A stretch of DNA of 64,000 nucleotides, taken from assembly GCA_963774955.1 (NCBI GenBank), contig CAVZGV010000006.1:90855-154854 (forward strand), read 5' to 3'. This stretch comes from Candidatus Falkowbacteria bacterium (GTDB lineage: Bacteria > Patescibacteriota > Patescibacteriia > CAIXNZ01). The translations under genes and the position numbers were made by a program. A model generated the notes under the pieces. That model saw nothing but the letters and a program-made list of their open reading frames with translations, was not told where the DNA came from and ran no database searches. How positions within the stretch are numbered: position 1 is the first letter of the stretch; every line of letters begins with the position of its first letter. Below, piece after piece: positions 1 to 64,000 of this stretch.

Positions 1-588
1 GTTACTTTATCTCCGACTCCCAGCTGTTGCGGCGGTATATAAGAAATATCCTTTATTTCCAGATTATATATTTCCTGATATAAGCTGGTATAATTAATTT
101 CTTTAACCCATTTAACGTTGCTAAAAACCAACTGATTGGCTTTATTGCCGGTCTCTACTGCCAAGGCTACAAAATATTTACTTTCAGCAGGCATAATAAA
201 GCCTGATCTTTTTATACTATACTTATCCCCCATTTGGAATTGATAATCAAAGGTTGCATACCAGGTCTTATTTGGATTTGACACACTGGCCACAATATCA
301 AAGCCTTTTGTGCTTGGATAGCTTGACAGTTGATTTACCTTTAAAGCTTGAGGCAAGGCTACTTGCTTATAATCAATGAGATCCTGTCTGGTGGTAATTA
401 AGCTATTAAGCGACTGCTGATAAGCAACCCTATAAATACCCAGATTTAAAATTAATAGATATAAATTCAAAGAGATAAAGAAAACAACAAAAATAATCAA
501 AAAAACAATAAATATGTCCTTTATTAAAAGCTTGTGCGTCACCAACCAATATGCCCGACCCAATTGTCTTTCTGATATATTATCCATA
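1..588 (-). CDS. hypothetical membrane-anchored protein, partial (C-terminus runs off the window start)
   Basis: Open minus-strand frame with ATG at 588 (MDNISERQLGRAYWLVTHKLL...) and an N-terminal hydrophobic helix. Absent from the ORF track because it is edge-truncated. Confidence 0.35.
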
Positions 589-778
589 TTATTCGTATTA
601 CTTAAATACGTCGGCAAATATTGCCAACCGATTAACAAATATCATTTTGTATATTATAACACAATTTAAAGCAGTAGTAAAAGCTTAAATTTACTCTAAA
701 AACTCTTGATGACTTAATTTTAAAATGCTATAATTAATTCAGACCTACACTCATCTGCTAGGCTAAATTTATTATTAA

Positions 779-2821
<2,043 letters not shown>

Positions 2822-2822
2822 A

Positions 2823-2857
2823 AAACCCCCCCGGAACCAATTGGTCCCGGGGGTTTA
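2823..2857. terminator. GC hairpin terminator after gyrB
   Basis: aaaaaCCCCCCGGAACCaattGGTCCCGGGGGttt: near-perfect stem flanked by A and T runs, so it could work in both directions. Confidence 0.6.
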
Positions 2858-2974
2858 AGTTAGGGTTTAGTTCCCTCTTTGAGAAATTTATTGACTCTGG
2901 CCATATGCCGTTTATTTCTGGCAATGGCTTTATCAGCCCAGTCCAATAAGGTCCTCAGCTTATACTCACGCATT

Positions 2975-3262
2975 TTATCCTCCTTGCTCTCCACCAGATA
3001 TCTGTCTGGCACCCTGAAGTTCCAAAATTATTAAATCGTGTTCCTGACCGTCCTTATCCCTCAGAATGAATTGGCCCCCATGTTTGTAATGATGATATAG
3101 CTTTATCACCAACTTGATGGCCAGCCGCATCAAAGAAGATAAAGACGTCCCCAATTCCTGCAAAATGTCATCGTAGGAACCTACTTCGCCCTCACCCAAT
3201 TTGAAAGTCACTGTCCGCCTGTCCGCTTTGTTACTGTTTCTGCTTGTCCCGCTTCCGCTCAT
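2975..3262 (-). CDS. hypothetical small protein (GC-rich islet gene)
   Basis: ORF with a GGAGG RBS 9 nt upstream of the ATG at 3262 (MSGSGTSRNSNKADRRTVTF...). Local GC is clearly above the flanks. Start chosen by RBS rather than the longest ORF. Confidence 0.4.
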   Translation of the reverse strand: MSGSGTSRNSNKADRRTVTFKLGEGEVGSYDDILQELGTSLSSLMRLAIKLVIKLYHHYKHGGQFILRDKDGQEHDLIILELQGARQISGGEQGG

Positions 3263-3503
3263 CTTCCGCTTCCTCCTTGCCCTCCGGAACTTTAGTGGAG
3301 GAGGGCTCTTTTGCGCTTGGTAAAAAAACAAATCCCACCACAAAACATCCCATTATTCCTTATTAAATAACATATTTTAATGTTTGTCAATCTGCCCACA
3401 ATCTACCCACTTGACTTTTTTAGCCAAAAGTATACAATATATATATAAAGACCCCGCAGGGTCTTTTTAAAATCGAAAAAACAAACCGATTTTCATTAAC
3501 TAT

Positions 3504-3710
3504 TTGCCTAATAATATGAACAACCCGGTTCAAAAAATCACTGATTACATTAAAGATTCAATAGCAGAACTGAAAAAAGTCACCTGGCCGACAAAAAAAC
3601 AGACAACAGAATATACACTTTTGGTTATTGGTATCAGCCTTGGCCTGTCTATTTTTATTGGTATTGTCGACTATATCCTGACTTTGGGAGTCGAACAAAT
3701 AATTAAATAA
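3504..3710 (+). CDS. secE: preprotein translocase subunit SecE
   Basis: 68 aa with a single C-terminal TM helix, placed immediately upstream of nusG (conserved secE-nusG-rplK-rplA order). Confidence 0.7.
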   Translation: MPNNMNNPVQKITDYIKDSIAELKKVTWPTKKQTTEYTLLVIGISLGLSIFIGIVDYILTLGVEQIIK

Positions 3711-3758
3711 AAATAAATATATGAATTACTAAAAAATTCGCAATAATTAGTTAATCCT

Positions 3759-4301
3759 ATGGCAAAACAAATCTCACGCGGCAAACGCTGGTATGTTATC
3801 CACACTTATTCAGGGTATGAAGAAAACGTAGCTGATAATTTAAAACAAAGAGTTGAATCCATGGACATGGCCGATAAAATTTTTGATGTTATTATTCCTA
3901 CTGAAAAGAAAATTAAAATTAAAAACGGCAAGAGGAAGTCCGTCATAGAAAAAATTTTTCCAGGCTACTTAATGGTTCAAATGATTGTTACCGATGATTC
4001 CTGGTATGTGGTGCGTAATACGCCCAATGTCACTGGCTTCGTGGGCTCAGGCACAACGCCCACCCCTGTTTCCGAAGACGAAGTGAAATCCCTGCTAAAA
4101 AGAATGGGCACCGATGAAGCCAAATTTAAAATTGATGTTTCTGAAGGTTCCCCTGTCAAAATCACTGACGGACCGTTTAAAAACTTCGAAGGTAAAGTTA
4201 CGACAGTTGATGAAGCCCGCGGCAAAATTAAAGTTCTGGTTTCCATGTTTGGTCGTGAAACCCCTGTCGAACTTGACTTTTTGCAGATAAAAAAGATATA
4301 A
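3759..4301 (+). CDS. nusG: transcription termination/antitermination factor NusG
   Basis: NGN domain (RWYVIHTYSGYE) and C-terminal KOW (GSPVKITDGPFKNFEGKV). Sits in the canonical operon position. Confidence 0.9.
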   Translation: MAKQISRGKRWYVIHTYSGYEENVADNLKQRVESMDMADKIFDVIIPTEKKIKIKNGKRKSVIEKIFPGYLMVQMIVTDDSWYVVRNTPNVTGFVGSGTTPTPVSEDEVKSLLKRMGTDEAKFKIDVSEGSPVKITDGPFKNFEGKVTTVDEARGKIKVLVSMFGRETPVELDFLQIKKI

Positions 4302-4421
4302 TCCATTAACGGTAAATTGCTTATTTCCTTATGTCCTAACAAGGAGCTTCTCATCAGGAAATAAAATATAAATAATTTCTAATTTTTGACTTTTGAATTC
4401 TGACTTTTTAGATATAAACAT

Positions 4422-4847
4422 ATGCCAAAACCAATAAAAACTATAATCAAATTACAAATCCCCGCCGGCGCGGCTAATCCAGCACCTCCGGTTGGTCCGG
4501 CTTTGGGTCAGCATGGTTTGAATATTCAGGAGTTTTGCAGCAAATTCAATGATGCGACCAAAGATAAAAGCGGCAGTATTATTCCGGTTGAAATTACTGT
4601 TTTTGATGACAGAACTTATGAAATCAAATATAAAACCCCGCCTGTTGCCGAACTGTTAAAAAAGGCTGCCGGTATTGAAAAAGGATCAGGCAAACCGTTG
4701 CAGGAAAAAGTCGGCAAAGTTACTAAGGCGCAACTCCGTGAAATAGCAGAACAAAAAATGGTTGACTTAAACACTGAAGATGTGGAAGCTGCCATGCGCA
4801 TGATCGCCGGTACTGCCCGCCAGATGGGCCTAACTGTTGAAAACTAA
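4422..4847 (+). CDS. rplK: 50S ribosomal protein L11
   Basis: [22 protein letters not shown] is a highly conserved L11 N-terminus; 141 aa. Confidence 0.95.
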
Positions 4848-4975
4848 CCGAACTTTAGACTTTTAACTTTATACTTTAAACTTATAAAAAGTGTGGGAGC
4901 TTCGGCGCCAAAACCACGCAATACTACTACCCTATTAAATAAAGACGGTGTATTGCGTATACATCGTTTTTTGTA

Positions 4976-5054
4976 TCTACAGATTACAGATAAGTACAGA
5001 TTTACAAATACATCAGCCGAAATCTGTATATCTGTATAGATCTGTAATCTGTAG
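4976..5054. repeat. long imperfect palindrome of 'tacaRat' units in the rplK-rplA spacer
   Basis: Left arm tacagattacagataagtacagatttac; the right arm is its near reverse complement (gaaatctgtatatctgtatagatctgtaatctgta). A related copy lies at 39898..39972. Confidence 0.6.
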
Positions 5055-5101
5055 AAGTATTGCAACCTAATTAACCTAATATAACCTAAATAAACCATCC
5101 T

Positions 5102-5803
5102 ATGAAAAGAAAACCAAAATCAGCTCCGCATTCCCAAAGATATGCTGGGTTGGTAAGCAAAGTCGACAACAATAAGACTTATTCTATCGAAGAAGCCATT
5201 AAACTGGCCAAAGAAACAGCCACAACAAAATTTGAATCATCCATCGAAGTAGCCATCAGAACTGGTATTGATCCCAGCAAAACCGATCAGCAAATTCGTT
5301 CAACTGCGCTTTTGCCTCATGGCACCGGTAAAAAAATAAAAATCGCGGTAATCGCTCCGGCCGACAAACAAAAAGAGGCCAAAGACGCTGGGGCAACCAT
5401 TGTCGGCGGCGAAGAACTGATTGATGAAATCGCCAAAACTCAAAAAACCAACTTTGATGTTTTGATTACGGTTCCTGAAATGATGAAAGATTTGGCTAAA
5501 GTAGCTAAAATTTTAGGACCTAAAGGTTTAATGCCTAATCCCAAGACTGAAACAGTAACCCCTAATATTAAAAAAGCTGTTGAAGAATTATCTAAAGGCA
5601 AAATCACTTTTCGCGCTGATGACACTGGTAATATTCATCTAAGCATCGGCAAAACCAAGTTTGACGACCAAAAGCTGATCGAAAACTATAAAACTTTCAT
5701 GGAAACTCTGCAAAAAGTTAGACCTAGTACCATAAAAGGAGACTATATTAAAAAAATCACCATCTCTTCCACCATGGGACCAGGCATAAAAGTTCAAATT
5801 TAA
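5102..5803 (+). CDS. rplA: 50S ribosomal protein L1
   Basis: 233 aa with L1 signature regions (KFDVLITVPEMMKDLAKVAKILGPKGLMPNPK), directly after rplK. Confidence 0.95.
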   Translation: MKRKPKSAPHSQRYAGLVSKVDNNKTYSIEEAIKLAKETATTKFESSIEVAIRTGIDPSKTDQQIRSTALLPHGTGKKIKIAVIAPADKQKEAKDAGATIVGGEELIDEIAKTQKTNFDVLITVPEMMKDLAKVAKILGPKGLMPNPKTETVTPNIKKAVEELSKGKITFRADDTGNIHLSIGKTKFDDQKLIENYKTFMETLQKVRPSTIKGDYIKKITISSTMGPGIKVQI

Positions 5804-5834
5804 ACTGAAAATTACTTCACATATGCGGGTGAGA

Positions 5835-5869
5835 AAAGCCCTCCGAAGCCTCGGCGCAGGAGGGTTTTT
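5835..5869 (+). terminator. rho-independent terminator after rplA
   Basis: aaaaGCCCTCCgaagcctcggcgcaGGAGGGtttttt. Confidence 0.7.
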
Positions 5870-5947
5870 TCATTGACAAGACTCTTTATTTTCTAACTAA
5901 GTCATGATAAAATACAACCAGTTTAAAAATTAATGATTTAAAAAAAT

Positions 5948-6484
5948 ATGGCTGAAGAACGTAAACATTATCGCCCAGGCTGGGATGATTATTTCATGGC
6001 AATTGCCAAAATAATTTCCAGCCGTAGTACTTGTGATCGACTCTATTCTGGTGCGGTATTAGTTAAAGATAACCGAATCATTGCCACTGGCTATAACGGA
6101 GCGCCGCCTGGATTGCCCCACTGTCATGACGCCGGACATTTATTGGAAGAAACTCACTGCATTAGAACAATCCATGGTGAGCATAATGCCTTGCTGCAAG
6201 CTGCGGTTTTAGGCGCAACTAGCACAGTAGGTTCAACAATGTACACCAAATATGTCCCCTGCATGCATTGTTCCAAATATGTGGTAGCCTGCGGAGTCAA
6301 ACGAATTGTCTCAGCCAGGGTCTATCGGGCAGCCCAGGCAATTGAATACTTGGAGCAAGCCGGTGTTCAAGTCGATATTTATCAGGAAAATCCAGAATGG
6401 AACGAAGAATTAGAACTGATTTTCTCTGAAGGGATCCCTGAAAGAATTAATCACGGCGCAATTAAATTAGAAGAAAAGAAATAA
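5948..6484 (+). CDS. comEB: deoxycytidylate (dCMP) deaminase, ComEB-type
   Basis: Cytidine/dCMP deaminase zinc motifs: HGEHNALLQAA (H-x-E) and YVPCMHCSKYV (PC..C). Confidence 0.8.
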   Translation: MAEERKHYRPGWDDYFMAIAKIISSRSTCDRLYSGAVLVKDNRIIATGYNGAPPGLPHCHDAGHLLEETHCIRTIHGEHNALLQAAVLGATSTVGSTMYTKYVPCMHCSKYVVACGVKRIVSARVYRAAQAIEYLEQAGVQVDIYQENPEWNEELELIFSEGIPERINHGAIKLEEKK

Positions 6485-6496
6485 CCATCACAGTTT

Positions 6497-7057
6497 ATGT
6501 CAACCAATAAAATAATTCTGGGCTTTGTCGGACCGATTGCCTCGGGCAAAGGTACTGTCTGCCAATATCTCAAAGAAACATATAACACGGATATTTTGCG
6601 CTTTTCGACCATGCTGCGCGATGTGTTAAACCGTTTTTACATCGAACAAAGCCGGGAAAATATGCAGGTCCTGTCTTCATCTTTGCGCCAGATTTTTGGC
6701 GATGATTTAATGGCTAAGACTATAGCCAATGATGTCAATCATTCTGAAGCAACAATTATTGTCTTGGACGGAGTGCGCCGCCAAGCAGATATAAAATACT
6801 TAAGGGAACTACCGGATTTTCATCTGGTGGAAATAAACGCTGACCAGAAAATTCGCTATGAACGAATTACCAAACGCGGTGAAAATTCAGACGATATCCA
6901 AAAAACCTTTGAGGATTTTCAGGCTGATGAGCTCAAAGAAGCCGAACTGCAAATTAAAGACGTGGCTAAAACCGCCGAATTTCACCTTGATAATAATGGC
7001 AGCAAAGAAAATCTTTATAAACAAATAGAAGACATTATTAAAAGACTTCAATCATAA
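6497..7057 (+). CDS. adenylate-kinase-family nucleoside monophosphate kinase (specificity unknown)
   Basis: P-loop GPIASGKGT and an NMP-binding-like VLDGVRRQADIKYL. Sits inside the dCMP deaminase / ThyA / tmk cluster. Confidence 0.5.
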   Translation: MSTNKIILGFVGPIASGKGTVCQYLKETYNTDILRFSTMLRDVLNRFYIEQSRENMQVLSSSLRQIFGDDLMAKTIANDVNHSEATIIVLDGVRRQADIKYLRELPDFHLVEINADQKIRYERITKRGENSDDIQKTFEDFQADELKEAELQIKDVAKTAEFHLDNNGSKENLYKQIEDIIKRLQS

Positions 7058-7061
7058 TTTC

Positions 7062-7781
7062 ATGTCCTGGCCCAAATATTATACCAACCAAATTCTGATC
7101 CCCTCCGCTGATGGCTTTATCGGCATAGTTTCTGGCTGGACCAAGAAAGAACATATTGAAGAATTAATAGCCAGCGAGAATAAAAGTAAAGTCGGCGCTA
7201 TCGGCCAATTATACAGCAAGGAAGGCATAAACTACATTATTCGCAATCTTTTTTTAAATCCCAAAATGACTCGGCTGATCGTGACCGGCAGAGATTTATC
7301 AGGCAGTGTGAAATTTTTCCAGGAATTTTTAACTAACGGCACGGGGCAAGAAATTATTCACCAAGAAATACCCGCTGAAAAAATTCAAACCTTTATTGAC
7401 TGGTTTAAAACAAATACCGATTTTATTGCCGAAGAGGACTTGAATAAAATATTAAATGAGATTCAGGCTCCGGCCAGCTCCTGGATTTCTGACATAACCG
7501 AATTTCCCGATCCGGCCCAGCGTGAAAACATTGATTTCCCTTCTGAAGCAATCTGTTTTCGTCTGGAAGATAAAAAAATTGCCGATCTCTGGCTGAAAGT
7601 TTTAGACCGAGTTCTAAAATTTGGCGTTAATAAAATGAGCCAGTATTCAGAGATGCAAAGAGAGCTGATCAATATTACGACAGTAATCAACGACGAAGAT
7701 CCGGACAACCCTTTTTTACCCGAGCATCTTTATTTTAATCTCACAAGATCTGGAAAATTATTATCCGCAATTAATGACTGA
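7062..7781 (+). pseudogene. N-terminal extension plus first part of a thymidylate synthase (ThyA)-family gene, ending at a frame break
   Basis: The last ~70 aa (ADLWLKVLDRVLKFG...) align to the ThyA N-terminus (YLELMQKVLDEG...). The ORF stops at a TGA overlapping the ATG of the next fragment (aATGACTGA). The first ~165 aa are an unassigned domain. Confidence 0.45.
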
Positions 7782-8450
7782 CCATGTTTTTGAAGGCGTA
7801 GAATATACTTATGGCAGCCGTTTTCGAAATTTTAACGGCATTAATCAGATTGAAGCCTTAATTAAGGATTTACAGGCCAATAATTACAGCCGCCGCGCCA
7901 TTGCTTTTACCTGGGATGTCATGAAAGATACCGGCAATCCCAAAAGCCCTGTATCAACCTGGTCAATGCCTTGGTCCAGGGAGATAAAGTCTATCTGACA
8001 ACCTATATCCGTTCCAATGATATGTACCGCGCCTGGCCGCAAAACGCCTTTGCCTTAAGAAAAGTTCAAAAGGAAATTGCTGATGCCTTGGGTATAAAAA
8101 TGGGCAAACTCTGTATAATTTCCAATTCAGCCCATATTTATGAACGCGATTTTTTGGCTGCTTCGGAAATGGTGGAAAAACACAAACCGCAGGCTGAATG
8201 CATCCAGGATCCGCGCGGCAGTTTCGCTCTGGCAGTTGAAGACGGAAAAATAGTCGCCAGCCATTTTTCTCCCGACGGCCAGTTTATCCAAAAATTTGAA
8301 GGTCAAACTGCCACTGAAATCAACAACCAAATTTTTACTTACATTTCCGAAATCCTGCATGCCCTGGACTTAGGCCGTGAATTAATGAAAGCGGAATTGG
8401 CCTTGAAAAATAATTTGTCTTACACCCAGGATCGGGAACTAAAAATTTAA
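7774..8450 (+). pseudogene. thyA: thymidylate synthase (ThyA)-family gene body, interrupted by a -1 frame change near 7935-7950
   Basis: Frame +1 gives YGSRFRNF...SRRAIAFTWD (ThyA YGKQWRAW...SRRIIVSAWN). The catalytic P-C (KPCINLVNALVQGDKVYLTTYIRSNDM, cf. APCHAFFQFYV...LYQRSCD) appears only after shifting to frame 0 around caatCCCAAAAGCCC. The gene is therefore read in frames 0, +1, 0 across three ORF fragments. Confidence 0.6.
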
Positions 8451-8459
8451 GTTAACATT

Positions 8460-9134
8460 ATGGCCCAAGGAAAATTTATTGTCATCGACGGTACTGACGG
8501 ATCTGGTAAAGCCACCCAGACCAAATTATTAGTGGACAAATTAAGCCAAAATAATTATCCGGTCAAAATGATAGATTTCCCCCAATACGGGCAAAAATCA
8601 GCAGGTTTAGTCGAAGAATATTTAAACGGCAACTATGGAGCAGCCCTTGAAGTCGGGCCTTATCGAGCCTCAATTTTTTATGCTTGTGACCGTTACGCAG
8701 CTGCCCCGCAAATAAACGACTGGCTAAATCAGGGCAATCTGGTAATTTCCAACCGCTATGTTTCCTCAAACATGGGGCATCAGGCCGGCAAAATTAAAGA
8801 CGAAACCGAAAGAGACAAATTTCTAGACTGGCTTTTTGATTTGGAATTTAACATTTTTAACATACCTAAACCAGATTTAAATATCTTACTTTATTTGCCT
8901 CCAGAAATCGGGCAGGAACTGGTTGATAAAAAAGGCAGCCGCGATTATGTCGGCGGCCAAAAACGGGATATTCACGAAGCTGATTTGCAACATTTAATCG
9001 ACGCCGCAGCAGCCTATAAATATGTAGCGGACAAATATAGCTGGAAGACCATAAATTGCGCGCCGGATAATGAATTAATGAGCATTGAAAACATTCACGA
9101 TTTGCTCTGGTCTGAAATAAAAAATATTCTCTAA
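8460..9134 (+). CDS. tmk: thymidylate kinase
   Basis: P-loop FIVIDGTDGSGKATQ and DRY motif (YACDRYAAAPQ); 224 aa. Confidence 0.85.
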   Translation: MAQGKFIVIDGTDGSGKATQTKLLVDKLSQNNYPVKMIDFPQYGQKSAGLVEEYLNGNYGAALEVGPYRASIFYACDRYAAAPQINDWLNQGNLVISNRYVSSNMGHQAGKIKDETERDKFLDWLFDLEFNIFNIPKPDLNILLYLPPEIGQELVDKKGSRDYVGGQKRDIHEADLQHLIDAAAAYKYVADKYSWKTINCAPDNELMSIENIHDLLWSEIKNIL

Positions 9135-9274
9135 GGTAACCCCTTCTTACTCTTATTACTCCTCTTCCCCTTCTCACGATTTTTTGCTAAACTTATACTA
9201 TATTTTGAACCGATAAAGCAACCCAATAAAACCTTATATAGCTTAATATAACCTTATATAACCTCTAAAATTTT

Positions 9275-9883
9275 ATGCAAACCAAACAAGGAAAATTCAT
9301 TGTCTTTTACGGCGTCAATAATCTCGGCAAATCTACTCAGGCCAAAATGACCGTGGAAAATTTAATTATAAAATCAGGAAAAGAGGCTGAATATCTCAAA
9401 TACGCTATTTATACACAGGAACCTTCCGGGACATTAATTACTTCTTATCTGCGCGAACGTAATCCTTACAATTTAACTGCGCGGGAATTTCAATTACTCC
9501 AGGTTTTAAACCGCACCCAATATGAACCAAAACTTAAAAATAAACTAGACAAAGGCACCTGGATTGTGGCTGAAGATTATATTGGTACCGGTGTAGCCTG
9601 GGGCATTGCTCAAGGCATGGAAAAAAGTCTGCTTTACAAACTCAATTCTCATTTAATAAAGGAAGATCTGGGTATTCTTTTCGAAGGTGAATCTTTCCAA
9701 AACAGTGAGGATAAAAAAAATATCCACGAAAGCGATCGGGCTTTACTGGCTAAAGTCAATGAATCATTCAAGGAAATTGCCCGTGATTTCGGCTGGCATA
9801 CGGTCAATGCCAATCAGCCGATTGCCACTGTCCAGCAAGAGATCATGGACATTATCAAAAGTAAAATAACATTTATTGAATAA
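9275..9883 (+). CDS. thymidylate-kinase-like paralog with the DRY motif replaced by EDY
   Basis: P-loop FIVFYGVNNLGKSTQ. The region aligning to the Tmk DRY motif reads IVAEDYIGTGVAWG (Arg replaced by Glu). Confidence 0.5.
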   Translation: MQTKQGKFIVFYGVNNLGKSTQAKMTVENLIIKSGKEAEYLKYAIYTQEPSGTLITSYLRERNPYNLTAREFQLLQVLNRTQYEPKLKNKLDKGTWIVAEDYIGTGVAWGIAQGMEKSLLYKLNSHLIKEDLGILFEGESFQNSEDKKNIHESDRALLAKVNESFKEIARDFGWHTVNANQPIATVQQEIMDIIKSKITFIE

Positions 9884-9894
9884 TTACTACATTA

Positions 9895-10626
9895 ATGGAA
9901 ACAAAATTAATTGACGTCTTCGATATTATAAAAAACGGCTGGAATCTATATCTGGAAAATTTTCACAAAGTCAGCGTGCCTATTTTTGTAACCTTAGGCA
10001 CCAGCGCTGCCGTTATTTTAATAGAATATTTTTTGCCCGGCTCTTTATTTTTATTTCTTTTTGCCACAGCCTTGATGATATTTATTAATATGTGGATGGT
10101 TATAACGCAGATACTCTTGGTCAATAAAATTTACCTCAAACAACCTGCCGATCTTGAAACTGCAGCCTCGCTCGGTTTTAGCAAAATACCTTCTTATTTA
10201 CTGATTGTAATCTTGAATTTTATAATTATTCTTATCGGGCTGGTACTTTTAATTATTCCCGGGCTAATTTTTACTGTCTGGTATCAATTTTCAATCTATA
10301 TAACTCTGCTGGATAAAGATGACCATAAAGGAGTCGCCGCGCTCAAAGCCAGTAAACAACTGGTTGACGGCCGCTGGTGGCCGACTTTTAGCCGCTTGAT
10401 TTTACCGCCTCTTTTTATTTGTCTGATTTTAGCGCCGATTGCCGTGGCCCTAATTTATATGCTGACATTAGGCGGTTATGATGCCACGGATTATAATAGT
10501 CTATTAATCTTCAGATCTGTGTCCTCCTTTATTTCCCTGCTTTTTGCTCCGTTATTTATTGCTTTTGTCATTATTTTATATTACAATCTTAAGGAAACTA
10601 AAAATCAAAACCCGGAAGAAAATTAA
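9895..10626 (+). CDS. polytopic integral membrane protein, unknown function
   Basis: About 6 predicted hydrophobic helices and a pyrimidine-rich, AT-rich composition. No recognisable catalytic motif. Confidence 0.45.
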   Translation: METKLIDVFDIIKNGWNLYLENFHKVSVPIFVTLGTSAAVILIEYFLPGSLFLFLFATALMIFINMWMVITQILLVNKIYLKQPADLETAASLGFSKIPSYLLIVILNFIIILIGLVLLIIPGLIFTVWYQFSIYITLLDKDDHKGVAALKASKQLVDGRWWPTFSRLILPPLFICLILAPIAVALIYMLTLGGYDATDYNSLLIFRSVSSFISLLFAPLFIAFVIILYYNLKETKNQNPEEN

Positions 10627-10627
10627 A

Positions 10628-12187
10628 ATGTTAATCCAGAACCCTATGGAATTAATTCCCGTTATCGGGCTGGAAATTCATGTCCAGCTAAAAACTAAAT
10701 CAAAAATGTTTTGCTCCTGTGATAATAGCGGTGAAAACCAACCGGCTAATACTTGTATTTGCCCGATTTGCCTGGGTCATCCGGGAACTTTGCCCGTGGC
10801 TAATAAACAGGCGATTGAGTGGTCGGCCAAAACATCATTGGCCTTAAATTGTACTATAGAGGAATATTCCAAATTTGACCGTAAGCATTACTTTTATCCT
10901 GACCTGCCAAAGGCTTATCAAATTTCCCAATTTGACCAGCCCATCGGCAACAACGGTTATCTGTATATATTAAATCCTGAAATCAACGAAGAAGAGAAAA
11001 TCCGCATCAACCGCCTGCACCTTGAAGAAGACGCGGCCAAGCTTTTGCACACTAATACCAAAGGCTCCAGTCTGATTGATTATAATCGCGGAGGCACGCC
11101 CCTGATGGAAATCGTAACTGAACCAGATATTAAAACCCCAGCCCAGGCAAAACAATTTTTACAAGAATTACGCCAGATTATGCGCTATCTTGATGTTTCT
11201 GAGGCTGATATGGAAAAAGGTCATTTGCGCTGTGATGCCAATATTTCCCTGCATCCGATCGGAGAAGAAAAATTATACCCGAAAACAGAAATAAAAAATC
11301 TCAATTCATTTAAAATGGTGGAGAAAGCTTTGGAATATGAAATCCAACGGCAGACTAAAGCTTGGCTAGAAGGCAATCCCCCCAAGGATTTGACCACCCG
11401 CGGCTGGAATGATGCCAAGGGCATAACCGAAGAACAACGAACCAAAGAAGAAGCCCATGACTATCGTTATTTTCCGGAGCCAGATATTCCGCCTCTCCAT
11501 TTCAAGATCAACCAGGATACTGTTTGCTCTGATAAAGAAATTGCCATTGAGCTGGCCTGTTTAAAAGCAAATATTCCGGAACTTCCGGATGATAAGCGTA
11601 AAAGATTTATAACTGAATATGATATAAATTTAGATGAAGCTAACTTATTGACTGAAGATAAGGCTACGGCTGAATTTTATGAACAGGTTATTTCGGAATT
11701 AAAAGCCTGGATAGAAAATATGGAAGAACCGACCGATAAAAAATATACCTGGGAAGCCAACCGGCTCCAACTGACCAAGCTGGTCAGTAATTGGATTATC
11801 AATAACTTACTCCCCCTCTTAACCGAAAAACAAGTCAAGATTAAAGACATGAAACTAACAGCTGAAAACATGGCTGAATTAGTTTCCCTGATATTCTCCA
11901 AAAAACTGAATTATACTTCAGCCGTACAAATTTTACCCGCTATGCTAGATACTGGCGCTGATCCTTCGCATTTGATGAAGGATCTGAATCTGGGTCAAAT
12001 CTCTGATACTAAAGAGCTGGAAAATATTATTGATCAGGTTATTGAGGCAAATCCCAAGCCCGTAGAGGACTATAAAAAAGGCAAAGAAGCAGCCTTGCAA
12101 GCCGTAGTTGGCAAAGTCATGGCCCAAACTAAAGGTAAAGCTAATGCAGAACTTGTCTTACAGATTTTAAAGCAAAAATTATCTTAA
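10628..12187 (+). CDS. gatB: aspartyl/glutamyl-tRNA(Asn/Gln) amidotransferase subunit B
   Basis: N-terminus MELIPVIGLEIHVQLKTKSKMFCSC (GatB signature), with GatB/YqeY-like C-terminal region. Start trimmed from 10544 (which overlaps the upstream gene) to the Met at 10628/10646. Confidence 0.9.
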   Translation: MLIQNPMELIPVIGLEIHVQLKTKSKMFCSCDNSGENQPANTCICPICLGHPGTLPVANKQAIEWSAKTSLALNCTIEEYSKFDRKHYFYPDLPKAYQISQFDQPIGNNGYLYILNPEINEEEKIRINRLHLEEDAAKLLHTNTKGSSLIDYNRGGTPLMEIVTEPDIKTPAQAKQFLQELRQIMRYLDVSEADMEKGHLRCDANISLHPIGEEKLYPKTEIKNLNSFKMVEKALEYEIQRQTKAWLEGNPPKDLTTRGWNDAKGITEEQRTKEEAHDYRYFPEPDIPPLHFKINQDTVCSDKEIAIELACLKANIPELPDDKRKRFITEYDINLDEANLLTEDKATAEFYEQVISELKAWIENMEEPTDKKYTWEANRLQLTKLVSNWIINNLLPLLTEKQVKIKDMKLTAENMAELVSLIFSKKLNYTSAVQILPAMLDTGADPSHLMKDLNLGQISDTKELENIIDQVIEANPKPVEDYKKGKEAALQAVVGKVMAQTKGKANAELVLQILKQKLS

Positions 12188-12237
12188 AACACCTAAACGC
12201 AATAAAATAGCTAATTTTAGCTACCAAGAACCAATCT

Positions 12238-12266
12238 ATTGACATTTTTTAATAATTATGTTATAA
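12238..12266 (+). promoter_or_regulatory. consensus sigma70-type promoter
   Basis: TTGACA, 17 nt, TATAAT (ttgacattttttaataattatgttataat), followed by an aaaggag RBS before the 12312 ATG. Confidence 0.6.
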
Positions 12267-12311
12267 TGCAAACAGAAAATTCAATCTTAATTATTAAAGG
12301 AGACTAAACAT

Positions 12312-12809
12312 ATGGAAACACCAAAAACTCAAAAAGCTGACATGACTTATGAAGAACATTTAGCCGAATTAGCCAAACAAGAGGCTATGGCCAGAGCTGA
12401 AGAAAAAAAATTCCGCGCTAGTCCTAATGCCCTAGCGACCCGAGAACTTATTAAACATCAGGTCTTAGCGGATCTGCCAAAATTGATTGAACAAATGGAC
12501 AAGATCCAAATAACACCAAGGGACGAATTCACCCAAACTTTTTTACAGGTTAAGAGTATCATTAAAGGCCAAAAAGACGTTTCCAGCGAAGATGAAACCA
12601 GACAATTTGTGCCTAATGATGTTCCGCTGGTCTATCCAAAAATACTCGAAGCCTTTGCCATGGCTCACAAAATACTTCAGGATCCTAAACTCCCCAGAGA
12701 GGAAAAAGAAGAGATAAACAAAATGGTTCAACTCCTGCAGTCATTTCAAAGCTTTATTGAAGAACAGCCTGCTTATGCCCTCCAAATTCCTAAAAGCACA
12801 CGCCAATAA
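12312..12809 (+). CDS. hypothetical protein
   Basis: 165 aa charged/helical ORF with a strong promoter and RBS. No recognisable motif. Confidence 0.5.
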   Translation: METPKTQKADMTYEEHLAELAKQEAMARAEEKKFRASPNALATRELIKHQVLADLPKLIEQMDKIQITPRDEFTQTFLQVKSIIKGQKDVSSEDETRQFVPNDVPLVYPKILEAFAMAHKILQDPKLPREEKEEINKMVQLLQSFQSFIEEQPAYALQIPKSTRQ

Positions 12810-12853
12810 TAAAAGAAAAAGAGCTCACAGATTCATTCGGTGAGCTCTTTGTT

Positions 12854-13222
12854 TTATCCCTGGGTTAGGGATGAAGATTTGTTGGCTGATTCCCAGATAG
12901 GGCAACTTTTTTCTTCCTGTCTCGTCCTGGGGGTGATTTCGAACTTTTGGCTTTGATTGTCACAGATAACCTCGAGTGAAGTCGGCTGTCGCAATTTGCC
13001 CTTTTCCAGATCGCTGATGTCCAGCAGAATATTAAGTTCGTCTGGCCCGTGTTTTTCCCCTGAATCTTCAAGTAATCCTTGTCCAGTGCCTTCTACCAGA
13101 CATTTGTCCTGGAAATAGATTTTTATCCAGCTCTGGTCAAAAATTTGACGGCTGGCTTTGTCTAGGAGTTTAACGAGGATCCAAGGACCCCGCCAAACTA
13201 CTTCATCAATGCGAGGTAGCAT
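12854..13222 (-). CDS. hypothetical protein (GC-elevated)
   Basis: ORF with an aaggagggagg RBS immediately upstream of the ATG at 13222 (MLPRIDEVVWRGPW...). GC is noticeably above the flanks. A hairpin terminator at 12817-12849 is shared with the 12312 gene. Confidence 0.45.
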   Translation of the reverse strand: MLPRIDEVVWRGPWILVKLLDKASRQIFDQSWIKIYFQDKCLVEGTGQGLLEDSGEKHGPDELNILLDISDLEKGKLRQPTSLEVICDNQSQKFEITPRTRQEEKSCPIWESANKSSSLTQG

Positions 13223-13332
13223 GATCCTCCCTCCTTTCACATCTTGACGTTGTTATGCTAATACTTTTATGTTTATGTTTTAACTATAATAAATTTTTTT
13301 TCTTTTGTCAATGTGTTTCACCACAAATATTA

Positions 13333-14244
13333 CTATTTGTCAAATAACCATTTTTTCACTATTTTTACACTTTTTATAGTATTTTTGGTCCATTGGATCT
13401 CTCTATCTCGTCTAAACCAAGTACCCTGGCGTTTAGCATATTGATTAATGGCTATTTCCAGCAATTTAACCATCTCAGATTGGTCATTTATTAGCCCTCT
13501 AAGGTACCTGGAAATGAAACGGTATTCCAGTCCAAAATCATCCAAACGCTTCCAGGAAACGCCTTTTTTATGCAAATTTGCCACTTCCAGAATCATGCCC
13601 TGCTTTATCCTTTCTATTAGGCGTAAATGAATCCTTTGCCTTAATTCTTGCTTATCCCTTAAGACCCCGATTTTCAAGACATCATACTTGGCCACCCTAT
13701 TCTGAGGCTTTAAGACCTTTTGTCCATTTAAGGCCATTTCCACAGCGCGAATAAGCCGCCTCTTGTTATTGGGATCAATATCTTTGGCACGTTCTGGCCA
13801 AAGTTTTTTTAGTCTGTTAAATAATTCTGAAGCACTTAACTTCTCCAATTCTTTACGCAACTTCCAATCTGGCGCCACAGTCTCGGGCAGACCATAAAGT
13901 AACGCATCTATCCAAAAGCCGGTACCGCCGCAAATGATCGGTAACTTTCCTTTTTTAAATATTTCCTTGATTGCCTTATCCCCCATCTTCACAAACTTAG
14001 CCGCGCTAAACTGGGTATTGGGGGAAACCACGTCCAAAAGATAATGCTTAATACCCTGCATTTCCTTTTTGGTCACTTTGCCACTGCCAATATCCATGCC
14101 TTTATAAACCTGGCGCGAATCAGCTGAAATCACTTCCCCGTTAAACTTTTTGGCCAGTTCAATCGAAAGACTGGTCTTACCGCTGGCAGTCGGCCCGACA
14201 ATGACTAAAATTTTGGGTAATTTTATTTGTTTGCTATTCGACAT
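13333..14244 (-). CDS. miaA: tRNA dimethylallyltransferase
   Basis: P-loop ILVIVGPTASGKTSLSIELA, then SADSRQVYKGMDIGSGK, the canonical MiaA N-terminus. Confidence 0.9.
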   Translation of the reverse strand: MSNSKQIKLPKILVIVGPTASGKTSLSIELAKKFNGEVISADSRQVYKGMDIGSGKVTKKEMQGIKHYLLDVVSPNTQFSAAKFVKMGDKAIKEIFKKGKLPIICGGTGFWIDALLYGLPETVAPDWKLRKELEKLSASELFNRLKKLWPERAKDIDPNNKRRLIRAVEMALNGQKVLKPQNRVAKYDVLKIGVLRDKQELRQRIHLRLIERIKQGMILEVANLHKKGVSWKRLDDFGLEYRFISRYLRGLINDQSEMVKLLEIAINQYAKRQGTWFRRDREIQWTKNTIKSVKIVKKWLFDK

Positions 14245-14374
14245 ATAATATTTTTTTTGTTAAGCTAATTATAGGAATTTATTTGATTTTAGTCAAAATA
14301 TATCATAAAACCTATTTTAAAATTAGTAAATAATTAGTGATAATTCGTGTCTAAAAATTAGTGTTTAAGACCTT

Positions 14375-15343
14375 ATGAAACCTAAATACTCATTTATAAA
14401 TGTGCTAACGGGTTCTGACTTATCCATCCGTCGTCTGGCCTTAATGGAAATAAAAAGTACCAATCCAGGTCCGGTTATCTGGCTGACTGGCGCAGTCCAC
14501 GGTGATGAAGTCGGCGGTATTATTATTATTCAAGAAATTGTCAAATTACTAAAGAAAAATCCATTACTTAAAGGTTCAATTTATTCGTTTCCACTAATGA
14601 ACCCTATAGGCTTTGAAACAGCCTCCAGGGGTATTACCTTAAGTTCAGAAGATCTAAACCGTTCTTTTCCCGGTGATCATGAAGGCACCTTAGCCCAAAG
14701 AATAGCCGCCAAAATTTTTAATACTATTATCAAAACCAAACCCACGTTGGTTTTAGATATTCATAATGACTGGTTAAATTCTATCCCCTACACTCTAATT
14801 GATCCCTATCCTGGGGTTAAACATAAACTGGCGTATGAACAAAGTAAAAAACTCAGTAGCGAACTGGGCTTTATAGTTATTAATGAAAAAGAAGGCGTCA
14901 AAGATACTGAAATCTTAAAAACAACATTGTCTGGCAGCCTGATTGCCAATGATGTCCCGGCTTTAACCCTGGAGATCGGGGGCGCCATTCAAACAAAGGA
15001 AAAGGATATTCACGACGGTGTTAAAGCGCTCTGGGATCTACTGGCATCATTAAATATGGTAAAACCGCAAATGCAAGAATTTAATTTCCAGGTGCCTGAA
15101 AATTATTTAAACAAAATTTTAAGTTATTCTCACCAGCCAGATGCATCTGTCAGTGGTATTATCAGATTCTTGGTTAAGCCTGGTCAGGAAATAAAAAAGG
15201 GTCAACCACTGGCTAAAATTTATAATGTATTTGGCAAACTTGAAGAGACCCTAATTTGTCAAAATAATGGTGTGGTTCTAGGACATGCAGATTCGGCTGT
15301 CGCCTACCCCGGAGCTGAAATCTTAGCCTTTGGCATTTTATGA
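14375..15343 (+). CDS. succinylglutamate desuccinylase/aspartoacylase (AstE/AspA) family zinc hydrolase
   Basis: GAVHGDEVGG zinc-binding N-terminal motif and ~320 aa, typical of the family. Confidence 0.65.
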   Translation: MKPKYSFINVLTGSDLSIRRLALMEIKSTNPGPVIWLTGAVHGDEVGGIIIIQEIVKLLKKNPLLKGSIYSFPLMNPIGFETASRGITLSSEDLNRSFPGDHEGTLAQRIAAKIFNTIIKTKPTLVLDIHNDWLNSIPYTLIDPYPGVKHKLAYEQSKKLSSELGFIVINEKEGVKDTEILKTTLSGSLIANDVPALTLEIGGAIQTKEKDIHDGVKALWDLLASLNMVKPQMQEFNFQVPENYLNKILSYSHQPDASVSGIIRFLVKPGQEIKKGQPLAKIYNVFGKLEETLICQNNGVVLGHADSAVAYPGAEILAFGIL

Positions 15344-17040
15344 ACGAATTAAGCTTAACCACAATTTATATTATTGCTCTGGCCAAGATCGTACTCTTTA
15401 TTTATTTTGGAGTGACAATCTTTTTAATCTGGAAACATAAAAAGACATATTGGCATTTACTGGCAATTACTGCGGCGATTTTTTCCTTTTACTTTATTTT
15501 AGCCTGGCCTCTGCAAAAAATGTGGTGGGCCAATAACGGTGATGAAATGTTTACCGGCGCATTTTTAACCAGAGTTTTACATGGCCAAATCTTTTCGGAT
15601 TTTTATTATGGCTGGCTGGCTCCATTTTATCCGCCGCTATATTTCTGGGTTACCGGGACAATTTCGCGCTTATTTACTTCAAATGCGATTACAGCAGCAA
15701 AAATCGGCGTCCTGGGTACAATTTTAATCTGGTTTTTAGGATCATACTTCTGGCAAAAATTATGGCGGCAAAAAATTGATCAAACTAAAGAAAGAATTGC
15801 TATTTATAAGTCGCCCTGGTTTTGGCTTTTATTGCCCGTAATTTATTTTATCAGTCTGGATTTTGATAATATTATTGTTAAACCATATGAAACAGTCACT
15901 GCCCTATTCTGCGTTATATTAATAGGCTTGATTGCTGAATCATTTGACTGGCAGAAATGGAACTGGAAAAATTATTTATTTCTGGGAATTTCCGGTGGCT
16001 TATTATTCTTAACCTACTATTTCTGGTGGATAATGCTAATCCCGGTCATGTTCTATCTGGCCTTAACATCACGTACAAAAACATTGAACTTAAAACGAAT
16101 AATATTACTGGGATTCGTCATATTCGCATGTTCCGCAATGTACTTAATACCTTTATTCCTAAATTATTCGCATTTCGGCCTTGAGAACTGGCAGGCTGTC
16201 TTTTTTACCCCGACTGATTTTGTGACATTTGCCCCCTGGCTGACTTTGTCTTTAAAATCCTTAATTTTAATTACTGGCTTAATCGGTCTGATCGCTTTTG
16301 CCAAAGAAAAATTCATTAAAGCCAACTTGCTGGTTTTGATTACTGCCTTTATTTACCAATTTATAAATATAGTTATTTTTGTTCTAGGGCATAAACCTGT
16401 CCAATGCCAAAAACCATTCTTATTCCTTGGTGGCGCAACTTTAGGCATTGGCGCAACATATTTATTGATTTATATTTTCAATACTTACTTTAAGACCTTG
16501 GAAATAAAAAAAATCGCAGCCATTTGTTCGATTGTTATATTCTTTCCGCTATTACCAATGATAAAATTCATTGATGATCCGGTTGCTCTAATGCAAATCG
16601 AAAAGGATTTAACGCCGTCCAAGGTAATAACTTTAGTTGATACGATCAAAACCCAAGTTCCTGATTATACTAAACAAATTTGGCTTTCATCCGGTGTACC
16701 TGAAATTAATCTTTATTTACCTTTAAATTACTATATTGCTCATAATCCTCATTTCTCACAACCAGCCTCGCTTTATTCCCAGAGAATGGCCTTAATAAAT
16801 GAGTTGAGCCAGGCAACTTCTGCTGAAAACTTCCAAGCAATTATTAATTCAGCACAACCTCAAATTACTGCTCTACTTTTAGCTCCAGATGGTGACAATT
16901 ACTCTTTATATTTCTGGCAGGACAATTACCCCAATGCGGGTAAAGAACTAGTCGTCAAAATCCCTCAAAATTTAATTTCAGATCAATACTGGCAAAGTGT
17001 TTACACTGACAGCCAATGGCAAATATTTATCAAAAAATAA
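15340..17040 (+). CDS. large polytopic membrane protein, possible GT-C-type glycosyltransferase
   Basis: 566 aa with >10 hydrophobic helices and a hydrophilic C-terminal domain. The family assignment is inference only. Confidence 0.4.
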   Translation: MNELSLTTIYIIALAKIVLFIYFGVTIFLIWKHKKTYWHLLAITAAIFSFYFILAWPLQKMWWANNGDEMFTGAFLTRVLHGQIFSDFYYGWLAPFYPPLYFWVTGTISRLFTSNAITAAKIGVLGTILIWFLGSYFWQKLWRQKIDQTKERIAIYKSPWFWLLLPVIYFISLDFDNIIVKPYETVTALFCVILIGLIAESFDWQKWNWKNYLFLGISGGLLFLTYYFWWIMLIPVMFYLALTSRTKTLNLKRIILLGFVIFACSAMYLIPLFLNYSHFGLENWQAVFFTPTDFVTFAPWLTLSLKSLILITGLIGLIAFAKEKFIKANLLVLITAFIYQFINIVIFVLGHKPVQCQKPFLFLGGATLGIGATYLLIYIFNTYFKTLEIKKIAAICSIVIFFPLLPMIKFIDDPVALMQIEKDLTPSKVITLVDTIKTQVPDYTKQIWLSSGVPEINLYLPLNYYIAHNPHFSQPASLYSQRMALINELSQATSAENFQAIINSAQPQITALLLAPDGDNYSLYFWQDNYPNAGKELVVKIPQNLISDQYWQSVYTDSQWQIFIKK

Positions 17041-17041
17041 A

Positions 17042-17068
17042 AGCGGTTCTCCAGGAACCGCTTTTAAA
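17042..17068. terminator. bidirectional hairpin terminator
   Basis: aaAGCGGTTCtccaGGAACCGCTttt, lying between convergent genes. Confidence 0.65.
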
Positions 17069-17076
17069 ATATCCGA

Positions 17077-17931
17077 CTATTTATTCGCTTTTTCAATCAT
17101 ACTCCGTACCTTGGCAATATGCTCATCGTATTTTGCCAGGATACGTTTTTTGTATTTGTCGGCATTTTGTACATTTTTCTTGGCAGCAATCAGGTAGCGC
17201 AGAGCGTTCTTCGGTTTAGCCTCGAAAAGAAAACTATGTACCAGCTCCTGATATAGTTCTACTATACGTAGCAGGTTAAAATTCTTTTCCTGCATGCGTA
17301 TCTCTAGTCTCAAGTCCTTACGACCGCTGCCAGAAGGCCATTTTGCTTTTTGTTCGTGCAGTTCCTCAATGTAGCATATTGTGCTATGCATCCGCTGCAA
17401 AAATTCTGTCGAGACTTTGCATCCCCGACGTCTTTTGGCAATTTCCTCTGCAATAAATGCCCTGGCAAGGTCTCTGTTTTCGGAAGACAACTGGTTTGTT
17501 TTTTTTGTTGACGCCACTATGCGTTCTAGAGGCTGAATCTGCCTGTCGAGCTGCGCCAGAAGTTTTTTTCTGTTCCAATCGCCATCTTGTATTTTGCTTC
17601 TATTTTTACGTAGAAACCTCAAAGCGCTTTCAGGCCTGCTTAGTTCTTCAAACTTATACGCGATCAGTTGCAAGTACGTGGCAACACGCGACAGGTCACA
17701 CTGTAACTCAGCCTCTTTAACCTGCTGCCAAAATTCTTTACGCTCCTTCTGGGAATACCGCTCCTTTTGGCTGGATGTGAGTCTCAAGGCAGCTTCTAAC
17801 TGTTTGTGAACTTCAGACACAAAACCGGCCGCCTGACCATTGCCCTTGAGTTTTTCCATCATCTCTTCAGTAAGATATAAAGCGCATAATTCCCGGTTGA
17901 ACCTTGCCTGGTCACCTTTTTTGCTCATCAC
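17077..17931 (-). CDS. hypothetical protein (GC-rich islet)
   Basis: 284 aa helical/charged protein. GC is clearly elevated and spurious opposite-strand ORFs appear, as is typical of GC-rich inserts. Confidence 0.5.
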   Translation of the reverse strand: MMSKKGDQARFNRELCALYLTEEMMEKLKGNGQAAGFVSEVHKQLEAALRLTSSQKERYSQKERKEFWQQVKEAELQCDLSRVATYLQLIAYKFEELSRPESALRFLRKNRSKIQDGDWNRKKLLAQLDRQIQPLERIVASTKKTNQLSSENRDLARAFIAEEIAKRRRGCKVSTEFLQRMHSTICYIEELHEQKAKWPSGSGRKDLRLEIRMQEKNFNLLRIVELYQELVHSFLFEAKPKNALRYLIAAKKNVQNADKYKKRILAKYDEHIAKVRSMIEKANK

Positions 17932-18047
17932 GACCTCCTTCTGAAAAAAATTAAAGAACCTAATTTAAAATTAACAATTTCAGAAACTAATGTCAATTAT
18001 AAAAGCGACCCCTCGCGTGGGACCGCTTTATGCAAATCATTCGACTT

Positions 18048-18251
18048 TCACTTGATCCATTTGTCTAATGGACTTTTCTTTTTACATTTTGGGCACTTGG
18101 CTTCCTGTCCGTAAGGAACCACAATGCCGCCTAAACTCCGAAATGACTCTTTTTCTGCCGATGTCAATTTTGATTCCGGAGTGAATACTAGGATTAAAAC
18201 CGTCTCCCCGCATTCACATTTGAGCTTAATAAACTTTATTTTCCAGTTCAT
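18048..18251 (-). CDS. small zinc-ribbon protein
   Basis: 67 aa with CxC...CxxC (KCECGE...CPKCKKK), flanked by hairpin terminators at ~18004-18035 and ~18325-18356. Confidence 0.4.
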   Translation of the reverse strand: MNWKIKFIKLKCECGETVLILVFTPESKLTSAEKESFRSLGGIVVPYGQEAKCPKCKKKSPLDKWIK

Positions 18252-18356
18252 CTCATCCTCCTTTTGTTTTACTAGTTTACTTTCACTATAGCTTACGTAA
18301 TAGATATTTTATTGTCAAATTATAAAAGCGGACCCGGCTGGGCCCGCTGGTTTTGT

Positions 18357-18938
18357 TCATTTCACTCTTTTTGACTTTTTCTTGGCCGTAACTTTTGGCC
18401 GTTTTAAAGCCGAAGTAACCATTCTTTTAATTTTCCTGAGATCACTTTTAGCTGCGACATCACCTGCCTTAGCCTTTTTGACCAAAGTCTTAATTTGGGC
18501 AAAAAACATCTCCCCGGATTTTTTCAGTAATAATTGCTCGGCGTTGATAGCCAATCTGTCCGAAGCGTCCTTGAGTTCCTGGACTCGCAACGAATATTGT
18601 ATCGCCTCCCGCTCAAGCCCCAATTTCATAAAAGACGAATATATAAGCTCATAAGCTTCGAGGCACTCGGGAGCGTAAGTTACAACGTTTTTTAAAATTC
18701 CAACTGCCTTGCTATAATAACCATCCTTAATGAATAATTTAGCGGCAGTCAGATGAGTGTCTTGGGCCAAAAGAAACTTGCCTTGTTCTTGATAAATATT
18801 AGCTAATTTAGTAAAAGCTAACACATCTTCCTTACCTTCACCTGCAAGATAATCCCGCAGCAAACCGACTGCTTCATTTAACCGTCTATCTCTTACTAAA
18901 CGCATAACCCGATATAATGTATCAGCACGATCTTTCAT
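18357..18938 (-). CDS. TPR-like repeat protein with a basic C-terminal tail
   Basis: Helical repeats (LAFTKLANIYQEQGKFLLAQDTHLTAAKLFIKDGYYSKAVGILKNV) and a lysine-rich C-terminus. Confidence 0.45.
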   Translation of the reverse strand: MKDRADTLYRVMRLVRDRRLNEAVGLLRDYLAGEGKEDVLAFTKLANIYQEQGKFLLAQDTHLTAAKLFIKDGYYSKAVGILKNVVTYAPECLEAYELIYSSFMKLGLEREAIQYSLRVQELKDASDRLAINAEQLLLKKSGEMFFAQIKTLVKKAKAGDVAAKSDLRKIKRMVTSALKRPKVTAKKKSKRVK

Positions 18939-19080
18939 TTGCCTACCTCCTGTAAAAGTTATTCTATCAAAAAAAACTATCTATGGACAACTTATCAAAA
19001 CATAATTATCTTGTCAATTAACGAAAAAATAATCTGGCGCATATATTAACATATCTAGTTTTTTAAAAATAAAAGCGACT

Positions 19081-20379
19081 TTATGGGATTAATTCACCCT
19101 CTAGTCCAAAACTCTTAGCCTTAATAACTTTTACCTTAACAAATTTTCCAAGTAATTTTTTTTCTGTGCAAAACTTAATAACCTTAAACGTCTTAGTTTT
19201 GCCCAACCATAAATCGCCTTTGCCCTTTCGTTCAACCAAAACCTCCACAACCTGACCGACTAACTTTTTATTATAAGCCAAGGCAGTCTGCTTTAAAATC
19301 TCATTCAATTCACGTCCCCGCCTCTCTTTTTCAGCGTGAGTAACTGTTTCTTTCATTTTAGCTGAGGCCGTGCCTTCACGCGGTGAATACTGGTTCAAAT
19401 ACGCCATGTCGTATTTTACATCCTTAAATAATTTAACTGAATTGGCAAAATGTTTCTTGGTTTCACCGGGAAAGCCGATAATTATATCTGTAGAAAGTGA
19501 TATTCCCGGAATATTTTTTCTAATTTTTTTAACCAAATCTTTATATTGCTTAACCGTATACTTACGATTCATCTTTTTCAAAATCATATCATCCCCTGCC
19601 TGCACCGGTAAATTTAAAAAAGGACAAATTTTTTTGTTATTGGCAATTACCTTTATTAATTTGTCAGATAAATCCTTGGGGTGACTGGTCATAAACGATA
19701 ACCAAAAATTTCCCGGCAACTTGGCAATATACTCCAGCAAATCCGGAAAGTCTTTAATGCCCACAGCTCTTAGCTTAGAGCCATGGGCTTTGGGCTGAGG
19801 GCCATAAGAATTAACGTTCTGACCAAGTAAAATAATTTCCTTATACCCTTTTTTAATCAGGTCTTTAACTTCTTTAATCACTTCCTCCGGAGGCCGTGAC
19901 ATTTCCCTACCGCGCACATAAGGCACAATGCAATAAGCACAAAAATTATTACAGCCGGTCATAATCGGCACATAGGCAGTAAATTTACTTTCATATTTAG
20001 GTTTAACAGATAAGTACGATTCAATTTCTTCCTTAGTCGGCTTTAAGCCCAAAAGCCGCGGCAATTTACCCAGGTCATTAATGTCCAAAAAAATATCCAC
20101 ACCGGTCATTTTCTTAACCACCTCCTTCCGTAACGCCATGCAACCGGTAAGAATAATTTTGAATTTTTTACCCTTGGCCTTAAGTCGCTTCAAATTATGA
20201 ACAATCCCCCAGACCCGATCCTCTGCAGACTGACGAACTGAACAGGTCACAAAAATTACCAAATCCGCTTCGTCGCGTAATTCGGTTCTATTATAGCCGA
20301 GATTGCCCAAAACCGACTCAATCCTCTCGGCATCGCTTTTGTTCATTTGGCAGCCGTATATGTAGAGAAAATATTTCAT
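19081..20379 (-). CDS. miaB: tRNA methylthiotransferase, MiaB family (radical SAM MTTase)
   Basis: N-terminal MTTase domain (IYGCQMNKSD), radical SAM CNNFCAYC and a C-terminal TRAM-like region. miaA is nearby. Confidence 0.8.
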   Translation of the reverse strand: MKYFLYIYGCQMNKSDAERIESVLGNLGYNRTELRDEADLVIFVTCSVRQSAEDRVWGIVHNLKRLKAKGKKFKIILTGCMALRKEVVKKMTGVDIFLDINDLGKLPRLLGLKPTKEEIESYLSVKPKYESKFTAYVPIMTGCNNFCAYCIVPYVRGREMSRPPEEVIKEVKDLIKKGYKEIILLGQNVNSYGPQPKAHGSKLRAVGIKDFPDLLEYIAKLPGNFWLSFMTSHPKDLSDKLIKVIANNKKICPFLNLPVQAGDDMILKKMNRKYTVKQYKDLVKKIRKNIPGISLSTDIIIGFPGETKKHFANSVKLFKDVKYDMAYLNQYSPREGTASAKMKETVTHAEKERRGRELNEILKQTALAYNKKLVGQVVEVLVERKGKGDLWLGKTKTFKVIKFCTEKKLLGKFVKVKVIKAKSFGLEGELIP

Positions 20380-20388
20380 AGACTAAAT

Positions 20389-20502
20389 GAGCGAAAACAG
20401 ACGCTCTTTGTCATTCAGAGTGTAACGAAGAATCCATGGATTCCAGGATTCCACGCTTTGCTCTGAATGACGATTACAGACAAAGAGCGTCTGTTTTCGC
20501 TC
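20389..20502. repeat. long palindromic intergenic element, family 1 (copy 1)
   Basis: gagcgaaaacagacgctctttgtc...cattcagagtg...ctctgaatgacg...gacaaagagcgtctgttttcgctc: nested perfect inverted repeats between thrS and miaB. The core cattcagag/ctctgaatg is shared with copies at 43905 and 61797. Confidence 0.8.
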
Positions 20503-20509
20503 TGTAAAT

Positions 20510-22267
20510 TTATTTTCTGTTTAAAATTTCGTCTTTAATATCAGCAATAAGCTTATCAACATCCTGCGCGCCCAAATCACCCTGACCACGCTGTCTGACC
20601 GCAACCTGTTTAGCAGTCACTTCTTTTTCACCGATAATTAAAAGATACGGAACTTTCTCCTTTTCACCGGCGCGTATTTTTTTACCTAAGGATTCCGCAG
20701 AATCATCAACTTCTACCCGAATGCCGTGTACAGCCAATTTAGTCTTTACTTCCATGGCATATTCCAAAAATTTATCAGAAACCGGTAAAATCTTAACCTG
20801 CACAGGCGCTAACCAAGTCGGAAAAGATCCGGCATAATGTTCGATTAAAAGCGCCATAAATCTTTCCGGAGAACCGGCAATTGCGCTGTGGATCATAACC
20901 GGGGTATATTTTTTACCGTCAGCTCCAGTATATTCCAGCTTAAACCTGACCGGCATATTAAAATCTAATTGTATCGTAGAAATCTGCCACTGGCGACCCA
21001 GCGCATCCTTAGCAATAATATCCATTTTCGGCCCATAGAATGCAGCCTCACCTTCAGCCTTAATAAATTCAAGCTTCTTCTCAATTAAAAGTTCTTCCAG
21101 TAACTTTTGCGATTTTTGCCAAACCGTATCATTACCCAAATACTTAGCTTTCTGAGCTTCGTCCCTTAATGACAAACGAATATAATAACTTAAACCATAA
21201 GTTTTCAAAGCTGTTTCAATGATACCAAGCAAATTGCCAAATTCTTCTTTAATTTGATCTTCAGTACAAAAACAATGCCCGTCATCTTGGGAAAATGCGC
21301 GCAAACGTGTCAGACCAGATAATTCCCCGGGGCGTTCATCCCTATATAAATTAGCACAATCAGCAATTCTGATCGGCAAATCCTTATAGCTTCGTGGTAA
21401 TGAGGCAAAAAGTTGAGTATGCTGAGGACAATTCATTGGCTTCAAAAAATATTCTTCATCTGTATAATTGGAAGTCACCTTAAACATATCTGCCTTATAC
21501 TTATCATAATGACCTGAAATCTTAAATAATTCAGCTTTATTAATCTGAGGAGTATGAACTTCCTTATAACCGATTTTTTCACGCAATTCGCGAGAAAAAT
21601 TTTGAATCTGGCTGCGAATTATAGCACCTCGATGAGTATAAAGCGGCAGACCAGGTCCGACTAAATCTGAAAACACAAACAAATCCTGTTCTTTGCCGAT
21701 TTTTCTATGATCCCTTTTTTCAGCCTCCTCGAGCATTTTCAAATAATCATCAAGTTCTTTTTGGGTTTCAAAAGCAGTGCCGTAAATTCTTTGCAGCATT
21801 TTGTTTTTTTCATCACCGCGCCAGTAAGCCCCTGACACGCGCAGTAATTTAAACAGACCGATTTCTTTGGTGGATTTAACATGAGGCCCACGGCACAAAT
21901 CATCAAAAATATCATCAATCTTATAAAAACTAACCTTCTTCTCACCCTGCGCTTCCAGGTCTTTAATTAATTCGGATTTATAAATCTGACCTTTAACCCG
22001 TTCCAACGCCTCTTTGATCGACACTTCCTCGCGTTCAATCTTTAAATTCTCCTTAATAATTTCCTGCATCTTGGCTTCAATTTTCGGCAGATCTTCGGAA
22101 CTCAAAGATTTTCCGCCTAAATCAAAGTCATAGTAAAACCCCTCGTCAATCGTCGGGCCAATGGCAAATTGAACGTCTTTAAATAAATCTTTTACTGCCG
22201 CAGCCATGACATGCGACGCCGAATGGCGCATAACATCTAATTTAGATTCTTTGTTCTCTTGACTCAT
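20510..22267 (-). CDS. thrS: threonyl-tRNA synthetase
   Basis: 585 aa class II aaRS with editing-domain motifs (HSASHVMAAAV), a catalytic core and a C-terminal anticodon-binding domain. Confidence 0.9.
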   Translation of the reverse strand: MSQENKESKLDVMRHSASHVMAAAVKDLFKDVQFAIGPTIDEGFYYDFDLGGKSLSSEDLPKIEAKMQEIIKENLKIEREEVSIKEALERVKGQIYKSELIKDLEAQGEKKVSFYKIDDIFDDLCRGPHVKSTKEIGLFKLLRVSGAYWRGDEKNKMLQRIYGTAFETQKELDDYLKMLEEAEKRDHRKIGKEQDLFVFSDLVGPGLPLYTHRGAIIRSQIQNFSRELREKIGYKEVHTPQINKAELFKISGHYDKYKADMFKVTSNYTDEEYFLKPMNCPQHTQLFASLPRSYKDLPIRIADCANLYRDERPGELSGLTRLRAFSQDDGHCFCTEDQIKEEFGNLLGIIETALKTYGLSYYIRLSLRDEAQKAKYLGNDTVWQKSQKLLEELLIEKKLEFIKAEGEAAFYGPKMDIIAKDALGRQWQISTIQLDFNMPVRFKLEYTGADGKKYTPVMIHSAIAGSPERFMALLIEHYAGSFPTWLAPVQVKILPVSDKFLEYAMEVKTKLAVHGIRVEVDDSAESLGKKIRAGEKEKVPYLLIIGEKEVTAKQVAVRQRGQGDLGAQDVDKLIADIKDEILNRK

Positions 22268-22295
22268 ATTGTTATAAATAAATTAATTAATATTT

Positions 22296-22371
22296 GTCCC
22301 GCGGAGCGGGATGCCGCTCTGCGGTATAGATTTGTATCATGCCGCGAAGCGGTATGCCGCTGCGCGGCATT
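22296..22371. repeat. array of four GC tri-loop hairpins in the thrS proximal 5' UTR
   Basis: gTCCCGCggaGCGGGAt, then three units of ATGCCGC-NNN-GCGG(C/T)AT (loops tct, gaa, tgc). Confidence 0.7.
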
Positions 22372-22625
22372 AAAAAAATCCCGTCCTAAAATATAATAAA
22401 AATTATATCTTGGGACGGGATTTCCCGTGGTTCCACCCAAGTTCCACAGTCCTCCGAAGCTCCAAAGGAGCGTAGGAGGGCCGAAGCACTCTTATTTAAG
22501 CTTAGAAAAATTTCAATTTAATGAAATTTATGCTCCGAAGCTCGAACTGAGTGAGAGCGTAGGAGCAAACGGTTGGTAGCCGTTTCAATCACTTTTTAGT
22601 AGTTATATTGTAAAACAATAAAATT
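22372..22625 (-). promoter_or_regulatory. candidate T-box riboswitch leader (threonine) for thrS
   Basis: On the minus strand: T-box-like ttGGGTGGAACCACGGG immediately 5' of a long terminator hairpin (aaatcccgtccc ... gggacgggattt) followed by a U-run. Upstream hairpin aaacggCTACCAAccgttt displays the Thr codon ACC. Confidence 0.5.
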
Positions 22626-22640
22626 TCAATGTCAAATTTA

Positions 22641-23768
22641 CTATTGAACAACCTGAATAATTATATGATCCTGAAAAAAAGGCATTTTCTTTGACCAGGA
22701 TGGAAAAAAGCTTATCTCGACTTTTTCAATATTGTCAAAATTTTCCAAATATGACTTCAAATCCTGCTGGCTCATACGAATTAATTTATCACGGTCCAAA
22801 ATCTGGCTATTTTCGCTGATTATCGTCATGCCCTTTATATTACTTTTGATTTGCACCAACTTATTGGCTAAATCCGTTTTTTCAATTTCATAAATCAACT
22901 GACCAGAAGAATCAGAGACTAATTGGTAATCAGAGGTTACCTGCCCATCCAGAGTTTTTTGGGCAAAAGTTTTAACCTGTCTTTCATCAAAGATTACGCC
23001 AATGACTTTTATCTTTAAATTTATTTTGAAATTAACCGCCTGGTCTCCTGCTTTTTGATTAAATTCCTTGGACACAACTTCTTTACTCAAGATTTTGGAC
23101 ATATTAAAATCAGCGTCTTTAACGGTCTGTTGCGCCAATTCATCCGAGTATGACACCACGGCCTTATCTAAATCTTCCTGGGTAATTACTTTAACTGACT
23201 GCCCCGAAGCCAAAAAGTCCGAAACAGCTTCTGCATAAACAAATTGCTGCATATTTTGGCTTAAGCCAGGAATAGTAAATTTAGTACCAGCAACTGCGGC
23301 TGTTTTTGTAAGATCATCAGGATAAACATCGGCGATAACACTGCCGTTGCCTGGGATGCCGACTTGATTTTTTAACCTAAATAAGATTCCGTCTGGTGAC
23401 AATAATCTGGTTTTAACTATCAAAATCTGATCAGCACTTAATTTATTAAAAAGCTTCACTTGACCTATAAACTCGCTGGACACCTGCTGACTGCCTGTAG
23501 CTATAAATTCTTTTTCTCCGCTCAAGGTTTCATTTATTATCTTGCCGGCAAAAATACCTTCTTCAGGCTTTTGGGCACTGGCATCTTCAACCATTATAAA
23601 ATTAAAGTCAGTACTGACTTCTTTGGCCCTTGGGGTAATAGTAATGTACGAATAGCTTAAGGTAAAATAAAAAACCACCCCGATTAAAATAACCGTCAAA
23701 ACTATAAAGCTGAAAGCTATTTTGCGATAAATGCTTAAAGGAGGATTAATGTGATGTCGATGAGGCAT
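22641..23768 (-). CDS. hypothetical membrane-anchored extracytoplasmic protein
   Basis: N-terminal TM (IAFSFIVLTVILIGVVFYF) and 375 aa. No recognisable catalytic motif. Confidence 0.5.
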   Translation of the reverse strand: MPHRHHINPPLSIYRKIAFSFIVLTVILIGVVFYFTLSYSYITITPRAKEVSTDFNFIMVEDASAQKPEEGIFAGKIINETLSGEKEFIATGSQQVSSEFIGQVKLFNKLSADQILIVKTRLLSPDGILFRLKNQVGIPGNGSVIADVYPDDLTKTAAVAGTKFTIPGLSQNMQQFVYAEAVSDFLASGQSVKVITQEDLDKAVVSYSDELAQQTVKDADFNMSKILSKEVVSKEFNQKAGDQAVNFKINLKIKVIGVIFDERQVKTFAQKTLDGQVTSDYQLVSDSSGQLIYEIEKTDLANKLVQIKSNIKGMTIISENSQILDRDKLIRMSQQDLKSYLENFDNIEKVEISFFPSWSKKMPFFQDHIIIQVVQ

Positions 23769-23889
23769 ATATTTATAGGGTTAATTACTCTGATTATCAC
23801 TGTATCGCGGGATACCGCTTTACAGCATAAATCTTTAGTTTATAAATCATCTATTATTATACCATATTTCTTCCAAAAACCCAAAAAGA

Positions 23890-26800
23890 TTACATCAATT
23901 TGACAAATCGAACCTCTACCAGGCTATTCAGTTCTTTCTGTAATTCCTGATTATCAAAATCAGCGTAAAAATTAGTCTCAATTTTACGGAATTTTTGATC
24001 ATCGATTGGCACGGCCAAAAACACCTTATTTTTGCCGTTGGTTGTGCTTAAAATTTTATTTAATTTGACGATACTTTCAGCAGTAATCACCTTTTTGAAA
24101 AAAATGAAAAGATTGTTGGCCTGCTTTTGGACCTGCAAATTTAACTTTTTTAGCCTATTTTTAAGGTCATTAATAATTTCCAAAGAAAGAGTTTTAACCT
24201 CATTGCAAATAATTTTATACTCCCCATCTTTATTGGAAATGGTGCCGCTGATGATAACTACGCTATTTTCAATCCATTCTTCCTTTGTGGAGCTGTAAAC
24301 GCTTGGAAAAACAATAGTTTCAACGCTGTCATAAGTATCCTCAATTTTTACAAACAACATCATTTCCCCTTTTTGGGTGATTATTTTTTTAATGCTATTA
24401 ATTACACCGGCTATCCTTACATTACCCGTGCCCATACCCAGGCCCTTTTTAATATGCTGAGAAGTCAGAATATAACCCTCAAGTTCCGCCTGAAAATCGG
24501 AAAATGGATGTTCCGAAATATATAAACCCAGCAATTCTTTTTCCCATAATAATTTCTCCCGTTTTGATGTCTGCGTATATTTATCTAACTGCAAAGTATG
24601 TTTAATTTTCGTTTCCCCAAAGGAAAAAAGACTATTTTGGTTAGTATTAGCCTCCTGGTTGACTATTTTTATAAAATTTAAAAGTTTTTCCATATTCATC
24701 AGCATTTCGTAACGTTCACCAAGCTGATCCAGGGCTCCGCATTTGATCAGACTCTCCAAAGATTTCTTATTTAAATCCTTATCATTTACTCTAGACAGAA
24801 AATCCACCAACGACTGAAAAGGTCCGTTTTGTTTACGTTCATGAATAACGGCTCTGGTTATATTCATCCCGACATTTTTTACAGCTGATAAGCCAAACCT
24901 GATTCTCGGTCTGGCATCTTTGAGAGTTTCAGCCACTACAGTAAATCTGGTGAAACTTTCATTGATATCAGGCGGCATAACTTCAATGCCCATATTACGG
25001 CATTCACTGACTTCCAGGGCAATCCTGTCAATATCATTCAAATCAGAAGTTAAAAGTGACGCCATAAATTCCACCGGATAATTGGCCTTTAAATAAGCTG
25101 TCTGATAAGCAATCCAGGCATAACAAGCCGCATGTGATTTATTGAAACCATATTCGGCAAATTTTTCCATGCCGCTAAAAGTCTTTTGGGCTATATCCTT
25201 AGAAATATTATTTTTCAGGCAACCGTCAATAAAGTCCTTTTTCATTTTTTCCATCAAATCGGCATTTTTTTTACCCATGGCTTTGCGTAATGTATCAGCC
25301 TGGCCGCCGGTAAAACCAGCCATATCTTTTGATAATTGCATTACTTGTTCCTGGTAAACTATGACTCCGTAAGTATTTTTCAGTGAATTTTCCATAATCG
25401 GGTGGTCATAGGAAATCTTTTTATCTCCGTGTTTTCTGGCGATAAACTCATCAACCATGCCTGAATTCAAAGGACCAGGACGATAAAGCGCCACCATGGC
25501 AATGATATCTTCAATATTGTTAGGTTTTAATTGTTTCAAATAACGTTTCATGCCGGATGATTCCAGCTGAAAGACGCCGGTTGTTTCTCCTTTTTGAAGC
25601 AGTTGAAAAGTTTTCTTATCTTCTAGAGGCAATTTTTCAATATCAATTTTCTGGCCATGAATTTTTTCAATCGTTTCCAGGGTATTTTCAATAATCGTCA
25701 AGTTACGCAAGCCCAAAAAGTCCATTTTCAATAGGCCTAAATCTTCTATCGGATGCAAAGAATATTGTGAGACTATGGAATTATCACCGCTGGAAGCATA
25801 TTGCAATGGCAGATATTCGGTTAAGGGCTGGGGCGTGATAACCACACCGCAAGCGTGTGTAGATGAATGACGACAGCAACCTTCAAGTTTCTTGGCATTG
25901 TCAATCAATTCCTTGCAGTCAGAGCTGTTTTTGTATTCAGATTTCAATTCGGGAACTTTTTCTAAAGCTTCTTTCAAATTCATAGCCATAGGAATCATTT
26001 TGGAAATCTTATCGCAATAGCTATAAGGCAAACCCAAAGCTCTGCCCACATCTCTGATAGCCGCACGAGCGGCCATTGTTCCAAAAGTTACAATCTGAGC
26101 CACATGATCACTGCCGTATTTTTCCGAAACATATTTAATGACTTCATCACGCCTGGTATCGGCAAAGTCAGTATCAATATCAGGCATGGATATACGTTCG
26201 GGATTTAAAAATCTTTCAAACAATAAATCATATACCAACGGATCAAGATTGGTAATATTGGTCAGATACGCCATTAAACTGCCAGCCGCAGAGCCTCTAC
26301 CCGGCCCGACCACTATACCGTTACTTTTTGACCAGTTGATAAAATCCGCCACAATTAAAAAATAGGAAACAAATCCGGTTCTGGCCACGACTGACATTTC
26401 AAAATCAAGCCTGGCCAGAACATCTTGTTTCCTAAATTCCTTATTTTGATTTTTTATTAAAATTTTATTTTCATCTATTGCCCAGTCACCATGATCATTC
26501 AGCTCACCCCCATAACGCGAAATCAAACCTTCTTTACATAATTTTTTTAAATACTCCAGATCAGTGTAGCCCGCAGGCACATCAAAAACAGGCAGGATAT
26601 TTTGGCCAAAAGATATGTCCACGTCACACATTTGGGCAATTTTTACAGTATTACTGACTGCCTCCGGCCAAGCTTTGAATTCCTTATACATCTGATCAGT
26701 TGTTTTCATAGAAAGATCAAAGCCCATAAGAGTCATACGATTGGTTTCTGTTATTTTACGATTAGTCTGAATGCAAATCAAAATATCATGAGCTTTATCA

Positions 26801-27444
26801 TCTTCAGTATTGACATAATGAGTATCATTAGTAGCCACAATACCAACATTATTGGCTCTGGCTAATTCAACTAATTTTTCATTGACGATTTGTTGATCCT
26901 GGCTATTGGCATGAGACTGCAATTCCAGGAAAAAGTTTTCTTTACCGAAAATATCCAAATACTTTTGCAAAACTGCTTCTGACTTGGCCATGTCTTTATA
27001 AGTTAAAATAGCATTTGGTATTTCACCTTCCACACAAGCTGACAAACCGATCAAACCGTCAGAATGCTTTTTTAAAATATCCAAATCAATTCTGGGCTTA
27101 TAATAAAAACCTTCCAAATGGGCAATAGTCACTAATTTTAACAGGTTTTGATAACCGGTATTATTTTTTGCCAACAAAATTAAGTGATATCTATCTTCAT
27201 CGATTCTGGAACGTTTATTTTGGCGTCCGTACGGCGCAACATAAGTTTCCACGCCTAAAATCGGCTTTATCCCGGCTTTTTTGGCCTTTTGATAAAACTC
27301 AATAATGCCATACATTGAGCCATGGTCAGTCAGAGCCATTGCCTCCATACCGTCGGCCTTTGCCTTGGCAACTAAATCATCAATTTTAGCCAAACCATCA
27401 AGCAGACTATAATGGGAGTGAACGTGAAGCGGGACAAACTTCAT
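23890..27444 (-). CDS. dnaE: DNA polymerase III alpha subunit
   Basis: PHP domain (FVPLHVHSHYSLLDG), polymerase core and OB-fold C-terminus, ~1180 aa. Start trimmed to the MKFVPLHVHS Met. Confidence 0.95.
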   Translation of the reverse strand: MKFVPLHVHSHYSLLDGLAKIDDLVAKAKADGMEAMALTDHGSMYGIIEFYQKAKKAGIKPILGVETYVAPYGRQNKRSRIDEDRYHLILLAKNNTGYQNLLKLVTIAHLEGFYYKPRIDLDILKKHSDGLIGLSACVEGEIPNAILTYKDMAKSEAVLQKYLDIFGKENFFLELQSHANSQDQQIVNEKLVELARANNVGIVATNDTHYVNTEDDKAHDILICIQTNRKITETNRMTLMGFDLSMKTTDQMYKEFKAWPEAVSNTVKIAQMCDVDISFGQNILPVFDVPAGYTDLEYLKKLCKEGLISRYGGELNDHGDWAIDENKILIKNQNKEFRKQDVLARLDFEMSVVARTGFVSYFLIVADFINWSKSNGIVVGPGRGSAAGSLMAYLTNITNLDPLVYDLLFERFLNPERISMPDIDTDFADTRRDEVIKYVSEKYGSDHVAQIVTFGTMAARAAIRDVGRALGLPYSYCDKISKMIPMAMNLKEALEKVPELKSEYKNSSDCKELIDNAKKLEGCCRHSSTHACGVVITPQPLTEYLPLQYASSGDNSIVSQYSLHPIEDLGLLKMDFLGLRNLTIIENTLETIEKIHGQKIDIEKLPLEDKKTFQLLQKGETTGVFQLESSGMKRYLKQLKPNNIEDIIAMVALYRPGPLNSGMVDEFIARKHGDKKISYDHPIMENSLKNTYGVIVYQEQVMQLSKDMAGFTGGQADTLRKAMGKKNADLMEKMKKDFIDGCLKNNISKDIAQKTFSGMEKFAEYGFNKSHAACYAWIAYQTAYLKANYPVEFMASLLTSDLNDIDRIALEVSECRNMGIEVMPPDINESFTRFTVVAETLKDARPRIRFGLSAVKNVGMNITRAVIHERKQNGPFQSLVDFLSRVNDKDLNKKSLESLIKCGALDQLGERYEMLMNMEKLLNFIKIVNQEANTNQNSLFSFGETKIKHTLQLDKYTQTSKREKLLWEKELLGLYISEHPFSDFQAELEGYILTSQHIKKGLGMGTGNVRIAGVINSIKKIITQKGEMMLFVKIEDTYDSVETIVFPSVYSSTKEEWIENSVVIISGTISNKDGEYKIICNEVKTLSLEIINDLKNRLKKLNLQVQKQANNLFIFFKKVITAESIVKLNKILSTTNGKNKVFLAVPIDDQKFRKIETNFYADFDNQELQKELNSLVEVRFVKLM

Positions 27445-27603
27445 AAAATGGATATTAAATAAATCCCAATTAAACAAATAGGGTTATTATATTTAAATTA
27501 TATCCCAATAATCAGTGTTTAACAACACTATTTAGTAATATATTAACAAATTTAATTACAAGGCTAAATTTAGCCATAAAAATATACAAAAATAATATAA
27601 TAT

Positions 27604-27630
27604 AAAACCCCCGCGAGGCGGGGGCATTTT
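27604..27630. terminator. GC tri-loop hairpin terminator
   Basis: aaaaCCCCCGCgagGCGGGGGcattttt. Confidence 0.7.
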
Positions 27631-27642
27631 TAATTTTTTGTC

Positions 27643-28146
27643 TCAACCATTCAGATTGTCCAACTCCTCTCGAAATGCCCAATATAGTGGTTCATCCTTG
27701 AAAGAATTCCTGAGAATAGATGACCACATCATTGTTGCCTCCAAAGGAGCAATATGGCACATATAAGCGATTAATTTAGCACGATTAATTACCAATTGCT
27801 TATAAATTGCCATATTAATGGCTTCAGAATTCGCTTGTGATCTCAAAATCATGGTTAAAATTACTGCAGTTACCGCTATTCTGTCGTCTTCAGTAGCTGG
27901 TGAAGGTAAAATGGTATAGGCCCTAAGCAAGGCCATCTCCATGGTGAAAAAATGTTCACCGTCTCCGCCCATGATCATATTGGCATGTTCCTGCAAATCA
28001 ACAGGACTGAGCTTATAACGTCTGTACAATCTTGTAAAAATTGGGGCGAGATTTTTTTGTGCGTAAAACACTTTTTTCATCATCTGACGATATATAATCT
28101 CCGCGATTATTATTCCGCCGAAAATAATGATTGCCCTAAACAGCAT
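27643..28146 (-). CDS. hypothetical membrane-anchored protein, paralog A of a duplicated cassette
   Basis: N-terminal TM. The C-terminal region (LIAYMCHIAPLEATMMWSSILRNSFKDEPLYWAFREELDNL) is paralogous to the 29084..29602 product (LIARILVMTNSYNVRLWNSYIDSTFKDPQLSADIRKEF). Confidence 0.5.
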   Translation of the reverse strand: MLFRAIIIFGGIIIAEIIYRQMMKKVFYAQKNLAPIFTRLYRRYKLSPVDLQEHANMIMGGDGEHFFTMEMALLRAYTILPSPATEDDRIAVTAVILTMILRSQANSEAINMAIYKQLVINRAKLIAYMCHIAPLEATMMWSSILRNSFKDEPLYWAFREELDNLNG

Positions 28147-28255
28147 TTGCTATCCTCCTTTTCTTCTTTTGCGTTATAAACCAAACTTAGCGGATTATCT
28201 CTTTAATGTCAAATAGAAAAGCCCCAAAAGTTGGGGCTTTAATTTGTTATTGTTA
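28147..28255 (-). promoter_or_regulatory. conserved hairpin + TTGACA promoter + AAGGAGG module (copy 1)
   Basis: Minus strand: agccccaacttttggggct hairpin, TTGACAttaaagagataatccgcTAAGTT, aaggaggatagcaaATG. Near-identical to 28982..29083. Confidence 0.55.
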
Positions 28256-28981
28256 TTATTTCATCACTCTTGCTTTGTTTTGCATAAGTCTGAGGATAAA
28301 TTTGGTTAATCTCTCAAACCAATAGCTGCTCAAAAACAAGAGGACAAAGCATCCTAGCCCCAAGGCTGAACCGAAGAAGAATTGCAAATGAAGGAAAACT
28401 ATGGCTACTCCTGCAAGCGGTAATAACATAAGCAGGTAAAACAAAACCTTTAGTAAGGGCCACGGAAGCTTGGTATCGACTACAAGTTTAATGCCAAATT
28501 TTTCCCGCAAATTTTGAATCAACATTCCCTGCAAAGGTTCAGGGGAATTAAAAGCTAAGTCTGGATTTTGGCAGCAGATCACCAAATGCAGACTCAGCAA
28601 ATCTAGGGCTGTTTGATCCCTGTGTGCCATTAAGGGCAAAACTTCGTTTATCAGCTTGCTCCATAAAGATTTATTGACGTAGATCAGAATGTCTATGACT
28701 GAAATTGCATACTCGATAGGCAGAGCATACAATTTTTCTAAAATGACTTGGAGGTCAGAAATTAGAAATATTTCGCCTTCTTCGAGTTTAGGAGCCAGCT
28801 CCCTCGCGTACCTCCACCGATCTCCATAGACGCTCTCGTGTTTTTTAGCCTCAGCCAAAACCCTGTTTCTGATAATATAATACGGCTTAAGAGTTACCAG
28901 CGCGTATATATATTCCAGTGGAGTGAATTTTGGCAGTTCCTCAGAGAAACGAAAAAGTTCCGCAAAAATCTTTCCCAGCAT
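28256..28981 (-). CDS. hypothetical protein with C-terminal TM helices
   Basis: 241 aa with a hydrophobic C-terminal third. Flanked on both sides by the duplicated intergenic module. Confidence 0.45.
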   Translation of the reverse strand: MLGKIFAELFRFSEELPKFTPLEYIYALVTLKPYYIIRNRVLAEAKKHESVYGDRWRYARELAPKLEEGEIFLISDLQVILEKLYALPIEYAISVIDILIYVNKSLWSKLINEVLPLMAHRDQTALDLLSLHLVICCQNPDLAFNSPEPLQGMLIQNLREKFGIKLVVDTKLPWPLLKVLFYLLMLLPLAGVAIVFLHLQFFFGSALGLGCFVLLFLSSYWFERLTKFILRLMQNKARVMK

Positions 28982-29083
28982 CTGTTATTCTCCTTTTCTC
29001 CTTTTTACTTTATAAACCAAACTTAACAAATTATCTCCTTAATGTCAAAAAAAAGCCCCGGATAAATCGGGGCTAAGAGATAA
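28982..29083 (-). promoter_or_regulatory. conserved hairpin + TTGACA promoter + AAGGAG module (copy 2)
   Basis: tataaaccaaacttaacaaattatctccttaatgtcaaaaaaaagccccggataaatcggggct: same architecture as 28147..28255. Confidence 0.55.
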
Positions 29084-29602
29084 TTACTTCTGCAATTGCA
29101 AGGCGAATTCTTTCCTGATATCCGCACTCAATTGTGGATCCTTGAACGTAGAATCGATATAGGAATTCCACAACCTTACATTATAAGAATTGGTCATAAC
29201 CAAAATTCTGGCAATAAGCCTTGCCTTATCAATTTGCTGTTGTTTATAGATTGCTTTCAGCAAAACTGCAGCAATATTTTTTTTATACAGCAATAAAACA
29301 TGTAGAAGCAAGGCGGCCATAGCCAGCATTGAGTCCTCATCTTCTTTTTGGCAAACGAAAGTAACTATTTTCTCTACCACTGCCTCAGCTTGATTTGCCT
29401 GCCCTTCATACTCTTTCCAGCCAGAAATAGCATATTGGTGTATTTGAGGCAGATCCATTCCATAAGATTCAGTCTCGGCAAATAGCCTTTTAAGATGCTT
29501 AATCCCTTGCTGCTCTTGTTTTTTGATACTAATCTTTATGAAAAGAGCTAGAACCAACAACCCCAGACAGACGCCTCCGACAATAAAAGCCATAGTAATC
29601 AT
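29084..29602 (-). CDS. hypothetical membrane-anchored protein, paralog B
   Basis: Same architecture as 27643..28146. Confidence 0.5.
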   Translation of the reverse strand: MITMAFIVGGVCLGLLVLALFIKISIKKQEQQGIKHLKRLFAETESYGMDLPQIHQYAISGWKEYEGQANQAEAVVEKIVTFVCQKEDEDSMLAMAALLLHVLLLYKKNIAAVLLKAIYKQQQIDKARLIARILVMTNSYNVRLWNSYIDSTFKDPQLSADIRKEFALQLQK

Positions 29603-29735
29603 CTGCTCCTCCTTCCCTTCCTTAAAGACTTGTTGAACTTAATAAATCTAACAAATTACCGTCTATAAGTCAAACCATAAATCTTTTCCCTCGATTGCCT
29701 CTATTTTCCTTTAATATTCTCCTTGTATTTTCCTA

Positions 29736-30587
29736 TCACAATCTCGAAACAATTTGAGCCAGTAGAAAACCCAAAAGTGTCCCCAATACTATCGGAGGCA
29801 AACCTGGCGTTGGGTGTCTTTCCTTTTGAGTAATAAAAATTATATACAAAAATATAAAACCCAAAATTGCGCCCAACCCTGTAATCAGACTGGTCAACAA
29901 ACTAATTTGCAGGCAGGAAACCACAAAAATGGCCGGGATGGCCAGATCGCCGGTGCCTAAGAACATAAATTCAGTTTCCGGACTGACAGTCTTTAATTTT
30001 AAAAATAAACCATGGTATTTTTGAGGAATAATGATGGTAAAATACACTTTAGATTCAGCCAGACCGTGAAACATCGTAACCATATGTTTGGTTTTATATA
30101 CCGCCCAATAATCATAAACTGCCAAAAACAAGAGAATGAAGATAGCGGCGCTGGGAGAAATATTAAATCCAAAAATCACGGCAATTGCTGCCAGAGAAAA
30201 AATAATTAAAATATTGTGAATCAGCACATTTTTATAAATCAGCCAATACAATAACAATATAGCCAGCCAGACTAAATTGTAAGGATAAACAAAATAAGCC
30301 TGGCCAAAAAGCCAGAGGCCTTCCAAAATCGCCAGATAAAATAAAACTTTAACCAGCCAGGACTTTTTTATGTATTTTAAAATCAAAAACAAAATTAAAG
30401 AGGCCAGAAGGAATGTAATGATAAATTCCCAGGCTGCCCAGCCATTCGCCCTTGTCTGAACTGACATTGCCGGTACCAATTGGCCTAAATTCAAAGCCAC
30501 GCCAATGGCCAAAAACATAGTCAAGGCATAGCAAAAAAGTTCAAATATAAAACTGAAATTTAAAAAATGTCGCCAGGTTAATTTCAT
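29736..30587 (-). CDS. presenilin/signal-peptide-peptidase-like (A22 family) intramembrane aspartyl protease homolog
   Basis: Polytopic membrane protein with FLAVYDYW (YD motif), MFLGTGDLAIPAIF (cf. SPP GLGDIVIPGIF, the GxGD motif) and a C-terminal PGLPP (PAL-like). Confidence 0.5.
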   Translation of the reverse strand: MKLTWRHFLNFSFIFELFCYALTMFLAIGVALNLGQLVPAMSVQTRANGWAAWEFIITFLLASLILFLILKYIKKSWLVKVLFYLAILEGLWLFGQAYFVYPYNLVWLAILLLYWLIYKNVLIHNILIIFSLAAIAVIFGFNISPSAAIFILLFLAVYDYWAVYKTKHMVTMFHGLAESKVYFTIIIPQKYHGLFLKLKTVSPETEFMFLGTGDLAIPAIFVVSCLQISLLTSLITGLGAILGFIFLYIIFITQKERHPTPGLPPIVLGTLLGFLLAQIVSRL

Positions 30588-30630
30588 ATCTTAATTATAA
30601 CAAATAATAAAAAAATGATATAATATAAAT

Positions 30631-31410
30631 ATGAATTTAATTACTGAAGAAAAAGAAAAATTTTCATATATCCCCTATATTATTTTTACTCTAGTTTTAG
30701 TTACAACCACTACGCTGGCTGCCTTTGTTTTGGCGGATAATGCTGATAAACTCATGGATTCCGACAATGACGGGCTTAGCGATTATGCTGAAAATAATAT
30801 TTATTATACGGCCTGGGACAATCCCGATACTGATAATGACGGCATTAATGACGGTCTGGAAGTAAAAAACGGTTATTCGCCCAAACAACCGAAACTAAAG
30901 ATGGACAAGGTTGATTCCGATGGTGATGGTCTTAATGATGAATGGGAAATAAGACTTGGTTCAGATTTAATGAAAAAAGATACCGATAATGACGGCTATT
31001 TCGATGGCACCGAAGTCATGAATAATTTTTCGCCTACAAGTCCTAAAACTAATAAAATTGAAAAGCGAATAGAGGTAAGTACAAAAACCTTGCGCTTAAG
31101 TTTTTATTTCGGTGATATTTTACTGGATAATTATCCTGTTTCCACCGGTAGAATAACGACGCCTACTCCTTTGGGCGAATTTTCCATTATTGCCAAATAT
31201 CCTCTGAAAAATTATAACAATCTGCCCAATACCAAATGGAACATGCATTTTGCCACAGTCAAAGGCCTAAGATATTATATCCACGGCGCTTATTGGCATA
31301 ATAATTTCGGGTTGGCCACTGTTTCCGGCGGCTGTGTTAATCTGCGTTATGAAGATGTGGAGAATCTGTATAACTTCACTCCAATAGGCACCAAAGTAAT
31401 TGTGGAATAA
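30631..31410 (+). CDS. L,D-transpeptidase (YkuD domain) with N-terminal thrombospondin type-3-like Ca-binding repeats
   Basis: Four DxDxDG-like repeats (DSDNDGLSDYAE, DTDNDGINDGLE, DSDGDGLNDEWE, DTDNDGYFDGTE). Catalytic region HGAYWHNNFGLATVSGGCVNL (cf. H...SHGC). Confidence 0.7.
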   Translation: MNLITEEKEKFSYIPYIIFTLVLVTTTTLAAFVLADNADKLMDSDNDGLSDYAENNIYYTAWDNPDTDNDGINDGLEVKNGYSPKQPKLKMDKVDSDGDGLNDEWEIRLGSDLMKKDTDNDGYFDGTEVMNNFSPTSPKTNKIEKRIEVSTKTLRLSFYFGDILLDNYPVSTGRITTPTPLGEFSIIAKYPLKNYNNLPNTKWNMHFATVKGLRYYIHGAYWHNNFGLATVSGGCVNLRYEDVENLYNFTPIGTKVIVE

Positions 31411-31442
31411 TTATAAAAGGAAGCCAAATTTACTATCTACAC

Positions 31443-31478
31443 ATAAAAAACGCTCTCTGTCTTTTACAGAGAGCGTTT
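31443..31478. terminator. bidirectional hairpin terminator
   Basis: aaaaACGCTCTCTGTcttttACAGAGAGCGTttt, lying between convergent genes. Confidence 0.7.
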
Positions 31479-31486
31479 TGGGTTGT

Positions 31487-33091
31487 TTACCCCCACTCAA
31501 TGGTAGCCGGCGGTTTATCGGATATATTATAAACTACCCTGCCGACTTCCCGAATTTCATTGGTCAAACGGCGAGAAACTACCATAAGAAAGTCATCCGG
31601 CAGTTTAGCCCATCGGGCTGTGAAGCCATTCACACTCCAAATAGCCCATAAAGCTAAAACATAACCGCTATTAGCGTCGTCACCCTTGGTACAAGTGGTT
31701 TCTGATTTGGTTACCACTGCTCCTGCTTGCCAAATACCGTTATAAAGTTGCCATTTATGCAACTCTTCGATGTAAATGGCATCAGCCTGACGAGCAATTG
31801 CTAATTTTTCCGCAGTAATTTCACCTTCAATCCTGACCACCAAACCCGGACCGGGAAAAGGATGACGGGTTAGCAATTCCTCTGGCACATCGATTTCTCG
31901 TCCGATATTGCGGCCGCTGTCTTTGACGCAATCGGCCAAGGGCAAAATTTCCTGAAATTCATCGCTAAATTTCAGATTGACATTGTGATGCAATTTAATT
32001 TGCGCTTTGGTCGCACCCGAAGCATAGCCGCCGCCGCTTTCAGAAATATCAGTGTAGAGAGTGCCCTGCACAATAAAAATTGCACCAAATTTACGGGCTT
32101 CAGCTTCCAGGATGTCTTTGTAAACACTACGCATAGCGACCCGCTTTTCCTTCATCGAGATTTTACCTTTTAAAACTTCCAGAAAACTGTCAGTGGCATC
32201 GACTATCAGCAATTCCAGCCAATCTTCCTGACCGAAATACTTAAGCACGTAAGCCTCATCATCAGGACGATCAATGCCTTTAATGTAAATGGCCCTGATT
32301 TGACAGTATTTACCCTGAACTGCTTCTTTCAGCAAGTAAGCAACAGAGGAAGAGTCTGAACCTCCGGAAAGAGCCAAAAGTACTTTCTGCGAACCGATTT
32401 GCTGACGCAATGACTTGATTTTTTGTTGAGCTACTTTGCCGGCTGGAAATTTGTCATTGGCTTCACAAATTTTAAAGCAGAAATTGGCAAAAATCTGCTG
32501 CCCATATTCTGTCTCAGTTACCTCAGGATGAAATTGTACTCCCCAAAGATGCCTATAGTTACCAGCGGCGACAGGTGCATTATCTGTTTCGGCTAAGACA
32601 ACCAGTTTTTGAGCGATTACTTTGTCGCCATGGCTCTCTAAAACAGGCATGGCTGTCGGGCAATTCAAAAACAATACCGACTGATTTTGAGTCTTAAGAA
32701 CATGAGTGCCAAACTCACGTTTTTTAGAACCGATGACAGAATCACCAAGATGTTTAGCCCAGAGCTGAAAACCCAGGCAAATGCCTAAAATTGGAATGCC
32801 CAAATCAAAAATCTGGCTGTCAAAAGGTGGCGGCTGTTCATAGACTGAAACCGGTCCCCCTGAAAGAATAATGCCCTTGGGGTTTACTTTGCAAACATCT
32901 TCGGCTGTGACGCTGGCTGGATCAGCCACCAGGCAAAAGACACCCAGTTTATCCAAAGCCTGTTTGATTAGATGATCAAACTGGCTGCCAAGCACAAAAA
33001 GCAAAAAGATTTCATGGGTTTGTCTGACTTTCATTTCCTCATTGATTTCAGTCAGCGACTTCTCATCCGCATGTTTCAGGGTATAAAGCAT
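31487..33091 (-). CDS. guaA: GMP synthase (glutamine-hydrolysing)
   Basis: GATase1 (GICLGFQ), PP-loop LALSGGSDSSSVAYLL and a C-terminal ...ATIEWG. Confidence 0.95.
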   Translation of the reverse strand: MLYTLKHADEKSLTEINEEMKVRQTHEIFLLFVLGSQFDHLIKQALDKLGVFCLVADPASVTAEDVCKVNPKGIILSGGPVSVYEQPPPFDSQIFDLGIPILGICLGFQLWAKHLGDSVIGSKKREFGTHVLKTQNQSVLFLNCPTAMPVLESHGDKVIAQKLVVLAETDNAPVAAGNYRHLWGVQFHPEVTETEYGQQIFANFCFKICEANDKFPAGKVAQQKIKSLRQQIGSQKVLLALSGGSDSSSVAYLLKEAVQGKYCQIRAIYIKGIDRPDDEAYVLKYFGQEDWLELLIVDATDSFLEVLKGKISMKEKRVAMRSVYKDILEAEARKFGAIFIVQGTLYTDISESGGGYASGATKAQIKLHHNVNLKFSDEFQEILPLADCVKDSGRNIGREIDVPEELLTRHPFPGPGLVVRIEGEITAEKLAIARQADAIYIEELHKWQLYNGIWQAGAVVTKSETTCTKGDDANSGYVLALWAIWSVNGFTARWAKLPDDFLMVVSRRLTNEIREVGRVVYNISDKPPATIEWG

Positions 33092-33181
33092 GACTTGTTC
33101 CTCCTTGATAGATTTGCAGTTTTAAATAACAAAAAACATGGCTTAAAATTAACAAGCCATGGCTATTTTGTCAATTTTAAT

Positions 33182-33919
33182 TCAACCAAAAACCATATCC
33201 TGAGTTGGCAGGAAATTTAAGCCCATGCTTTTATCTTTAGCTTTATTGAATGAATCACGAATATATTCCTGGTCAATCTGTGCCAAGAGCTTTGCTAAAC
33301 TAATATTTTTATCAAAATTCTCAGCTGGCCAAATAACAATTTTTTCATTATAGCTTAAATAAATAAACTTGGGAGTCCTTAAAAGAAAGTTATAACCATA
33401 ATATTTTAATTGCAAATTTTCCAGGACCAGATCACCGATATTACTTTCTTCATTATATTCACCTAATAAAAATTTATCCTTGTTATTATTAGCAGGCAGT
33501 AAATTTATATAGCCAACAGCTGAAGTAATTTCATATTTAACCTGCCTTATAATATTAAGCCAATATTTAATTTCCTCAGAATCATTAGCTTCTATATTCT
33601 TTAGCCCGTATTTAATCACTGCCTTAATAACATCAATAACAATTTTATACTTAAACGGCTGCCAAAAACGTAATGCCAAATTTATATCATCTCGGAATTT
33701 AAAAAAATGTTTATTATTATTAAACCATTTAATTTCACCAAATTTACGATTGTGTTCATTAACTATTTGGTTCAAATTAGTTTTATCAATATCAATAAAT
33801 TCCTCTTCTTCAAATAATCCTAGCGGTTGTGTTTTAGGCACCAAAAAATAGCCGGTTATATTTGCGCATAAAACCGCGTAAAATATAGATTCAAATTTGT
33901 CAGAATATTTAATGATCAT
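33182..33919 (-). CDS. hypothetical protein (very AT-rich)
   Basis: 245 aa, lysine/asparagine-rich. No recognisable motif. Confidence 0.45.
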   Translation of the reverse strand: MIIKYSDKFESIFYAVLCANITGYFLVPKTQPLGLFEEEEFIDIDKTNLNQIVNEHNRKFGEIKWFNNNKHFFKFRDDINLALRFWQPFKYKIVIDVIKAVIKYGLKNIEANDSEEIKYWLNIIRQVKYEITSAVGYINLLPANNNKDKFLLGEYNEESNIGDLVLENLQLKYYGYNFLLRTPKFIYLSYNEKIVIWPAENFDKNISLAKLLAQIDQEYIRDSFNKAKDKSMGLNFLPTQDMVFG

Positions 33920-34321
33920 AAGACTAGAACTCGGCTGGAATCAATAACCGCAAATGCCCATAATATTCGCAGAGTAAATTCCAGCCGGTTGTAATTATTT
34001 AATTTCCCCCTATTTAATATAATAGGGTCCATTTATGTTTATTAAATTGTTCTTGTAAAAAAAATCAATTCAAAAAAACTTACTAATACTTTACGATAAA
34101 TTGCTTTTTGTTTTCGGCTCATAATATATATTGATTAATAATTAATAAACTGTTATATTAATAAAAAGAGAGGCTTATTGCAAAATAAGTTTAGTCACTG
34201 GGTCCTAACCAGATGACTATTAATTCTCGACGAACGAAATTCACTCCGGAAACGGGGTGAGTTTTGTTTTGGGAGGGGGAAAACTTAACTCACCCGTTAT
34301 TCCAAAGTTATCTTAATAATA

Positions 34322-34927
34322 TTAAGCGTAACTATATTTTCTAATTACGGCTCTGACAACGCCCTGAACAGTAACATTTTTGGCGAAAATCGGTTTCATC
34401 GTGGAATTGGCCGGCTGTAACCTGATCCGATTAGCTTCTTTATAAAATTTCTTCAGGGTGGCAAAAGAATTATCCAGCAAAGCCACAACTACTTGTCCGT
34501 TAGCCGGATGTTCATTTTTTTCCACCACCACATAATCGCCATCAAATATACCTTCATCTATCATTGACTGGCCTTTAACCTTCAAAACATAAGATTGGGA
34601 CTCATTTTTTACCAAATCAGCAGGCACCGCAATTTTATCCTTCTGTTCCACTGCCTCAATCGGCTGACCAGCGGTAATTAAACCGGCTAAAGCTAGAAAC
34701 ACGGCTGAAGCCTTTTCATTTTCTATAACTTCAATAGATCTGGCTTCATTAGGATCGATTTTTAAATAGCCCTTTTCTTGTAAAGTCTGGATATGCTCAC
34801 AAACGGTGGCCGTTGAAGATAGTCCGAAGTGATCGCCGATTTCACGATAACTCGGTGAATATCCATATTCGGCCACAAAGGCGTTAATGTAATCGATTAT
34901 TTCTTTTTGTCTTTTGGTAAGGCTCAT
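34322..34927 (-). CDS. lexA: LexA repressor
   Basis: N-terminal wHTH, Ala-Gly cleavage site (ALAGLI) and S24 Ser/Lys dyad (KVKGQSMIDEGIFDGDYVVV ... TLKKF). Confidence 0.85.
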   Translation of the reverse strand: MSLTKRQKEIIDYINAFVAEYGYSPSYREIGDHFGLSSTATVCEHIQTLQEKGYLKIDPNEARSIEVIENEKASAVFLALAGLITAGQPIEAVEQKDKIAVPADLVKNESQSYVLKVKGQSMIDEGIFDGDYVVVEKNEHPANGQVVVALLDNSFATLKKFYKEANRIRLQPANSTMKPIFAKNVTVQGVVRAVIRKYSYA

Positions 34928-34966
34928 AATTTTATTGGTTATGATATAAGGATTTAATTATTGATT

Positions 34967-34993
34967 CTAGGTTTTAGATTTTAGGTTTTAGAG
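34967..34993. repeat. 'ttttagat'-unit repeat, left inverted repeat of the four-helix-bundle gene cassette; also the lexA upstream region
   Basis: ctaggttttagattttaggttttagag. Inverted partner at 35365..35392. Confidence 0.6.
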
Positions 34994-35000
34994 TGTTTCT

Positions 35001-35357
35001 TTATTTAACCGAGCGAATCCACGCATTTAACATTTTACCTGCTTCATTCGCTAATCCAATTGCTTTATTATAATTTTCTTTTAGTAGATAGTTTAAATCG
35101 AAACTTAACAACAATTGGTATTTCAATTCCTCCAAAGAACCCATTGAGTATGAATAAAATACAAATTTATCTTTTCCCCTACGTCTAAATCCTTCGGAAA
35201 TATTTGACGGTACAGACACCGCAGCTCTTCTCATTTGTGAAACCAAGCCAAATTGTTCATCCTTAGGAAATTCCATAGTTATTTTATATACCAGTAAGGT
35301 TAACTCGTGCGCCCGTTGCCAAACTCTTAAATTTTGAATTGAGTTTAAATCAGTCAT
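35001..35357 (-). CDS. four-helix-bundle protein (family commonly found in 23S rRNA intervening sequences)
   Basis: 118 aa: LRVWQRAHELTLLVYKITMEFPKDEQFGLVSQMRRAAVSVPSNISEGF, typical of the four-helix-bundle / 'S23 ribosomal' family. Confidence 0.7.
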   Translation of the reverse strand: MTDLNSIQNLRVWQRAHELTLLVYKITMEFPKDEQFGLVSQMRRAAVSVPSNISEGFRRRGKDKFVFYSYSMGSLEELKYQLLLSFDLNYLLKENYNKAIGLANEAGKMLNAWIRSVK

Positions 35358-35364
35358 ATTTTAC

Positions 35365-35392
35365 TAAGATCTAAAATCTAGAATCTAAAATC
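35365..35392. repeat. 'ttttagat'-unit repeat, right inverted repeat of the cassette
   Basis: ctaagatctaaaatctagaatctaaaatcc. The 17-mer ctaagatctaaaatcta recurs exactly at 57511..57527, upstream of thiI. Confidence 0.6.
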
Positions 35393-35678
35393 CAATCACC
35401 AACCGAACAACAACCGAATGATTTTATACTGGTAGTATAACCGAACAAAAACCGAGTGTCAAGAGTCAGTTATCCACAACGGACTAGAACTCGCCTTTGC
35501 TCGTTCAGTCCGCTGCACGCATAATAAAAAACCGGTCAATTACGACCGATTTTTATTCCCTATTTCTTCTTCTTTTTAGCTACTTTCTTTTTGGGAGCGC
35601 ATTTCATTTTTGCGCCGCAACAACCACATGGCATAAGCTTTAAGTTAAAAGTTAAAAATCAAAAATTATAGTAAATAT

Positions 35679-36383
35679 TTAAACTTGTCCCTTGGAGTCT
35701 TTTTTTACTTCCTCAAATTGTTTTTCCTCTGCCTTTAACTCTTGTTCAGCAACCTTTTTGACCGGATAAAAACCAAAGAGTGAAAAAAGAACCAAACTCC
35801 CGAGTAAAATACCGGCCAGGTTAACTAAAAAAAGAGATAAAGATCCGGCCAAAATATCCCAGCGAAAATAGGCCACACCAATACCCATGACTGACAAAGG
35901 TGGTAATAAGGCAATAGCTACGGCGACACCGACAATTCTTTCTGACAGTTCTTCCTTGGAAAAAGACATGGCCGCGGCGATACCTGAGGCCAAAGCAACA
36001 GCAAAATAAATCAGGTTAGGAGTAGCCCGAGATACGATTTCATTATTTATTTCCTTATTAACTATAAAAACACCGATTACAAAACCGATTACTACTACAA
36101 AAATTAAAGCCAACAAAAGAACCCTTAATGATCTTAAAATTAATTTGGAATCAGCCATAACAATGCCCATGCTAATGGCTAAAATCGGTGAAAGCAATGG
36201 TGAAACCAGCATACCGCCGATCACAATCGGAATATTATCTATAATAATGCCAAAAGTCGTAATCAGGGCTGAAATAATTAAAACCAGGAAAAAAGACTGA
36301 GTTGGCGAACTAGAATTGATCAGTTTTTCAATAACCAGTTTTTTTTGTTCCGGGGTTATACTTAATAAAGAAATATTTATCAT
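35679..36383 (-). CDS. integral membrane protein (DUF389-like hydrophobic domain)
   Basis: 234 aa with ~6 TM helices and glycine-rich repeated segments (VIGGMLVSPLLSPIL... / VAVAIALLPPLSVMGIGVA). Confidence 0.45.
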   Translation of the reverse strand: MINISLLSITPEQKKLVIEKLINSSSPTQSFFLVLIISALITTFGIIIDNIPIVIGGMLVSPLLSPILAISMGIVMADSKLILRSLRVLLLALIFVVVIGFVIGVFIVNKEINNEIVSRATPNLIYFAVALASGIAAAMSFSKEELSERIVGVAVAIALLPPLSVMGIGVAYFRWDILAGSLSLFLVNLAGILLGSLVLFSLFGFYPVKKVAEQELKAEEKQFEEVKKDSKGQV

Positions 36384-36477
36384 AATTTCAAGTTATTTTT
36401 AGACTTTCTTTAATTATAGCAAAAATCTTGACAAAGTACTATTTTTCAGCTAACTTATATATATTAAGGGGGTAAAG

Positions 36478-36696
36478 ATGGCCACGAAAAGTAAAAAAAA
36501 CAGGCCTAAAAGTAATGAGTTCAAAAAACCAGGCAAAAAACGGCGTAAATCAAAAAAGGGTTGTTTGCGCTGTGATAAAGATTTTAAATCTCAGGGTATT
36601 TACAACCGGATTTGTCCTGAATGCCGCACCAGCAATGAAAAAGTATCTCCTTATGCCTTGCCGGAAAATTATCCGGTGCATCAACCTGAAAAATAG
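36478..36696 (+). CDS. small lysine-rich zinc-ribbon protein (paralog 1)
   Basis: 72 aa with a basic N-terminus, then KKGCLRCDKDFKSQGIYNRICPECR (CxxC...CxxC). TTGACA promoter at ~36431 and RBS aagggggtaaagATG. Confidence 0.55.
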   Translation: MATKSKKNRPKSNEFKKPGKKRRKSKKGCLRCDKDFKSQGIYNRICPECRTSNEKVSPYALPENYPVHQPEK

Positions 36697-36704
36697 GAGG
36701 AGTT

Positions 36705-36941
36705 ATGCCACGCGGCCGTAAACCGAAAAGAAAAAACTGGGTCGAGAAAAAACAACCTCCCAGCCAAACTTGCCAAAACTGTGGCCGAAAATTCTGGCCC
36801 AAAACCGACAGTGATACCTGCTTATTGTGCTTGAATGGGATCATTAAACCACAGGGTAAAAATATTCCTGTACTCACAGAATTAGACAAGGCTAAACAGG
36901 AAAATCAAAAAGACAAACGCCCCTGCCTGCGTTGTCAAAGG
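36705..36941 (+). pseudogene. small lysine-rich zinc-ribbon protein (paralog 2), 5' part, interrupted by the IS insertion
   Basis: MPRGRKPKRKNW...KRPCLRCQR, then the IS left inverted repeat begins. The ORF-track tail (ELMIFEMNIPAKVIVSVIFA) is read-through into IS sequence. Confidence 0.7.
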
Positions 36942-37998
36942 GGGTATAAGGGGTCCAAACTGGTTGGTGAATTAATGATTTTTGAAATGAATATACCAGC
37001 TAAAGTAATTGTTTCTGTTATCTTTGCTTAATCCTGAATGCTGGCGATACAATCTTTTTAAACGAGAAAAATATCCTTCAAGTTTATTCGTTGATTTGGC
37101 GATATTCGGATTATCTAAATAATGGAACATGTCGGGCAAGGCATGAATTACTAAGCTTCTAGTTCTTTGCAAATCACTAAAGACTTTGTGGTTACAGTCG
37201 AGTCTTGAAACCGCTTTGCCGAATTTTCTTTCCCACTTATGAAAATCTGAAATAAATTTATGTTTTTCCGGATAATTGTTAATGTTTGTTACCGCCAGTA
37301 ATATCTTGCGTAATTGTATCGATGGCTCCAGTTTAGGACGCATTCTTAACCAAGATAATCCCTGCCTCTGGATATGAACGATACAGCGCTGTATTACGAT
37401 ATTCGGCCATGCGTCCTTTAAGGCTCTAATTACGCTAGTATTACCGTCAATTGTAATGGCTGTAGGCTTGATTCCTTTATCTGACAGCTCCTTGAACAGC
37501 TCAAGGGCGGCAAAGTAATTTTCACGCCTTAAATACCTATTTGTGATGATTTGGCCATTGGCATTATTCATTGCCAGCATTAAGCAATTCATGCGGTGGA
37601 AATATGTACCATCAAAAAGCAGATATTTTATTCCGGTTTGTACGTTTAAAGGGCTCGGTAATTTTGCGAGCCAATAACTGATTATTCCCTTAATTGTTTT
37701 CCTGCTGTGGTGGCTAATTCCCGAAATTTGCCTGACTGAATATCCTTCGGCTATCCATAATTTAAACCATTTAAGTTGGCGGTTCAATTTATTCTTTGCA
37801 TTGCGGAAAACAAACAGTCGATTGCACTTCCCGCACTTGAATCTTTGCCGTCCGCAATCATTTTGGCCATAAAAAATTACATTATTAGAGGAGCAATCTG
37901 GACAAGTTTTTTTTCATAATATTGAACCAGTTTAATATTAAGTATCAATTTTAATCTAACCTTAACAGAAATTTTGTCTTTTCACCAACCAGTTTGGG
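36942..37998 (-). mobile_element. IS1595-family-like insertion sequence (1057 bp)
   Basis: 29-bp imperfect terminal inverted repeats (GGTATAAGGGGTCCAAACTGGTTGGTGAA at 36942-36970; reverse complement of 37970-37998 is GGTAAATGGTACCCAAACTGGTTGGTGAA). Flanking 7-bp direct repeat CAAAGGG (36935-36941 and 37999-38005). Single transposase gene inside. Confidence 0.85.
36972..37916 (-). pseudogene. IS transposase: N-terminal zinc ribbon plus DDE domain, with a frame change in an A8 run
   Basis: ATG at 37916, then A8 (37906-37913). Frame +1 continues KKTCPDCSSNNVIFYGQNDCGRQRFKCGKCNRLFVF (IS1/IS1595-type zinc finger) in frame with the 271-aa ORF. C-terminus NKLEGYFSRLKRLYRQHSGLSKDNRNNYFSWYIHFKN resembles the IS1595 DDE tail (N.xEG.wS.LKR...G.yH..S...L..Y..Ef.fryN). 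Confidence 0.8.
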
Positions 37999-38141
37999 TA
38001 CCATTTACCCAAAGGGACTTTGACTCCGAAGGCATATATAATCGCATTTGTCCTGCTTGCCGCGAAACCAACAGCCACAAAGCTGATGATTTCAATGATT
38101 CTGCAGCGGCCGAATCATTATTTAACCGCTGGCAAAGGTAA
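37999..38141 (+). pseudogene. 3' part of zinc-ribbon paralog 2, downstream of the IS
   Basis: Reads DFDSEGIYNRICPACRETNSHKADDFNDSAAAESLFNRWQR*. Joining 36941 to 38006 (removing the IS and one TSD copy) restores an in-frame gene ...CLRCQRDFDSEGIYNRICPACR..., parallel to paralog 1. Confidence 0.7.
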
Positions 38142-38210
38142 GCTCCTCAATTAACTGATTGAGGAGCTTTTTTATTTTTGGTTACAAAAAAGTAAGAACC
38201 GTCAGGCTTA

Positions 38211-39881
38211 TTAATTAACCGATGCAATAGAATTAAGATGCTGCAACTCACCCGCATTAAAAATCAAGACTTCCATTGGTTCCTCCCCTGTCTTAATAAA
38301 ATTATCGGCCTGATCCTTAAAAATGAGTCTGATAGTGTTTGAAGTGTAATTTCGGTAATTGTAATTCCAAAGTTCAACAATATGATCATTTGTTTCCCGA
38401 CGGTCAAAGCCAGTCACCCAATTTTTATGATCAAAGGTCTCGGCAATATAACCGCCGGTTGGATATGATCCCCAATATAAAATTTTACTCTGATAATTTT
38501 TCAAAGTTAACCGCAGATAAGCATTTAAATGTTCTGCGCTGATTTGCTTGTCCGGATAAAATAACTCAATCGCCAGTTCAATGCCATTGCGTAAAACCTG
38601 AGCGCCTTCCAAATTATCAGGCAGGCCAACAAAAAGCAACTTTTGTTCCGATTGATTCAGATTAACTGCCCGTGGTAAATCATGGCGGATAATTTTTTCC
38701 GATAAATCAGCCGCAGTCTGCCAATTATAATTTTTATTGATCAAATTAGCCGTAAAATATAACAACAACAACGCTAAAATAATTTTTCCAGCTATTTTAT
38801 ATCTTTGCAACTGCCAAATCAAAAGACTCAACAAAATACAAAAAATTACCGAGGCCAGATAGACATAGCGCTCCCCCTCATCGCTTAAGTCATTATAATT
38901 CAATAGAAGTACCGGCAGAATTATTATTAAAAAAACGTCAAAGAGCAAAGCAACTTTAAACCCATATTTTTTAAGCGCCAACCAAATTAAACCCATAACT
39001 AACATTAGCACAGAACAAAAAATCAAGGCGTTATACGTAAAAAAGTCCGTTAGATAAACGCGCGCCTGGCCATAGAAGCCTAAATTAACAATTAAAGAAA
39101 CAAACATTTTGAACAGCTTAAACGCATGCAATTGAAATTTTTCCTGGGCATAATAACCGAACGCCAAGCCAATAGCATTATATCTGACAAAAAAATAACC
39201 AATAACCAAGGCCCAATAACCAAATGGCTTTAATATTATATCCTGCCAGCGGAATTTATTAACCGTAATTGCTTCATACAATTCCCAAACTACGATTAAC
39301 AGCGGCAAAGTGATTACAAATTCCTTAGTTAACAAACCGACAATAAAGCTAGCCACGGAAATCAAAAGCCAGGAAAATTTCAATTTTTGCCTGAACAAGA
39401 TATAACCGTAAAACGCCAATAAGTAAAAAAAAGTTGCCATGGGATCAGCCACGGCCGCAATCCAGATCACGGCTTCGGAGTGATTGGGCAAAAGACTGAA
39501 AAATAAGGCCGCTAAAATCCCGATTTTTTGTTTATGTTCAGATTGTTCAAACAAAAGTAAAACCAGCAAATAAACCAAGAAGCAAACGCCGATATGAAAT
39601 ATTAAATTAGTCAGATGATAAGGTAAGGGATTCAAACCACCAATTTGATAGTTAAGCCAGAAAACCACATTAACCATGGGCCTGTAACTGCCGCCCACGC
39701 CCTGCTCACCATAGTAATTGGCTGTAAAATAGTCTCCCAGGCTATGCTGGCTGGTCTGGGTATTATATAGCCAGTCAAAGTCGTCGGACACGAAAAAATC
39801 GTTCAGATTAACAAAATAAAGGCCTAAATTAATGACAATAAGACCTAAGAGTACCCAAAGATGGATTTTGTTGAATTTCAT
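38211..39881 (-). CDS. large polytopic membrane protein, possible GT-C-type glycosyltransferase (PMT/ArnT-like)
   Basis: 556 aa with >10 TM helices and an acidic first loop (NLNDFFVSDDFDW). Family is inferred; no SD sequence upstream. Confidence 0.45.
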   Translation of the reverse strand: MKFNKIHLWVLLGLIVINLGLYFVNLNDFFVSDDFDWLYNTQTSQHSLGDYFTANYYGEQGVGGSYRPMVNVVFWLNYQIGGLNPLPYHLTNLIFHIGVCFLVYLLVLLLFEQSEHKQKIGILAALFFSLLPNHSEAVIWIAAVADPMATFFYLLAFYGYILFRQKLKFSWLLISVASFIVGLLTKEFVITLPLLIVVWELYEAITVNKFRWQDIILKPFGYWALVIGYFFVRYNAIGLAFGYYAQEKFQLHAFKLFKMFVSLIVNLGFYGQARVYLTDFFTYNALIFCSVLMLVMGLIWLALKKYGFKVALLFDVFLIIILPVLLLNYNDLSDEGERYVYLASVIFCILLSLLIWQLQRYKIAGKIILALLLLYFTANLINKNYNWQTAADLSEKIIRHDLPRAVNLNQSEQKLLFVGLPDNLEGAQVLRNGIELAIELFYPDKQISAEHLNAYLRLTLKNYQSKILYWGSYPTGGYIAETFDHKNWVTGFDRRETNDHIVELWNYNYRNYTSNTIRLIFKDQADNFIKTGEEPMEVLIFNAGELQHLNSIASVN

Positions 39882-39897
39882 AGGGAGGTTACAAATC

Positions 39898-39972
39898 TAC
39901 AAATATTATACAAATGATTACAAATACATCACTAATTTATATTTATTTGTAACTGATTTGTATATTTGTAGC
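39898..39972. repeat. 'tacaaat'-unit palindrome (family 2, copy 2)
   Basis: ctacaaatattatacaaatgattac ... gtaactgatttgtatatttgtagc. Shares the centre ttacaaatacatca with the rplK-rplA spacer copy. Confidence 0.6.
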
Positions 39973-40201
39973 TATATTATACCAAATCCTTGCCTTTTCC
40001 CCTACTTTATATTCAGGCAGGCTTCTTGTAGTAATAATTGACAATTGCATTAAAATGTGTTATGATTAGGGGAAATAGTTAATTTGAGCAAGATTTTAAA
40101 ATAGAGAAAGTTGTTTTTCCACTAGAATTACAGACAAAGTCATTGAATAGCGCATATGAGCGCCAATCAGCAAAACCTCGAAAAAGCCAATTGAAAGGAG
40201 C

Positions 40202-40813
40202 TTGAGAATGAATACCGCGGAAGATACGATGAAAAAGCTGGACAGACTGCTTGAAGATACCCTGCCTGATGATTGTACGGCAAGGGGTATAGGGGCTTCC
40301 ATTATTGTTAATGAGTGCCTAGACGCTTTCTTGCAAGAAAAAGGCTGGGCTCGTGATAGCATGGGAGCAGTGACCCTGTTCGCTTCAATCATCAACCAGG
40401 GCGGGTGGAAAATCCCGAAACACATTCATGATCGAGTCTGTCGTTGTCAGCAACAGCGTCAACCTAGGACCCGCGAGCAGATCATGGCGCCGATGTGGTC
40501 TCTAATCGAAGAGTGGGGTCTCCCGACCAAGGAAGAGCCGAAAACCGAAAACGGCGTTACCTATTACACGGAAGCCGCCGGAAGCAGGAAAACCCCATTA
40601 ATCGAGATCAAGTTTTTCAAAGGTGGACAGGCGTATCACCAGGCAAAATACAATGGTATGGCCACTTTTTATCCGGAAGAAGGAACCTGGCATACGTACG
40701 TCTCCTATCCGGATCCAACGGATGAAAATTACCGCAAGGGAGATTATCTGCCTTCAACCAAAGATCGTGAAGAAGCCATTCGGATCGTTCTCGAAGCGGT
40801 CCAAAAAATGTAA
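40202..40813 (+). CDS. hypothetical protein (GC-rich islet)
   Basis: 203 aa. Local GC is clearly elevated. Hairpin terminator at 40823-40853. Confidence 0.5.
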   Translation: MRMNTAEDTMKKLDRLLEDTLPDDCTARGIGASIIVNECLDAFLQEKGWARDSMGAVTLFASIINQGGWKIPKHIHDRVCRCQQQRQPRTREQIMAPMWSLIEEWGLPTKEEPKTENGVTYYTEAAGSRKTPLIEIKFFKGGQAYHQAKYNGMATFYPEEGTWHTYVSYPDPTDENYRKGDYLPSTKDREEAIRIVLEAVQKM

Positions 40814-41011
40814 ACAACAAGGGTGTCTGTCAGGCGACAGGCACCCTTTTCAATTTTTAATATTATTAAGGCATAAAGCGTGATTGAATAATAAGATGGT
40901 GAGTTTAGAATTCCGTGCTGGCTTGACAAAAATCAAATAAATTGATATATTTAATAGTCCAAAAAAGGATGTAATTTTTAAATTCAAAACTGAAACGAGG
41001 AGGAGAAAAAA

Positions 41012-41875
41012 ATGTCAAAATCGGCAACGGTTTACACTCTTATGGCTGCATTGCGCGAGGCCGAGGATATCCTGGGTAAAGGCAGAAAGTGGCAGGCGAA
41101 AAATCCTATGCAAGCCAAGCTGATCACTGACTTTTTGAAGTACATCAGTGAAGCCGGCCAGATCAAGGAAATTGAGAGCATTGCCTCGCGTGACGCCAAA
41201 AAGATCAATGACTTTCTGGCTCAGCGCGGCTTTTCCATCCAGCTCAATCCCTTTGCTCCGACTGAATTCGGAGTGGCGGCCGTGCTGGACCTGCTGGTCA
41301 AATGGTTTCAACCCGGCAAAAAGATCCAGATCACGACCCCGAACAACCAAAAATATCCGGGTGTGCATCTGAAGCAGGGCGTGCAGTTTTTCAATGTGAA
41401 CGGTGACATGAACAAGCCCGTCGCCAAAATCAGAACCCAAAGCGACGACGAAGTCTTTATGACCATGATCGACCAGGTACCGGACGGTCTGGACCTGCTC
41501 GAATTCGCCGCCACCTTGGTAGCTCAGCTCCAGTACGGCAGAGAGGAATACGAGGGCCTGCATTTCCCCATGGTTGATTTCAAAAACCAGCCGGACATTT
41601 CCTGGCTCTTGGGCATGGCTACGACTGACAGCTCGGGCGTACCGGCTTGGATCTCCCAAGCCAAACAGGAAACCAAGTTGCGCATGAATGAGATCGGCGC
41701 CAGAGTCCAGGATGCTGTGGCCATGGCTACCATGAGATGTGCAATGATGCCGAAACAACCCCTGATCATCAATAAGCCTTTCTTGTGCATCTTCACCAGA
41801 CCGGGCCTGACCTTCCCACTGGCCGTGTTCTTTCTGGATCCCGACTGCTGGAAAAACCCGGGCAGCCTGGATTAA
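41012..41875 (+). CDS. serpin-like protein (short; C-terminal serpin motifs)
   Basis: GGAGGAG RBS. C-terminus KLRMNEIGARVQDAVAMATMRCAMMPKQPLIINKPFLCIFTRPGLTFPLAVFFLDP (cf. serpin hinge EEGTEAAAAT and FNKPFVFLMIE...SPLFMGKVVNP). LHFPMVDFKNQPDISWLLGM resembles serpin LPKFK...LGI. Only 287 aa, shorter than any canonical serpin. Confidence 0.4.
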   Translation: MSKSATVYTLMAALREAEDILGKGRKWQAKNPMQAKLITDFLKYISEAGQIKEIESIASRDAKKINDFLAQRGFSIQLNPFAPTEFGVAAVLDLLVKWFQPGKKIQITTPNNQKYPGVHLKQGVQFFNVNGDMNKPVAKIRTQSDDEVFMTMIDQVPDGLDLLEFAATLVAQLQYGREEYEGLHFPMVDFKNQPDISWLLGMATTDSSGVPAWISQAKQETKLRMNEIGARVQDAVAMATMRCAMMPKQPLIINKPFLCIFTRPGLTFPLAVFFLDPDCWKNPGSLD

Positions 41876-41942
41876 AAGTCAAAGCTTAAAAAGCTGACCC
41901 CAAAATAAACCCCAAAGGGCCCCACATCGTGGCGGCCCTTTT

Positions 41943-42824
41943 TTAATTCTCAGTTTTTAATTTATCCAGCAATTTAACTATATTCAATTCCGGATAGATG
42001 CTTATACGCTTTAAAGCCAATAAATCATCCGGATCCTGCCAGGCATCCTGATCATAGGTTAACCCGGCTTGATAACCGGCTTGTCCGGCTAATTCCTTTA
42101 TCTGGTCATTATATAAACCAAAAGGATAGCAGATCACGGTAATATCCTTACCCAATAAATCCGCCAGCATTTTTTTACTGTCTGTCAGTTCCTTAAGGGC
42201 TTCAGCACTGCTGATTTTGGTCAGCTTGGGATGCCAGACTGTATGCGAGCCGATTTCCACTAAACCGCTTTCAGCCAGTTCAATTATCTGGTCCTTGGAT
42301 AAATAATTTGATCCGCCCACGCCGGTCATGATATATATTGAGGTCTTAATATTGTATTTTTGCAAAATCGGCCAAGCCTGGGTATAAAAATCCTCATTGC
42401 CGTCATCAAAAGTAATAGCCATTATTTTTTCCTGAGGCAATTGCTTCTTAGACAAATAATCGACAACTTCGCTGACAAAAAACGGGCGGTAATCATTGTC
42501 TAATAAATCCTTTAAAATCTGCTCAAATTTCAGCGGTTCAATAAAATAACTTCTGGTAATTTTGTCGGCATTAGCGGGTGCAGTGCCGATATGATGAAAA
42601 TCCAAAATCGGCACAAAAGCCCTTTCTCCAACCTTGAGTTGGTAATACCCTTTTTTCCCCTCTTGCCCATTTTCCCCTTCTTGCTCTTCAATATTTTCCC
42701 GATTCCAAACATCATCCGCAGGCTTTGACCGCAAATCAACAAACAAATGGTCAATCAAAATAATGACCGCCACCACTAAAATTGCGATTAAAATATCAAT
42801 AGCTAATTGGTGTCTTTTCTCCAT
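41943..42824 (-). CDS. polysaccharide deacetylase (NodB/CE4 domain) with N-terminal TM anchor
   Basis: MAITFDDGNEDFYTQAWPILQKYNIKTSIYIMTG and HTVWHP (NodB motifs). Start trimmed to MEKRHQLAIDIL...; the longer ORF extension overlaps the neighbouring GC-rich gene. Confidence 0.7.
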   Translation of the reverse strand: MEKRHQLAIDILIAILVVAVIILIDHLFVDLRSKPADDVWNRENIEEQEGENGQEGKKGYYQLKVGERAFVPILDFHHIGTAPANADKITRSYFIEPLKFEQILKDLLDNDYRPFFVSEVVDYLSKKQLPQEKIMAITFDDGNEDFYTQAWPILQKYNIKTSIYIMTGVGGSNYLSKDQIIELAESGLVEIGSHTVWHPKLTKISSAEALKELTDSKKMLADLLGKDITVICYPFGLYNDQIKELAGQAGYQAGLTYDQDAWQDPDDLLALKRISIYPELNIVKLLDKLKTEN

Positions 42825-43053
42825 ATGATTTGTCTCTATTTTAGCACTGTTTGAATTATATTGACAAGAAAGTCTCAACTCGTTTCTAGGATTTGCGTGC
42901 TCCTTGACAAAACATAAAAAAAATGATATTGTTATATATTGTAAACCCATTAAGGCAGGGGGACTAAATACTGCCCAGGCTGCCACGTTCGTGGCAACCG
43001 ACAACCTTTACCACCCCGCAGTGCGGGGCCAAATCCGGAAAGGGAGGAAGAAC

Positions 43054-43791
43054 ATGAGAGCGAAAGATTTGATGTGTGCCAAGGCTAAGGACGGAATCCT
43101 ATTGATCGAAGGATTAAAGGATTACCACTTGAGAGTGCTGGGCGCAACCATGCCCTGCAGTTCACATGGGACTGATACGGTCAATTCATTTTACCTGACA
43201 CCGATTAAAGACCAGAAAGGTCTGGTGTCTGTCCATGTTTGCGCAGCTAACCACGCTAAAGTAGCATGTTTTTTCCTGAACGTTGATTTTAGCGGTCAGG
43301 AACCGATCATTGACCTGGAAAATCAATGGCTGCCTCAAGCGGACCGGTTGGGTCAGGTCTATGACAGGGGCATCGAGGTAATGATTGAGAGTATCCTTTT
43401 CTCCTCGCGGCTGTGCTTTGATAGCCGACTGCCCGAGAACTATGTGGCGGGTGATGTTCTCTGTCGCTACCTGATCGGCGAAATCAGCGCCGAGGATGTC
43501 CACCAAGCAGTCACCAACTTGGCTGATGAAATCAGCGCCCGGGCCAAACTGCCTGAGCTGGAAGAATCAGTCAAACGCTATCAGACTGAACTTGAAACCG
43601 TCACCGCGGATCGAGATGAATTCAAACACGTAATCCATGAGAAAACCCAAAAACTCGATTTAATGGCCGACTTCACCAATCACTTACGCGATTTGGTCAA
43701 ACAACTCGAAAAAAGTCTGGCCTCAAAGTGGTTCCTGAGCAAAAAAGACAAGCAACTGCTGGAATCTTTGAACCAGGTAAGCTGGCGCTAA
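43054..43791 (+). CDS. hypothetical protein with C-terminal coiled coil (GC-rich islet)
   Basis: GGGAGG RBS before MRAKDLMCAKAKDG. TTGACA promoter at ~42944. Structured GC-rich 5' leader containing the cccgcagtgcgggg hairpin. Terminator at ~43824-43857. Confidence 0.5.
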   Translation: MRAKDLMCAKAKDGILLIEGLKDYHLRVLGATMPCSSHGTDTVNSFYLTPIKDQKGLVSVHVCAANHAKVACFFLNVDFSGQEPIIDLENQWLPQADRLGQVYDRGIEVMIESILFSSRLCFDSRLPENYVAGDVLCRYLIGEISAEDVHQAVTNLADEISARAKLPELEESVKRYQTELETVTADRDEFKHVIHEKTQKLDLMADFTNHLRDLVKQLEKSLASKWFLSKKDKQLLESLNQVSWR

Positions 43792-43904
43792 GGCCAGAAA
43801 TCTAACCAAAACAAATAAAAGCGCGAGCCAATCCTGGTTCGCCTTTTTTTATATAAATTTTTATGGCTGCGGTAAAAACAACGTAGTTGTAACTTTTTCT
43901 AAAC

Positions 43905-44003
43905 AAAAAAGACAAACCGTCTGTAAGTCATTCAGAGCGCAGCGTGGAATCCATGAAGTCCTGGATTCTTCGTTTCACTCTGAATGACGATTTGTCTTTT
44001 TTT
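43905..44003. repeat. long palindromic intergenic element, family 1 (copy 2, inverted relative to copy 3)
   Basis: aaaaaagacaaaccgtctgtaagtcattcagagcgcagcgtggaatccatgaagtcctggattcttcgtttcactctgaatgacgatttgtcttttttt. Confidence 0.8.
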
Positions 44004-44466
44004 ATTTCTCAGTTTTTAATTTATCAATCAGCTCCTGATAATCCATGGTGATCACGTGCAGGTCATGAATAATATTAGTACAATTTTGCGTATATTTTCG
44101 CCTGGGGATTAATTGCCAGTGCAGATGAGCTATGGAACAGCCGGAAAACTTACCGACATTAATGCCGAAATTAAATGATTCAGTGGCAAATAAATCTGCC
44201 AAGGCTTTCTTGCTTTTAGCAAATATTGTAAAAAACTCCGCCTTTTCTTGATCATTAAGGTCCTCCACCTGACAGACATGCCTTTTGGGGACCAGCATTA
44301 AATTACCGTCCAGATACGGATATTTATTGGCTATTACTAACCAATGCTCCCCTTCTAAGCTTTTTACCGACTGGGCCTGTAAATTTTCAGGATCACAAAA
44401 CTGGCAGGTTTTGATTTTATCTTTTACTTTCCGGTATTGAGCCCGGCTTGGTTCTAATACTTTCAT
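44002..44466 (-). CDS. HIT-superfamily protein (GalT/Ap4A-phosphorylase-like variant)
   Basis: CQFCDPE...LVPKRHV...AHLHWQLIP: HIT-like triad with the third His replaced by Gln. Confidence 0.6.
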   Translation of the reverse strand: MKVLEPSRAQYRKVKDKIKTCQFCDPENLQAQSVKSLEGEHWLVIANKYPYLDGNLMLVPKRHVCQVEDLNDQEKAEFFTIFAKSKKALADLFATESFNFGINVGKFSGCSIAHLHWQLIPRRKYTQNCTNIIHDLHVITMDYQELIDKLKTEK

Positions 44467-44528
44467 ATTTTAGAAAATTAATTTAAAACAGCCACCTATA
44501 TTTAATATAGCATGGCTGTTAAGAATTG

Positions 44529-45002
44529 TCAGGAAGCTTTGATTTTGGCGATTATTTTGCTGGTGCTGACATCGGGGTGAGAATCTGCAAATTCAACCAC
44601 TTCAATCTCTAATTTGGCTGCCAACTGACGTTTTTCCTCGTTGCGGGACGACTTTGTCGTTTGGGAAATGACCAGAACGTGTGGTTTTACCTGCGTTATT
44701 AATTCCCCGATATCATCAAAAATCGTCACCAGATCAACCCCATGGATGTAAGAAATCAGCTCGGCTCGGTATTGCTCCGGAATGATCGGACGACTCGGTC
44801 CTTTCATTTTTCTGACTAATGAATCCGAATTGACACCGACGACCAGGACGCTGCCCAGTCTGACACAATCATCAAGATAGATTGCATGACCGATGTGAAA
44901 CAGGTCAAAAACGCCTGCGGTTAAAACGATGTTATGGCCCATTTTTTTCAGCAGGTCACAATCCGCGCCAATTTTATCCAAAGCAACAATCTTCATTGCC
45001 AC
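44529..45002 (-). CDS. cytidylyltransferase-like nucleotidyltransferase (RfaE domain II / TagD-like)
   Basis: TAGVFDLFHIGHAIYL (HxGH motif) and 157 aa. Confidence 0.7.
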   Translation of the reverse strand: MAMKIVALDKIGADCDLLKKMGHNIVLTAGVFDLFHIGHAIYLDDCVRLGSVLVVGVNSDSLVRKMKGPSRPIIPEQYRAELISYIHGVDLVTIFDDIGELITQVKPHVLVISQTTKSSRNEEKRQLAAKLEIEVVEFADSHPDVSTSKIIAKIKAS

Positions 45003-45124
45003 CTCCTTTGTTTGGTTTTGATATCTGAATTTTATAAACAGAAACCAAATATGTCAAGTAAATAAAAAACACCTACATAAAGCGGATGTTTTTAACGTCT
45101 GAACAGTCAAGTCTTGGACCTTAG

Positions 45125-45514
45125 TTATTGGGATTTTTTTCTTTTCTTAGCTTCCAGCGCACGAATTTCTTTTTCATTAAGCCCTAAGTGGTGGCCGACT
45201 TCGTGCCATACGACTTCATAGATTAATTTTTTCAATTTATCCTCGTTACGACCGGCGAATGCCTCTATTGATTTTTGAAAAATGGTAATTTTATCCGGTA
45301 ATACGCCAAAATATCCGGAATCGCGTTCTATCCGCGGAATACCCTCATAGAGCCCTAAGAGCGTTTCGTCAACTCTGATTCCGATTTCTTGCGCTTTTTT
45401 CCTACGCGGATTTTGTTCAATTACAAAAGAAACATTATCCATAGCTTCTTGGATATGGCGCGGCATTAAGGCAATAGCATCGCACACTAATTTTTCGAAT
45501 TCAAATCTCGTCAT
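45125..45514 (-). CDS. small zinc-metallopeptidase-like protein (HExxH)
   Basis: VVWHEVGHHLGLNE near the C-terminus. Start trimmed to MTRFEF because the longer ORF overlaps the upstream transporter gene. Confidence 0.45.
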   Translation of the reverse strand: MTRFEFEKLVCDAIALMPRHIQEAMDNVSFVIEQNPRRKKAQEIGIRVDETLLGLYEGIPRIERDSGYFGVLPDKITIFQKSIEAFAGRNEDKLKKLIYEVVWHEVGHHLGLNEKEIRALEAKKRKKSQ

Positions 45515-45609
45515 AATAATTTCCGACGATTCACAAATTTTTACATTTTTTCCTTGGAAGATTAAAAAATGCAAACATCTACCAATCAAACTAGTGATAA
45601 TTATAATTC

Positions 45610-46572
45610 TTAGCCTCTGATAATAAGAGTAATAATATAAATTAAATAAATTGCGATAAAGCCAGCGCCTTGCCAACGTTCCAGGATTCTTTTTTGGCCT
45701 ACAAACATGGCCAGAAAAAGCAAAACAGTCGCTAAAATCGCCATTAAAATATCTTGATTTAAAGCAGGAGTAAATGGCAATGGTTTGATAATAGAACTTA
45801 AACCTAAAATCCAAAAAATATTAAATATATTAGAACCGACAATGTTGCCAATAGCAATGTCGGCATTTTTTTTGTAAGCAGCCATGGCAGAAGTGGCAAG
45901 TTCAGGCAAGGAAGTACCAATAGCCACTATGGTTAAACCAATCAAAGATTGGCTGACACCTAAACTAGTAGCAATGCTGACTGCTCCATCAACGATCCAT
46001 TTACCGCCGATTGTTAAACAAAGTAAACCTCCAATAATCATCAGAATTGAAGTTGATATTTTATGTTCTTTTACACCTTGTTTTTCTGTTTCAACTCCCT
46101 TACTAATACCATGAGTATAATAAAGAAAGATCGCAAAAAAGCCGATTAAGATTAAACCATCAATTCTTGTTATGACTGAAAAATTAAAACCGTCTATCAG
46201 CGCGTCATTTGCCATTAAAGCCATAGCAATAACAGCTAAAAGGGCCAATGGGATTTCTTTCCAAGTAGTATTATTTTTAACAGCTAAAGGATATATTATA
46301 GCTGATATCCCAAGGATTAAAAGAATATTGGCGATATTACTGCCTAAAATATTGCCAATGGCAATATCCGTATTGCCCTGGATGCTGGCAAAAATATTTA
46401 CAATCAGTTCTGGGGCAGACGTGCCAAAAGCCACAATTGTTAAGCCAATCGCTAGCGCAGAAATGCCAATTCTTTTTGCCAAAGAAGACGCGCCATCAAC
46501 CAGCCAATCAGCACCTTTGATTAAAACAACAAAACCGAAAACAAAAAGAATGTAAGTTAAGAGTTGGTACAT
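45610..46572 (-). CDS. Ca2+/cation antiporter (CaCA family)
   Basis: Two alpha-repeat signatures (GTSAPELIVNI..., GNILGSNIANILLILG, GTSLPELATS..., GNIVGSNIFNIFWILG). Confidence 0.8.
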   Translation of the reverse strand: MYQLLTYILFVFGFVVLIKGADWLVDGASSLAKRIGISALAIGLTIVAFGTSAPELIVNIFASIQGNTDIAIGNILGSNIANILLILGISAIIYPLAVKNNTTWKEIPLALLAVIAMALMANDALIDGFNFSVITRIDGLILIGFFAIFLYYTHGISKGVETEKQGVKEHKISTSILMIIGGLLCLTIGGKWIVDGAVSIATSLGVSQSLIGLTIVAIGTSLPELATSAMAAYKKNADIAIGNIVGSNIFNIFWILGLSSIIKPLPFTPALNQDILMAILATVLLFLAMFVGQKRILERWQGAGFIAIYLIYIITLIIRG

Positions 46573-46714
46573 AAAAGTTTATAGAGTTTACTTCAGCCGT
46601 AAGGCCATCGGTCTTGAAATTATTAATTTTAATTACAGTGGCCTGAGAGTTTATTCGAGGGTCGATTTATGGGGTACTCTGAGGGCACCCAAGTCGCTCG
46701 ATAAAAAAGTCTTG

Positions 46715-46789
46715 TGGCTGGGGAGATAGGATTCGAACCTATGAATGCCGCCTCCAAAGGGCGGTGCCTTACCGCTTGGCGACTCCCCA
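46715..46789 (-). tRNA. tRNA-Gln (anticodon UUG), CCA encoded
   Basis: Minus-strand cloverleaf tggggag tc gcc-aagcggtaa-ggc a ccgcc CTTTGGA ggcgg cattc atagg ttcgaat cctat ctcccca g cca. G at position 37 is atypical, so the isotype call is moderate. Confidence 0.6.
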
Positions 46790-47075
46790 AAAATTAAAGT
46801 TACTAATTGTTTAACCGCGTGCTTGCCTGCCGAAGCTTTAGCGAAGGCAGGGCGACTCCCCAAAAATTTAAAACTACTAATTGTTTAACCGCTTGCTTGC
46901 CCGCCAGAGCCTGAAAGGCGTAGGCGGGGCGACTCCCCAAAGGTGTTAATGACCAATAATCAATAACCAATAACCAAATAATTTTCAAATCTCAAATACC
47001 AAAATTATTTTACTAACTTTCAACCGCTTGCTTGCCCGCCAGAGCCTGAAAGGCGTAGGCGGGACGACTACCCAA
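46785..47075 (-). repeat. three tandem ~75-nt pseudo-tRNA-like repeats, each starting with the tRNA-Gln 5' acceptor segment
   Basis: On the minus strand each unit begins ttGGGGAGTCGCC (identical to the tRNA 5' end), then a GC hairpin (ccgcctacgcctttcaggctctggcggg or ctgccttcgctaaagcttcggcagg), a D-loop-like aagc(ac)gcggttaaac and an AT-rich tail. Units 2 and 3 are near-identical. Confidence 0.7.
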
Positions 47076-47326
47076 GGATATCGTGATTAGTTAAACGGTT
47101 TCGTTAAGCGTTAATCGATAATCGTACTACTATTGTATGCGAAAATGGGGCTAAAGTCAGAGAATAATGTGCCATTGTTTAGATAATAAAAGTCGTTCCT
47201 AATTTCGGAACGGCCTTTGTTTGTGATTAAACCATATTGAATAAAGATATAAGAAGATAAATACATCAAAATATTTTATAATAAATGAAACAGCCTATCG
47301 TCATGGCAGACAATAGGCTGTAATTT

Positions 47327-48055
47327 TTAGGAAAAAAATCCAGATTTAGACGCTTCGGGGCAGATGATTTTATAAATTTCACTGCTCTCTTTTTTAAGGA
47401 TGTTCAGAATTTCAACCTCCTTATCCTTGTGGTTTGCCAGGATTTCAGTAGCAATCCGTTTAACGTCATCATTATGGATGCCTCGTGCTGTTCTAGTTTC
47501 AAATACTTCACAGCCATAAACTCGAGCTTTATTAAAACTATAGGTTTCGAGATATGACTCTGTTTTTACCAAAGTAGCTAAGGCCATAGCCACATATCGG
47601 GGAGATACGCTGGGATCTTTGGCTTTTGCCTGGACTTGTTCGTAAAATCCTTCCAATTCGGGATTAAGAGCTATTTCCCAGGTCCTTAGTTGGGAAAAAT
47701 TTAGCGGAGTATCTTCTCCTCTTTCCAGTTTTCTCAGATTAGCAATCAATTCCCTACAATATTGATCGGAATCGAGTTTTCTACCGATGGCTTCTTTAAG
47801 TTCTCTTCGGATAAAAAGAACCAAGACGATTAAAGAAGCTACCAGAGAAATTATTAAGGTTATGACCGCAAAATCTTTTCTGGATAAAGCGGTGTGCCAA
47901 AATATTGTGTACCCAAAATAAACTAAGTTTGGCACACCTAAAATCCACCAAATGCAGGATAAAACTTGAATATCAAAATTCTCGCGACGACGGTCAAGAA
48001 ACATTGAAATAATCTCATCCATTTTCCAAACCCAATCAATCTTTTTTACGCTCAT
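47327..48055 (-). CDS. hypothetical membrane protein
   Basis: 242 aa with two N-terminal TM helices and a hairpin terminator directly after the stop (acagcctat...ataggctgt). Confidence 0.45.
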   Translation of the reverse strand: MSVKKIDWVWKMDEIISMFLDRRRENFDIQVLSCIWWILGVPNLVYFGYTIFWHTALSRKDFAVITLIISLVASLIVLVLFIRRELKEAIGRKLDSDQYCRELIANLRKLERGEDTPLNFSQLRTWEIALNPELEGFYEQVQAKAKDPSVSPRYVAMALATLVKTESYLETYSFNKARVYGCEVFETRTARGIHNDDVKRIATEILANHKDKEVEILNILKKESSEIYKIICPEASKSGFFS

Positions 48056-48215
48056 TTTTCTCCTCCTTGTTGAGCGGTTAGTTTTAAAAACCAGTTCTTT
48101 TTATAACTTAACACTATCGTTTGAAGATGTCAAAATATCCATTAAATTACGAGGCAATCTCCTTATAACTAAGGTTCTAAACCTTACTGTTCAGCCAAAT
48201 TTAAAAGCAGTGGCG

Positions 48216-50112
48216 TTAACCACTGCTTTTAAAGTTAGTTTTTTCAGGTTTTAAATTTCCAAACCCCTGATCTTGTGCCAAGGCCCTGAAGGTCGGCGAA
48301 ATCGCTGCCAACTCATCAAAACTACTGGCAATCGCTGTCACATGACCGCAGGAATCTCCGTTGGAATCGATCATGATGAATTTGTCGCAGATTCTTCTGA
48401 CCGTGTTCAAACGGTGAGTGACAATCAGTGCGCCTCTGTCTTTGGTCAACACTTTTGCCAGACCAGTCCTGAACCAGCTTCTCGGTGGTGGAATCTAGCG
48501 AGCTGGTCGCCTCGTCAATGATCATGAACTTCGGCGCTTTCATGACTGCGCAACCAATGCCCAGACGCTGGGATTGACCGCCGGAAAGTTTAATGCCGTT
48601 ACGACCGACTTTGGTGTCCAGACCTTCAGTCAACCTTTCGCCAAAATCAATCTGCAGCATTTTCATGGTTTGCCAGACCTGATCATCACTGATCTGCAGT
48701 TTGGCTGCATCAGGCAGGCCATAAAGCATGTTGTAGCGGATAGTGCCGTCAAGAATCTGCGCCTGCTGAGGCACATAGCCGATTAAAGACAGCCAATTTT
48801 GCAGATCCAAATCGCACAGATTTTGGCCGTTGATCCGGATCATGCCCTGACTCGGATCCATATAGCGCAGCAATAAACGCATGATCGTGGTTTTGCCCAC
48901 GCCACTGGAACCGATGAGAGCGACTTTTTCACCAGGAGCGATCTTGAAGGAAATCCGGGAAATAACCGATTTGGTCTGTTCAGCTTCCTTGTGCGGATAG
49001 CTGTAACCGACCGCGTCAAATTCCACTTCAATTGGCTGATCTGGCTCAATCTTTTTAGTTTGGGACGCATACTCAAGTCCTACCGGCAACGTCAGAGCTT
49101 CTTTCATGGCCAGGATGGACGGGGTGACGAAATTAATCTGATGTTCCAGATGTCCGATCCGCCACAGGTTATCGACTATTTGCCGACTCCAGCCAAACAA
49201 GGGATAAAGCAGCCCCAGGGCCATATGTCCATGATAAACCTGATACGCTCCCCAGCTGATTAATCCTAGCAGTAAACCGTAATCGACAAAACCGCGCCAG
49301 ATTACCTGGTAAATAAACCAGAGCCAAAAAGTCCTGTCCGGAACAATCGCCTCCTGAAACTTGTCACAGATGGTCGAAACTTCCTCGTCTTCCTTGGCAA
49401 AATTTTTCACCTTTTCAACGTTATCCAATCTTTCAACCAGATAACGATGAAGGTCACGCCATTTTTTATCAATCGGCAGGCAGACCTGTAAAACTTTCCG
49501 GTTTAAAACCAGACTCCAGGTCAGATGAATGGCCAGCATAACCGTGACGATCAAACCGGCATAGGGACTTAGAAACCATAAGGCGCCAAAGGGTAAAAAC
49601 AGCATCAAGATTGCTTCCACGCCTTCAAACAGCATCATGGCTTCCAGCTGAAAAACTCTTTCCCGGCCCTTTTTGATATTGGCTTCATTAAGCTGGTTAT
49701 GCTCGTCAATATGAGTGCCCAATGATTTTTCGAAAAAAAGTTCGGCCGTGCGCTTATCCAGCTGGCCAATATTTTCCCCGAAAAGATACTCCCGGGCCCG
49801 CATGCTGATCAGCTGGATCAGTTGACTGACAATAACGGTGACTGCATAAAGGCAGATGCCCAAGATGACCAGATTAGCATTCATGGCCTTGGGGTTTAAA
49901 CCATTGAAAACGTAACTTAACGTCCAGGGACCGACAACCATGACGGCGCTGCCAATGGCTTTGACAATTGCCATTTTCTTGGCATACTTTTTCCCCGCAG
50001 GGTTGATCAATTCTTGCCAAACCCAGGTGAACATCGCCTTCATAGCGCGGACTTCTTTGAAATAGTCCCGCAAATTTGTGGCTGCCGCACGATCCAGTTC
50101 TACGTCTTTCAT
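48216..50112 (-). pseudogene. fused TMD-NBD ABC exporter (MsbA-like), frame-disrupted near 48455-48475
   Basis: Walker A GSSGVGKTT, signature LSGGQSQR and Walker B FMIIDEATSSLD in one frame. The D-loop/H-loop tail ALIVTHRLNTVRRICDKFIMIDSNG is in the +1 frame (ORF 48216..48452). RBS gggaggaaaaaATG at 50112. Confidence 0.7.
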
Positions 50113-50591
50113 TTTTTCCTCCCTTTGCCCGCCAAAGCCTTGTGCGAAGGCGGGCTTTTCAAGGTACAACCTAGTTTGCTTTAAATCAGGATAAACAAAG
50201 ACTCTCTTAGCCTGATTTGGCCGAGAGAGTCTTTAACAATATATTTAAACCTAATTTTAGCTTTAAAAATATTATCCGCACAAAAAACTCCTATGGCCAT
50301 ATTTAACCCAAGCCCCGCCAAAAACTGGTGTTACTGTATAAAAAGTTAAATTTTTATGACAATTAAACATAATATTATTGGATTTAAATCTTAAGAATTC
50401 ATTTCACTATAACATATTAACAAGAATATGTCAAGTAAGCGCTGAAAACTTATTACTTAATATAAGACGGCTAAACATTTTAAATATTACACTTCAAATC
50501 GTCCTTAGCCGTTGACAAAAATAAATTTTAGTGTTAAAATTGCATCAAGCTTTAAACATCAAATCGTAAGACACTTTCAAGGAGGACAAAA

Positions 50592-50906
50592 GTGGCCAGA
50601 AAGCAAGCAATAATCAGGGTGACCAAAAACAATTATCAGCAGGTGATCACCACTCTGCCTGAAAGCAGATTGGAACAGATTTTAAAAAATCTCTTGGTTG
50701 GGATCATCGGCAACTATCTGTACAATCTCAAACACCCGGATAACAGACTGATCCCGCCGATGTTGCCCTCCGGCCAAAGCCTCGAAAAACTCAATGAAGC
50801 TGTGGGCAGCCTGGTTCTCTCCGGAAAGAAAATGAAAATTGTCGATGCCTACGAACATATACCAGACCGAGAAATCATCAGGCTGACACTGGCAGCAAGC
50901 GAATAA
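50592..50906 (+). CDS. hypothetical small protein (GTG start, GC-elevated)
   Basis: aaggaggacaaaaGTG RBS; 104 aa. Terminator hairpin plus T8 at ~50925-50960. Confidence 0.4.
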   Translation: MARKQAIIRVTKNNYQQVITTLPESRLEQILKNLLVGIIGNYLYNLKHPDNRLIPPMLPSGQSLEKLNEAVGSLVLSGKKMKIVDAYEHIPDREIIRLTLAASE

Positions 50907-50998
50907 ATTCTATCATCAAGCAGTCCTGCTCAGCGGGACCGCTTTTTTTTATAACAAAAAAAGCCCGTCGTCACGAGCCATTTTTATACTAACTGATC

Positions 50999-51910
50999 TT
51001 ACACTTTTACATACCGTTTGACCGCAATATAACTGCTGATTAAATTTAAAATCATGGCCACCAGGAACTCCAACCCAAATATAAAAATAAAATTCTGATT
51101 GAAATAATTAACAATATTAAAATTATTTTCCAGAATAATCTGCAGATACGGCCGCATAAAGCCTAAAAGCGGATAAATAATTATAATCGTAATAATTATC
51201 GATAAAAAAGCAAAAATTATTCCCTGGAGTAAAAAAGGCACCTCTACAAACCAGTCCGTGGCGCCAACCAGCTTCATGGCAATTATTTCCTCGCGATGAG
51301 TGTAGATCGCCATTCTGATCGCGTTAAAAATAATCAGAATAGAAATTAAGGCAAAAATGATAGCGACTAAAATTACTCCCCGACTGACTTTTTGCGTAAT
51401 ACTGGTGATTCTCTCAATGACAATTTTATGATCATCAAAATCCTTGCTTTCAATCAGATTATTATACTGGGGTGTCTGTAAATTCTCCAATATTACCGGG
51501 TAATCCCCTGAATTCTTGGCTTTAATTAATAAACTGGCGCCTAAAGGATTTTTATTAATTTCTTCAAGCGACTGTAAAATCTTAGGATTATCCTGATGTT
51601 TTAATTTAAAAGCTTCCAACGCCTGGTCCTTGGATATGTAATTTACCTCCTTGACGGTTGACATTGATTGCAGATATTTTTGCACATCCTGCACCTGGTC
51701 TTCAGAGATATCAGCTTTAAAATAAACATTAATATCGACTCTATCTTCAATGGAGGTTATAGCTGTATTGGTAACTAAATTAAAGACGATCAAAAGATTC
51801 ACGGTAAAAAACGCCAAAACTAAAATAGTCAGCGTCACAATAGACAGCCAAAAATTACGGAAAAAATCCTGCCAGGCGAATTTAATTACTCTGAAGATTG
51901 AAGTGAACAT
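50999..51910 (-). CDS. ftsX: cell-division ABC permease FtsX
   Basis: 303 aa with a 1 TM / large loop / 3 TM topology, immediately downstream of ftsE. Confidence 0.75.
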   Translation of the reverse strand: MFTSIFRVIKFAWQDFFRNFWLSIVTLTILVLAFFTVNLLIVFNLVTNTAITSIEDRVDINVYFKADISEDQVQDVQKYLQSMSTVKEVNYISKDQALEAFKLKHQDNPKILQSLEEINKNPLGASLLIKAKNSGDYPVILENLQTPQYNNLIESKDFDDHKIVIERITSITQKVSRGVILVAIIFALISILIIFNAIRMAIYTHREEIIAMKLVGATDWFVEVPFLLQGIIFAFLSIIITIIIIYPLLGFMRPYLQIILENNFNIVNYFNQNFIFIFGLEFLVAMILNLISSYIAVKRYVKV

Positions 51911-52079
51911 ATGTCTGGAATTAAATCGATAACTATATTGAAAATTCTAAAAAAACAAAGCTCAAACTACAAGCCACAAATAAACCACAGACTTCAATTG
52001 CCAAATTACAAATTTTATTTTGAGTTTTAAAATTTGATATTTGAAATTTATTTGTTATTTGTCATTTGCTATTTGGAAT

Positions 52080-52769
52080 TTATAGAATGTACTTACCTTC
52101 TTCCTGATCACTGATTATTTCCCCCTGATCCATGAGAACCACTCTTTTCCTGATATTATTAACGACATCTTTATTATGAGTAACTAACAAAATAGTAGTC
52201 CCAAATTCATTGATCTTTAAAAGTAAGTCAATAATGTCATTGGTGTTTAAACTGTCCAAATTGCCGGTCGGCTCATCAGCCAGTAAAATTTTGGGGCGAT
52301 GAACCAAGGCGCGGGCAATTGCTGCCCTCTGTGTCTCACCTCCGGAAAGCTGATGGGGATAACGGTCAGTTTTGTCTTTTAAGCCCACAATTTTTAATAC
52401 TTGAGGCACAACATTTTTTATCCGCCGGCTGCTGACTCCGCAAACTTCCATAGCAAAAGCGACATTTTCATAAACGGTTTTTTTGGGCAACAATTTAAAA
52501 TCCTGATGAACTATGCCAAGCTGTCTTCTTAATAATGGGATTTCCCTTTGTTTAATATCGGTAATATCCCAACCGCCAATAATAACCCGACCGTTATCAG
52601 GTCGTTCCTGCACATTTAAGAGCTTAATCAGCGTGCTTTTACCGGCTCCGCTCTGTCCCACTACAGAAACAAACTCTTTGGGCGCAATATGCAAATTCAA
52701 ATCTTTAACCGCGGTTGTTTTTGGAAAAAATATTTTATTGACTTTTTTAAAATGAATCATAGAGCTCAA
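52080..52769 (-). CDS. ftsE: cell-division ATP-binding protein FtsE
   Basis: Walker A GQSGAGKST, signature LSGGETQR and Walker B ILLADEPTGNLD; 229 aa. Confidence 0.9.
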   Translation of the reverse strand: MSSMIHFKKVNKIFFPKTTAVKDLNLHIAPKEFVSVVGQSGAGKSTLIKLLNVQERPDNGRVIIGGWDITDIKQREIPLLRRQLGIVHQDFKLLPKKTVYENVAFAMEVCGVSSRRIKNVVPQVLKIVGLKDKTDRYPHQLSGGETQRAAIARALVHRPKILLADEPTGNLDSLNTNDIIDLLLKINEFGTTILLVTHNKDVVNNIRKRVVLMDQGEIISDQEEGKYIL

Positions 52770-52817
52770 CCACTAAATTTAATCACAAAACTACACAAAA
52801 AAATAATGAAAAATTTG

Positions 52818-53336
52818 TTATTGGATGGCGGCTTTGACCGGTTCTACCAATTCAACCTTAACCTTGCATAAGCCGGCTGATTTACTGGCTATTTGCTTAA
52901 AAGCGACCACGTCCAAATCAATCACCCGATCCGGCACAACACTGCGGTCAGGCCCCCAGTCATTTACCTTCACCACCACTATCTTACCATTATCAAGATT
53001 AGTTACCTTTAATTTTGTGCCTTTAGGATAATCAGGTGAAGCGGCGCAATTACAACCCTTGTACTTATACCAAGAAGCAACTCCTTCGGTCATAATGCTG
53101 ATCTCTTTCAAAAGGGCGAGCTTGGCAAAAGACAAAGGAAATTGAGAAATAACCTTGCTGGCTCCGTCACTGATTATTGAAGGTAAGCCTTTCCATTCAG
53201 CCTTATTATCATCATAAAAGTAAAGATTTTTACGGAAATAATCCGTATCGTCATATTTAATGGAAAACCAAAAATTTTTCTCAAACTTTACGCCCGGCTC
53301 TGTTTTGATGGCATATTCATAAATCTTACTGGCCAT
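52818..53336 (-). CDS. RlpA-like double-psi beta-barrel (DPBB) protein
   Basis: ASWYKYKGCNCAASPDYPKGTKLKVTNLDNGKIVVVKVNDWGP matches the RlpA/3D/expansin-like DPBB core. Confidence 0.65.
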   Translation of the reverse strand: MASKIYEYAIKTEPGVKFEKNFWFSIKYDDTDYFRKNLYFYDDNKAEWKGLPSIISDGASKVISQFPLSFAKLALLKEISIMTEGVASWYKYKGCNCAASPDYPKGTKLKVTNLDNGKIVVVKVNDWGPDRSVVPDRVIDLDVVAFKQIASKSAGLCKVKVELVEPVKAAIQ

Positions 53337-53811
53337 CTGAACACCCGAGCTTAGGCTGCATGGTACTGGCCGGTGCCAGCATAAATTCTTTTAAGACTAA
53401 AGTTGCATCGGCCTTTAAAGTTTCTTTATCAATCTGAAATACAAATTTACTGTCAAAAACTTTAAATTTCTTACCAGCCCAAACCTCAGCCTTTTTCAAA
53501 TCAAAAGTCTGAGTGTTTAATAAAATTAAAGGTTCACCCGGCTCAATCACGGATGGTGTAACGCTAGTTAATTCCGGATTAACCGGAATTTGTGAATCAG
53601 TAATCACAGTCGCATCACTAGTTGTGGCCGGCTGGCTGACTGCTGCGGTTGGTACGGCAAATTCAATATTGCTTAAATCAGGCTGTCTGACCACTTCCTG
53701 ACTAAAAACAATATCCGCAGCCAAAACAGAATTGACGTTTAAGCCCAAAATTGCTAAACTAACTAAGAATAAAGTTGTAACCTTAATTTTTTTCATCATT
53801 ATAAAATTCAA
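53326..53811 (-). CDS. secreted hypothetical protein
   Basis: Signal peptide (MKKIKVTTLFLVSLAILGLNVNSVLA) and 161 aa. Confidence 0.4.
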   Translation of the reverse strand: MNFIMMKKIKVTTLFLVSLAILGLNVNSVLAADIVFSQEVVRQPDLSNIEFAVPTAAVSQPATTSDATVITDSQIPVNPELTSVTPSVIEPGEPLILLNTQTFDLKKAEVWAGKKFKVFDSKFVFQIDKETLKADATLVLKEFMLAPASTMQPKLGCSDGQ

Positions 53812-53923
53812 TTAATTAAAGTGCTTGCCCAGTTAAAAGTTTGTGTAATCTATAGATTAACAGGATAAAGAGAATTTAAGAATCCAACCATTTTACATAA
53901 TTTTTACATAGACTTTTAACTGG

Positions 53924-53994
53924 GCGGGATTAGTATAGTGGTAGTACGCGACCTTCCCAAGGTCATAGCGCCGGTTCGATTCCGGTATCCCGCT
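53924..53994 (+). tRNA. tRNA-Gly (anticodon CCC)
   Basis: gcgggat ta gtat agtggta gtac g cgacc TTCCCAA ggtca tag gccgg ttcgatt ccggt atcccgc t. Discriminator is U. Confidence 0.7.
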
Positions 53995-53999
53995 TAGAT

Positions 54000-54072
54000 G
54001 CCCCTTTAGCTCAGTTGGTAGAGCGACGGTATCGTAAACCGTAGGTCGCCGGTCCAATCCCGGCAGGGGGCT
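54000..54072 (+). tRNA. tRNA-Thr (anticodon CGU)
   Basis: gcccctt ta gctc agttggta gagc g acggt ATCGTAA accgt aggtc gccgg tccaatc ccggc agggggc t. Confidence 0.75.
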
Positions 54073-54076
54073 AAAT

Positions 54077-54128
54077 CTTTAGGGGTTTCCCGCGCAGCGG
54101 GACTTCGCTCCGCGGAGCGATCCCCCTT
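54077..54128. terminator. nested GC tri-loop hairpin structure after the tRNA pair
   Basis: AGGGGtttCCCGCgcaGCGGGacttCGCTCCgcgGAGCGatCCCCT. Confidence 0.55.
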
Positions 54129-54137
54129 CTCGGCTAA

Positions 54138-55103
54138 TTAGTCGGAAAGAGCGTAAATTTTTATTTGCGCTTTTTCTTTAACTTCTTTAACCACCTCATC
54201 AACATTTTTTATCTTAGCTGATATCGCACTCAAAGTTAAGACTCCCTTATCTTCATCCTTTTTATCCAATCGAAGGATCTGTAACGTATTTTTGATGTTT
54301 AAAATACCGGTATATTCGCCTTCTTTTAGACTAAAAAGATTATCTTCGATGTCTTTGGGCAATTCACCACGTAAAAAATTACCAATAAGGCCGCCTTGGT
54401 CTGCAGTTTCTCCCTCACTATATTGTTTAGCTGTGGCTTCAAAACTTTTACCGTTTTGCAAATCATTAAGCGCGTCCTGAATCTTTATATTAGCCGGTCC
54501 ATTGATAGCTTGATCAGCTTGGATCGCCTGATCAGTTTTGCTATACCATAAATTCGGCTCTATAAATTCATATTCGTAGGTTTTAATATCTATGCCGTAA
54601 AAATCTTCTAGAAATTTCTCGGTTTCTTCCCGACTACCCTTATTTTTGATTATTTCCTCCATCTTATCGCTAATTTCCTGTTTAGTCACATTTAAATTAT
54701 ATTTTTTTGCCAAATTTATAATAATTTTATCATCAATCAAGCGGTTAATCACTTTTGTTTTAACATCTTCATCTGAAGGTAAACCTTTAATCCCGTTTTT
54801 TGCCTGGGACTCGTAATATTTCCGGCTGATATTCAAAGTATTAATATAATCTTTATATAAAACAGTCTGACCATCAACTTTGGCAGCCGCAAGCGGCAAA
54901 ACCTGGGCGATTTTCAGCATAAAATCATTACGCCAATCTAAAACATAATACCCCCAGTAAATAACCCCGACGAACACAGCCACCAGCAATAAGACACTGA
55001 TTAAACTGCCAATAATTAAAGCTTTAATATTTACCGAAGTTTTTATTTTTTTTGCCCGTTTAAATATTTCCATATATATTAGTTGAAGAAATAAGCCCAC
55101 CAT
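54138..55103 (-). CDS. membrane-anchored parvulin-type peptidyl-prolyl isomerase (PrsA/SurA-like foldase)
   Basis: N-terminal TM and a C-terminal parvulin domain (KSFEATAKQYSEGETADQGGLIGNFLRGELPKDIEDNLFSLKEGEYTGIL). Confidence 0.6.
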   Translation of the reverse strand: MVGLFLQLIYMEIFKRAKKIKTSVNIKALIIGSLISVLLLVAVFVGVIYWGYYVLDWRNDFMLKIAQVLPLAAAKVDGQTVLYKDYINTLNISRKYYESQAKNGIKGLPSDEDVKTKVINRLIDDKIIINLAKKYNLNVTKQEISDKMEEIIKNKGSREETEKFLEDFYGIDIKTYEYEFIEPNLWYSKTDQAIQADQAINGPANIKIQDALNDLQNGKSFEATAKQYSEGETADQGGLIGNFLRGELPKDIEDNLFSLKEGEYTGILNIKNTLQILRLDKKDEDKGVLTLSAISAKIKNVDEVVKEVKEKAQIKIYALSD

Positions 55104-55465
55104 TTAGCCGGGTTAGATAAAACCTGCACGTCTTTTTGCGTGTCGGTTTGGGTTGGCAGCGCCTGATCCGGAATCACCACTAAATTTTCGCCCTCCTTTT
55201 TTAAACCTAATTTCAGCTTGGCTTCTTGTTCGATAAAAATATCGGAATTTAGGTATTTTACCAATTGACCGAAATCCTGATTTTGTTTTTCCAAGCGGGC
55301 AATTTCAGTCTGCAAGCCTGCAACTTCGGAATTAACCTTATAATTCTTAACAGTACCGTTTACCACGCCTACCAGAATAATAATTAAAATGAATAAACAA
55401 AAAACCAGAAAGAATTTGGAAAAAATTAAATCCGGAAAGATATTTTTCTTTCGTCGTTCAAACAT
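55079..55465 (-). CDS. FtsB/DivIC-like septum formation initiator
   Basis: 128 aa with a single TM followed by a coiled coil (VAGLQTEIARLEKQNQDF). Confidence 0.4.
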   Translation of the reverse strand: MFERRKKNIFPDLIFSKFFLVFCLFILIIILVGVVNGTVKNYKVNSEVAGLQTEIARLEKQNQDFGQLVKYLNSDIFIEQEAKLKLGLKKEGENLVVIPDQALPTQTDTQKDVQVLSNPAKWWAYFFN

Positions 55466-55494
55466 ATGTTATATTATACCACAATTTTAGCAAA

Positions 55495-56280
55495 TTATAT
55501 ACTCTTTTTACGAAAACTTTCCTCCACATTATCTTCAGCCTTCTTTACCCCCAAAGAAGTAGCTTTTGGCTTGCCTTCCTCATCATTGCCTTCTTTTTCC
55601 TCCAGCTCATCTACGATCAGCTTTTTAAGGCTTAATTCACCGAAAGTCTCTTTGTACTCGGCAATTAATTCATCTAAATTATAATCTTCGTATTCTGCCA
55701 ATTCATCCTGATTAACAAAGTCATCTATTAATTTCTCCTTAATTTGCGGGCTTAAATCGGTCACCTTTTTAATTTCAATATTATGACCGGTTTGCTCTTT
55801 GATTAAATCTGCTAACAGCTGATTGACTTTGCCTGGCTGCTGAATATTGCGCAAAACCAAGGTTGCACCCGCAGCCTGAACTTTGATTGTGCCAATATGA
55901 AAAATGGTCTGCCAAACACCATGAACTGAATAGGATATGTCCAGAAATTTTTCAAAACTGATATCAGAAACGGTTTTATGAAAAAAGCCGATTTGATCAA
56001 TATCAACCAAACGCTGATTGGTTATAATCACAGAATTGGCATACCAGATAAAAAACTCCCGTCCCCCGTAAAATAGTCCGGTAATAATTATGGCGCAAAA
56101 CAAGGCAACGCCAAGCTCACCCAGGCTGAATAAATAAAACATCATAAAAAAAGAACCCAAAATCAAAACCGTAGTTATAGCTATCTGTTTGGCATAGGTT
56201 ATCGGGTGATGATGCAAGACTCCGATTATTTCCTCACCTGCATGCAAATTTATTTTCTTGGCAAAATATTGGTCAGACAT
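55495..56280 (-). CDS. membrane protein with a bacterial PH domain (YdbS/YdbT-like)
   Basis: Two TM helices flanking a bPH-like segment (GEEIIGVLHHHPITYAKQIA ... VIITNQRLVDID). Confidence 0.5.
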   Translation of the reverse strand: MSDQYFAKKINLHAGEEIIGVLHHHPITYAKQIAITTVLILGSFFMMFYLFSLGELGVALFCAIIITGLFYGGREFFIWYANSVIITNQRLVDIDQIGFFHKTVSDISFEKFLDISYSVHGVWQTIFHIGTIKVQAAGATLVLRNIQQPGKVNQLLADLIKEQTGHNIEIKKVTDLSPQIKEKLIDDFVNQDELAEYEDYNLDELIAEYKETFGELSLKKLIVDELEEKEGNDEEGKPKATSLGVKKAEDNVEESFRKKSI

Positions 56281-56310
56281 AGAAATATTTAAATTAAAAA
56301 GTAAAAGCCG

Positions 56311-56340
56311 CGGAGCGGCTTCCCGCTACGCGGGAAAATT
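56311..56340. terminator. paired GC tri-loop hairpins
   Basis: aaGCCGCggaGCGGCtTCCCGCtacGCGGGAaaa. Confidence 0.55.
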
Positions 56341-57486
56341 AAAAGTTTGAGAATTTACTAGCGCGGCTTGTAATAAATTATCAAAATCCCAGTTTTTTTC
56401 AGTATCCTTAATTAAATTCAAATCAGCGCGGGTGACCGGATGTTTGGGCACGTAAAGCGAACAGCAGTCGGCAAAAGGCTGGGCTGAAAGTTTAAAAGTT
56501 CGAATCTGTTCCGCAATATTAACTATCTCTTCCTTATTAAAGCCGATTAAAGGCCTTAAAATCGGCAAATCAATAACTTGGGAAATTGCCCGGATATTGG
56601 CCACTGTCTGAGAAGCTACTTGCCCCAAGCTCTCCCCCGTGACCAGAGCTGAAATATTTTCTTTTTGGGCAATCAAGGCGGCAATTCTTAACATCATCCG
56701 GCGGTAAAAAATTACGCGATAATCCTCAGGTACTTTTTTAATTACTTCCTGCTGAATTGGCAAGAAAGGAACCAGATATAATTTTGAACCATTTTGGTAT
56801 TCAGACAAAACTTTAACCAGATCCTTGACCTTTTCCTGATTGGCTTTCGGCGTAGCCGGATAAGCGTCAAAATTCACAAAGACAATTTCGGCTCCCCGCT
56901 TTTGCATCAGATTGGCCGCCACCGGGGAATCAATACCGCCGGAAATCAAACACAGTAATTTATCAGAAACTCCCACTGGCAAACCGCCGCGGCATTTAAT
57001 TTTTTCAAAATATATAAATGCATGACTGGCCACCAAATCAATCCGGCAATTAATATCGGGAGTATGCAGGTCAACTTTCTTTTTTAGTTTAGTCATCACC
57101 AGCTCACCCAATTGTTCGCTGATCTGCTGGGAAGTCAGAGCAAAATTTTTATTGGCTCGTCTGGTCGTTATCCGAAATGACTTAAACTTTTCTTTTTTAA
57201 GCAAAGCTAAAAGATCCTGACCGATCTTTTTAATGTCTGGCTCAGAATTCCAGACCAAAGCAAAATATTCAATGCCAAAAACCTTAAGTAATTGCTCTTT
57301 CACTTTAGCCAAATCCCAACCGTCTCCAATATCAATTATAATCCGGCCCTGAATATGTTTCAGCTTCAGCTGACCAAAATCAGCCAGAGACTTTTGAATA
57401 TTGTGAATCAATTTATTCTCAAAAAACTGCCTGTTACCCCCTTTCAAAGCAATTTCCCCATAATGTATCAATATATACCTATCCAT
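56326..57486 (-). CDS. thiI: tRNA 4-thiouridine synthase ThiI (THUMP + PP-loop)
   Basis: N-terminal ferredoxin-like/THUMP and PP-loop LCLISGGIDSPVAA; 386 aa. Confidence 0.8.
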   Translation of the reverse strand: MDRYILIHYGEIALKGGNRQFFENKLIHNIQKSLADFGQLKLKHIQGRIIIDIGDGWDLAKVKEQLLKVFGIEYFALVWNSEPDIKKIGQDLLALLKKEKFKSFRITTRRANKNFALTSQQISEQLGELVMTKLKKKVDLHTPDINCRIDLVASHAFIYFEKIKCRGGLPVGVSDKLLCLISGGIDSPVAANLMQKRGAEIVFVNFDAYPATPKANQEKVKDLVKVLSEYQNGSKLYLVPFLPIQQEVIKKVPEDYRVIFYRRMMLRIAALIAQKENISALVTGESLGQVASQTVANIRAISQVIDLPILRPLIGFNKEEIVNIAEQIRTFKLSAQPFADCCSLYVPKHPVTRADLNLIKDTEKNWDFDNLLQAALVNSQTFNFPA

Positions 57487-57570
57487 AAAGTTTAAACTAA
57501 AACCTAATATCTAAGATCTAAAATCTATTTATATTTTAACAAATTTTTGAAATTCAGACAAACTTCTATC

Positions 57571-57599
57571 TTGACATATTTATTATTTTAAGCTATACT
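57571..57599 (+). promoter_or_regulatory. consensus-like promoter of the small-protein operon
   Basis: TTGACAtatttattattttaagcTATACT, then an aggaggag RBS. Confidence 0.55.
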
Positions 57600-57639
57600 A
57601 AAATATCGCTCAAATTTGTAATTATAGGAGGAGAAAGCA

Positions 57640-57915
57640 ATGGATTTTTGGGTTGCGCATCCCGGTTTTGGGGGAATCATTTTCCTGGTGTGTATCGCGT
57701 GTTTTCCGCGCCTTACCACGCTCTTCGCCGTGGCCACGCCATTCGGCTGTCTGGCCTGGATCGGCTGGGTCTTTGCCCCGCATCTGCTGGTCGCCATCCT
57801 GGCCACCTACATGTACTGGCACACCAATCCGGTCCTCTGCGTCATCGCCTGGTTCTTCGCCTTAGCCGGCACCGGAGCTGAGGCATCGACAGCATCAAAA
57901 AAATCAGGGGGTTAA
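57640..57915 (+). CDS. small membrane protein (very GC-rich)
   Basis: 91 aa with 2-3 TM helices. Clearly GC-rich in an AT-rich genome; terminator hairpin plus T7 follows (cgagccg...cggctcgttttttt). Confidence 0.5.
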   Translation: MDFWVAHPGFGGIIFLVCIACFPRLTTLFAVATPFGCLAWIGWVFAPHLLVAILATYMYWHTNPVLCVIAWFFALAGTGAEASTASKKSGG

Positions 57916-58051
57916 AAACCCAAAGACACATCGAGCCGCGGCACCTGCCACGGCTCGTTTTTTTACCTAACTATTTTACTTTCGCCAACTCTTGACTTAA
58001 TCACAAAATCGTGTTAATTTATTTGATAAGCATAGCCCAAGGAGGAAGAAA

Positions 58052-58297
58052 ATGGAATATGTTACTTTGGAAATTATCAGCCAAGTAGGCATAAGCGTCT
58101 TTGGCGTTTTGGCCATCATTCTTGTTTCGCGCAAGAATAAGTGGGGTTTTGTTTTCGGCCTGGCTTCACAGCCCTTTTGGTACATAACAGCCTATTTACA
58201 CAGCCAATGGGGCATCATGTTTTTGAATGTTATTTACACAGGCAGCTGGCTTTACGGATTTTACCAGTGGTTCTACAAAAAGGAGGAAAAGCCATGA
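58052..58297 (+). CDS. small membrane protein
   Basis: 81 aa with two TM helices. Own TTGACT promoter at ~58004 and an aaggagg RBS. Confidence 0.5.
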   Translation: MEYVTLEIISQVGISVFGVLAIILVSRKNKWGFVFGLASQPFWYITAYLHSQWGIMFLNVIYTGSWLYGFYQWFYKKEEKP

Positions 58298-58578
58298 GCC
58301 GATCAGACATCAGAAATATATTCGAAGAGCTGGAAAAGACGCACCCAAAGGATGACTTAAAACTCAAGGTTTTTGACTGTTTTCTCGGTCACCCGACAGA
58401 AATCAGACGTATCGGTTTTATGCCGCAATTGATGAACCTTAAACGGCCAGACCATCTGGAAATTTTCATGGCCGCGGTTCAGGAAAAATTCCGTTGGCTA
58501 AAAGAAGAACTGTCCTGGGATAAGATCCCGGCAGCCGAAGCATATTTCACTGAAGCCTGCTCTTTATTGCAGTCGTGA
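58294..58578 (+). CDS. hypothetical small protein
   Basis: aaggaggaaaagccATG; overlaps the upstream stop (ATGA). 94 aa. Confidence 0.45.
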   Translation: MSRSDIRNIFEELEKTHPKDDLKLKVFDCFLGHPTEIRRIGFMPQLMNLKRPDHLEIFMAAVQEKFRWLKEELSWDKIPAAEAYFTEACSLLQS

Positions 58579-58592
58579 TCAAGGAGGCTACC

Positions 58593-58805
58593 ATGTATTG
58601 TCCTTTTTGCCGGAGTAACAAGCACACCATAAAGAACTGTCCCCAAACATGTTCGGGTAATCTTAACAGAAGCAAAATGTCCTGTAAATTCTGCGGCAGC
58701 AGAAACCATAATATAGAAGCCTGTCCGCAAACATTTTCTGGGAACGCAGCGCGGGCGTGGCATCCGGAAACCGTTGCTGATCATTTTGTCAAAGATAAAG
58801 ATTAA
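58593..58805 (+). CDS. small protein with two CCHC zinc knuckles
   Basis: caaggaggctaccATG. CPFCRSNKHTIKNC and CKFCGSRNHNIEAC both fit C-x2-C-x4-H-x4-C, each followed by PQT(C/F)SGN. Confidence 0.5.
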   Translation: MYCPFCRSNKHTIKNCPQTCSGNLNRSKMSCKFCGSRNHNIEACPQTFSGNAARAWHPETVADHFVKDKD

Positions 58806-58824
58806 AAAACAGAGGAGGTAATTC

Positions 58825-59112
58825 ATGTCTGAGCCAAGATTTCAGTGTCGAGCCTGCATGAAGGAACTGACCAAAGAAGAAGCCACCAAGGGCAAGCTTC
58901 AACTGAAAGGTGCCGGTTTTTGGGGACATTGCCCAAAATGCAATCGGAAAGCACTTTTCTTTTCCATCCCGGAGCCTCAAACAGTCGCAGTGCAAAACCA
59001 GGAATTTCAAAGACCACTCCCCTCAAAATGTCCTAAGGGACATGAAGGTAAGATTGAAAGATGGGGCCTGGCTTTCAGGTGCCATACCTGTACCACTATT
59101 TTTTCATCCTGA
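58825..59112 (+). CDS. small zinc-ribbon protein
   Basis: agaggaggtaattcATG. CRAC...CPKC and CPKGH...CHTC. Confidence 0.5.
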   Translation: MSEPRFQCRACMKELTKEEATKGKLQLKGAGFWGHCPKCNRKALFFSIPEPQTVAVQNQEFQRPLPSKCPKGHEGKIERWGLAFRCHTCTTIFSS

Positions 59113-59142
59113 TCTAAAAACTCAAAGAGTCCCGCGTCGCGG

Positions 59143-59163
59143 GACTCTTTTTCTTTTTAAACT
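59143..59163. terminator. GC hairpin terminator
   Basis: aGAGTCCCGCGtCGCGGGACTCttttt. Confidence 0.7.
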
Positions 59164-60477
59164 TTATATTTCCTTTAAAATTTCTCTAGTAGCGATTCTA
59201 TCATCCCATGGGTATTCCTGACCATTAGATTTAATGCTCTGTTCTGTCCCCTTGCCCGTAACTAAAACCAAATCACCGGGCTGGGCCAGCTGACAAGCAT
59301 ATTTAATTGCCTCTCGGCGATCAATAATTTTAAATAAATTCTTATTTTCGACTTTACCTGCGCTAATTGCTCCGCTAGCAATCTCGTTCAAAATTTTTGA
59401 AGTTTGTTCATCATAAGAGTCTTCGTCAGTAACAATACTGATATCTGCCTGTTCTCCTGAGATTCTGCCTAAAAGCGGACGCTTGGCATGATCCCTGACC
59501 CCGCCGGCTGAACCAAAAACATGAATTATACGATTTTGGGGAAACATTTTTATGGTTTTAAAAAGATTATCAAAAGAAACAGGGTCATGAGCATAATCAA
59601 CCAACACGCTAAAGTCCTGACCTTCATCAATAACTTCCATGCGTCCGGGCACACCGGTTACTTTGACTAAAGCCTGTTTACACTGATTTAAATTCAGACC
59701 AAGCTGCAAACCGACACAAATTGCTGCCAGGCAATTATATACATTAAATCTGCCAATTAATTTTGTCTTTATATCTTCAGTGCCTACCCGAAAAAAAGAT
59801 CCATTAACCTGCAAATTTATATCCCCGGCTAAAACCACCCGGGCCTCAGGCAATTTGCTGACAAAACTGATGCCGTACCCGAATTTCTGATCCGCCGAAA
59901 AATTAAAATAATACTGCCAATGCTGATCATCCAAATTAACGACCAAAGCCTTGGGAATTTCTTTACCGTTAATTTTCTTTCTGGGAAATTTGCTTAAACC
60001 AGCAAAAAGCTGCCCCTTGGCTTTTTTATAATTCTCAAATGAGCCATGGGCTTCAATGTGTTCTGGCGTCAAATTAGTAAATACCGCCACATCATAATTT
60101 ATGCCCCAATTACGGTTTTGCATAATGCCTTCTGACGAGGTTTCCACGACGGCATATTTACAACCGGCTTTAACCATCTGTTTCAGCATTTTCTGCAAGG
60201 TTAAACGGCCCTGCATGGTTTTATGAGTATCGTTGATCCATTCTTTATCAGCTATTTTAAAATTAACCGTGGTCATCAAACCGACTTTGGCTCCAGACTC
60301 TTCCAAGACCTTAGCAATCAAATTGCTGGTTGTTGATTTGCCGTTGGTGCCGGTAACCCCGATAACAATCAGCTTTCTTGATGGAAAGCCATAAATGTAA
60401 TTAGCCAAAACCGCCCAACACTTATGGTAAAATAAGAGTAACTTTTGGGGAATTAGTTTTTTGATAAATGATTTCAT
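59164..60477 (-). CDS. murE: Mur ligase family, likely UDP-N-acetylmuramoyl-tripeptide synthetase MurE
   Basis: ATP-binding GVTGTNGKSTT and Mur ligase middle and C-terminal domains; 437 aa. Confidence 0.75.
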   Translation of the reverse strand: MKSFIKKLIPQKLLLFYHKCWAVLANYIYGFPSRKLIVIGVTGTNGKSTTSNLIAKVLEESGAKVGLMTTVNFKIADKEWINDTHKTMQGRLTLQKMLKQMVKAGCKYAVVETSSEGIMQNRNWGINYDVAVFTNLTPEHIEAHGSFENYKKAKGQLFAGLSKFPRKKINGKEIPKALVVNLDDQHWQYYFNFSADQKFGYGISFVSKLPEARVVLAGDINLQVNGSFFRVGTEDIKTKLIGRFNVYNCLAAICVGLQLGLNLNQCKQALVKVTGVPGRMEVIDEGQDFSVLVDYAHDPVSFDNLFKTIKMFPQNRIIHVFGSAGGVRDHAKRPLLGRISGEQADISIVTDEDSYDEQTSKILNEIASGAISAGKVENKNLFKIIDRREAIKYACQLAQPGDLVLVTGKGTEQSIKSNGQEYPWDDRIATREILKEI

Positions 60478-60561
60478 AATTTAAGCTTATTATGCAAGAA
60501 TTTTATCATATTTATAATCTAATCACAATGACTTCATCAGTTACATCTACGGCACAAAACC

Positions 60562-60596
60562 TTGACAAATAAATAAAAACATGATAGAATTACGAA
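60562..60596 (+). promoter_or_regulatory. promoter of the VWA gene
   Basis: TTGACAaataaataaaaacatgaTAGAAT. Confidence 0.5.
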
Positions 60597-60677
60597 TCGA
60601 AATTAAATTATTTAAGGGAAATAGCCAAAAGATAACGAACCTTAAAATCCCAGAAATCTGAAACAAAGGAGAAAGTA

Positions 60678-61340
60678 ATGGCGGATGAACTGATGGTGCG
60701 GCAATTGTCTGAATTGGCCAAAACCAAAAAGGTCACCTTGACGGTCATGGTTCTGGACAAATCAGGGTCCATGGCCAATTTCGGCACTGCCCCGATGGAC
60801 ATGGTCAATGAGATTATCAGCAAACTCAAAGCTGAAAATAATGACCAAAACGAATACTATTTCGGACTGGTCAGTTTCGCAGACATGATGAAACTCGAAA
60901 TCCCCATTAACAAAGTTGACCAAATCGACCCATTGCTGAGTTACAACCCCGACGGCAACACCCAGCTCTATAAGACGGCGAGAAACGTCATTTCCTCCCT
61001 GCTGAATCTGGTGCATGATCTGCCCGAGGAACTACAAAGCAACATTAAGGTCGTAGTCGGCGTCGTCTCTGACGGAATGGACAATCGCTCGCCCCGCGAC
61101 CGATATCCCGAGAAACTCCAGCAGACCAGCAAACGAGCCCTGAAACACGGGTTTGAACTACTGGCCTACGGTATCGGCATCGATGCCACTCGTCTGGCTT
61201 ATGCTATGGGATTCCTCGAAGCCAAGGGATTTACCCTTTCGGGGCAGGCCAGAAGCTTCGTAGATGTGGGCGCCTCAGTGTGCGAATTCTCCACCTGCGG
61301 AGGATGGAGAAAAAATTCCACCCCGCCCAGCAATCCGTAA
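60678..61340 (+). CDS. von Willebrand factor type A (VWA) domain protein (GC-rich)
   Basis: MIDAS motif VMVLDKSGSM (DxSxS) and downstream SDGMDN; 220 aa. Strong terminator at 61345-61380. Confidence 0.65.
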   Translation: MADELMVRQLSELAKTKKVTLTVMVLDKSGSMANFGTAPMDMVNEIISKLKAENNDQNEYYFGLVSFADMMKLEIPINKVDQIDPLLSYNPDGNTQLYKTARNVISSLLNLVHDLPEELQSNIKVVVGVVSDGMDNRSPRDRYPEKLQQTSKRALKHGFELLAYGIGIDATRLAYAMGFLEAKGFTLSGQARSFVDVGASVCEFSTCGGWRKNSTPPSNP

Positions 61341-61507
61341 TCAAACACAAAAGGGCCGATGGTTTTACCATCAGGCCCTTTTTTTATATTATCAGTAAAT
61401 ATCTTGACATTTGCCATAAAAGATATTACAATACAGCTAATATACAAATTTAATTGATTTTGCTATAATTAGCTTAACCAAAACATGGTTATTTTTTATT
61501 TAAACAT

Positions 61508-61581
61508 CGCGGGGTAGAGCAGTCTGGCAGCTCGTCGGGCCCATAACCCGAAGGTCGTTGGTTCAAATCCAACCCCCGCAA
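61508..61581 (+). tRNA. initiator tRNA-fMet (anticodon CAU)
   Basis: C1:A72 mismatch (cgcgggg...ccccgca) and three G-C pairs closing the anticodon stem (tcGGG CCCATAA CCCga). T-arm gttgg ttcaaat ccaac. Confidence 0.7.
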
Positions 61582-61716
61582 CAAGACGACTTAGTAGCTC
61601 CCGCCTACGCTCCGGCTTCGGCGGGCAGGCAGTACTGGAAGAAAAGATTTGAAAGAACGGCCTACCGACTTCGCTAGTAACTTTAAAAATAAAATTTAAT
61701 AGATTTTACAATACAT

Positions 61717-61789
61717 GACTCGGTAGCTCAGTCGGTAGAGCAACTGCCTTTTAAGCAGTGGGTCCCGGGTTCGAGCCCCGGCCGGGTCA
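61717..61789 (+). tRNA. tRNA-Lys (anticodon UUU)
   Basis: gactcgg ta gctc agtcggtag agc a actgc CTTTTAA gcagt gggtc ccggg ttcgagc cccgg ccgggtc a. Confidence 0.8.
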
Positions 61790-61796
61790 CAAAAAT

Positions 61797-61894
61797 AAAA
61801 AAGACAAACCGTCATCCAGAGCGGAGCGAAGAATCCAGGACTTCATGGATTCCACGCCTTGCTCTGAATGACTTACAGACGGTTTGTCTTTTTT
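61797..61894. repeat. long palindromic intergenic element, family 1 (copy 3)
   Basis: aaaaaagacaaaccgtcatccagagcggagcgaagaatccaggacttcatggattccacgccttgctctgaatgacttacagacggtttgtctttttt. Confidence 0.8.
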
Positions 61895-61897
61895 ATT

Positions 61898-62533
61898 TTA
61901 TTTAACTTTTTCCTCAAACTCCAAAATATCCTTTTTTGTATTTAAAGGTTGCCAAAAACCTTCATGCTTATAGACTTTTAATTTCATTTTGGGAAAAACA
62001 TCATATTCCAGACTACCTTTAACAGGCAAGAGACTGATCAAATCGTCTTTTTTAAATAAGTACCAGCCGCAACTGACCCAATCATTCAAAATTGGTTTTT
62101 CAATGAACTTAGCCAAGCCGTCTTGTTCTTGGACCAAACCAAACGGTAACTGCGGGTGAGCCACGCAAATAGCATTCGGTCCCAGCGCTGCCAACAGTGT
62201 CAGATCAATATCCGTAATATCATCGCAATTTAAACACAGGACATTGTCAGATTGAACCGGCTCCAAAGCCTGACGCAAGGCACCGGCCGTGCCCAGCGGT
62301 TCTTTTTCAATCACAAATTCAATGGGATAATCGGGATAATTTACTTTTACATACTCGATTATCTCATCAGCCTTATAGCCTAAAGACAAAACTATTTTTG
62401 CTAACTTTTTGGTACCAAGCAACCAATCCAGCTGATGTCCTAAAATCGCCTTGTCCTTAACTTTGACCAGTGATTTGGGCAAAACATCTTCCATGCGATT
62501 GCCTTTGCCACCGGCTAAAATAATAGCTTCCAT
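61898..62533 (-). CDS. sugar-phosphate nucleotidyltransferase (NTP_transferase family)
   Basis: MEAIILAGGKGNRMEDVLPKSLVKV is the G-x-G-x-R nucleotidyltransferase N-terminus; 211 aa. Confidence 0.7.
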   Translation of the reverse strand: MEAIILAGGKGNRMEDVLPKSLVKVKDKAILGHQLDWLLGTKKLAKIVLSLGYKADEIIEYVKVNYPDYPIEFVIEKEPLGTAGALRQALEPVQSDNVLCLNCDDITDIDLTLLAALGPNAICVAHPQLPFGLVQEQDGLAKFIEKPILNDWVSCGWYLFKKDDLISLLPVKGSLEYDVFPKMKLKVYKHEGFWQPLNTKKDILEFEEKVK

Positions 62534-62535
62534 AA

Positions 62536-62793
62536 TTATTGGACTTCATTTACCTTCCACGTTTCTACAATCTCCTTCAACAAAGTAGAGGCTATCTTGC
62601 GGTCAATTGCGCCGGCTACTTTTTCAACTTCAGCCCACTTAGTCAATAACTTTTGGGAAAATTCCACTTTTTGGTCAACAGGCGCCGCTTCATACTGCTG
62701 ATACAGCCTTTTTCTTTCCATCATTAAATTATGCATCCGCATTAATAATACCGGAATTTCCCTATCCCCTTGGGCCAAATTTTCCTCAATCAC
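62536..62793 (-). CDS. hypothetical small protein (GTG start); possible frame link to an upstream 50-aa ORF
   Basis: 85 aa. An ORF at 62788-62940 (MEMQNMESGFGQQPEKKPIEVEGRTDEEIL...) ends in TGA overlapping this start in another frame. Confidence 0.35.
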   Translation of the reverse strand: MIEENLAQGDREIPVLLMRMHNLMMERKRLYQQYEAAPVDQKVEFSQKLLTKWAEVEKVAGAIDRKIASTLLKEIVETWKVNEVQ

Positions 62794-62959
62794 CTCTCGT
62801 AACCCCTCCCTCTTTTGCTGCGGGAAAATCTTCTAAAAGCTGATTTAAAATCTCTTCATCTGTTCTGCCTTCAACTTCAATCGGTTTCTTTTCCGGTTGC
62901 TGGCCGAAACCGCTTTCCATATTTTGCATTTCCATATATGTTCAAATTAATATTTAATA

Positions 62960-64000
62960 TTATAATTTATAAACCGGTGGTATCGGCTTAATAAAATTCT
63001 GCGCCCAGGTATACGTATAGGCGCCCTGGTTAGGTATGATTATTATATCACCTTCTTTCATTTTCTTAGCATAGCAATAATTGCCCCAGGAATCTTCAGG
63101 CAAACACAAGGTCCCCTGCAAAAGTACTTTAATTTCCTTAAATGCCGGCCGGGTCAAATTTATAACCGGATAATAATTGGTCTGATAATACTCCCAGCCT
63201 GCCATATTTATACCACCGTCCAATATTACCATATCCTCAGCCTTAACATCAACTACTTTCATCACCAGATGCATGGCTTTAGTGGAAATAATACGGCCCG
63301 GTTCGAAAAAATAATGGCAATTAACCAGCGGTTTCAAATAACGATTAATTGACCAGCTGATTGTGTCAACATAATCTTTCAAAGTCGGCGGTTTAAAAAT
63401 ATAATACTTTGCTGTAAAATTTGGATTTTGGTTATAAAAATCAGCCGCAGTTTTAATCACATCGCCTTGCGGCATGTCCCAGGGATAATAGCCGTCAACC
63501 AAGCGCGGACAAAATCCGCCGCCCAGATCAATAAATTTAATTTCTGTTAATTCTTCTTTACTAAAATTATAACGCAGATATTTTCCTAAAAGTTTAATCA
63601 AATCATGATAAGGCTTTTCCGTTTCATTCAAACTCATATGACATTGGATGCCTTCAAGTTTTATCCGTGGGTATTTTCTGGCCAAGCGCCAAAATTCATT
63701 TAACTCTTTCAAATCAATGCCGAATTTGCGCCAGCTACCGTGCAATTTAGTATGAACCCTGACTCCTGCCCTGATTTTTTCACCGTGTTTCAAAAGTTCT
63801 CCCAGCCGCTTTAATTCACCGAAACTGTCCAGCTGAATTAAAACTTTATGTCTATGCTTAATTGCCAGCTTAAGTTCAGCCGGTGTTTTACCCGGTCCGG
63901 AAAAAATAATATGTTTAGCTTTAGTTGCCAACGCTAGCTGCAATTCCCTGCCGCTGGAAACGTCCAGACCCAAACCGTTTTTAACAACTCCCTTTAAAAC
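62960..64000 (-). CDS. fold-type III PLP-dependent decarboxylase (DAP/ornithine/carboxynorspermidine decarboxylase-like), N-terminus beyond the window
   Basis: TIM-barrel then beta-domain organisation with C-terminal GAYTYTWAQNF. The reading frame stays open through position 64000. Confidence 0.5.
   Translation of the reverse strand, partial: VLKGVVKNGLGLDVSSGRELQLALATKAKHIIFSGPGKTPAELKLAIKHRHKVLIQLDSFGELKRLGELLKHGEKIRAGVRVHTKLHGSWRKFGIDLKELNEFWRLARKYPRIKLEGIQCHMSLNETEKPYHDLIKLLGKYLRYNFSKEELTEIKFIDLGGGFCPRLVDGYYPWDMPQGDVIKTAADFYNQNPNFTAKYYIFKPPTLKDYVDTISWSINRYLKPLVNCHYFFEPGRIISTKAMHLVMKVVDVKAEDMVILDGGINMAGWEYYQTNYYPVINLTRPAFKEIKVLLQGTLCLPEDSWGNYCYAKKMKEGDIIIIPNQGAYTYTWAQNFIKPIPPVYKL

What the first reader, a model, noticed from the sequence alone, without database searches (positions are those of the whole stretch)
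36935..38005. Complete IS1595-like insertion sequence with 29-bp inverted repeats, 7-bp target duplication and a transposase split at an A8 run
The terminal inverted repeats are read directly: GGTATAAGGGGTCCAAACTGGTTGGTGAA at 36942-36970, and its near reverse complement at 37970-37998. Both ends are flanked by CAAAGGG (36935-36941 and 37999-38005). The single internal gene encodes an N-terminal zinc ribbon and a DDE-type C-terminus, which resemble IS1595/ISXO2-like transposases. The ATG at 37916 and the zinc-ribbon/DDE frame are offset by one base, exactly at an A8 homopolymer (37906-37913). That is either a slippery site (programmed frameshift, as in IS1) or a homopolymer sequencing error. 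Removing the element in silico restores the host gene in frame, so the insertion is probably recent.
Basis: partly seen in the sequence, partly recalled or inferred. Interest (0 to 1): 0.6.

Follow-up and report, generated by a model that had tools for sequence, protein, structure and literature searches.

The report
IS256-type insertion sequence with conserved slippery start
This is a complete, recently inserted jumping gene of the IS256/IS1249 kind (not IS1595), and the one-base frame break at a run of eight A's just after its start codon is conserved across dozens of diverged relatives, so it is most likely a built-in throttle on transposase production, not an error.

Summary
The element spans 36942-38010 (1069 bp). 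It has 29-30 bp imperfect inverted repeats, a CAAAGGG direct repeat, and one minus-strand transposase gene. Removing it restores a host zinc-ribbon gene; uninterrupted homologues read through the junction. The IS1595 assignment is wrong. HMMs, a PDB profile search and a high-confidence AlphaFold model all point to the IS256/Mutator superfamily, closest to IS1249 and NCBI's 'IS256 Zn-binding variant', though below both curated cut-offs. The ATG/A8 frame break is neither a sequencing error nor a private mutation. Of 74 distinct 5' regions from relatives (41-93% aa identity), 68 have the ATG one base out of frame; 60 of those have exactly A8, and a TGA overlaps the ATG. Synonymous codon choice is skewed to keep the run pure. 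I found no in-frame DNA variant with an altered run length. The likeliest mechanism is RNA-polymerase slippage that drops one A, as shown experimentally for IS1447. The rivals are +1 ribosomal frameshifting and DNA-level phase variation. Side findings are a palindromic target preference (STC-N5-GAS) and a conserved palindrome abutting the ATG. I rate it a new variant of a known kind.

The parts
36942..38010 (-). Whole insertion sequence, 1069 bp with GGG...CCC ends (1067 bp, 36943-38009, if the ends are GG...CC). It is the only copy in the window.
   Evidence: Relatives are 1056-1095 bp and have the same end sequences.
36937..36941 (.). Left copy of the target duplication, AAAGG. The apparent 7-bp repeat CAAAGGG is at 36936-36942.
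38011..38015 (.). Right copy of the target duplication, AAAGG. The apparent 7-bp repeat CAAAGGG is at 38010-38016.
36942..36971 (.). Terminal inverted repeat at the 3' end of the transposase gene. The stop codon TAA (36972-36974) abuts it.
   Evidence: pair I1, 30 nt, 83% complementary; 24 of 29 matching.
37981..38010 (.). Terminal inverted repeat at the 5' (promoter-proximal) end of the transposase gene.
37915..37917 (-). Conserved ATG start codon, one base out of frame with the transposase ORF. The TGA at 37914-37916 closes the transposase frame just upstream.
   Evidence: ATG in 60 of 60 and the overlapping TGA in 59 of 60 distinct relatives.
37907..37914 (-). A8 run (T8 on the + strand), the proposed slippage site.
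37885..37917 (-). Zero-frame ORF read from the ATG without recoding: MKKNLSRLLL plus stop. It is not conserved in relatives, where it is 6-38 aa.
36972..37913 (-). Transposase reading frame, residues 2-314 plus stop. It contains a zinc ribbon (CxxC...CxxC), a helical DNA-binding segment and a DDE RNase-H-like core (D102, D157, E280, K287).
37918..37939 (-). Conserved AT-rich palindrome, AATATTAAAC-TG-GTTCAATATT on the gene strand, directly 5' of the ATG. Its function is not established.
36705..36941 (+). 5' part of the interrupted host gene, which encodes a small zinc-ribbon protein.
38016..38141 (+). 3' part of the interrupted host gene.

Best explanation
This is a complete and probably still active insertion sequence of the IS256/Mutator superfamily. 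It belongs to an unnamed IS1249-like clade with an N-terminal zinc ribbon that is common in Patescibacteria (CPR) metagenomes. It recently inserted into a small host zinc-ribbon gene at a site that fits the family's palindromic target preference (STC-N5-GAS).

Its transposase cannot be made by standard decoding. The only start codon is one base out of frame with the zinc-ribbon/DDE ORF, and the two frames meet at an A8 run that occupies codons 2-4. I infer that RNA polymerase slips on the A8/T8 tract. A minority of transcripts then carry A7 (one A lost), or less often A10, and these place the ATG in frame and encode MKKTC... Unslipped transcripts yield only a short junk peptide. The arrangement therefore acts as a built-in throttle on transposase level.

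Shown: the anatomy of the element, the family assignment, the restoration of the host gene, and the conservation of the ATG/A8/+1 arrangement together with its nucleotide-level constraint. Inferred: that the frame correction happens at the transcription step, and that the upstream palindrome has any part in it.
For: Family assignment:
- Pfam Transposase_mut scores above its gathering threshold.
- The best NCBIfam hits are IS1249 (158 bits) and IS256_Zn_var (129 bits).
- A PDB profile search hits the ISCth4 transposase at E = 8e-9.
- The AlphaFold model has pLDDT 91.9, and its top five fold matches are all ISCth4, with E down to 1e-8 and TM 0.58 for the best match.
- D102, D157, E280 and K287 are invariant in the alignment.

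Conservation of the recoding site:
- 68 of 74 distinct 5' regions in the clade have the +1 offset, and 60 of those have A8.
- Positions 4-11 after the ATG are A in 59-60 of 60 sequences, and a TGA overlaps the ATG in 59 of 60.
- Both Lys codons are always AAA, against 64% AAA elsewhere in the ORFs.
- Residue 4 varies (S, T, R, K), yet its codon begins with A in 59 of 60. Ser is AGY in 39 of 39 cases, against 39% elsewhere.
- Third-codon-position entropy (1.34, against 0.80 and 0.78 for positions 1 and 2) shows that the zinc-ribbon frame is the one under protein-level selection from the first Cys onward.
- The same arrangement occurs in a finished isolate genome, on two Emticicia plasmids.

Against a DNA-level switch or an error: no A7 or A10 in-frame DNA variant appears among the 74 loci, among about 138 listed cluster members, or in a search with the conceptual in-frame protein.

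Identity of the productive form: an in-frame relative with a broken run, ATG AGA AAA ACT TGT (MRKTC), has the same length as the product expected after loss of one A.

Precedent: in IS1447 an A-run that follows a stem-loop gives about 16% slippage in each direction, only the transcripts that lose one A encode full-length transposase, and at least 7 As are needed (PMC6211511). In Roseiflexus IS630 a hairpin stimulates a one-nucleotide deletion during transcription (PMC5009743). Programmed transcriptional realignment is reported at A runs longer than 7 (PMC3711429).
Against: There are no RNA data, so the step at which the frame is corrected is not observed. The literature I read describes extra As at the T. 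thermophilus dnaX run, whereas this element needs the loss of one A or the gain of two. The upstream palindrome is A-U only, has a central A-C mismatch in 30 of 39 sequences, folds at only about -2 to -5 kcal/mol, and is not predicted by RNAalifold. It is therefore a weak candidate for a stimulatory hairpin and may be a DNA site. No promoter was identified. A small clade that is in frame (the MVxENDEKK clade) also keeps an A8 run, so the run is not tied exclusively to the out-of-frame arrangement.
Confidence: 0.6

Rival explanations
1. +1 ribosomal frameshifting. The mRNA is faithful (A8). Lys-tRNA in the P site slips one base forward on AAA AAA A during the first elongation cycles and enters the transposase frame.
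For: The frame relation (+1) and the perfect re-pairing of tRNA-Lys on AAA-A fit this model. Poly-A tracts are known to shift at the transcription, translation or replication level (PMC3711429; PMC5009743).
Against: No feature that usually drives efficient +1 shifting is present. The next zero-frame codon is an ordinary AAG or AAC, not a stop or a rare codon, and there is no upstream SD-like stimulator. A +1 shift needs only four As, yet all eight are conserved, including the first base of a variable codon. That fits a mechanism that depends on run length.
Confidence: 0.2
2. DNA-level phase variation. A8 is an OFF allele, and rare replication slippage to A7 or A10 switches individual copies ON.
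For: Homopolymers just after a start codon are the classic design of phase-variable genes (PMC3711429). Distant Bacteroidota relatives show a mixture of in-frame and out-of-frame copies.
Against: In the window's clade, no ON allele appears among 74 distinct 5' regions, among about 138 listed cluster members, or among the 120 best clusters returned for the conceptual ON protein. The in-frame Bacteroidota copies differ from the out-of-frame ones by more than run length: the ATG lies 24 nt before the first Cys codon in the in-frame copies but 13-23 nt before it in the others, and the runs are interrupted.
Confidence: 0.08
3. The zinc ribbon is not translated. The active protein starts at an internal codon, for example the TTG at 37787 (271 aa), and the ATG/A8 region is only a leader.
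For: Gene callers and RefSeq annotate such truncated ORFs.
Against: The internal start is not conserved. It is a TTG after the first Cys in some clades, a GTG or ATG further downstream in others, and residue 44 in the window. The CxxC...CxxC motif and the codon-position pattern show protein-level selection from the first Cys onward. In-frame relatives, including IS1249 itself, encode the whole ribbon.
Confidence: 0.05
4. Homopolymer sequencing or assembly error, or a private inactivating mutation that makes this copy a pseudogene.
For: Taken alone, a one-base offset at a homopolymer looks like an error.
Against: The same A8 and the same offset occur in about 60 independent contigs from different studies, with 7-59% amino-acid divergence, and in a finished isolate genome. 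The rest of the ORF is intact and under purifying selection.
Confidence: 0.02

Closest known systems
IS1249 (Corynebacterium; the IS1249 group of the IS256 family)
   Same: The alignment is collinear over residues 1-314, with an N-terminal four-Cys zinc ribbon followed by a Mutator-type DDE core. It is the best NCBIfam hit.
   Different: Identity is only 24%, and the score is 158 bits against a cut-off of 300. IS1249 encodes 392 aa and has a plain in-frame start with no A run. The window element is shorter (1069 bp, 314 aa) and needs recoding.
NCBIfam NF048019, 'IS256 family transposase, variant Zn-binding type'
   Same: The match is full length (residues 8-310 against model positions 3-300 of 304) and the architecture is the same.
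   Different: The score is 129 bits against a cut-off of 150, so this is a neighbouring clade and not a member by the curated threshold.
ISCth4 / IS256 proper (solved transpososome structures 6xg8, 6xgw, 6xgx)
   Same: The catalytic fold and the alpha-helical insertion domain are the same, and ISCth4 is the top structural match. By homology this suggests copy-out/paste-in chemistry; I did not test that.
   Different: The N-terminal DNA-binding region is different. NF033543 scores 53 bits against a cut-off of 150.
IS1447 (IS3 family) programmed transcriptional slippage
   Same: An A-run preceded by a stem-loop, with loss of one A from the transcript required for full-length transposase, and at least 7 As sufficient (PMC6211511).
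   Different: It belongs to a different IS family. The IS1447 site lies between two substantial ORFs, so an OrfA protein is also made. Here the site is at codons 2-4 and the unshifted product is a junk peptide. The stem here is much weaker.
Roseiflexus IS630 hairpin-dependent slippage
   Same: A one-nucleotide deletion during transcription is obligatory for transposase synthesis, and an inverted repeat lies immediately 5' of the slippery motif (PMC5009743).
   Different: That motif is heteropolymeric (T5C5) and its hairpin is GC-rich and stable. Here the motif is a homopolymer and the palindrome is A-U only.
   Same: The N-terminal zinc ribbon plus helix-turn-helix resembles InsA (NF033558, E = 3e-8 over residues 5-78; PF03811). 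An A-run is used for recoding.
   Different: IS1 shifts in the -1 direction between two functional ORFs and has a different catalytic domain.

Membership tests
IS1595 / ISXO2-like | An IS1595-type DDE catalytic domain (NF033547 or Pfam DDE_Tnp_IS1595) | tested here: not met
   NF033547 has E = 0.006 and scores 16 bits against a cut-off of 75, covering only residues 273-312. DDE_Tnp_IS1595 does not appear among the Pfam hits.
IS1595 / ISXO2-like | An N-terminal IS1595 zinc ribbon (PF12760) | tested here: inconclusive
   E = 0.18, 12 bits against a cut-off of 25. The generic IS1/IS1595 zinc model NF050000 scores 27.3 bits against a cut-off of 28.
IS256 / Mutator superfamily | A Transposase_mut (PF00872) catalytic domain | tested here: met
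   32.5 bits against a gathering score of 21. The profile hits ISCth4 at E = 8e-9.
IS256 / Mutator superfamily | An RNase-H-like fold with an alpha-helical insertion, as in ISCth4 | tested here: met
   The model has pLDDT 91.9. The top five Foldseek matches are ISCth4 chains, with E down to 1e-8 and TM 0.58 for the best match.
IS256 / Mutator superfamily | A conserved D, D, E triad with a basic residue seven positions after the E | tested here: met
   D102, D157, E280 and K287 are invariant in the 35-sequence alignment. That they are the catalytic residues is inferred from their positions.
IS256 proper | The NF033543 equivalog score | tested here: not met
   53 bits against a cut-off of 150.
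IS256 proper | A target duplication of 8-9 bp (recalled from ISfinder) | tested here: not met
   The duplication is 5-7 bp in the window and in 16 other clean insertions.
IS1249 group | The NF033544 score | tested here: not met
   157.6 bits against a cut-off of 300. It is the best hit and is collinear, with 24% identity to IS1249.
IS256 Zn-binding variant (NF048019) | The NF048019 equivalog score | tested here: not met
   128.9 bits against a cut-off of 150, a full-length match. The N-terminal model NF048018 scores 25 bits against a cut-off of 27.
Programmed transcriptional realignment in IS elements | A homopolymer of at least 7-8 A or T exactly where the two frames meet | tested here: met
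   An A8 run at codons 2-4.
Programmed transcriptional realignment in IS elements | The run and the frame offset are conserved across diverged members beyond what coding requires | tested here: met
   68 of 74 have the +1 offset. Codon choice is biased towards AAA and AGY. No in-frame alleles with altered run length were found.
Programmed transcriptional realignment in IS elements | A heterogeneous mRNA population with inserted or deleted As | not testable with these tools
   No RNA reads are available.
Programmed transcriptional realignment in IS elements | A stimulatory nascent-RNA hairpin 5' of the run (present in IS1447 and Roseiflexus IS630, not universal) | tested here: inconclusive
   The palindrome is 86% paired against 33-50% in the slid controls, and 4 pairs show compensatory changes. 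However, it is A-U only, has a central A-C mismatch, and RNAalifold predicts no structure.
IS1-type -1 programmed ribosomal frameshift | A -1 shift between two functional ORFs (InsA and InsB) | tested here: not met
   The correction needed is +1. The zero-frame product is a non-conserved peptide of 6-38 aa.

The most novel reading that the evidence does not exclude
A large, unnamed clade of IS256-superfamily elements that is abundant in CPR/Patescibacteria and present in Bacteroidota makes transposase only through an obligatory recoding event placed immediately after the start codon. In this reading, slippage on A8 removes one A and may be assisted by the adjacent conserved palindrome. It acts purely as an expression throttle and yields no second protein. 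It is invisible to frameshift-finding pipelines, which skip the first ~50 nt of a gene, and to RefSeq/PGAP, which annotates truncated transposases. The same clade has a strict palindromic target preference, STC-N5-GAS.
Probability: 0.5. Interest if true: 0.65.

Novelty: new variant of a known kind. Interest (0 to 1): 0.55.

Why it matters
First, hundreds of database entries for this transposase clade are annotated as N-terminally truncated proteins that lack their DNA-binding zinc ribbon. Recognising the recoding site would correct them.

Second, it would extend programmed slippage to the IS256 superfamily. I found no report of this in the searchable literature, and from memory ISfinder lists none.

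Third, it would be an unusually clean natural example of recoding used only to set expression level. The site is at codons 2-4 and there is no upstream protein product. That makes it a convenient system for separating transcriptional from translational slippage.

Fourth, surveys such as GeneTack miss frameshifts within about 50 nt of the start codon, so similar start-proximal signals may be under-counted more generally.

Fifth, this IS is a candidate active element in CPR bacteria, whose mobile elements are little characterised. Its defined target motif could be useful for genetics in these organisms.

Tried and rejected
- IS1595 membership: rejected by the HMM scores.
- Pentatricopeptide-repeat hits in the PDB searches: rejected as an artefact. 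A single ~22-residue helix motif (ALELFKELSDKGIKP) matches every repeat of designer PPR proteins, and no single stretch is significant.
- Known RNA families: Rfam found nothing above E = 0.8 in 36400-38500.
- Sigma-70 promoter scan: no site upstream of the transposase start, and the number of hits equals the shuffled expectation.
- Further copies or fragments in the window: none. The GGGTATAAAG-like motifs at 33079 and 19848 lack the inverted-repeat core and are chance matches.
- UGA-as-sense genetic code: rejected. Table 11 gives 79% coding density, and a TAA with no intervening start codon lies six codons upstream in any case.
- Co-variation between the core of the terminal repeats and the core of the internal palindrome: looked for by eye across 44 elements and not convincing, so not claimed.
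- Exact look-ups of the window's own proteins in the contig index failed, so the rest of the host genome could not be scanned for copies. Cluster data show only near-identical copies on contigs of 294, 455 and 565 kb.
- The alternative internal start codon as the real start: rejected because it is not conserved.
Full report
**1. Observation**

- The 29-nt arm GGTATAAGGGGTCCAAACTGGTTGGTGAA is at 36943-36971. Its imperfect reverse complement is at 37981-38009. The arms match at 24 of 29 positions and the inner 17 bp are exact.
- That 17-mer occurs only at these two places in the 64-kb window. At up to 3 mismatches, 0.22 matches are expected by chance.
- CAAAGGG flanks both ends, at 36936-36942 and 38010-38016.
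- On the minus strand an ATG (37917-37915) is followed by eight As (37914-37907). Read from the ATG, the frame gives MKKNLSRLLL and a stop.
- The long ORF (to 36972, stop included) is in the +1 frame, and a TGA overlapping the ATG closes it just upstream.
- There is no second copy or fragment in the window.

**2. Host gene and age of the insertion**

Removing the element and one repeat copy joins 36705-36941 to 38016-38141 and produces a 120-aa ORF. Its junction reads CLRCQRDFDSEGIYNRICPACR. The neighbouring gene at 36478-36696 carries the same motif (CLRCDKDFKSQGIYNRICPECR).

A database search returned three relevant proteins:
- P0130 is the window's own truncated product, from a 294-kb NCBI MAG contig.
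- P0131 is an uninterrupted homologue that reads straight through the junction (CLRCQKEFDSDGIYNRIC).
- P0132, from Candidatus Buchananbacteria, does the same (CLRCLKEFESAGIYNRIC).

The insertion is therefore real, the duplication is perfect, and the host is a Patescibacteria (CPR) bacterium. Transposase fragments identical to the window copy, or differing from it by one residue, occur on NCBI contigs of 294, 455 and 565 kb. That is consistent with recent activity. I could not tell whether these contigs belong to one genome.

**3. Family**

The IS1595 assignment fails.
- NF033547 scores 16 bits against a cut-off of 75 and covers only the last 40 residues.
- The IS1595 DDE Pfam family does not appear.
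- PF12760 has E = 0.18.

The evidence points to the IS256/Mutator superfamily.
- The best NCBIfam matches are IS1249 (NF033544, 158 bits, cut-off 300) and 'IS256 family transposase, variant Zn-binding type' (NF048019, 129 bits, cut-off 150). Both matches are full length.
- Pfam Transposase_mut passes its threshold (32.5 against 21).
- A profile built from 35 relatives hits only one genuine solved protein, the IS256-family ISCth4 transposase (E = 8e-9).
- The many pentatricopeptide hits are an artefact of one short helix motif summed over designer repeats.
- An AlphaFold model is confident (pLDDT 91.9, pTM 0.80). Its top five structural matches are ISCth4 chains, with E down to 1e-8 and TM 0.58 for the best match. 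Retroviral integrases follow.
- D102, D157, E280 and K287 (seven residues after the E) are invariant.
- The prototype IS1249 on Corynebacterium plasmids aligns collinearly at 24% identity.
- The N-terminal 75 residues also resemble IS1 InsA, with a zinc ribbon plus helix-turn-helix.

The element is thus a member of the IS256 superfamily. It sits nearest the IS1249 and Zn-variant groups but falls below every curated subgroup threshold.

**4. The frame break is conserved**

I collected DNA for relatives from a genome scan, a metagenome scan and exact-protein look-ups.

*Frame state.* Among 74 distinct 5' regions of the window's clade (41-93% aa identity), 68 have the nearest ATG one base out of frame (+1 offset). 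Of these, 60 have A8, seven have A7 and one has A6. Three have a -1 offset, two are in frame and one is unclear.

*Nucleotide-level constraint.* In the 60 sequences with the ATG 13 nt before the first Cys codon:
- Positions 4-11 are A in 59-60 of 60, and a TGA overlaps the ATG in 59 of 60.
- Both Lys codons are always AAA, against 64% AAA elsewhere in the same ORFs.
- The next residue varies (S, T, R, K), yet its codon starts with A in 59 of 60.
- Ser at that position is AGY in 39 of 39 cases, against 39% elsewhere.

*Which frame is translated.*
- Downstream, both Cys codons show synonymous TGT/TGC variation.
- Third-position entropy (1.34) exceeds that of positions 1 and 2 (0.80 and 0.78), so the zinc-ribbon frame is under protein-level selection from its first Cys.
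- The ATG frame gives peptides of 6-38 aa with no conservation.
- There is no alternative start in the transposase frame before the first Cys, and the internal starts chosen by gene callers differ between clades.

*Other genomes.* The same ATG...A8 arrangement with a +1 offset occurs in a finished isolate genome, on two Emticicia oligotrophica plasmids. RefSeq annotates it there as a truncated 287-aa 'transposase'. Distant Bacteroidota relatives are mixed: 8 at +1, 2 at -1 and 8 in frame. GC-rich IS1249 itself has a plain in-frame start.

**5. What this excludes**

- *Sequencing error or a private mutation* is excluded by recurrence in independent, diverged contigs and in an isolate genome.
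- *A UGA-sense code* is excluded. Table 11 gives 79% coding density, and a TAA lies six codons upstream with no start codon between.
- *DNA-level phase variation* predicts in-frame alleles (A7 or A10) in populations. None appears among the 74 loci or among about 138 listed members of the ten largest clusters. The three members of unusual length are C-terminal variants or a TGA-to-TGG read-through. None appears among the 120 best clusters returned when I searched with the conceptual in-frame protein of the most abundant subfamily; all full-length hits are 311 aa and lack MKKSC.

**6. Mechanism**

The frame is corrected by the loss of one base, by the gain of two, or by a +1 ribosomal shift. I favour RNA-polymerase slippage on the A8/T8 tract, for four reasons.
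- All eight As are constrained, including one in a variable codon. That fits a mechanism dependent on run length. It does not fit tRNA slippage, which needs only four As.
- No usual stimulator of +1 ribosomal shifting is present. The next zero-frame codon is an ordinary AAG or AAC, and there is no SD-like element.
- There is direct experimental precedent. In IS1447 (IS3 family), an A-run that follows a stem-loop slips in both directions at about 16% each, only the transcripts that lose one A give full-length transposase, and seven As suffice (PMC6211511). Roseiflexus IS630 needs a hairpin-stimulated one-nucleotide deletion (PMC5009743). Programmed transcriptional realignment is reported at A runs longer than 7, and an A7 run gave about 10% frameshifting in a magnesium-chelatase reporter cassette tested in E. 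coli (PMC3711429).
- An in-frame relative with a broken run, ATG AGA AAA ACT TGT (MRKTC; L115), has exactly the length of the product expected after the loss of one A (MKKTC).

The site lies at codons 2-4, so no upstream protein is produced. Functionally the arrangement can only lower and set the transposase level. This step is inferred, because no RNA data were available.

**7. The upstream palindrome**

AATATTAAAC-NN-GTTYAATATT ends 0-3 nt before the ATG in most members.
- For structure: it is 86% paired against 33-50% in the slid controls. Four pairs show changes on both sides. None of 500 shuffles reached the observed covariation score.
- Against a stable RNA hairpin: it is A-U only and has a central A-C mismatch in 30 of 39 sequences, which would be G-U on the antisense strand. 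It folds at about -2 to -5 kcal/mol, and RNAalifold predicts nothing.

It may be a weak nascent-RNA stimulator like those of IS1447 and IS630. It may instead be a DNA-level site such as an operator, a promoter element or a transposase-binding site. I leave this open.

**8. Ends and target**

Across the family the ends read GGG(T/C)(A/G)(T/A).... In 17 independent insertions with a clean duplication, including the window's, the reconstructed target is S-T-C | N5 | G-A-S, with T, C, G and A invariant. The window's site is GTC-CCTTT-GAC on the transposase strand.

Because the target supplies a C and a G next to G/C-rich ends, every insertion shows an apparent 7-bp repeat. The real staggered cut could be 5 or 7 bp. 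Either value is shorter than the 8-9 bp I recall for IS256.

Many insertions lie in TGTCATTNCGAGC-like repeats. In L116 two copies bracket a GIY-YIG gene.

**9. Comparison with what is known, and novelty**

- Membership: IS256/Mutator superfamily, met. IS256 proper, IS1249 and the Zn-variant equivalogs, not met at the curated thresholds. IS1595, not met.
- Mechanism: it resembles IS1447 and Roseiflexus IS630. It differs in family, in the position of the site immediately after the start codon, and in the absence of a second protein.
- Literature: I found no paper in the searchable library linking IS256 or IS1249 elements with programmed slippage. GeneTack explicitly misses frameshifts within about 50 nt of the start codon. 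ISfinder could not be queried.
- Rating: a new variant of a known kind, of moderate interest (0.55).

**10. Confidence**

- Complete IS of the IS256 superfamily and not IS1595: about 0.95.
- Conserved, functional recoding and not an error or decay: about 0.9.
- Transcriptional slippage as the mechanism: about 0.6.
- +1 ribosomal frameshifting: about 0.2.
- DNA-level phase variation: about 0.08.
- Internal start: about 0.05.
- Sequencing error or pseudogene: about 0.02.

Noticed in passing
window 36934-36941 and 38011-38018; loci L028-L097: The IS family has a strict palindromic target preference, S-T-C | N5 | G-A-S. T, C, G and A are invariant in 17 independent clean insertions. This makes the duplication length (5 or 7 bp) ambiguous.
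   Followed up: partly
L116:49-1116 and from L116:1639; flanks of many loci: Many insertions sit in TGTCATTNCGAGC-type repeats. In L116 two copies in the same orientation bracket a 151-aa GIY-YIG gene. This suggests the IS targets a repeat associated with GIY-YIG genes, or that the two copies form a composite unit.
   Followed up: no
window 36478-36696 and 36705-36941 + 38016-38141: These are tandem paralogous small basic proteins that share the motif CLRCxxxFxSxGIYNRICxxCR. They have no significant Pfam family; the only hit is a sub-threshold 'double zinc ribbon' match. The only homologues found are in CPR bacteria such as Candidatus Buchananbacteria. They appear to be an uncharacterised zinc-ribbon family.
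   Followed up: partly
L112 (Emticicia oligotrophica plasmid NC_018742.1, 19038-19985), and NC_018749.1: RefSeq annotates a 287-aa 'transposase' that starts 84 nt inside the homologous region and omits the zinc ribbon. The upstream ATG and A8 run have the same +1 offset. This looks like systematic mis-annotation of the clade.
   Followed up: partly
L100, L113, L114: A subclade is in frame from an upstream ATG (MVxENDEKKxCPxC) but keeps an A8 run and an out-of-frame ATG just before it. It may be an evolutionary intermediate, or slippage may lower expression in this subclade.
   Followed up: no
L059: One relative has A9 in place of A8, which gives a -1 offset. It is the only run-length variant seen in the main clade, and it is also out of frame.
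   Followed up: no
transposase residues about 126-157 (window about 37447-37542): The helix motif ALELFKELSDKGIKP gives spuriously strong hits to designer pentatricopeptide-repeat proteins, and some database sources even name relatives 'pentatricopeptide repeat protein'. This is an annotation trap.
   Followed up: yes
window 38140-38169: A perfect 12-bp stem (13 pairs in the scan) followed by a T-run lies between the convergent host zinc-ribbon gene and the 556-aa PMT_2-like membrane protein gene (38211-39881, minus strand). It is probably a bidirectional terminator.
   Followed up: no

What the first reader, a model, noticed from the sequence alone, without database searches (positions are those of the whole stretch)
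40100..43860. GC-rich islet encoding three hypothetical proteins, one with serpin-like C-terminal motifs
Genes at 40202-40813, 41012-41875 and 43054-43791 are much more GC-rich than the genome and are peppered with spurious antisense ORFs. Each has its own strong RBS and hairpin terminator. The native AT-rich polysaccharide deacetylase gene lies between them on the other strand. The 287-aa product of 41012 ends ...NEIGARVQDAVAMAT-MRCAMMPKQP-LIINKPFLCIFTRPGLTFPLAVFFLDP. This matches the serpin hinge / reactive-centre loop / s1C-s4B-s5B pattern (EEGTEAAAAT ... FxxDHPFLFxI...LFxGRVxxP). Its preceding LHFPMVDFKNQPDISWLLGM resembles the serpin LxLPKFK...LGI strand. It is ~60 aa shorter than any known functional serpin. 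That makes it a possible minimal serpin-like inhibitor acquired horizontally.
Basis: partly seen in the sequence, partly recalled or inferred. Interest (0 to 1): 0.6.

Follow-up and report, generated by a model that had tools for sequence, protein, structure and literature searches.

The report
Compact 287-residue serpin in GC-rich patch
The middle gene of this GC-rich patch encodes a very small serpin-fold protein (287 residues, about 100 fewer than usual); it belongs to a large family in uncultured bacteria and giant phages for which I found no published description, and it is probably a cytoplasmic protease trap, though that is untested.

Summary
Three + strand genes (40208-40813, 41012-41875, 43054-43791) have 49-53% GC against about 39% for the window. 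Their tetranucleotide correlation with the window is 0.31-0.39, against 0.83 on average. Each has its own promoter-like site, ribosome-binding site and terminator hairpin. A compositionally native deacetylase gene lies between them on the other strand.

This is not a fragment. At least 892 clusters (50% identity) of about 285-300 residues exist, with a conserved hinge, a variable distal loop and no signal peptide. Members occur in Patescibacteria (candidate phyla radiation, CPR), other bacterial genomes assembled from metagenomes, and jumbo-phage contigs, one beside rIIA/rIIB.

The two flanking genes have no homologues at all and are unrelated additions. The serpin gene keeps its position next to the same neighbour in a related genome, so it is not a recent arrival. 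Inhibitory function is inferred, not shown.

The parts
40038..40066 (+). Promoter-like site for gene 1 (TTGACA-17-TATGAT, with TG extension)
   Evidence: 11 of 12 consensus matches. This is a consensus match only.
40208..40813 (+). Gene 1: GC-rich gene with no homologues, 201 aa, function unknown. An alternative TTG start lies at 40202.
40819..40848 (+). Terminator hairpin of gene 1 (13-bp stem plus T run)
40923..40951 (+). Promoter-like site for the mini-serpin gene (TTGACA-17-TATATT, with TG extension)
   Evidence: 11 of 12 consensus matches
40997..41005 (+). Ribosome-binding site GAGGAGGAG, 6 nt upstream of the ATG
   Evidence: Sequence
41012..41875 (+). Mini-serpin gene, 287 aa, no signal peptide
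41018..41074 (+). Residues 3-21: strand plus a single helix. The first half aligns to serpin s6B/helix B. Helix A, which would precede it, is absent.
   Evidence: DSSP of the model; hhalign mapping
41105..41233 (+). Residues 32-74: counterparts of helix E, strand s1A and a shortened helix F. They include I65-N66, which align to alpha-1-antitrypsin (a1AT) I157-N158.
   Evidence: N66 is kept in 116 of 129 relatives
41267..41305 (+). Residues 86-98: strand s3A, ending in W98 (aligns to the breach tryptophan W194 of a1AT)
   Evidence: W in 128 of 129 relatives
41687..41722 (+). Residues 226-237: hinge N-E-I-G-A-R-V-Q-D-A-V-A (P18-P7 if E227 is P17)
   Evidence: E227 and G229 align with a1AT E342 and G344. 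Column entropy is 1.33 against a protein mean of 2.20.
41723..41755 (+). Residues 238-248: distal reactive-centre loop MATMRCAMMPK. This is the probable bait, with the scissile bond near R242-C243-A244.
   Evidence: Most of this stretch (to residue 244) falls in the model's only low-confidence segment, 232-244. Column entropy for residues 238-246 is 3.01; position 242 is R in 53 and K in 10 of 129 relatives.
41756..41839 (+). Residues 249-276: strands s1C, s4B and s5B, including P256-F257 (aligns to a1AT P369-F370)
41914..41947 (+). Terminator hairpin plus T run after the mini-serpin gene. It overlaps the stop codon of the convergent deacetylase gene.
   Evidence: dG -22.2 kcal/mol, z -4.0; sequence
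41943..42824 (-). Polysaccharide deacetylase gene. Its composition is native, and it is context rather than part of the feature.
   Evidence: PF01522, E 7.7e-30. GC 0.396 and tetranucleotide correlation 0.90. 58.7% identical to its counterpart in L001.
42904..42932 (+). Promoter-like site for gene 3 (TTGACA-17-TATTGT), followed by a GC-rich leader of about 120 nt
43054..43791 (+). Gene 3: GC-rich gene with no homologues, 245 aa. The C-terminal third is coiled-coil-like. Function unknown.
   Evidence: ORF; ribosome-binding site AGGGAGGAAG. Only a self-hit. Only weak coiled-coil-type hits elsewhere.
43823..43842 (+). Terminator hairpin of gene 3

Best explanation
Gene 41012-41875 encodes a true but drastically reduced member of the serpin fold. 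It keeps beta-sheets B and C, strands s1A, s3A, s5A and s6A of sheet A, an exposed reactive-centre loop (RCL, residues about 226-248) and the hinge. It has no counterpart of helix A, helix C or half of helix D. A single helix (residues 8-21) stands where helices B to D would be. Strand s2A is reduced to a few residues, and helices F, G/H and I are shortened.

It has no signal peptide, so it acts in the cytoplasm. The most likely mechanism is the canonical serpin one. A target protease cleaves the variable distal loop near R242-C243. The hinge, which has small side chains at P14, P12, P9, P8 and P7, then inserts between s3A and s5A as a new strand. This traps the acyl-enzyme.

What is shown: the fold, the collinear homology, the conservation pattern and the size of the family. 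What is inferred: inhibition, the scissile bond and the target.

The gene belongs to a large family that moves between lineages. Members occur in CPR bacteria, other bacterial genomes assembled from metagenomes, and jumbo phages. At this locus, however, it has been inherited vertically since the split from a related genome.

The two flanking GC-rich genes are unrelated, lineage-specific additions of unknown function. Each is transcribed on its own.
For: Fold:
- The AF2 model has pLDDT 88.3 and pTM 0.86. The only segment below 50 is 232-244.
- The top 50 Foldseek hits listed are almost all serpin entries, with E about 1e-9.

Sequence:
- The A2 profile against PDB sequences hits PAI-1 at E 4.8e-9.
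- hhalign of A2 against three canonical serpins gives probability 95.2%, E 2.6e-8 and 274 aligned columns.
- Serpin landmark residues are retained: a1AT N158 aligns to N66, W194 to W98, P289 to P186 (129 of 129 relatives), E342 to E227, G344 to G229 (128 of 129), and P369-F370 to P256-F257.

Inhibitor-like pattern:
- The hinge is among the most conserved stretches (column entropy 1.33).
- The distal loop is among the most variable (3.01).
- The strands that follow are conserved (1.49).

Family:
- 892 clusters at 50% identity score E<=1e-30, and most are 280-310 aa long.
- None of 129 members has an N-terminal hydrophobic run.
- Tandem paralogues occur in L010 and L018.

Phage carriage:
- Six IMG/VR contigs of 26-435 kb (five above 150 kb) encode full-length relatives that keep the hinge.
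- In L027 the gene lies directly upstream of RIIA and RIIB homologues (E 2.5e-79 and 1.3e-68).

Vertical inheritance at this locus:
- The gene is adjacent to the same glycosyltransferase gene in L001.
- Its divergence matches that of its neighbours.
Against: - No biochemical data exist for any family member.
- This protein scores below Pfam's curated Serpin cut-off (15.3 against 27 bits).
- P14 is Ala rather than the usual Thr or Ser, and P13 is Arg.
- In this protein's own clade P10 is Asp (Ser in 111 of 129 relatives). If the loop inserts, that charged side chain would point into the core.
- The distance from P17 to the s4B proline is 27-34 residues (mode 31), against 28 in a1AT and PAI-1. 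From general serpin knowledge, extra length on the P side weakens trapping. I could not tell on which side of the scissile bond the extra residues lie.
- Whether the native state is metastable without helices A, C and D and most of s2A is unknown.
- I could not inspect model coordinates, so the four-stranded sheet A is deduced from DSSP and alignment only.
Confidence: 0.6

Rival explanations
1. It is a serpin-fold protein that does not inhibit proteases. It would be a binding, chaperone or storage-type protein, like ovalbumin, Hsp47 or PEDF. On this view the loop is conserved for another interaction.
For: The hinge departs from the inhibitory consensus: P14 is Ala, P13 is Arg, and P10 is Asp in this clade. 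The loop is typically 1-4 residues longer than in a1AT or PAI-1. Structural elements thought to tune metastability (helix D, s2A, a long helix F) are missing or shortened. Part of the distal loop is fairly conserved for a bait region (P247 in 100 of 129, K248 in 53 of 129).
Against: Non-inhibitory serpins usually lose the small-residue hinge. Here G229, A230, S/D234, A235 and A237 are among the best conserved positions in about 130 diverse sequences, while residues 238-246 vary. That is the pattern expected of a conserved insertion machine with diversifying specificity. Tandem paralogues fit the same picture. From general knowledge, an antithrombin variant with Ala at P14 has been crystallised (PDB 2hij appears), so Ala at P14 can be accommodated in a serpin.
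Confidence: 0.25
2. It is a truncated remnant or pseudogene of a full-length serpin gene and has no function of its own.
For: It is about 100 residues shorter than typical serpins. Significant HMMER-only hits cover only about the C-terminal half of the protein (residues 134-279 at best).
Against: 892 or more clusters share the same length (about 285-300 aa) and a conserved N-terminus, MSxTxxxYPIVxAL. The missing segments are internal as well as N-terminal. AF2 folds the whole chain confidently. The gene has its own promoter-like site, a strong ribosome-binding site and a terminator. Identity of 62.5% over the full length with the syntenic L001 copy shows that it has been maintained.
Confidence: 0.03
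3. The three GC-rich genes form one horizontally acquired functional cassette, for example an inhibitor with partner proteins or a small defence island.
For: All three share an atypical composition (mutual trinucleotide correlation 0.58-0.76, against 0.30-0.49 with the window). They lie within 3.7 kb on the same strand.
Against: Genes 1 and 3 have no homologue anywhere, so they never co-occur with the roughly 900 mini-serpin clusters. No neighbour is conserved across 18 loci. In the syntenic L001 locus the serpin is present without either gene. A compositionally native deacetylase gene on the opposite strand separates them. Each has its own promoter-like site and terminator. There are no PADLOC hits.
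Confidence: 0.07

Closest known systems
Canonical inhibitory serpins (Pfam PF00079; for example PAI-1, alpha-1-antitrypsin, and the prokaryotic serpins miropin, tengpin and thermopin)
   Different: The protein has about 287 residues rather than about 370-400. There is no counterpart of helix A, helix C or half of helix D. One helix stands where helices B to D would be. Strand s2A is vestigial, and helices F, G/H and I are shortened. P14 is Ala and P13 is Arg, and H334 is replaced by Gln, which is nearly invariant in the family (124 of 129). This protein falls below Pfam's curated threshold. There is no signal peptide.
Poxvirus CrmA/SPI-2, the serpin described as 'a minimal serpin' (PMC7863939). 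By my recollection it is 341 aa and lacks helix D.
   Different: The protein here is about 54 residues shorter still and also lacks helices A and C and most of s2A. It is prokaryotic or phage-borne rather than from a eukaryotic virus. Its target is unknown, whereas CrmA inhibits caspases and granzyme B (PMC7863939).
Uncharacterised proteins of about 290 aa in genomes assembled from metagenomes, for example the hypothetical protein A2Y82_04155 of Candidatus Buchananbacteria RBG_13_36_9 (P0004)
   Same: They are the same family, 35-86% identical over the full length. Some already carry an automatic partial PF00079 hit in databases.
   Different: Nothing of substance differs. These are the relatives, all annotated as hypothetical. 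I found no paper that describes them.

Membership tests
Serpin superfamily (fold level) | Three-dimensional serpin fold, with sheets A, B and C packed on a helical cluster | tested here: met
Serpin superfamily (sequence level, Pfam PF00079) | Score at or above Pfam's curated gathering threshold (27 bits) | tested here: not met
   This protein scores 15.3 bits, E 0.012, over residues 200-261 only. Relatives do better: 23 of 31 hit at E<0.01, the best at 5.9e-9. Family profiles reach E 4.8e-9 against PDB serpins and hhalign gives probability 95% over 274 columns.
Serpin superfamily (architecture) | Full complement of secondary-structure elements: helices A to I and a five-stranded sheet A in the native state | tested here: not met
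   DSSP shows only four substantial helices: 8-21, 32-48, 62-71 and 160-171. hhalign leaves a1AT 1-45, 63-97 and 117-124 without counterpart, so helices A and C are absent and helix D and strand s2A are vestigial. Element boundaries were recalled from memory, and I could not inspect coordinates.
Inhibitory serpins | Exposed reactive-centre loop with the hinge consensus: P17 Glu, P15 Gly, P14 Thr/Ser, and small residues at P12-P9 | tested here: inconclusive
   P17 Glu is present in 89 of 129 relatives and P15 Gly in 128 of 129. P14 is Ala (119 of 129), which is small but not Thr or Ser. P12 is Ala or Val, P10 is Ser (111 of 129; Asp in this protein), and P9 is Ala (111 of 129). The loop is disordered in the model. 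This is compatible with loop insertion but is not the textbook motif.
Inhibitory serpins | Metastable native state, with a stressed-to-relaxed transition and a covalent, SDS-stable complex with the protease | not testable with these tools
   This needs a protease panel, stoichiometry of inhibition, and thermal stability before and after loop cleavage.
Inhibitory serpins | P17-to-P1 length of 17 residues, so that the protease is carried to the far pole | tested here: inconclusive
   The scissile bond is unknown. The distance from P17 to the s4B proline is 27-34 residues (mode 31), against 28 in a1AT and PAI-1. Which side of P1 carries the extra residues cannot be decided.
Horizontally acquired genomic islet | Atypical composition together with absence from related genomes at the same locus | tested here: inconclusive
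   Atypical composition is met for all three genes. Absence from the related genome L001 is met for genes 1 and 3 but not for the serpin. The serpin is present next to the same glycosyltransferase gene and has diverged as much as its neighbours.

The most novel reading that the evidence does not exclude
This family may be the smallest working serpin machine: four helices and a four-stranded sheet A that still performs loop insertion. It may be deployed in the cytoplasm in phage-host conflict. Jumbo phages carry it, once directly beside rIIA/rIIB. The loop often has Arg or Lys at the likely P1/P2 position. It could therefore block Arg/Lys-specific protease effectors of defence systems, such as caspase- or CHAT-like and trypsin-like proteases. 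Cellular copies, such as this one in a CPR bacterium, might conversely neutralise phage or host proteases.
Probability: 0.15. Interest if true: 0.85.

Novelty: new variant of a known kind. Interest (0 to 1): 0.6.

Why it matters
Serpins are a textbook case of a metastable protein machine, and the field has asked which parts of the fold are indispensable. CrmA, which is about 341 residues long and lacks helix D, has served as the minimal example.

A natural, widespread family of about 290 residues would lower that limit by about 55 residues. It lacks helices A, C and D and most of strand s2A, yet it keeps the hinge, the breach tryptophan and the loop. It offers a compact scaffold on which to test what the stressed-to-relaxed transition really needs.

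The family has probably been overlooked for technical reasons. Most members fall below Pfam's threshold. The comprehensive serpin phylogeny also removed sequences more than 25% shorter than the median (PMC8233489).

Its presence in CPR bacteria and jumbo phages suggests a role for protease inhibition in the biology or conflicts of these organisms. No such role has been examined.

For genome annotation, the result shows that this GC-rich patch is a mosaic. It combines one old, compositionally persistent gene with two newer genes that have no homologues.

Tried and rejected
- Structured RNA as the cause of the GC-rich patches: Rfam at gathering thresholds finds only five tRNAs in the window and nothing in 40-44 kb. 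The ORFs are far too long for chance. Rejected.
- High expression as the cause of GC3 richness: the other GC3-rich genes are an ABC transporter, a VWA protein and hypothetical proteins, not translation or chaperone genes. Not supported.
- A conserved partner or target protease gene next to the mini-serpin: 18 loci were clustered all-against-all and no shared neighbour emerged beyond close synteny.
- Carriage on sequenced phages or plasmids: tblastn against INPHARED and PLSDB found no match. Only IMG/VR contigs did.
- Archaeal (DPANN) membership: three genome records are labelled Woesearchaeota, Pacearchaeota or Nanoarchaeia. However, L006, which is syntenic with the 'Nanoarchaeia' contig, encodes bacterial ribosomal protein bL19, and the 'Woesearchaeota' contig encodes a bacterial pilin N-methylation motif. 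I do not claim cross-domain distribution.
- AFDB50 fold search: the library was unavailable.
- The apparently gene-free 2.4 kb upstream of the L003 homologue is an artefact of scaffold gaps; ORFs are present and there are no Rfam hits.
- Literature searches for serpins in Patescibacteria or DPANN, and for mini, short or truncated prokaryotic serpins, found nothing relevant.


Full report
**Observation**

The window is a bacterial chromosome segment. It encodes GyrB, DnaE, GatB, ThrRS, MiaB, a Mur ligase and ThiI, and its GC content is 39.2%. The nearest relatives of the gene of interest come from Patescibacteria (candidate phyla radiation, CPR) genomes assembled from metagenomes, such as Candidatus Buchananbacteria.

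Their GC is 0.49, 0.53 and 0.49. Their GC3 is 0.52, 0.69 and 0.56, against a mean of 0.417 (sd 0.086) over 60 ORFs. Their tetranucleotide correlation with the window is 0.31-0.39. The mean for 800-bp windows is 0.83 (sd 0.094), and the deacetylase gene lying between them scores 0.90.

Each gene has a near-consensus promoter-like site of the form TTGACA-17-TATxxT, a purine-rich ribosome-binding site and a terminator hairpin. Two corrections are small. Gene 1 probably starts at ATG 40208. The deacetylase ORF probably starts at 42824. The patch is not unique in the window. An ABC transporter gene (48322-50169) and a VWA-domain gene (60678-61340) belong to the same GC-rich compositional class.

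**What the 287-residue protein is**

- On its own it gives only a sub-threshold Pfam Serpin hit: E 0.012, 15.3 bits against a cut-off of 27, over residues 200-261. It also gives weak phmmer hits to PAI-1.
- It has 31 relatives of about 285-297 residues in the 5.8-billion-protein collection. Of the 31 aligned sequences (the window protein and 30 relatives), 23 hit Pfam Serpin at E<0.01, the best at 5.9e-9.
- A 31-sequence profile hits serpins in the PDB at E 3e-6. A 129-sequence profile reaches E 4.8e-9, with alignments spanning query 101-279.
- An AlphaFold2 model built on the family alignment is confident (pLDDT 88.3, pTM 0.86). Its single disordered segment, 232-244, is where a reactive-centre loop (RCL) would be.

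That test fails to refute the idea.

**Anatomy**

I ran hhalign with the 129-sequence alignment against alpha-1-antitrypsin (a1AT), PAI-1 and ovalbumin. The result was probability 95.2%, E 2.6e-8 and 274 aligned columns, with window residues 1-281 aligned to a1AT 45-394.

These a1AT segments have no counterpart:

| a1AT residues | Element missing |
|---|---|
| 1-45 | N-terminus and helix A |
| 63-97 | end of helix B, helix C, first half of helix D |
| 117-124 | end of strand s2A |
| 176-181, 201-205, 311-321 | shorter gaps |

DSSP of the model shows only four substantial helices, at 8-21, 32-48, 62-71 and 160-171. Taken together, the mapping is as follows:

| Window residues | Serpin element |
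|---|---|
| 3-5 | s6B |
| 8-21 | one helix standing where helices B to D would be |
| 32-48 | helix E |
| 54-59 | s1A |
| 62-71 | a short helix F |
| 86-98 | s3A |

After s3A the normal order follows: s4C, s3C, s1B-s3B, a fused helix G/H, s2C, s6A, s5A, the loop, s1C, s4B and s5B.

Serpin landmark residues are kept across the family:

| a1AT residue | Window residue | Conservation in 129 relatives |
|---|---|---|
| N158 | N66 | 116 |
| W194 | W98 | 128 |
| P289 | P186 | 129 |
| E342 | E227 | 89 |
| G344 | G229 | 128 |
| P369-F370 | P256-F257 | 122 and 127 |

H334 of a1AT is replaced by Gln, which is nearly invariant in the family (124 of 129).

I could not open the coordinates. The inference that sheet A has four strands in the native state therefore rests on DSSP and alignment. 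The element boundaries come from memory.

**Is it a working gene and a family?**

An exhaustive HMMER scan of 1.84 billion representative proteins finds 892 clusters (50% identity) at E<=1e-30 and 1448 at E<=1e-10. Among the best 150 listed, almost all are 280-310 residues long and match the profile end to end. The N-terminus is conserved as MSxTxxxYPIVxAL. This excludes a truncated pseudogene.

None of 129 members has an N-terminal hydrophobic run, so the proteins are cytoplasmic.

Conservation follows the pattern expected of an inhibitory serpin:
- The hinge N-E-x-G-A-R-[AV]-x-S-A-V-A is one of the least variable stretches (entropy 1.33, against a mean of 2.20).
- The following nine residues (238-246) are among the most variable (3.01).
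- Strands s1C and s4B are conserved again (1.49).
- Position 242 is Arg in 53 and Lys in 10 of 129 relatives, and it is followed by a small residue.

Counting 17 residues from E227 puts P1 at C243. R242 is therefore at P2, or at P1 if the register is off by one.

**Departures from the textbook**

P14 is Ala rather than Thr or Ser, and P13 is Arg. P10 is Asp in this protein's clade. The loop is typically 1-4 residues longer than in a1AT or PAI-1, on an unknown side of the scissile bond.

I therefore hold the fold assignment at about 0.95 and the suicide-inhibitor mechanism at about 0.6. A non-inhibitory serpin-fold protein is the main rival, at about 0.25.

**Context and history**

There is no conserved neighbour across 18 loci. 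The gene stands alone, and it occurs occasionally as a tandem pair, in L010 and L018.

In a related CPR genome (L001) the homologue lies next to the same 557-residue glycosyltransferase gene. Identity is 62.5% for the serpin, 61.7% for the glycosyltransferase and 58.7% for the deacetylase. The serpin was therefore already at this locus in the common ancestor and has since been inherited vertically.

Even so, the gene is GC-richer than its surroundings in nearly every low-GC genome sampled, by 0.05 to 0.24. It is not richer in high-GC genomes.

Family members also turn up in genome records labelled Gammaproteobacteria, Pseudomonadales, Acidobacteria, Terriglobia and Saccharibacteria.

Six IMG/VR viral contigs of 26-435 kb (five above 150 kb) also carry the gene. 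In some of these the gene's GC matches that of the contig. In L027 it lies immediately upstream of RIIA and RIIB homologues (E 2.5e-79 and 1.3e-68). The phage copies keep the full architecture and the hinge.

A patchy distribution, discordant composition and phage carriage together point to repeated horizontal movement of the family. The persistence of high GC3 after long residence in an AT-rich genome remains unexplained.

Three genome records carry archaeal labels. I do not trust them. L006, which is syntenic with the 'Nanoarchaeia' contig L021, encodes bacterial ribosomal protein bL19, and the 'Woesearchaeota' contig L014 encodes a bacterial pilin N-methylation motif.

**The two flanking genes**

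Both are singletons. Each finds only itself among 5.8 billion proteins. Neither has any family, defence-system or PDB-sequence match.

They are absent from the syntenic L001 locus. They are separated by a compositionally native gene on the other strand, and they are transcriptionally autonomous.

They are long ORFs with good translation signals, so they are probably real genes. Nothing links them functionally to the serpin.

**Comparison with what is known, and novelty**

The protein works like, and is homologous to, serpins. It passes the fold test. It fails Pfam's curated threshold and it fails the full-architecture test. I therefore file it as a new variant of a known kind rather than an ordinary member.

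The closest characterised reduced serpin is CrmA, described as 'a minimal serpin' (PMC7863939). By my recollection CrmA has 341 residues and lacks helix D. The protein here is about 54 residues shorter.

I found no paper on such proteins. The comprehensive serpin phylogeny removed sequences more than 25% shorter than the median length (PMC8233489), which would have excluded this family. The paper library is not exhaustive, so an earlier description cannot be ruled out.

**Verdict**

The horizontal-transfer claim and the idea of a single islet are only partly supported. Interest is moderate to high. A natural serpin of about 290 residues would make the question of the minimal serpin machine directly testable. 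Its presence in CPR bacteria and jumbo phages hints at unexplored protease biology. Function remains entirely inferred.

Noticed in passing
window 48322-50169 (-), 60678-61340 (+), 57640-57915 (+), 2975-3343 (-), 50592-50906 (+): Other ORFs share the same GC-rich, atypical composition. They are an ABC transporter (GC3 0.56), a VWA-domain protein (GC3 0.63, tetranucleotide correlation 0.25) and three short hypothetical ORFs, one of them with GC 0.58. The genome seems to hold a second compositional class of accessory genes.
   Followed up: partly
window 33100-34400: This is the most deviant tetranucleotide stretch of the window (z up to 5.4), and it is deviant in the AT-rich direction. It contains a 245-aa ORF (33182-33919, -) with GC 0.285. 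I did not examine it.
   Followed up: no
window 35001-35357 (-) and 34322-34927 (-): A 118-aa ORF is 54% identical to the L001 gene that carries Pfam bAvd / 23S_rRNA_IVP. That domain marks the accessory protein of diversity-generating retroelements. Next to it is a LexA/S24-like gene, 84% identical to its L001 counterpart. I did not look for a reverse transcriptase or template/variable repeats.
   Followed up: no
window 42933-43053: Gene 3 has a GC-rich leader of about 120 nt between its promoter-like site and its ribosome-binding site. The leader has obvious self-complementary stretches such as CCCCGCAGTGCGGGG. I neither folded it nor compared it with other sequences, and Rfam finds nothing there.
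   Followed up: no
L027 5001-9190 (IMG/VR contig of 390,884 bp) and L028: A mini-serpin homologue sits directly upstream of RIIA and RIIB homologues on jumbo-phage-sized contigs. The adjacency may be meaningful, for example as anti-defence, or it may be coincidental.
   Followed up: partly
L010 5001-6780; L018 4098-5870: Tandem pairs of diverged mini-serpin paralogues occur in a Pseudomonadales-labelled and a Saccharibacteria-labelled genome record. I did not compare their loops.
   Followed up: no
L014, L016, L021 and L006: Three genome records that carry the family are labelled as DPANN archaea. However, L006, which is syntenic with L021, encodes bacterial ribosomal protein bL19. L014 encodes a bacterial type IV pilin N-methylation motif. 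The bins are probably mislabelled or mixed.
   Followed up: partly
P0028, P0055, P0094, P0147, P0155, P0164, P0170, P0171: A minority of family members carry an extra N-terminal region of 90-130 residues ahead of the mini-serpin domain. I did not determine whether this is a real extra domain or an over-extended gene call.
   Followed up: no

Follow-up and report, generated by a model that had tools for sequence, protein, structure and literature searches.

Three tandem units directly upstream of an intact tRNA-Gln(UUG) gene were found to derive from that gene. Each holds the initial ~20 nt of a copied tRNA-Gln gene and is a DNA relic, not a gene. Comparison with related genomes suggests, at somewhat better than even likelihood, that a nuclease-associated replacement of tRNA genes, akin to that by SegB of phages, left scars here that lack an ORF and were amplified in tandem.

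Anatomy of the array and its promoter

The window, i.e. the whole 64-kb stretch of DNA that was analysed, contains three units of 73, 77 and 135 nt (U1, U2 and U3) on the minus strand. They follow one plan: tRNA nt 1-12, a GC hairpin of 26-29 nt, tRNA nt 13-19/21 and an AT-rich tail (Table 1). The 12-mer TGGGGAGTCGCC, corresponding to tRNA-Gln nt 1-12, has three exact copies in the window, one as the tRNA-Gln's own 5' end (46778-46789) and one each at the start of U1 and U2. The distal unit U3 opens with TGGGTAGTCGTC, which has 2 mismatches and is the sole further match at ≤2 mismatches in the 64 kb. All four copies are on one strand within less than 300 nt. TRF reported a 74-nt period with 84% matches, and a repeat search gave start-to-start spacings of 73-77 and 135 nt. 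The description of the array as three ~75-nt units in the earlier note was therefore correct in the number of units and was revised in their sizes and in the divergence of the distal 12-mer.

Tandem copies of the tRNA-Gln 5' end, a GC hairpin in each unit and a D-loop-like piece in each unit had also been claimed, and all three were recovered: the copies match nt 1-12, the hairpin follows directly after each 12-mer, and (C)AAGCGGT after each hairpin equals tRNA-Gln nt 12-19. The similarity to the tRNA thus reaches beyond the first 12 nt. Removal of the hairpin together with CAAGC from a unit restored tRNA-Gln nt 1-19. U3 is identical to U2 over 42 nt, from the hairpin through GCAAGCAAGCGGTT; its tail terminates in a truncated TTTTGG.

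Table 1. Positions of the array, its promoter and further relics and hairpins in the window
Feature	Positions	Strand	Sequence or remark
Intact tRNA-Gln(UUG)	46715-46789	minus	CCA encoded; ARAGORN; Rfam RF00005, 63.6 bits
U1, proximal relic unit, 73 nt	46790-46862	minus	
U1 12-mer	46851-46862	minus	TGGGGAGTCGCC
U1 hairpin	46826-46851	minus	CCTGCC-TTC-GC-TAAA-GC-TTC-GGCAGG
U1 D-loop-like piece	46809-46825	minus	CAAGC + ACGCGGTTAAAC
U1 AT-rich tail	46790-46808	minus	
U2, relic unit, 77 nt	46863-46939	minus	
U2 12-mer	46928-46939	minus	TGGGGAGTCGCC
U2 hairpin	46900-46928	minus	CCCGCC-TAC-GCC-TTTCA-GGC-TCT-GGCGGG
U2 D-loop-like piece	46888-46895	minus	CAAGCGGT (= tRNA-Gln nt 12-19)
U2 tail	46863-46882	minus	
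U3, distal relic unit, 135 nt + TT	46940-47076	minus	
U3 diverged 12-mer	47063-47074	minus	TGGGTAGTCGTC
U3 hairpin	47035-47063	minus	CCCGCC..GGCGGG
U3 D-loop-like piece	47023-47030	minus	CAAGCGGT
U3 extra AT-rich spacer, ~58 nt		minus	(GGTTATT)n at 46948-46977
sigma70-like promoter	47132-47160	minus	CTGACT-17-TACAAT; only match in region
tRNA-Thr(UGU)-like 3' relic	54079-54134	plus	T-arm + acceptor 3' strand; directly after tRNA-Thr(CGU)
tRNA-Lys 5' relic unit	61588-61716	plus	intact tRNA-Lys from 61717
tRNA-Lys relic start	61588-61600	plus	GACTTAGTAGCTC (= tRNA-Lys nt 1-13, 2 mismatches)
tRNA-Lys relic hairpin	61600-61625 (to 61629)	plus	same family as in U1-U3
Family hairpin	50128-50154	minus	CCCGCC-TTC-GC-ACAAG-GC-TTT-GGCGGG; 5' UTR of ABC-transporter gene
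Family hairpin	5839-5864	plus	CCCTCC-GAA-GCC-TC-GGC-GCA-GGAGGG; opposite orientation; then TTTTTT

Truncation point, hairpin position and tail are common to U1, U2 and U3, which indicates that the units were copied after truncation. The suggestion that each arose by independent decay within a tandem array of full-length tRNA-Gln genes is largely refuted by these shared break points and is considered very improbable, although each unit opens with the tRNA 5' end and holds a D-loop-like piece, and a decayed full-length copy is present upstream of tRNA-Gln at the related locus L052. In a cloverleaf test only nt 1-12 and 12-19/21 were accounted for; anticodon arm, T-arm and 3' acceptor are all gone. 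ARAGORN called the intact gene only, and cmscan of 46600-47250 with the Rfam tRNA model detected none of the units even at E≤10, so that "pseudo-tRNA-like" is not a suitable term for the whole unit. Assignment to a CRISPR array had been rejected from the start and was rejected again, as the entire unit repeats and no unique spacers lie between the repeats.

The only sigma70-like promoter of the region is located upstream of the whole array. Transcription from 47160-47132 would yield a leader of ~335 nt containing U1-U3; judging from the sequence, the array is probably carried passively, transcribed in this leader and removed by RNase P at the true 5' end of the tRNA. The order promoter, leader, unit and tRNA-Gln is also found at L009, L124 and L140. 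Weak -10-like hexamers (TTTAAT and TAAATT) were read by eye in the AT-rich tails, just upstream of each 12-mer. Promoters of the TTGACA-17-TAnAAT type occur elsewhere in the genome, e.g. at 61404-61435.

The idea of repeated promoter or processing modules, in which every unit drives or processes its own transcript, could draw on the -10-like hexamers in the tails. It is barely credible: no unit contains a sigma70-type site or a -35/-10 pair at 16-18-nt spacing, the hexamers end 3-4 nt before tRNA +1, which is too near for a start upstream of +1, and clear promoters are in use elsewhere, a single one standing before the array. Tandem sigma70 promoters were rejected on the same grounds. Taken together, the derivation from tRNA-Gln and the exclusion of CRISPR stood from the first interpretation, while pseudo-tRNAs, independent decay and promoter modules were abandoned.

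The gene downstream of the array encodes a Na/Ca exchanger (Na_Ca_ex). Upstream lies an ORF of 242 aa without Pfam match, which appears membrane-protein-like from hydrophobic stretches read by eye.

Further relics and the hairpin family in the window

A second relic unit precedes tRNA-Lys. Its start GACTTAGTAGCTC is the sole match at ≤2 mismatches in the 64 kb besides tRNA-Lys itself, and its hairpin is followed by GCAGGC and the D-loop-like AGTACTGG and then by a tail with CTAGTAACTTTAA. The hairpin near tRNA-fMet (61600-61629) belongs to the same class as those of the array, as had been noticed before; it is better read as part of this 5' relic of the downstream tRNA-Lys than as a 3' appendage of tRNA-fMet. 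The third relic, behind tRNA-Thr(CGU), carries in its T-loop a double mini-hairpin (TCCCGC-GCA-GCGGGA and TTCGCTC-CGCG-GAGCGA). Without the hairpins it is identical at 24 of 27 positions to the 3' end of the tRNA-Thr(UGU) of L147. Hairpin-split relics thus adjoin three of the five tRNA genes in the window. An upstream copy of the first 11 nt was found for 0 of 29 non-Gln tRNAs in a small, biased sample and with an exact-match test that misses diverged relics such as those of Lys and Thr.

The hairpin family comprises 5-6 members at four separate sites of the window; others occur at L056, L140 and L143, and at L143 one hairpin is nested within another. In the alignment 98.4% of the cells are paired and four of eight pairs show compensatory changes, a result reached by 0 of 500 shuffles. 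The copy in the 5' UTR of the ABC-transporter gene has no tRNA fragment seen next to it, and the one at 5839-5864 looks like an intrinsic terminator behind the gene ending at 5803. GTAG was read ahead of the hairpin only in U3 and the tRNA-Lys relic. A search of viral contigs returned chance matches in high-GC phages only. The stems CCGCC/GGCGG are common to the unit hairpin and the tRNA-Gln anticodon arm in the genome of the window. The idea that the hairpin arose from an enlarged copy of the anticodon arm of the tRNA itself fails at L056 and L122; because the stem likeness is absent there, the resemblance was taken as coincidence.

The hairpins are comparable to REP/BIME palindromes, which are small, GC-rich, imperfect, dispersed in intergenic regions and often paired, some acting as terminators or mRNA stabilisers (PMC3733652). 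Like these, the present family consists of dispersed GC-rich imperfect palindromes with compensatory stem changes. It differs in its very low copy number in the window, in the presence of the GTAG tag before only two copies, in hairpins that sit exactly where the tRNA relics once had their loops, and in the nesting of one copy in another.

tRNA loci and GIY-YIG cassettes in related genomes

Genomes were scanned for TGGGGNNTCGCC, a gap of 50-80 nt and TGGGGNNTCGCC. This pattern detects duplicated tRNA-Gln 5' ends only and therefore says nothing on other tRNAs; the comparative sample is small and biased. Most of the matches listed were coding repeats in high-GC genomes. Also among the matches listed were L009, L056, loci of Clostridia, true tandem tRNA-Gln genes and others. 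Nt 1-12, hairpin, D-loop piece, short spacer and intact tRNA-Gln were found in this order at L009, L122, L124, L125, L056 and L143, and the layout recurs upstream of tRNA-Gln in many Patescibacteria. Removal of the hairpin at L056 and L122 restored tRNA-Gln nt 1-26. An ORF-less single unit is present upstream of tRNA-Gln at four of five informative loci. The 12-mer tracks the tRNA-Gln of its own genome (TAGCC in both at L122 and L125), and at L124 it has decayed, with 3 mismatches. Five Clostridia MAGs carry an analogous unit of nt 1-16 plus hairpin, in which 8 of the 12 pairs of the hairpin show compensatory changes. Break points vary between loci (nt 12, 16, 18, 35, 42 and 55), and some relics, in relatives as well as at 54079-54134 of the window, are 3' fragments downstream of tRNAs. 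Relatives with 81-86% identity showed no tRNA-Gln beside the exchanger gene.

These data bear on a functional reading, in which selection maintains the tRNA 5' mimic and the hairpin as a cis-acting RNA module of the pre-tRNA-Gln leader. Such a module might bind or titrate a factor for the acceptor 5' strand and the D-arm, or control folding and RNase P processing, and three copies would be a dosage variant. We give this reading a low, though real, likelihood. The 12-mer and the hairpin position recur in distant Patescibacteria despite full turnover of the hairpin sequence, the 12-mer co-varies with the cognate tRNA in each genome, the Clostridia unit shows the compensatory changes mentioned, and every unit lies downstream of the promoter; the very common ORF-less units and the tracking of the 12-mer would also be explained by a selected RNA element. 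Against it, no Rfam family matched the module, neither the units nor the whole leader had a better folding energy than shuffles (z -0.5 to +0.7), and 12-mers have decayed both at L124 and in U3. The shifting break points and the 3' relics downstream of tRNAs are beyond its reach or fit it poorly, and in the predicted fold the one 3' strand is contested by additional 5' acceptor strands, a competition that seems detrimental and not beneficial.

A stand-alone GIY-YIG gene of ~80 aa (UPF0213-type) lies between relic and intact tRNA in relatives, with ORFs at L143, L140, L144, L147, L155/L159 and L056 (Pfam PF01541, E=7e-16). All five GIY-YIG clusters examined are situated 0-150 nt from a same-strand tRNA gene with a partial copy of the tRNA alongside. 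The tRNAs are Gln (L140, L143 and L155/L159), Tyr (L147-154) and Asn (L144-146); L056 is a further case of GIY-YIG plus tRNA beyond these clusters. The predicted nuclease is of the UPF0213/YhbQ type, has 1zg2 and 1ywl as closest PDB entries and is without a DNA-binding domain. It scored 18-26 bits against the group I intron endonuclease model TIGR01453, below the cut-off of 56 bits. No UPF0213/YhbQ-type member is known to act as a homing endonuclease.

Presence/absence polymorphism with co-conversion of the flanks was observed in these relatives. At L144 the cassette splits a resident tRNA-Asn, the rejoined halves of which form a perfect cloverleaf with an acceptor pair different from that of the intact copy; the dinucleotide CC occurs in duplicate at the junction. 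L159 carries 460 nt (relic and GIY ORF) upstream of tRNA-Gln that are absent from L155, and the two are 85% identical ahead of the tRNA-Gln 5' end and 96.7% identical beyond it. The relics at L155 have acceptor alleles unlike those of the intact gene.

The link to the window is provided by L143, which contains an ORF-less unit resembling U3 as well as a younger relic. Positions 2858-2911 of L143 match the spacer and next 12-mer of the window (46928-46980) with 85% identity over 54 nt (E=2e-11), and 2781-2812 match the core of the U1 hairpin with 87.5% over 32 nt. The younger relic opens with nt 1-34, which BLAST aligned at 100% identity (reading by eye extends this to nt 1-35), continues with a double hairpin of 30 nt and nt 36-42, and is followed by the GIY-YIG ORF, whose stop codon lies within the intact tRNA-Gln. 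Searches of the whole window by tblastn and with a profile HMM of 120 homologs (filters off, best E=3) detected no GIY-YIG gene or remnant, so the nuclease is linked to the array by homology only. Similarity of the unit tails to the 3' ends of the cassette ORFs was not significant, and thus no direct trace of a lost ORF was seen.

Ordinary local events would require no nuclease: a tandem tRNA-Gln duplicate would have lost its 3' part, a REP-like palindrome would have landed in it, and slippage between the 12-bp repeats would have made three copies, the surviving deletions being those that spare the shared promoter. The absence of a nuclease gene from the window speaks for this course, as do the tandem tRNA-Gln genes and decayed full copies elsewhere (true tandems in the scan, L052), the same-family hairpins at the two non-tRNA sites, and the fact that direct-repeat slippage is a standard route of array expansion. 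It is nevertheless rated as unlikely, since it leaves unaccounted for the GIY-YIG ORF exactly between relic and tRNA in the homologous L143 and four other lineages, the split resident tRNA-Asn, the relic alleles that differ from the intact gene, and the frequency of hairpin-split relics at the tRNA genes of the window.

Proposed origin of the array and comparison with known systems

According to the preferred explanation, nuclease-associated replacement, a cassette built around the ~80-aa GIY-YIG gene would repeatedly overwrite tRNA genes of Patescibacteria. The incoming DNA would bring a fresh tRNA or its 5' part, and the displaced piece of the resident tRNA would stay alongside and later gain hairpin insertions in its former loops. 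In the array of the window, a small GC-rich palindrome of the dispersed family splits each relic after nt 12, the end of the 5' strand of the D-stem, and the tRNA copy breaks off in the D-loop, where AT-rich leader sequence follows. The nuclease ORF would have been lost, and the ORF-less relic may have multiplied by unequal recombination or gene conversion between direct repeats of 12-13 bp, one in the relic and one at the genuine 5' end of the tRNA. This explanation gives no account of the origin of the hairpins or of their exact placement in former loops. A two-part selfish system is proposed tentatively and at low likelihood: the UPF0213-type GIY-YIG protein would overwrite tRNA genes, GC mini-hairpins would enter specifically the D, anticodon or T loop positions of displaced fragments, and the arrays would be a polar fossil record of tRNA-gene replacements that followed one another or a co-opted leader RNA. 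The hairpins might abolish the nuclease site, keep the cassette from being lost by recombination, or act as a mark on the nuclease's DNA handle.

The closest parallel to the nuclease-associated replacement is SegB of phages T4 and T6, a free-standing GIY-YIG homing endonuclease inside a tRNA cluster (PMC2330249; PMC13096335). The cut made by SegB lies at the T-psi-C motif and has overhangs of 2 nt (PMC2330249); SegB also drives tandem segmental amplification via microhomology between a tRNA 5' end and the SegB 3' end (PMC13096335). In both systems a GIY-YIG gene is located among same-strand tRNA genes and is co-inherited with neighbouring ones. The T-psi-C target of SegB may be compared with relics whose end or interruption falls exactly in the T-loop (L140, L144, L147, L155 and 54079-54134 of the window), its staggered cut with the 2-nt duplication flanking the L144 insertion, and its amplification bounded by a tRNA 5' end with the L143 ORF, which ends inside the tRNA. 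SegB, however, is a phage protein and much larger, whereas the present cassettes occur in cellular genomes and encode a bare UPF0213/YhbQ-type catalytic domain. The repeat unit of the window has 73-77 nt and includes neither a whole tRNA nor nuclease sequence, and no counterpart of the hairpin insertions was found in the SegB papers cited (PMC2330249; PMC13096335).

Integration-site scars, also suggested in the earlier note, came nearest of its three proposed origins, given the GIY-YIG cassettes between relic and tRNA in relatives, but an integrase att scar was not recovered. Integrase-type elements duplicate the 3' part of a tRNA, and kilobases separate the two copies, which bound an integrase-bearing island. 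The present copies are mostly 5' parts with hairpin insertions, tens of nt from the gene; the repeats of the array are 73-135 nt apart, and its neighbours, the exchanger and a hypothetical protein, include no integrase. Integrating elements also leave partial non-functional tRNA copies by or near the intact gene (van der Gulik et al. 2023, PMC9897764); these are likewise partial copies that arise as incoming DNA restores an interrupted gene.

Two further systems of this phylum were considered. TIGR arrays of TIGR-Tas systems are common in CPR bacteria and feature a Nop-domain Tas gene, dual spacers of 8-12 nt and box C/D motifs (PMC12045711). Tandem units with palindromic stem-loops in a CPR genome are shared with the present array; however, no Tas gene adjoins it, neither box C/D motifs nor variable dual spacers framed by TGATGA/CTGA were seen in the units, and there are only three units, each opening with a tRNA fragment. 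A TIGR array was therefore rejected. Group I introns occur at position 35/36 of Patescibacteria tRNA genes (PMC13011429), and the inserts at L126/L140, L143 and L147 are in the anticodon loop at or near 35/36. In contrast to introns, they are hairpins of 30-64 nt in truncated copies and not ribozymes, and those of the window array are in the D-arm. Rfam searches returned tRNAs and, in relatives, LOOT RNA, with no match to an intron or ribozyme family.

A tiny nuclease that overwrites tRNA genes appears not to have been described in cellular genomes in the literature found. If the preferred explanation is true, tRNA genes of the ultra-small Patescibacteria are no static housekeeping loci: a minimal nuclease cassette, as the cellular equivalent of phage SegB, would overwrite them again and again. 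This would explain odd tRNA-adjacent sequences that annotation tools ignore or miscall, would give the widespread UPF0213/YhbQ-type GIY-YIG proteins a testable role, and would provide reduced genomes with a means of exchanging tRNA alleles horizontally. The relics would then be usable as markers of past invasions, and the hairpins at former loop positions may indicate a new small mobile or repair-generated element.

Organization of the tRNA-Gln array

Three tandem units (U1, U2 and U3, from proximal to distal) precede the tRNA-Gln gene on the minus strand; the repeated tRNA 5' end, hairpins and D-loop-like piece seen by the earlier note are present as described. The first 12 nucleotides (nt) of the tRNA (TGGGGAGTCGCC) recur twice exactly and once with two mismatches (TGGGTAGTCGTC), and no further match with up to two mismatches was found elsewhere in the 64 kb. 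The array period was 74 nt according to TRF, and start spacings of 73-77 and 135 nt were obtained by repeat search. A unit length of ~75 nt, as noted before, holds for U1 and U2 (73 and 77 nt) and fails for U3 (135 nt).

On the tRNA strand, each unit consists of the 12-mer, a GC-rich hairpin, CAAGC plus A(A/C)GCGGTT(A/G)AA, and an AT-rich tail ending in TTTT. The likeness to tRNA-Gln extends past the first 11-12 nt, since CAAGCGGT on the 3' side of the hairpin equals nt 12-19; removal of the hairpin and CAAGC restores nt 1-19. The hairpin regions of U2 and U3 are identical over 42 nt and the hairpins of U1 and U2 differ by compensatory changes, while the 12-mer and tail of U2 resemble those of U1. 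This mosaic points to recombination or conversion among the units.

Features of the window
Feature	Position	Strand	Remarks
tRNA-Gln(UUG)	46715-46789	minus	ARAGORN; Rfam 63.6 bits
Trailer CAAGACTTTTTTATCGAG	46697-46714	minus	directly 3' of tRNA-Gln
12-mer, exact	46851-46862		
12-mer, exact	46928-46939		
12-mer, two mismatches	47063-47074		
U1 hairpin			CCTGCC-TTC-GC-TAAA-GC-TTC-GGCAGG
U2 and U3 hairpin			CCCGCC-TAC-GCC-TTTCA-GGC-TCT-GGCGGG
sigma70-like site	47160-47132		CTGACT-17-TACAAT
Heptamer repeats	46948-46977; 39194-39223		(GGTTATT)n / (AATAACC)n
Hairpin family member	61600-61625		
Hairpin family member	50128-50154		
Hairpin family member	5839-5864		inverted orientation, then T-run
GACTTAGTAGCTC	61588-61600		abuts hairpin
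Relic 3' of tRNA-Thr(CGU)	54079-54134		directly adjoining
15-nt mini-hairpin pairs	56306-56335; 22297-22369; 54088-54120		intergenic
ABC-transporter gene	48216-50169	minus	frames 48322-50169 and 48216-48452

No tRNA was called in the units by ARAGORN or by the Rfam tRNA model even at E<=10, which rules them out as tRNAs, and other Rfam families gave no match. Truncation, hairpin position and tail are common to all three units; separately decayed genes were excluded on these grounds, and the earlier suggestion of decayed tandem tRNAs was abandoned. Repeated promoter modules, also proposed earlier, were rejected because the sole sigma70-like site of the region lies upstream of the whole array and none within the units; clear TTGACA-17-TAnAAT promoters are used at other places in the window. 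Little weight is given to pseudogene-array or promoter readings. From the promoter position, the array would be part of a ~335-nt leader. Single ORF-less units (those without a nuclease gene) occur very frequently, and the 12-mer varies with the cognate tRNA, as expected of a selected leader-RNA element; the folding energy of units and leader was no better than that of shuffles, and the whole is not obviously structured RNA. This explanation is considered unlikely.

At the comparison loci L009, L124 and L140, a terminator-like hairpin with T-run, absent from the window, directly follows the sigma70-like promoter preceding relic and tRNA-Gln; it may serve as an attenuator or terminate the divergent gene. 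Trailer CAAGACTTTTTTATCGAG is conserved across CPR loci despite differing tRNA bodies (L009, L123-L126, L140, L143), and CAAGAC is also found 3' of tRNA-fMet. The trailer could serve in processing or termination, or belong to a co-transferred segment. Heptamer repeats lie directly upstream of relic units at several loci; those of relatives are of ATTACNN or TAGTATT type (L125; L126/L140, 3795-3830; L159, 1831-1870). The neighbours of the window tRNA-Gln encode a Na/Ca exchanger and a hypothetical protein that matches no Pfam family; relatives with 81-86% identity in that exchanger lack an adjoining tRNA-Gln. The ABC-transporter gene is apparently split between two overlapping frames; it may be a pseudogene, or the break could stem from a frameshift or an error in sequencing.

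Hairpin family and further relics

Hairpins of the same family were found at three more places in the window and, among distant relatives, in L056, L140 and L143. Among eight members, 98.4% of cells pair, both-side changes occur at 4 of 8 pairs, and the pairing score was reached by none of 500 shuffles; 3x3 pyrimidine-rich internal loops are conserved. In tRNA relics (partial gene copies beside an intact tRNA), the hairpins are placed at former loop positions.

The hairpin near tRNA-fMet was correctly assigned to this family by the earlier note and is better ascribed to the downstream tRNA-Lys. It is abutted by GACTTAGTAGCTC, the sole match to tRNA-Lys nt 1-13 (up to two mismatches) in 64 kb besides tRNA-Lys itself, and followed by GCAGGC and the D-loop-like AGTACTGG; tRNA-Lys lies 117 nt downstream of GACTTAGTAGCTC. 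Judged by this sequence arrangement, it belongs to a relic unit of tRNA-Lys with the same construction as those of tRNA-Gln. At tRNA-Thr(CGU), removal of a double mini-hairpin yields TTAGGGGTTCGATCCCCCTTCTCGGCT, which matches the 3' end of one tRNA-Thr(UGU) at 24 of 27 positions. With Gln, Lys and Thr, three of the five window tRNA genes adjoin hairpin-split relics.

The window mini-hairpin pairs have the form NNCCGC-NNN-GCGGNN, one being followed by a T-run 3' of the ThiI gene. In relics of L126, L143, L144, L147 and L155, an equivalent 30-nt double module (TGCGCC-NNN-GGCGCA plus YYCGCC-TCN-GGCGRR) interrupts the T-loop or the anticodon loop. In L123, a metagenome contig of 1340 nt, a perfect palindrome (CCTGCCTGCCGGCAGGCAGG) is inserted in the T-stem 3' strand of a tRNA-Gln-like 3' end.

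Relics and nuclease genes in relatives

Genomes were scanned for pairs of tRNA-Gln 5' ends separated by 50-80 nt; the matches were mostly noise, and those listed included analogues in Candidatus Buchananbacteria (L009; one unit, hairpin after nt 12, shared trailer, partly syntenic through FtsX), Absconditabacterales (L056; two units), five Clostridia MAGs (nt 1-16 and a hairpin co-varying at 8 of 12 pairs), and Caenarcaniphilales and proteobacterial MAGs with longer 5' fragments. Removal of the hairpin restores nt 1-26 exactly in L056 and L122. A metagenome scan, keyed on the conserved trailer and hence blind to units, gave a relic upstream of tRNA-Gln in 4 of 5 informative CPR loci.

The Clostridia MAGs (L015, L057, L059, L072, L075) carry one or two units upstream of tRNA-Gln(CUG). 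In these units, tRNA nt 1-16 are joined to a hairpin, whose loop region is conserved (TGTTCGAA...GAGTTACA), and to (A)GCGG. Rfam gave no match, and the 8-kb loci hold no GIY-YIG gene. In L095 and L110 (Candidatus Caenarcaniphilales MAG), at least three near-identical 91-nt units (1-2 differences), each of tRNA-Gln nt 1-~43 and a TATAAT-containing spacer, precede tRNA-Gln; the contigs end within the array.

In L126/L140 the relic reaches nt 55; after nt 12 its D-loop is replaced by a hairpin, and its anticodon loop holds an insert of 63 nt. Next comes an ORF of 81 aa, which contains a GIY-YIG domain (PF01541, E=7e-16) and ends 4 nt 5' of intact tRNA-Gln. Homologs are numerous in Patescibacteria, and all five clusters looked up adjoin both a tRNA gene on the same strand and a partial copy of it: P0121 (L140, Gln; relic, ORF, intact tRNA), P0122 (L143, Gln; ORF stop codon within the tRNA), P0163 (L147-154, Tyr; relic nt 1-31 and 37-59, ending in the T-loop), P0125 (L144-146, Asn; resident gene split by the nuclease cassette) and P0239 (L155-162, Gln; 3' relics adjoining the intact gene). 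The tRNA-Gln and cassette lie directly 3' of dnaX (DNA polymerase III gamma/tau) in L143 and L155-L159, two lineages. LOOT RNA (RF03000, 81-85 bits) was detected in L122 (1676-1788) and L144 (3357-3470), in the latter ~110 nt 3' of the GIY-YIG ORF.

By sequence similarity, L143 and the window array are homologous. The L143 spacer and 12-mer match window positions 46928-46980 (85% over 54 nt, E=2e-11), and the nested hairpin of L143 holds the U1 core (87.5% over 32 nt). A U3-equivalent unit has no ORF; at the place of U2/U1 lies a young relic with nt 1-34 identical (BLAST; nt 1-35 by eye), followed by a 30-nt double mini-hairpin, nt 36-42 and the nuclease ORF.

Origin of the units

The resident tRNA-Asn of L144 is interrupted: a 5' part, with a double mini-hairpin in the T-loop, and a 3' part (CCTACCGCCGGA) flank a segment holding an intact, different tRNA-Asn and the nuclease ORF. 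The rejoined halves form a perfect cloverleaf, and the junction shows a duplicated CC dinucleotide. L155 and L159 represent one DnaX-tRNA-Gln locus, where a 460-nt stretch 5' of the tRNA is present in L159 and missing from L155; it comprises heptamer repeats, a 5' relic and a second GIY-YIG ORF. The two loci are 85% identical on the upstream side of the tRNA 5' end and 96.7% identical on its downstream side. The acceptor sequences of the L155 relics differ from the intact gene, as expected if successive alleles were overwritten. These loci provide evidence that the putative cassette moves and replaces tRNA genes.

On balance, the window units are probably scars, devoid of an ORF, that were left by nuclease-associated replacement of tRNA genes and multiplied afterwards. 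The support is comparative, from a small and partly biased sample. Counting against such scars, no GIY-YIG gene or remnant was found in the window, and the tails of the units show no resemblance to ORF ends; the putative nuclease is also a bare UPF0213-type domain. Duplication independent of any nuclease is rated as rather improbable.

The closest precedent for scar formation, with a GIY-YIG nuclease among tRNA genes, is the phage homing endonuclease SegB, which lies within tRNA clusters, has the T-psi-C stem-loop as its recognition site and produces 2-nt overhangs (PMC2330249). SegB drives tandem segmental amplification by way of microhomology between the tRNA 5' end and the 3' end of its own gene (PMC13096335). 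A literature search gave no account of mini GIY-YIG cassettes with hairpin-split relics in cellular Patescibacteria tRNA genes, nor of tandem ORF-less relic arrays. Already known are tRNA fragments that integrating elements leave behind (PMC9897764), group I introns residing in tRNA genes of Patescibacteria (PMC13011429) and, in phages, tRNA-associated GIY-YIG homing endonucleases. In the window, the scars would have been multiplied by recombination between 12-13-bp direct repeats.
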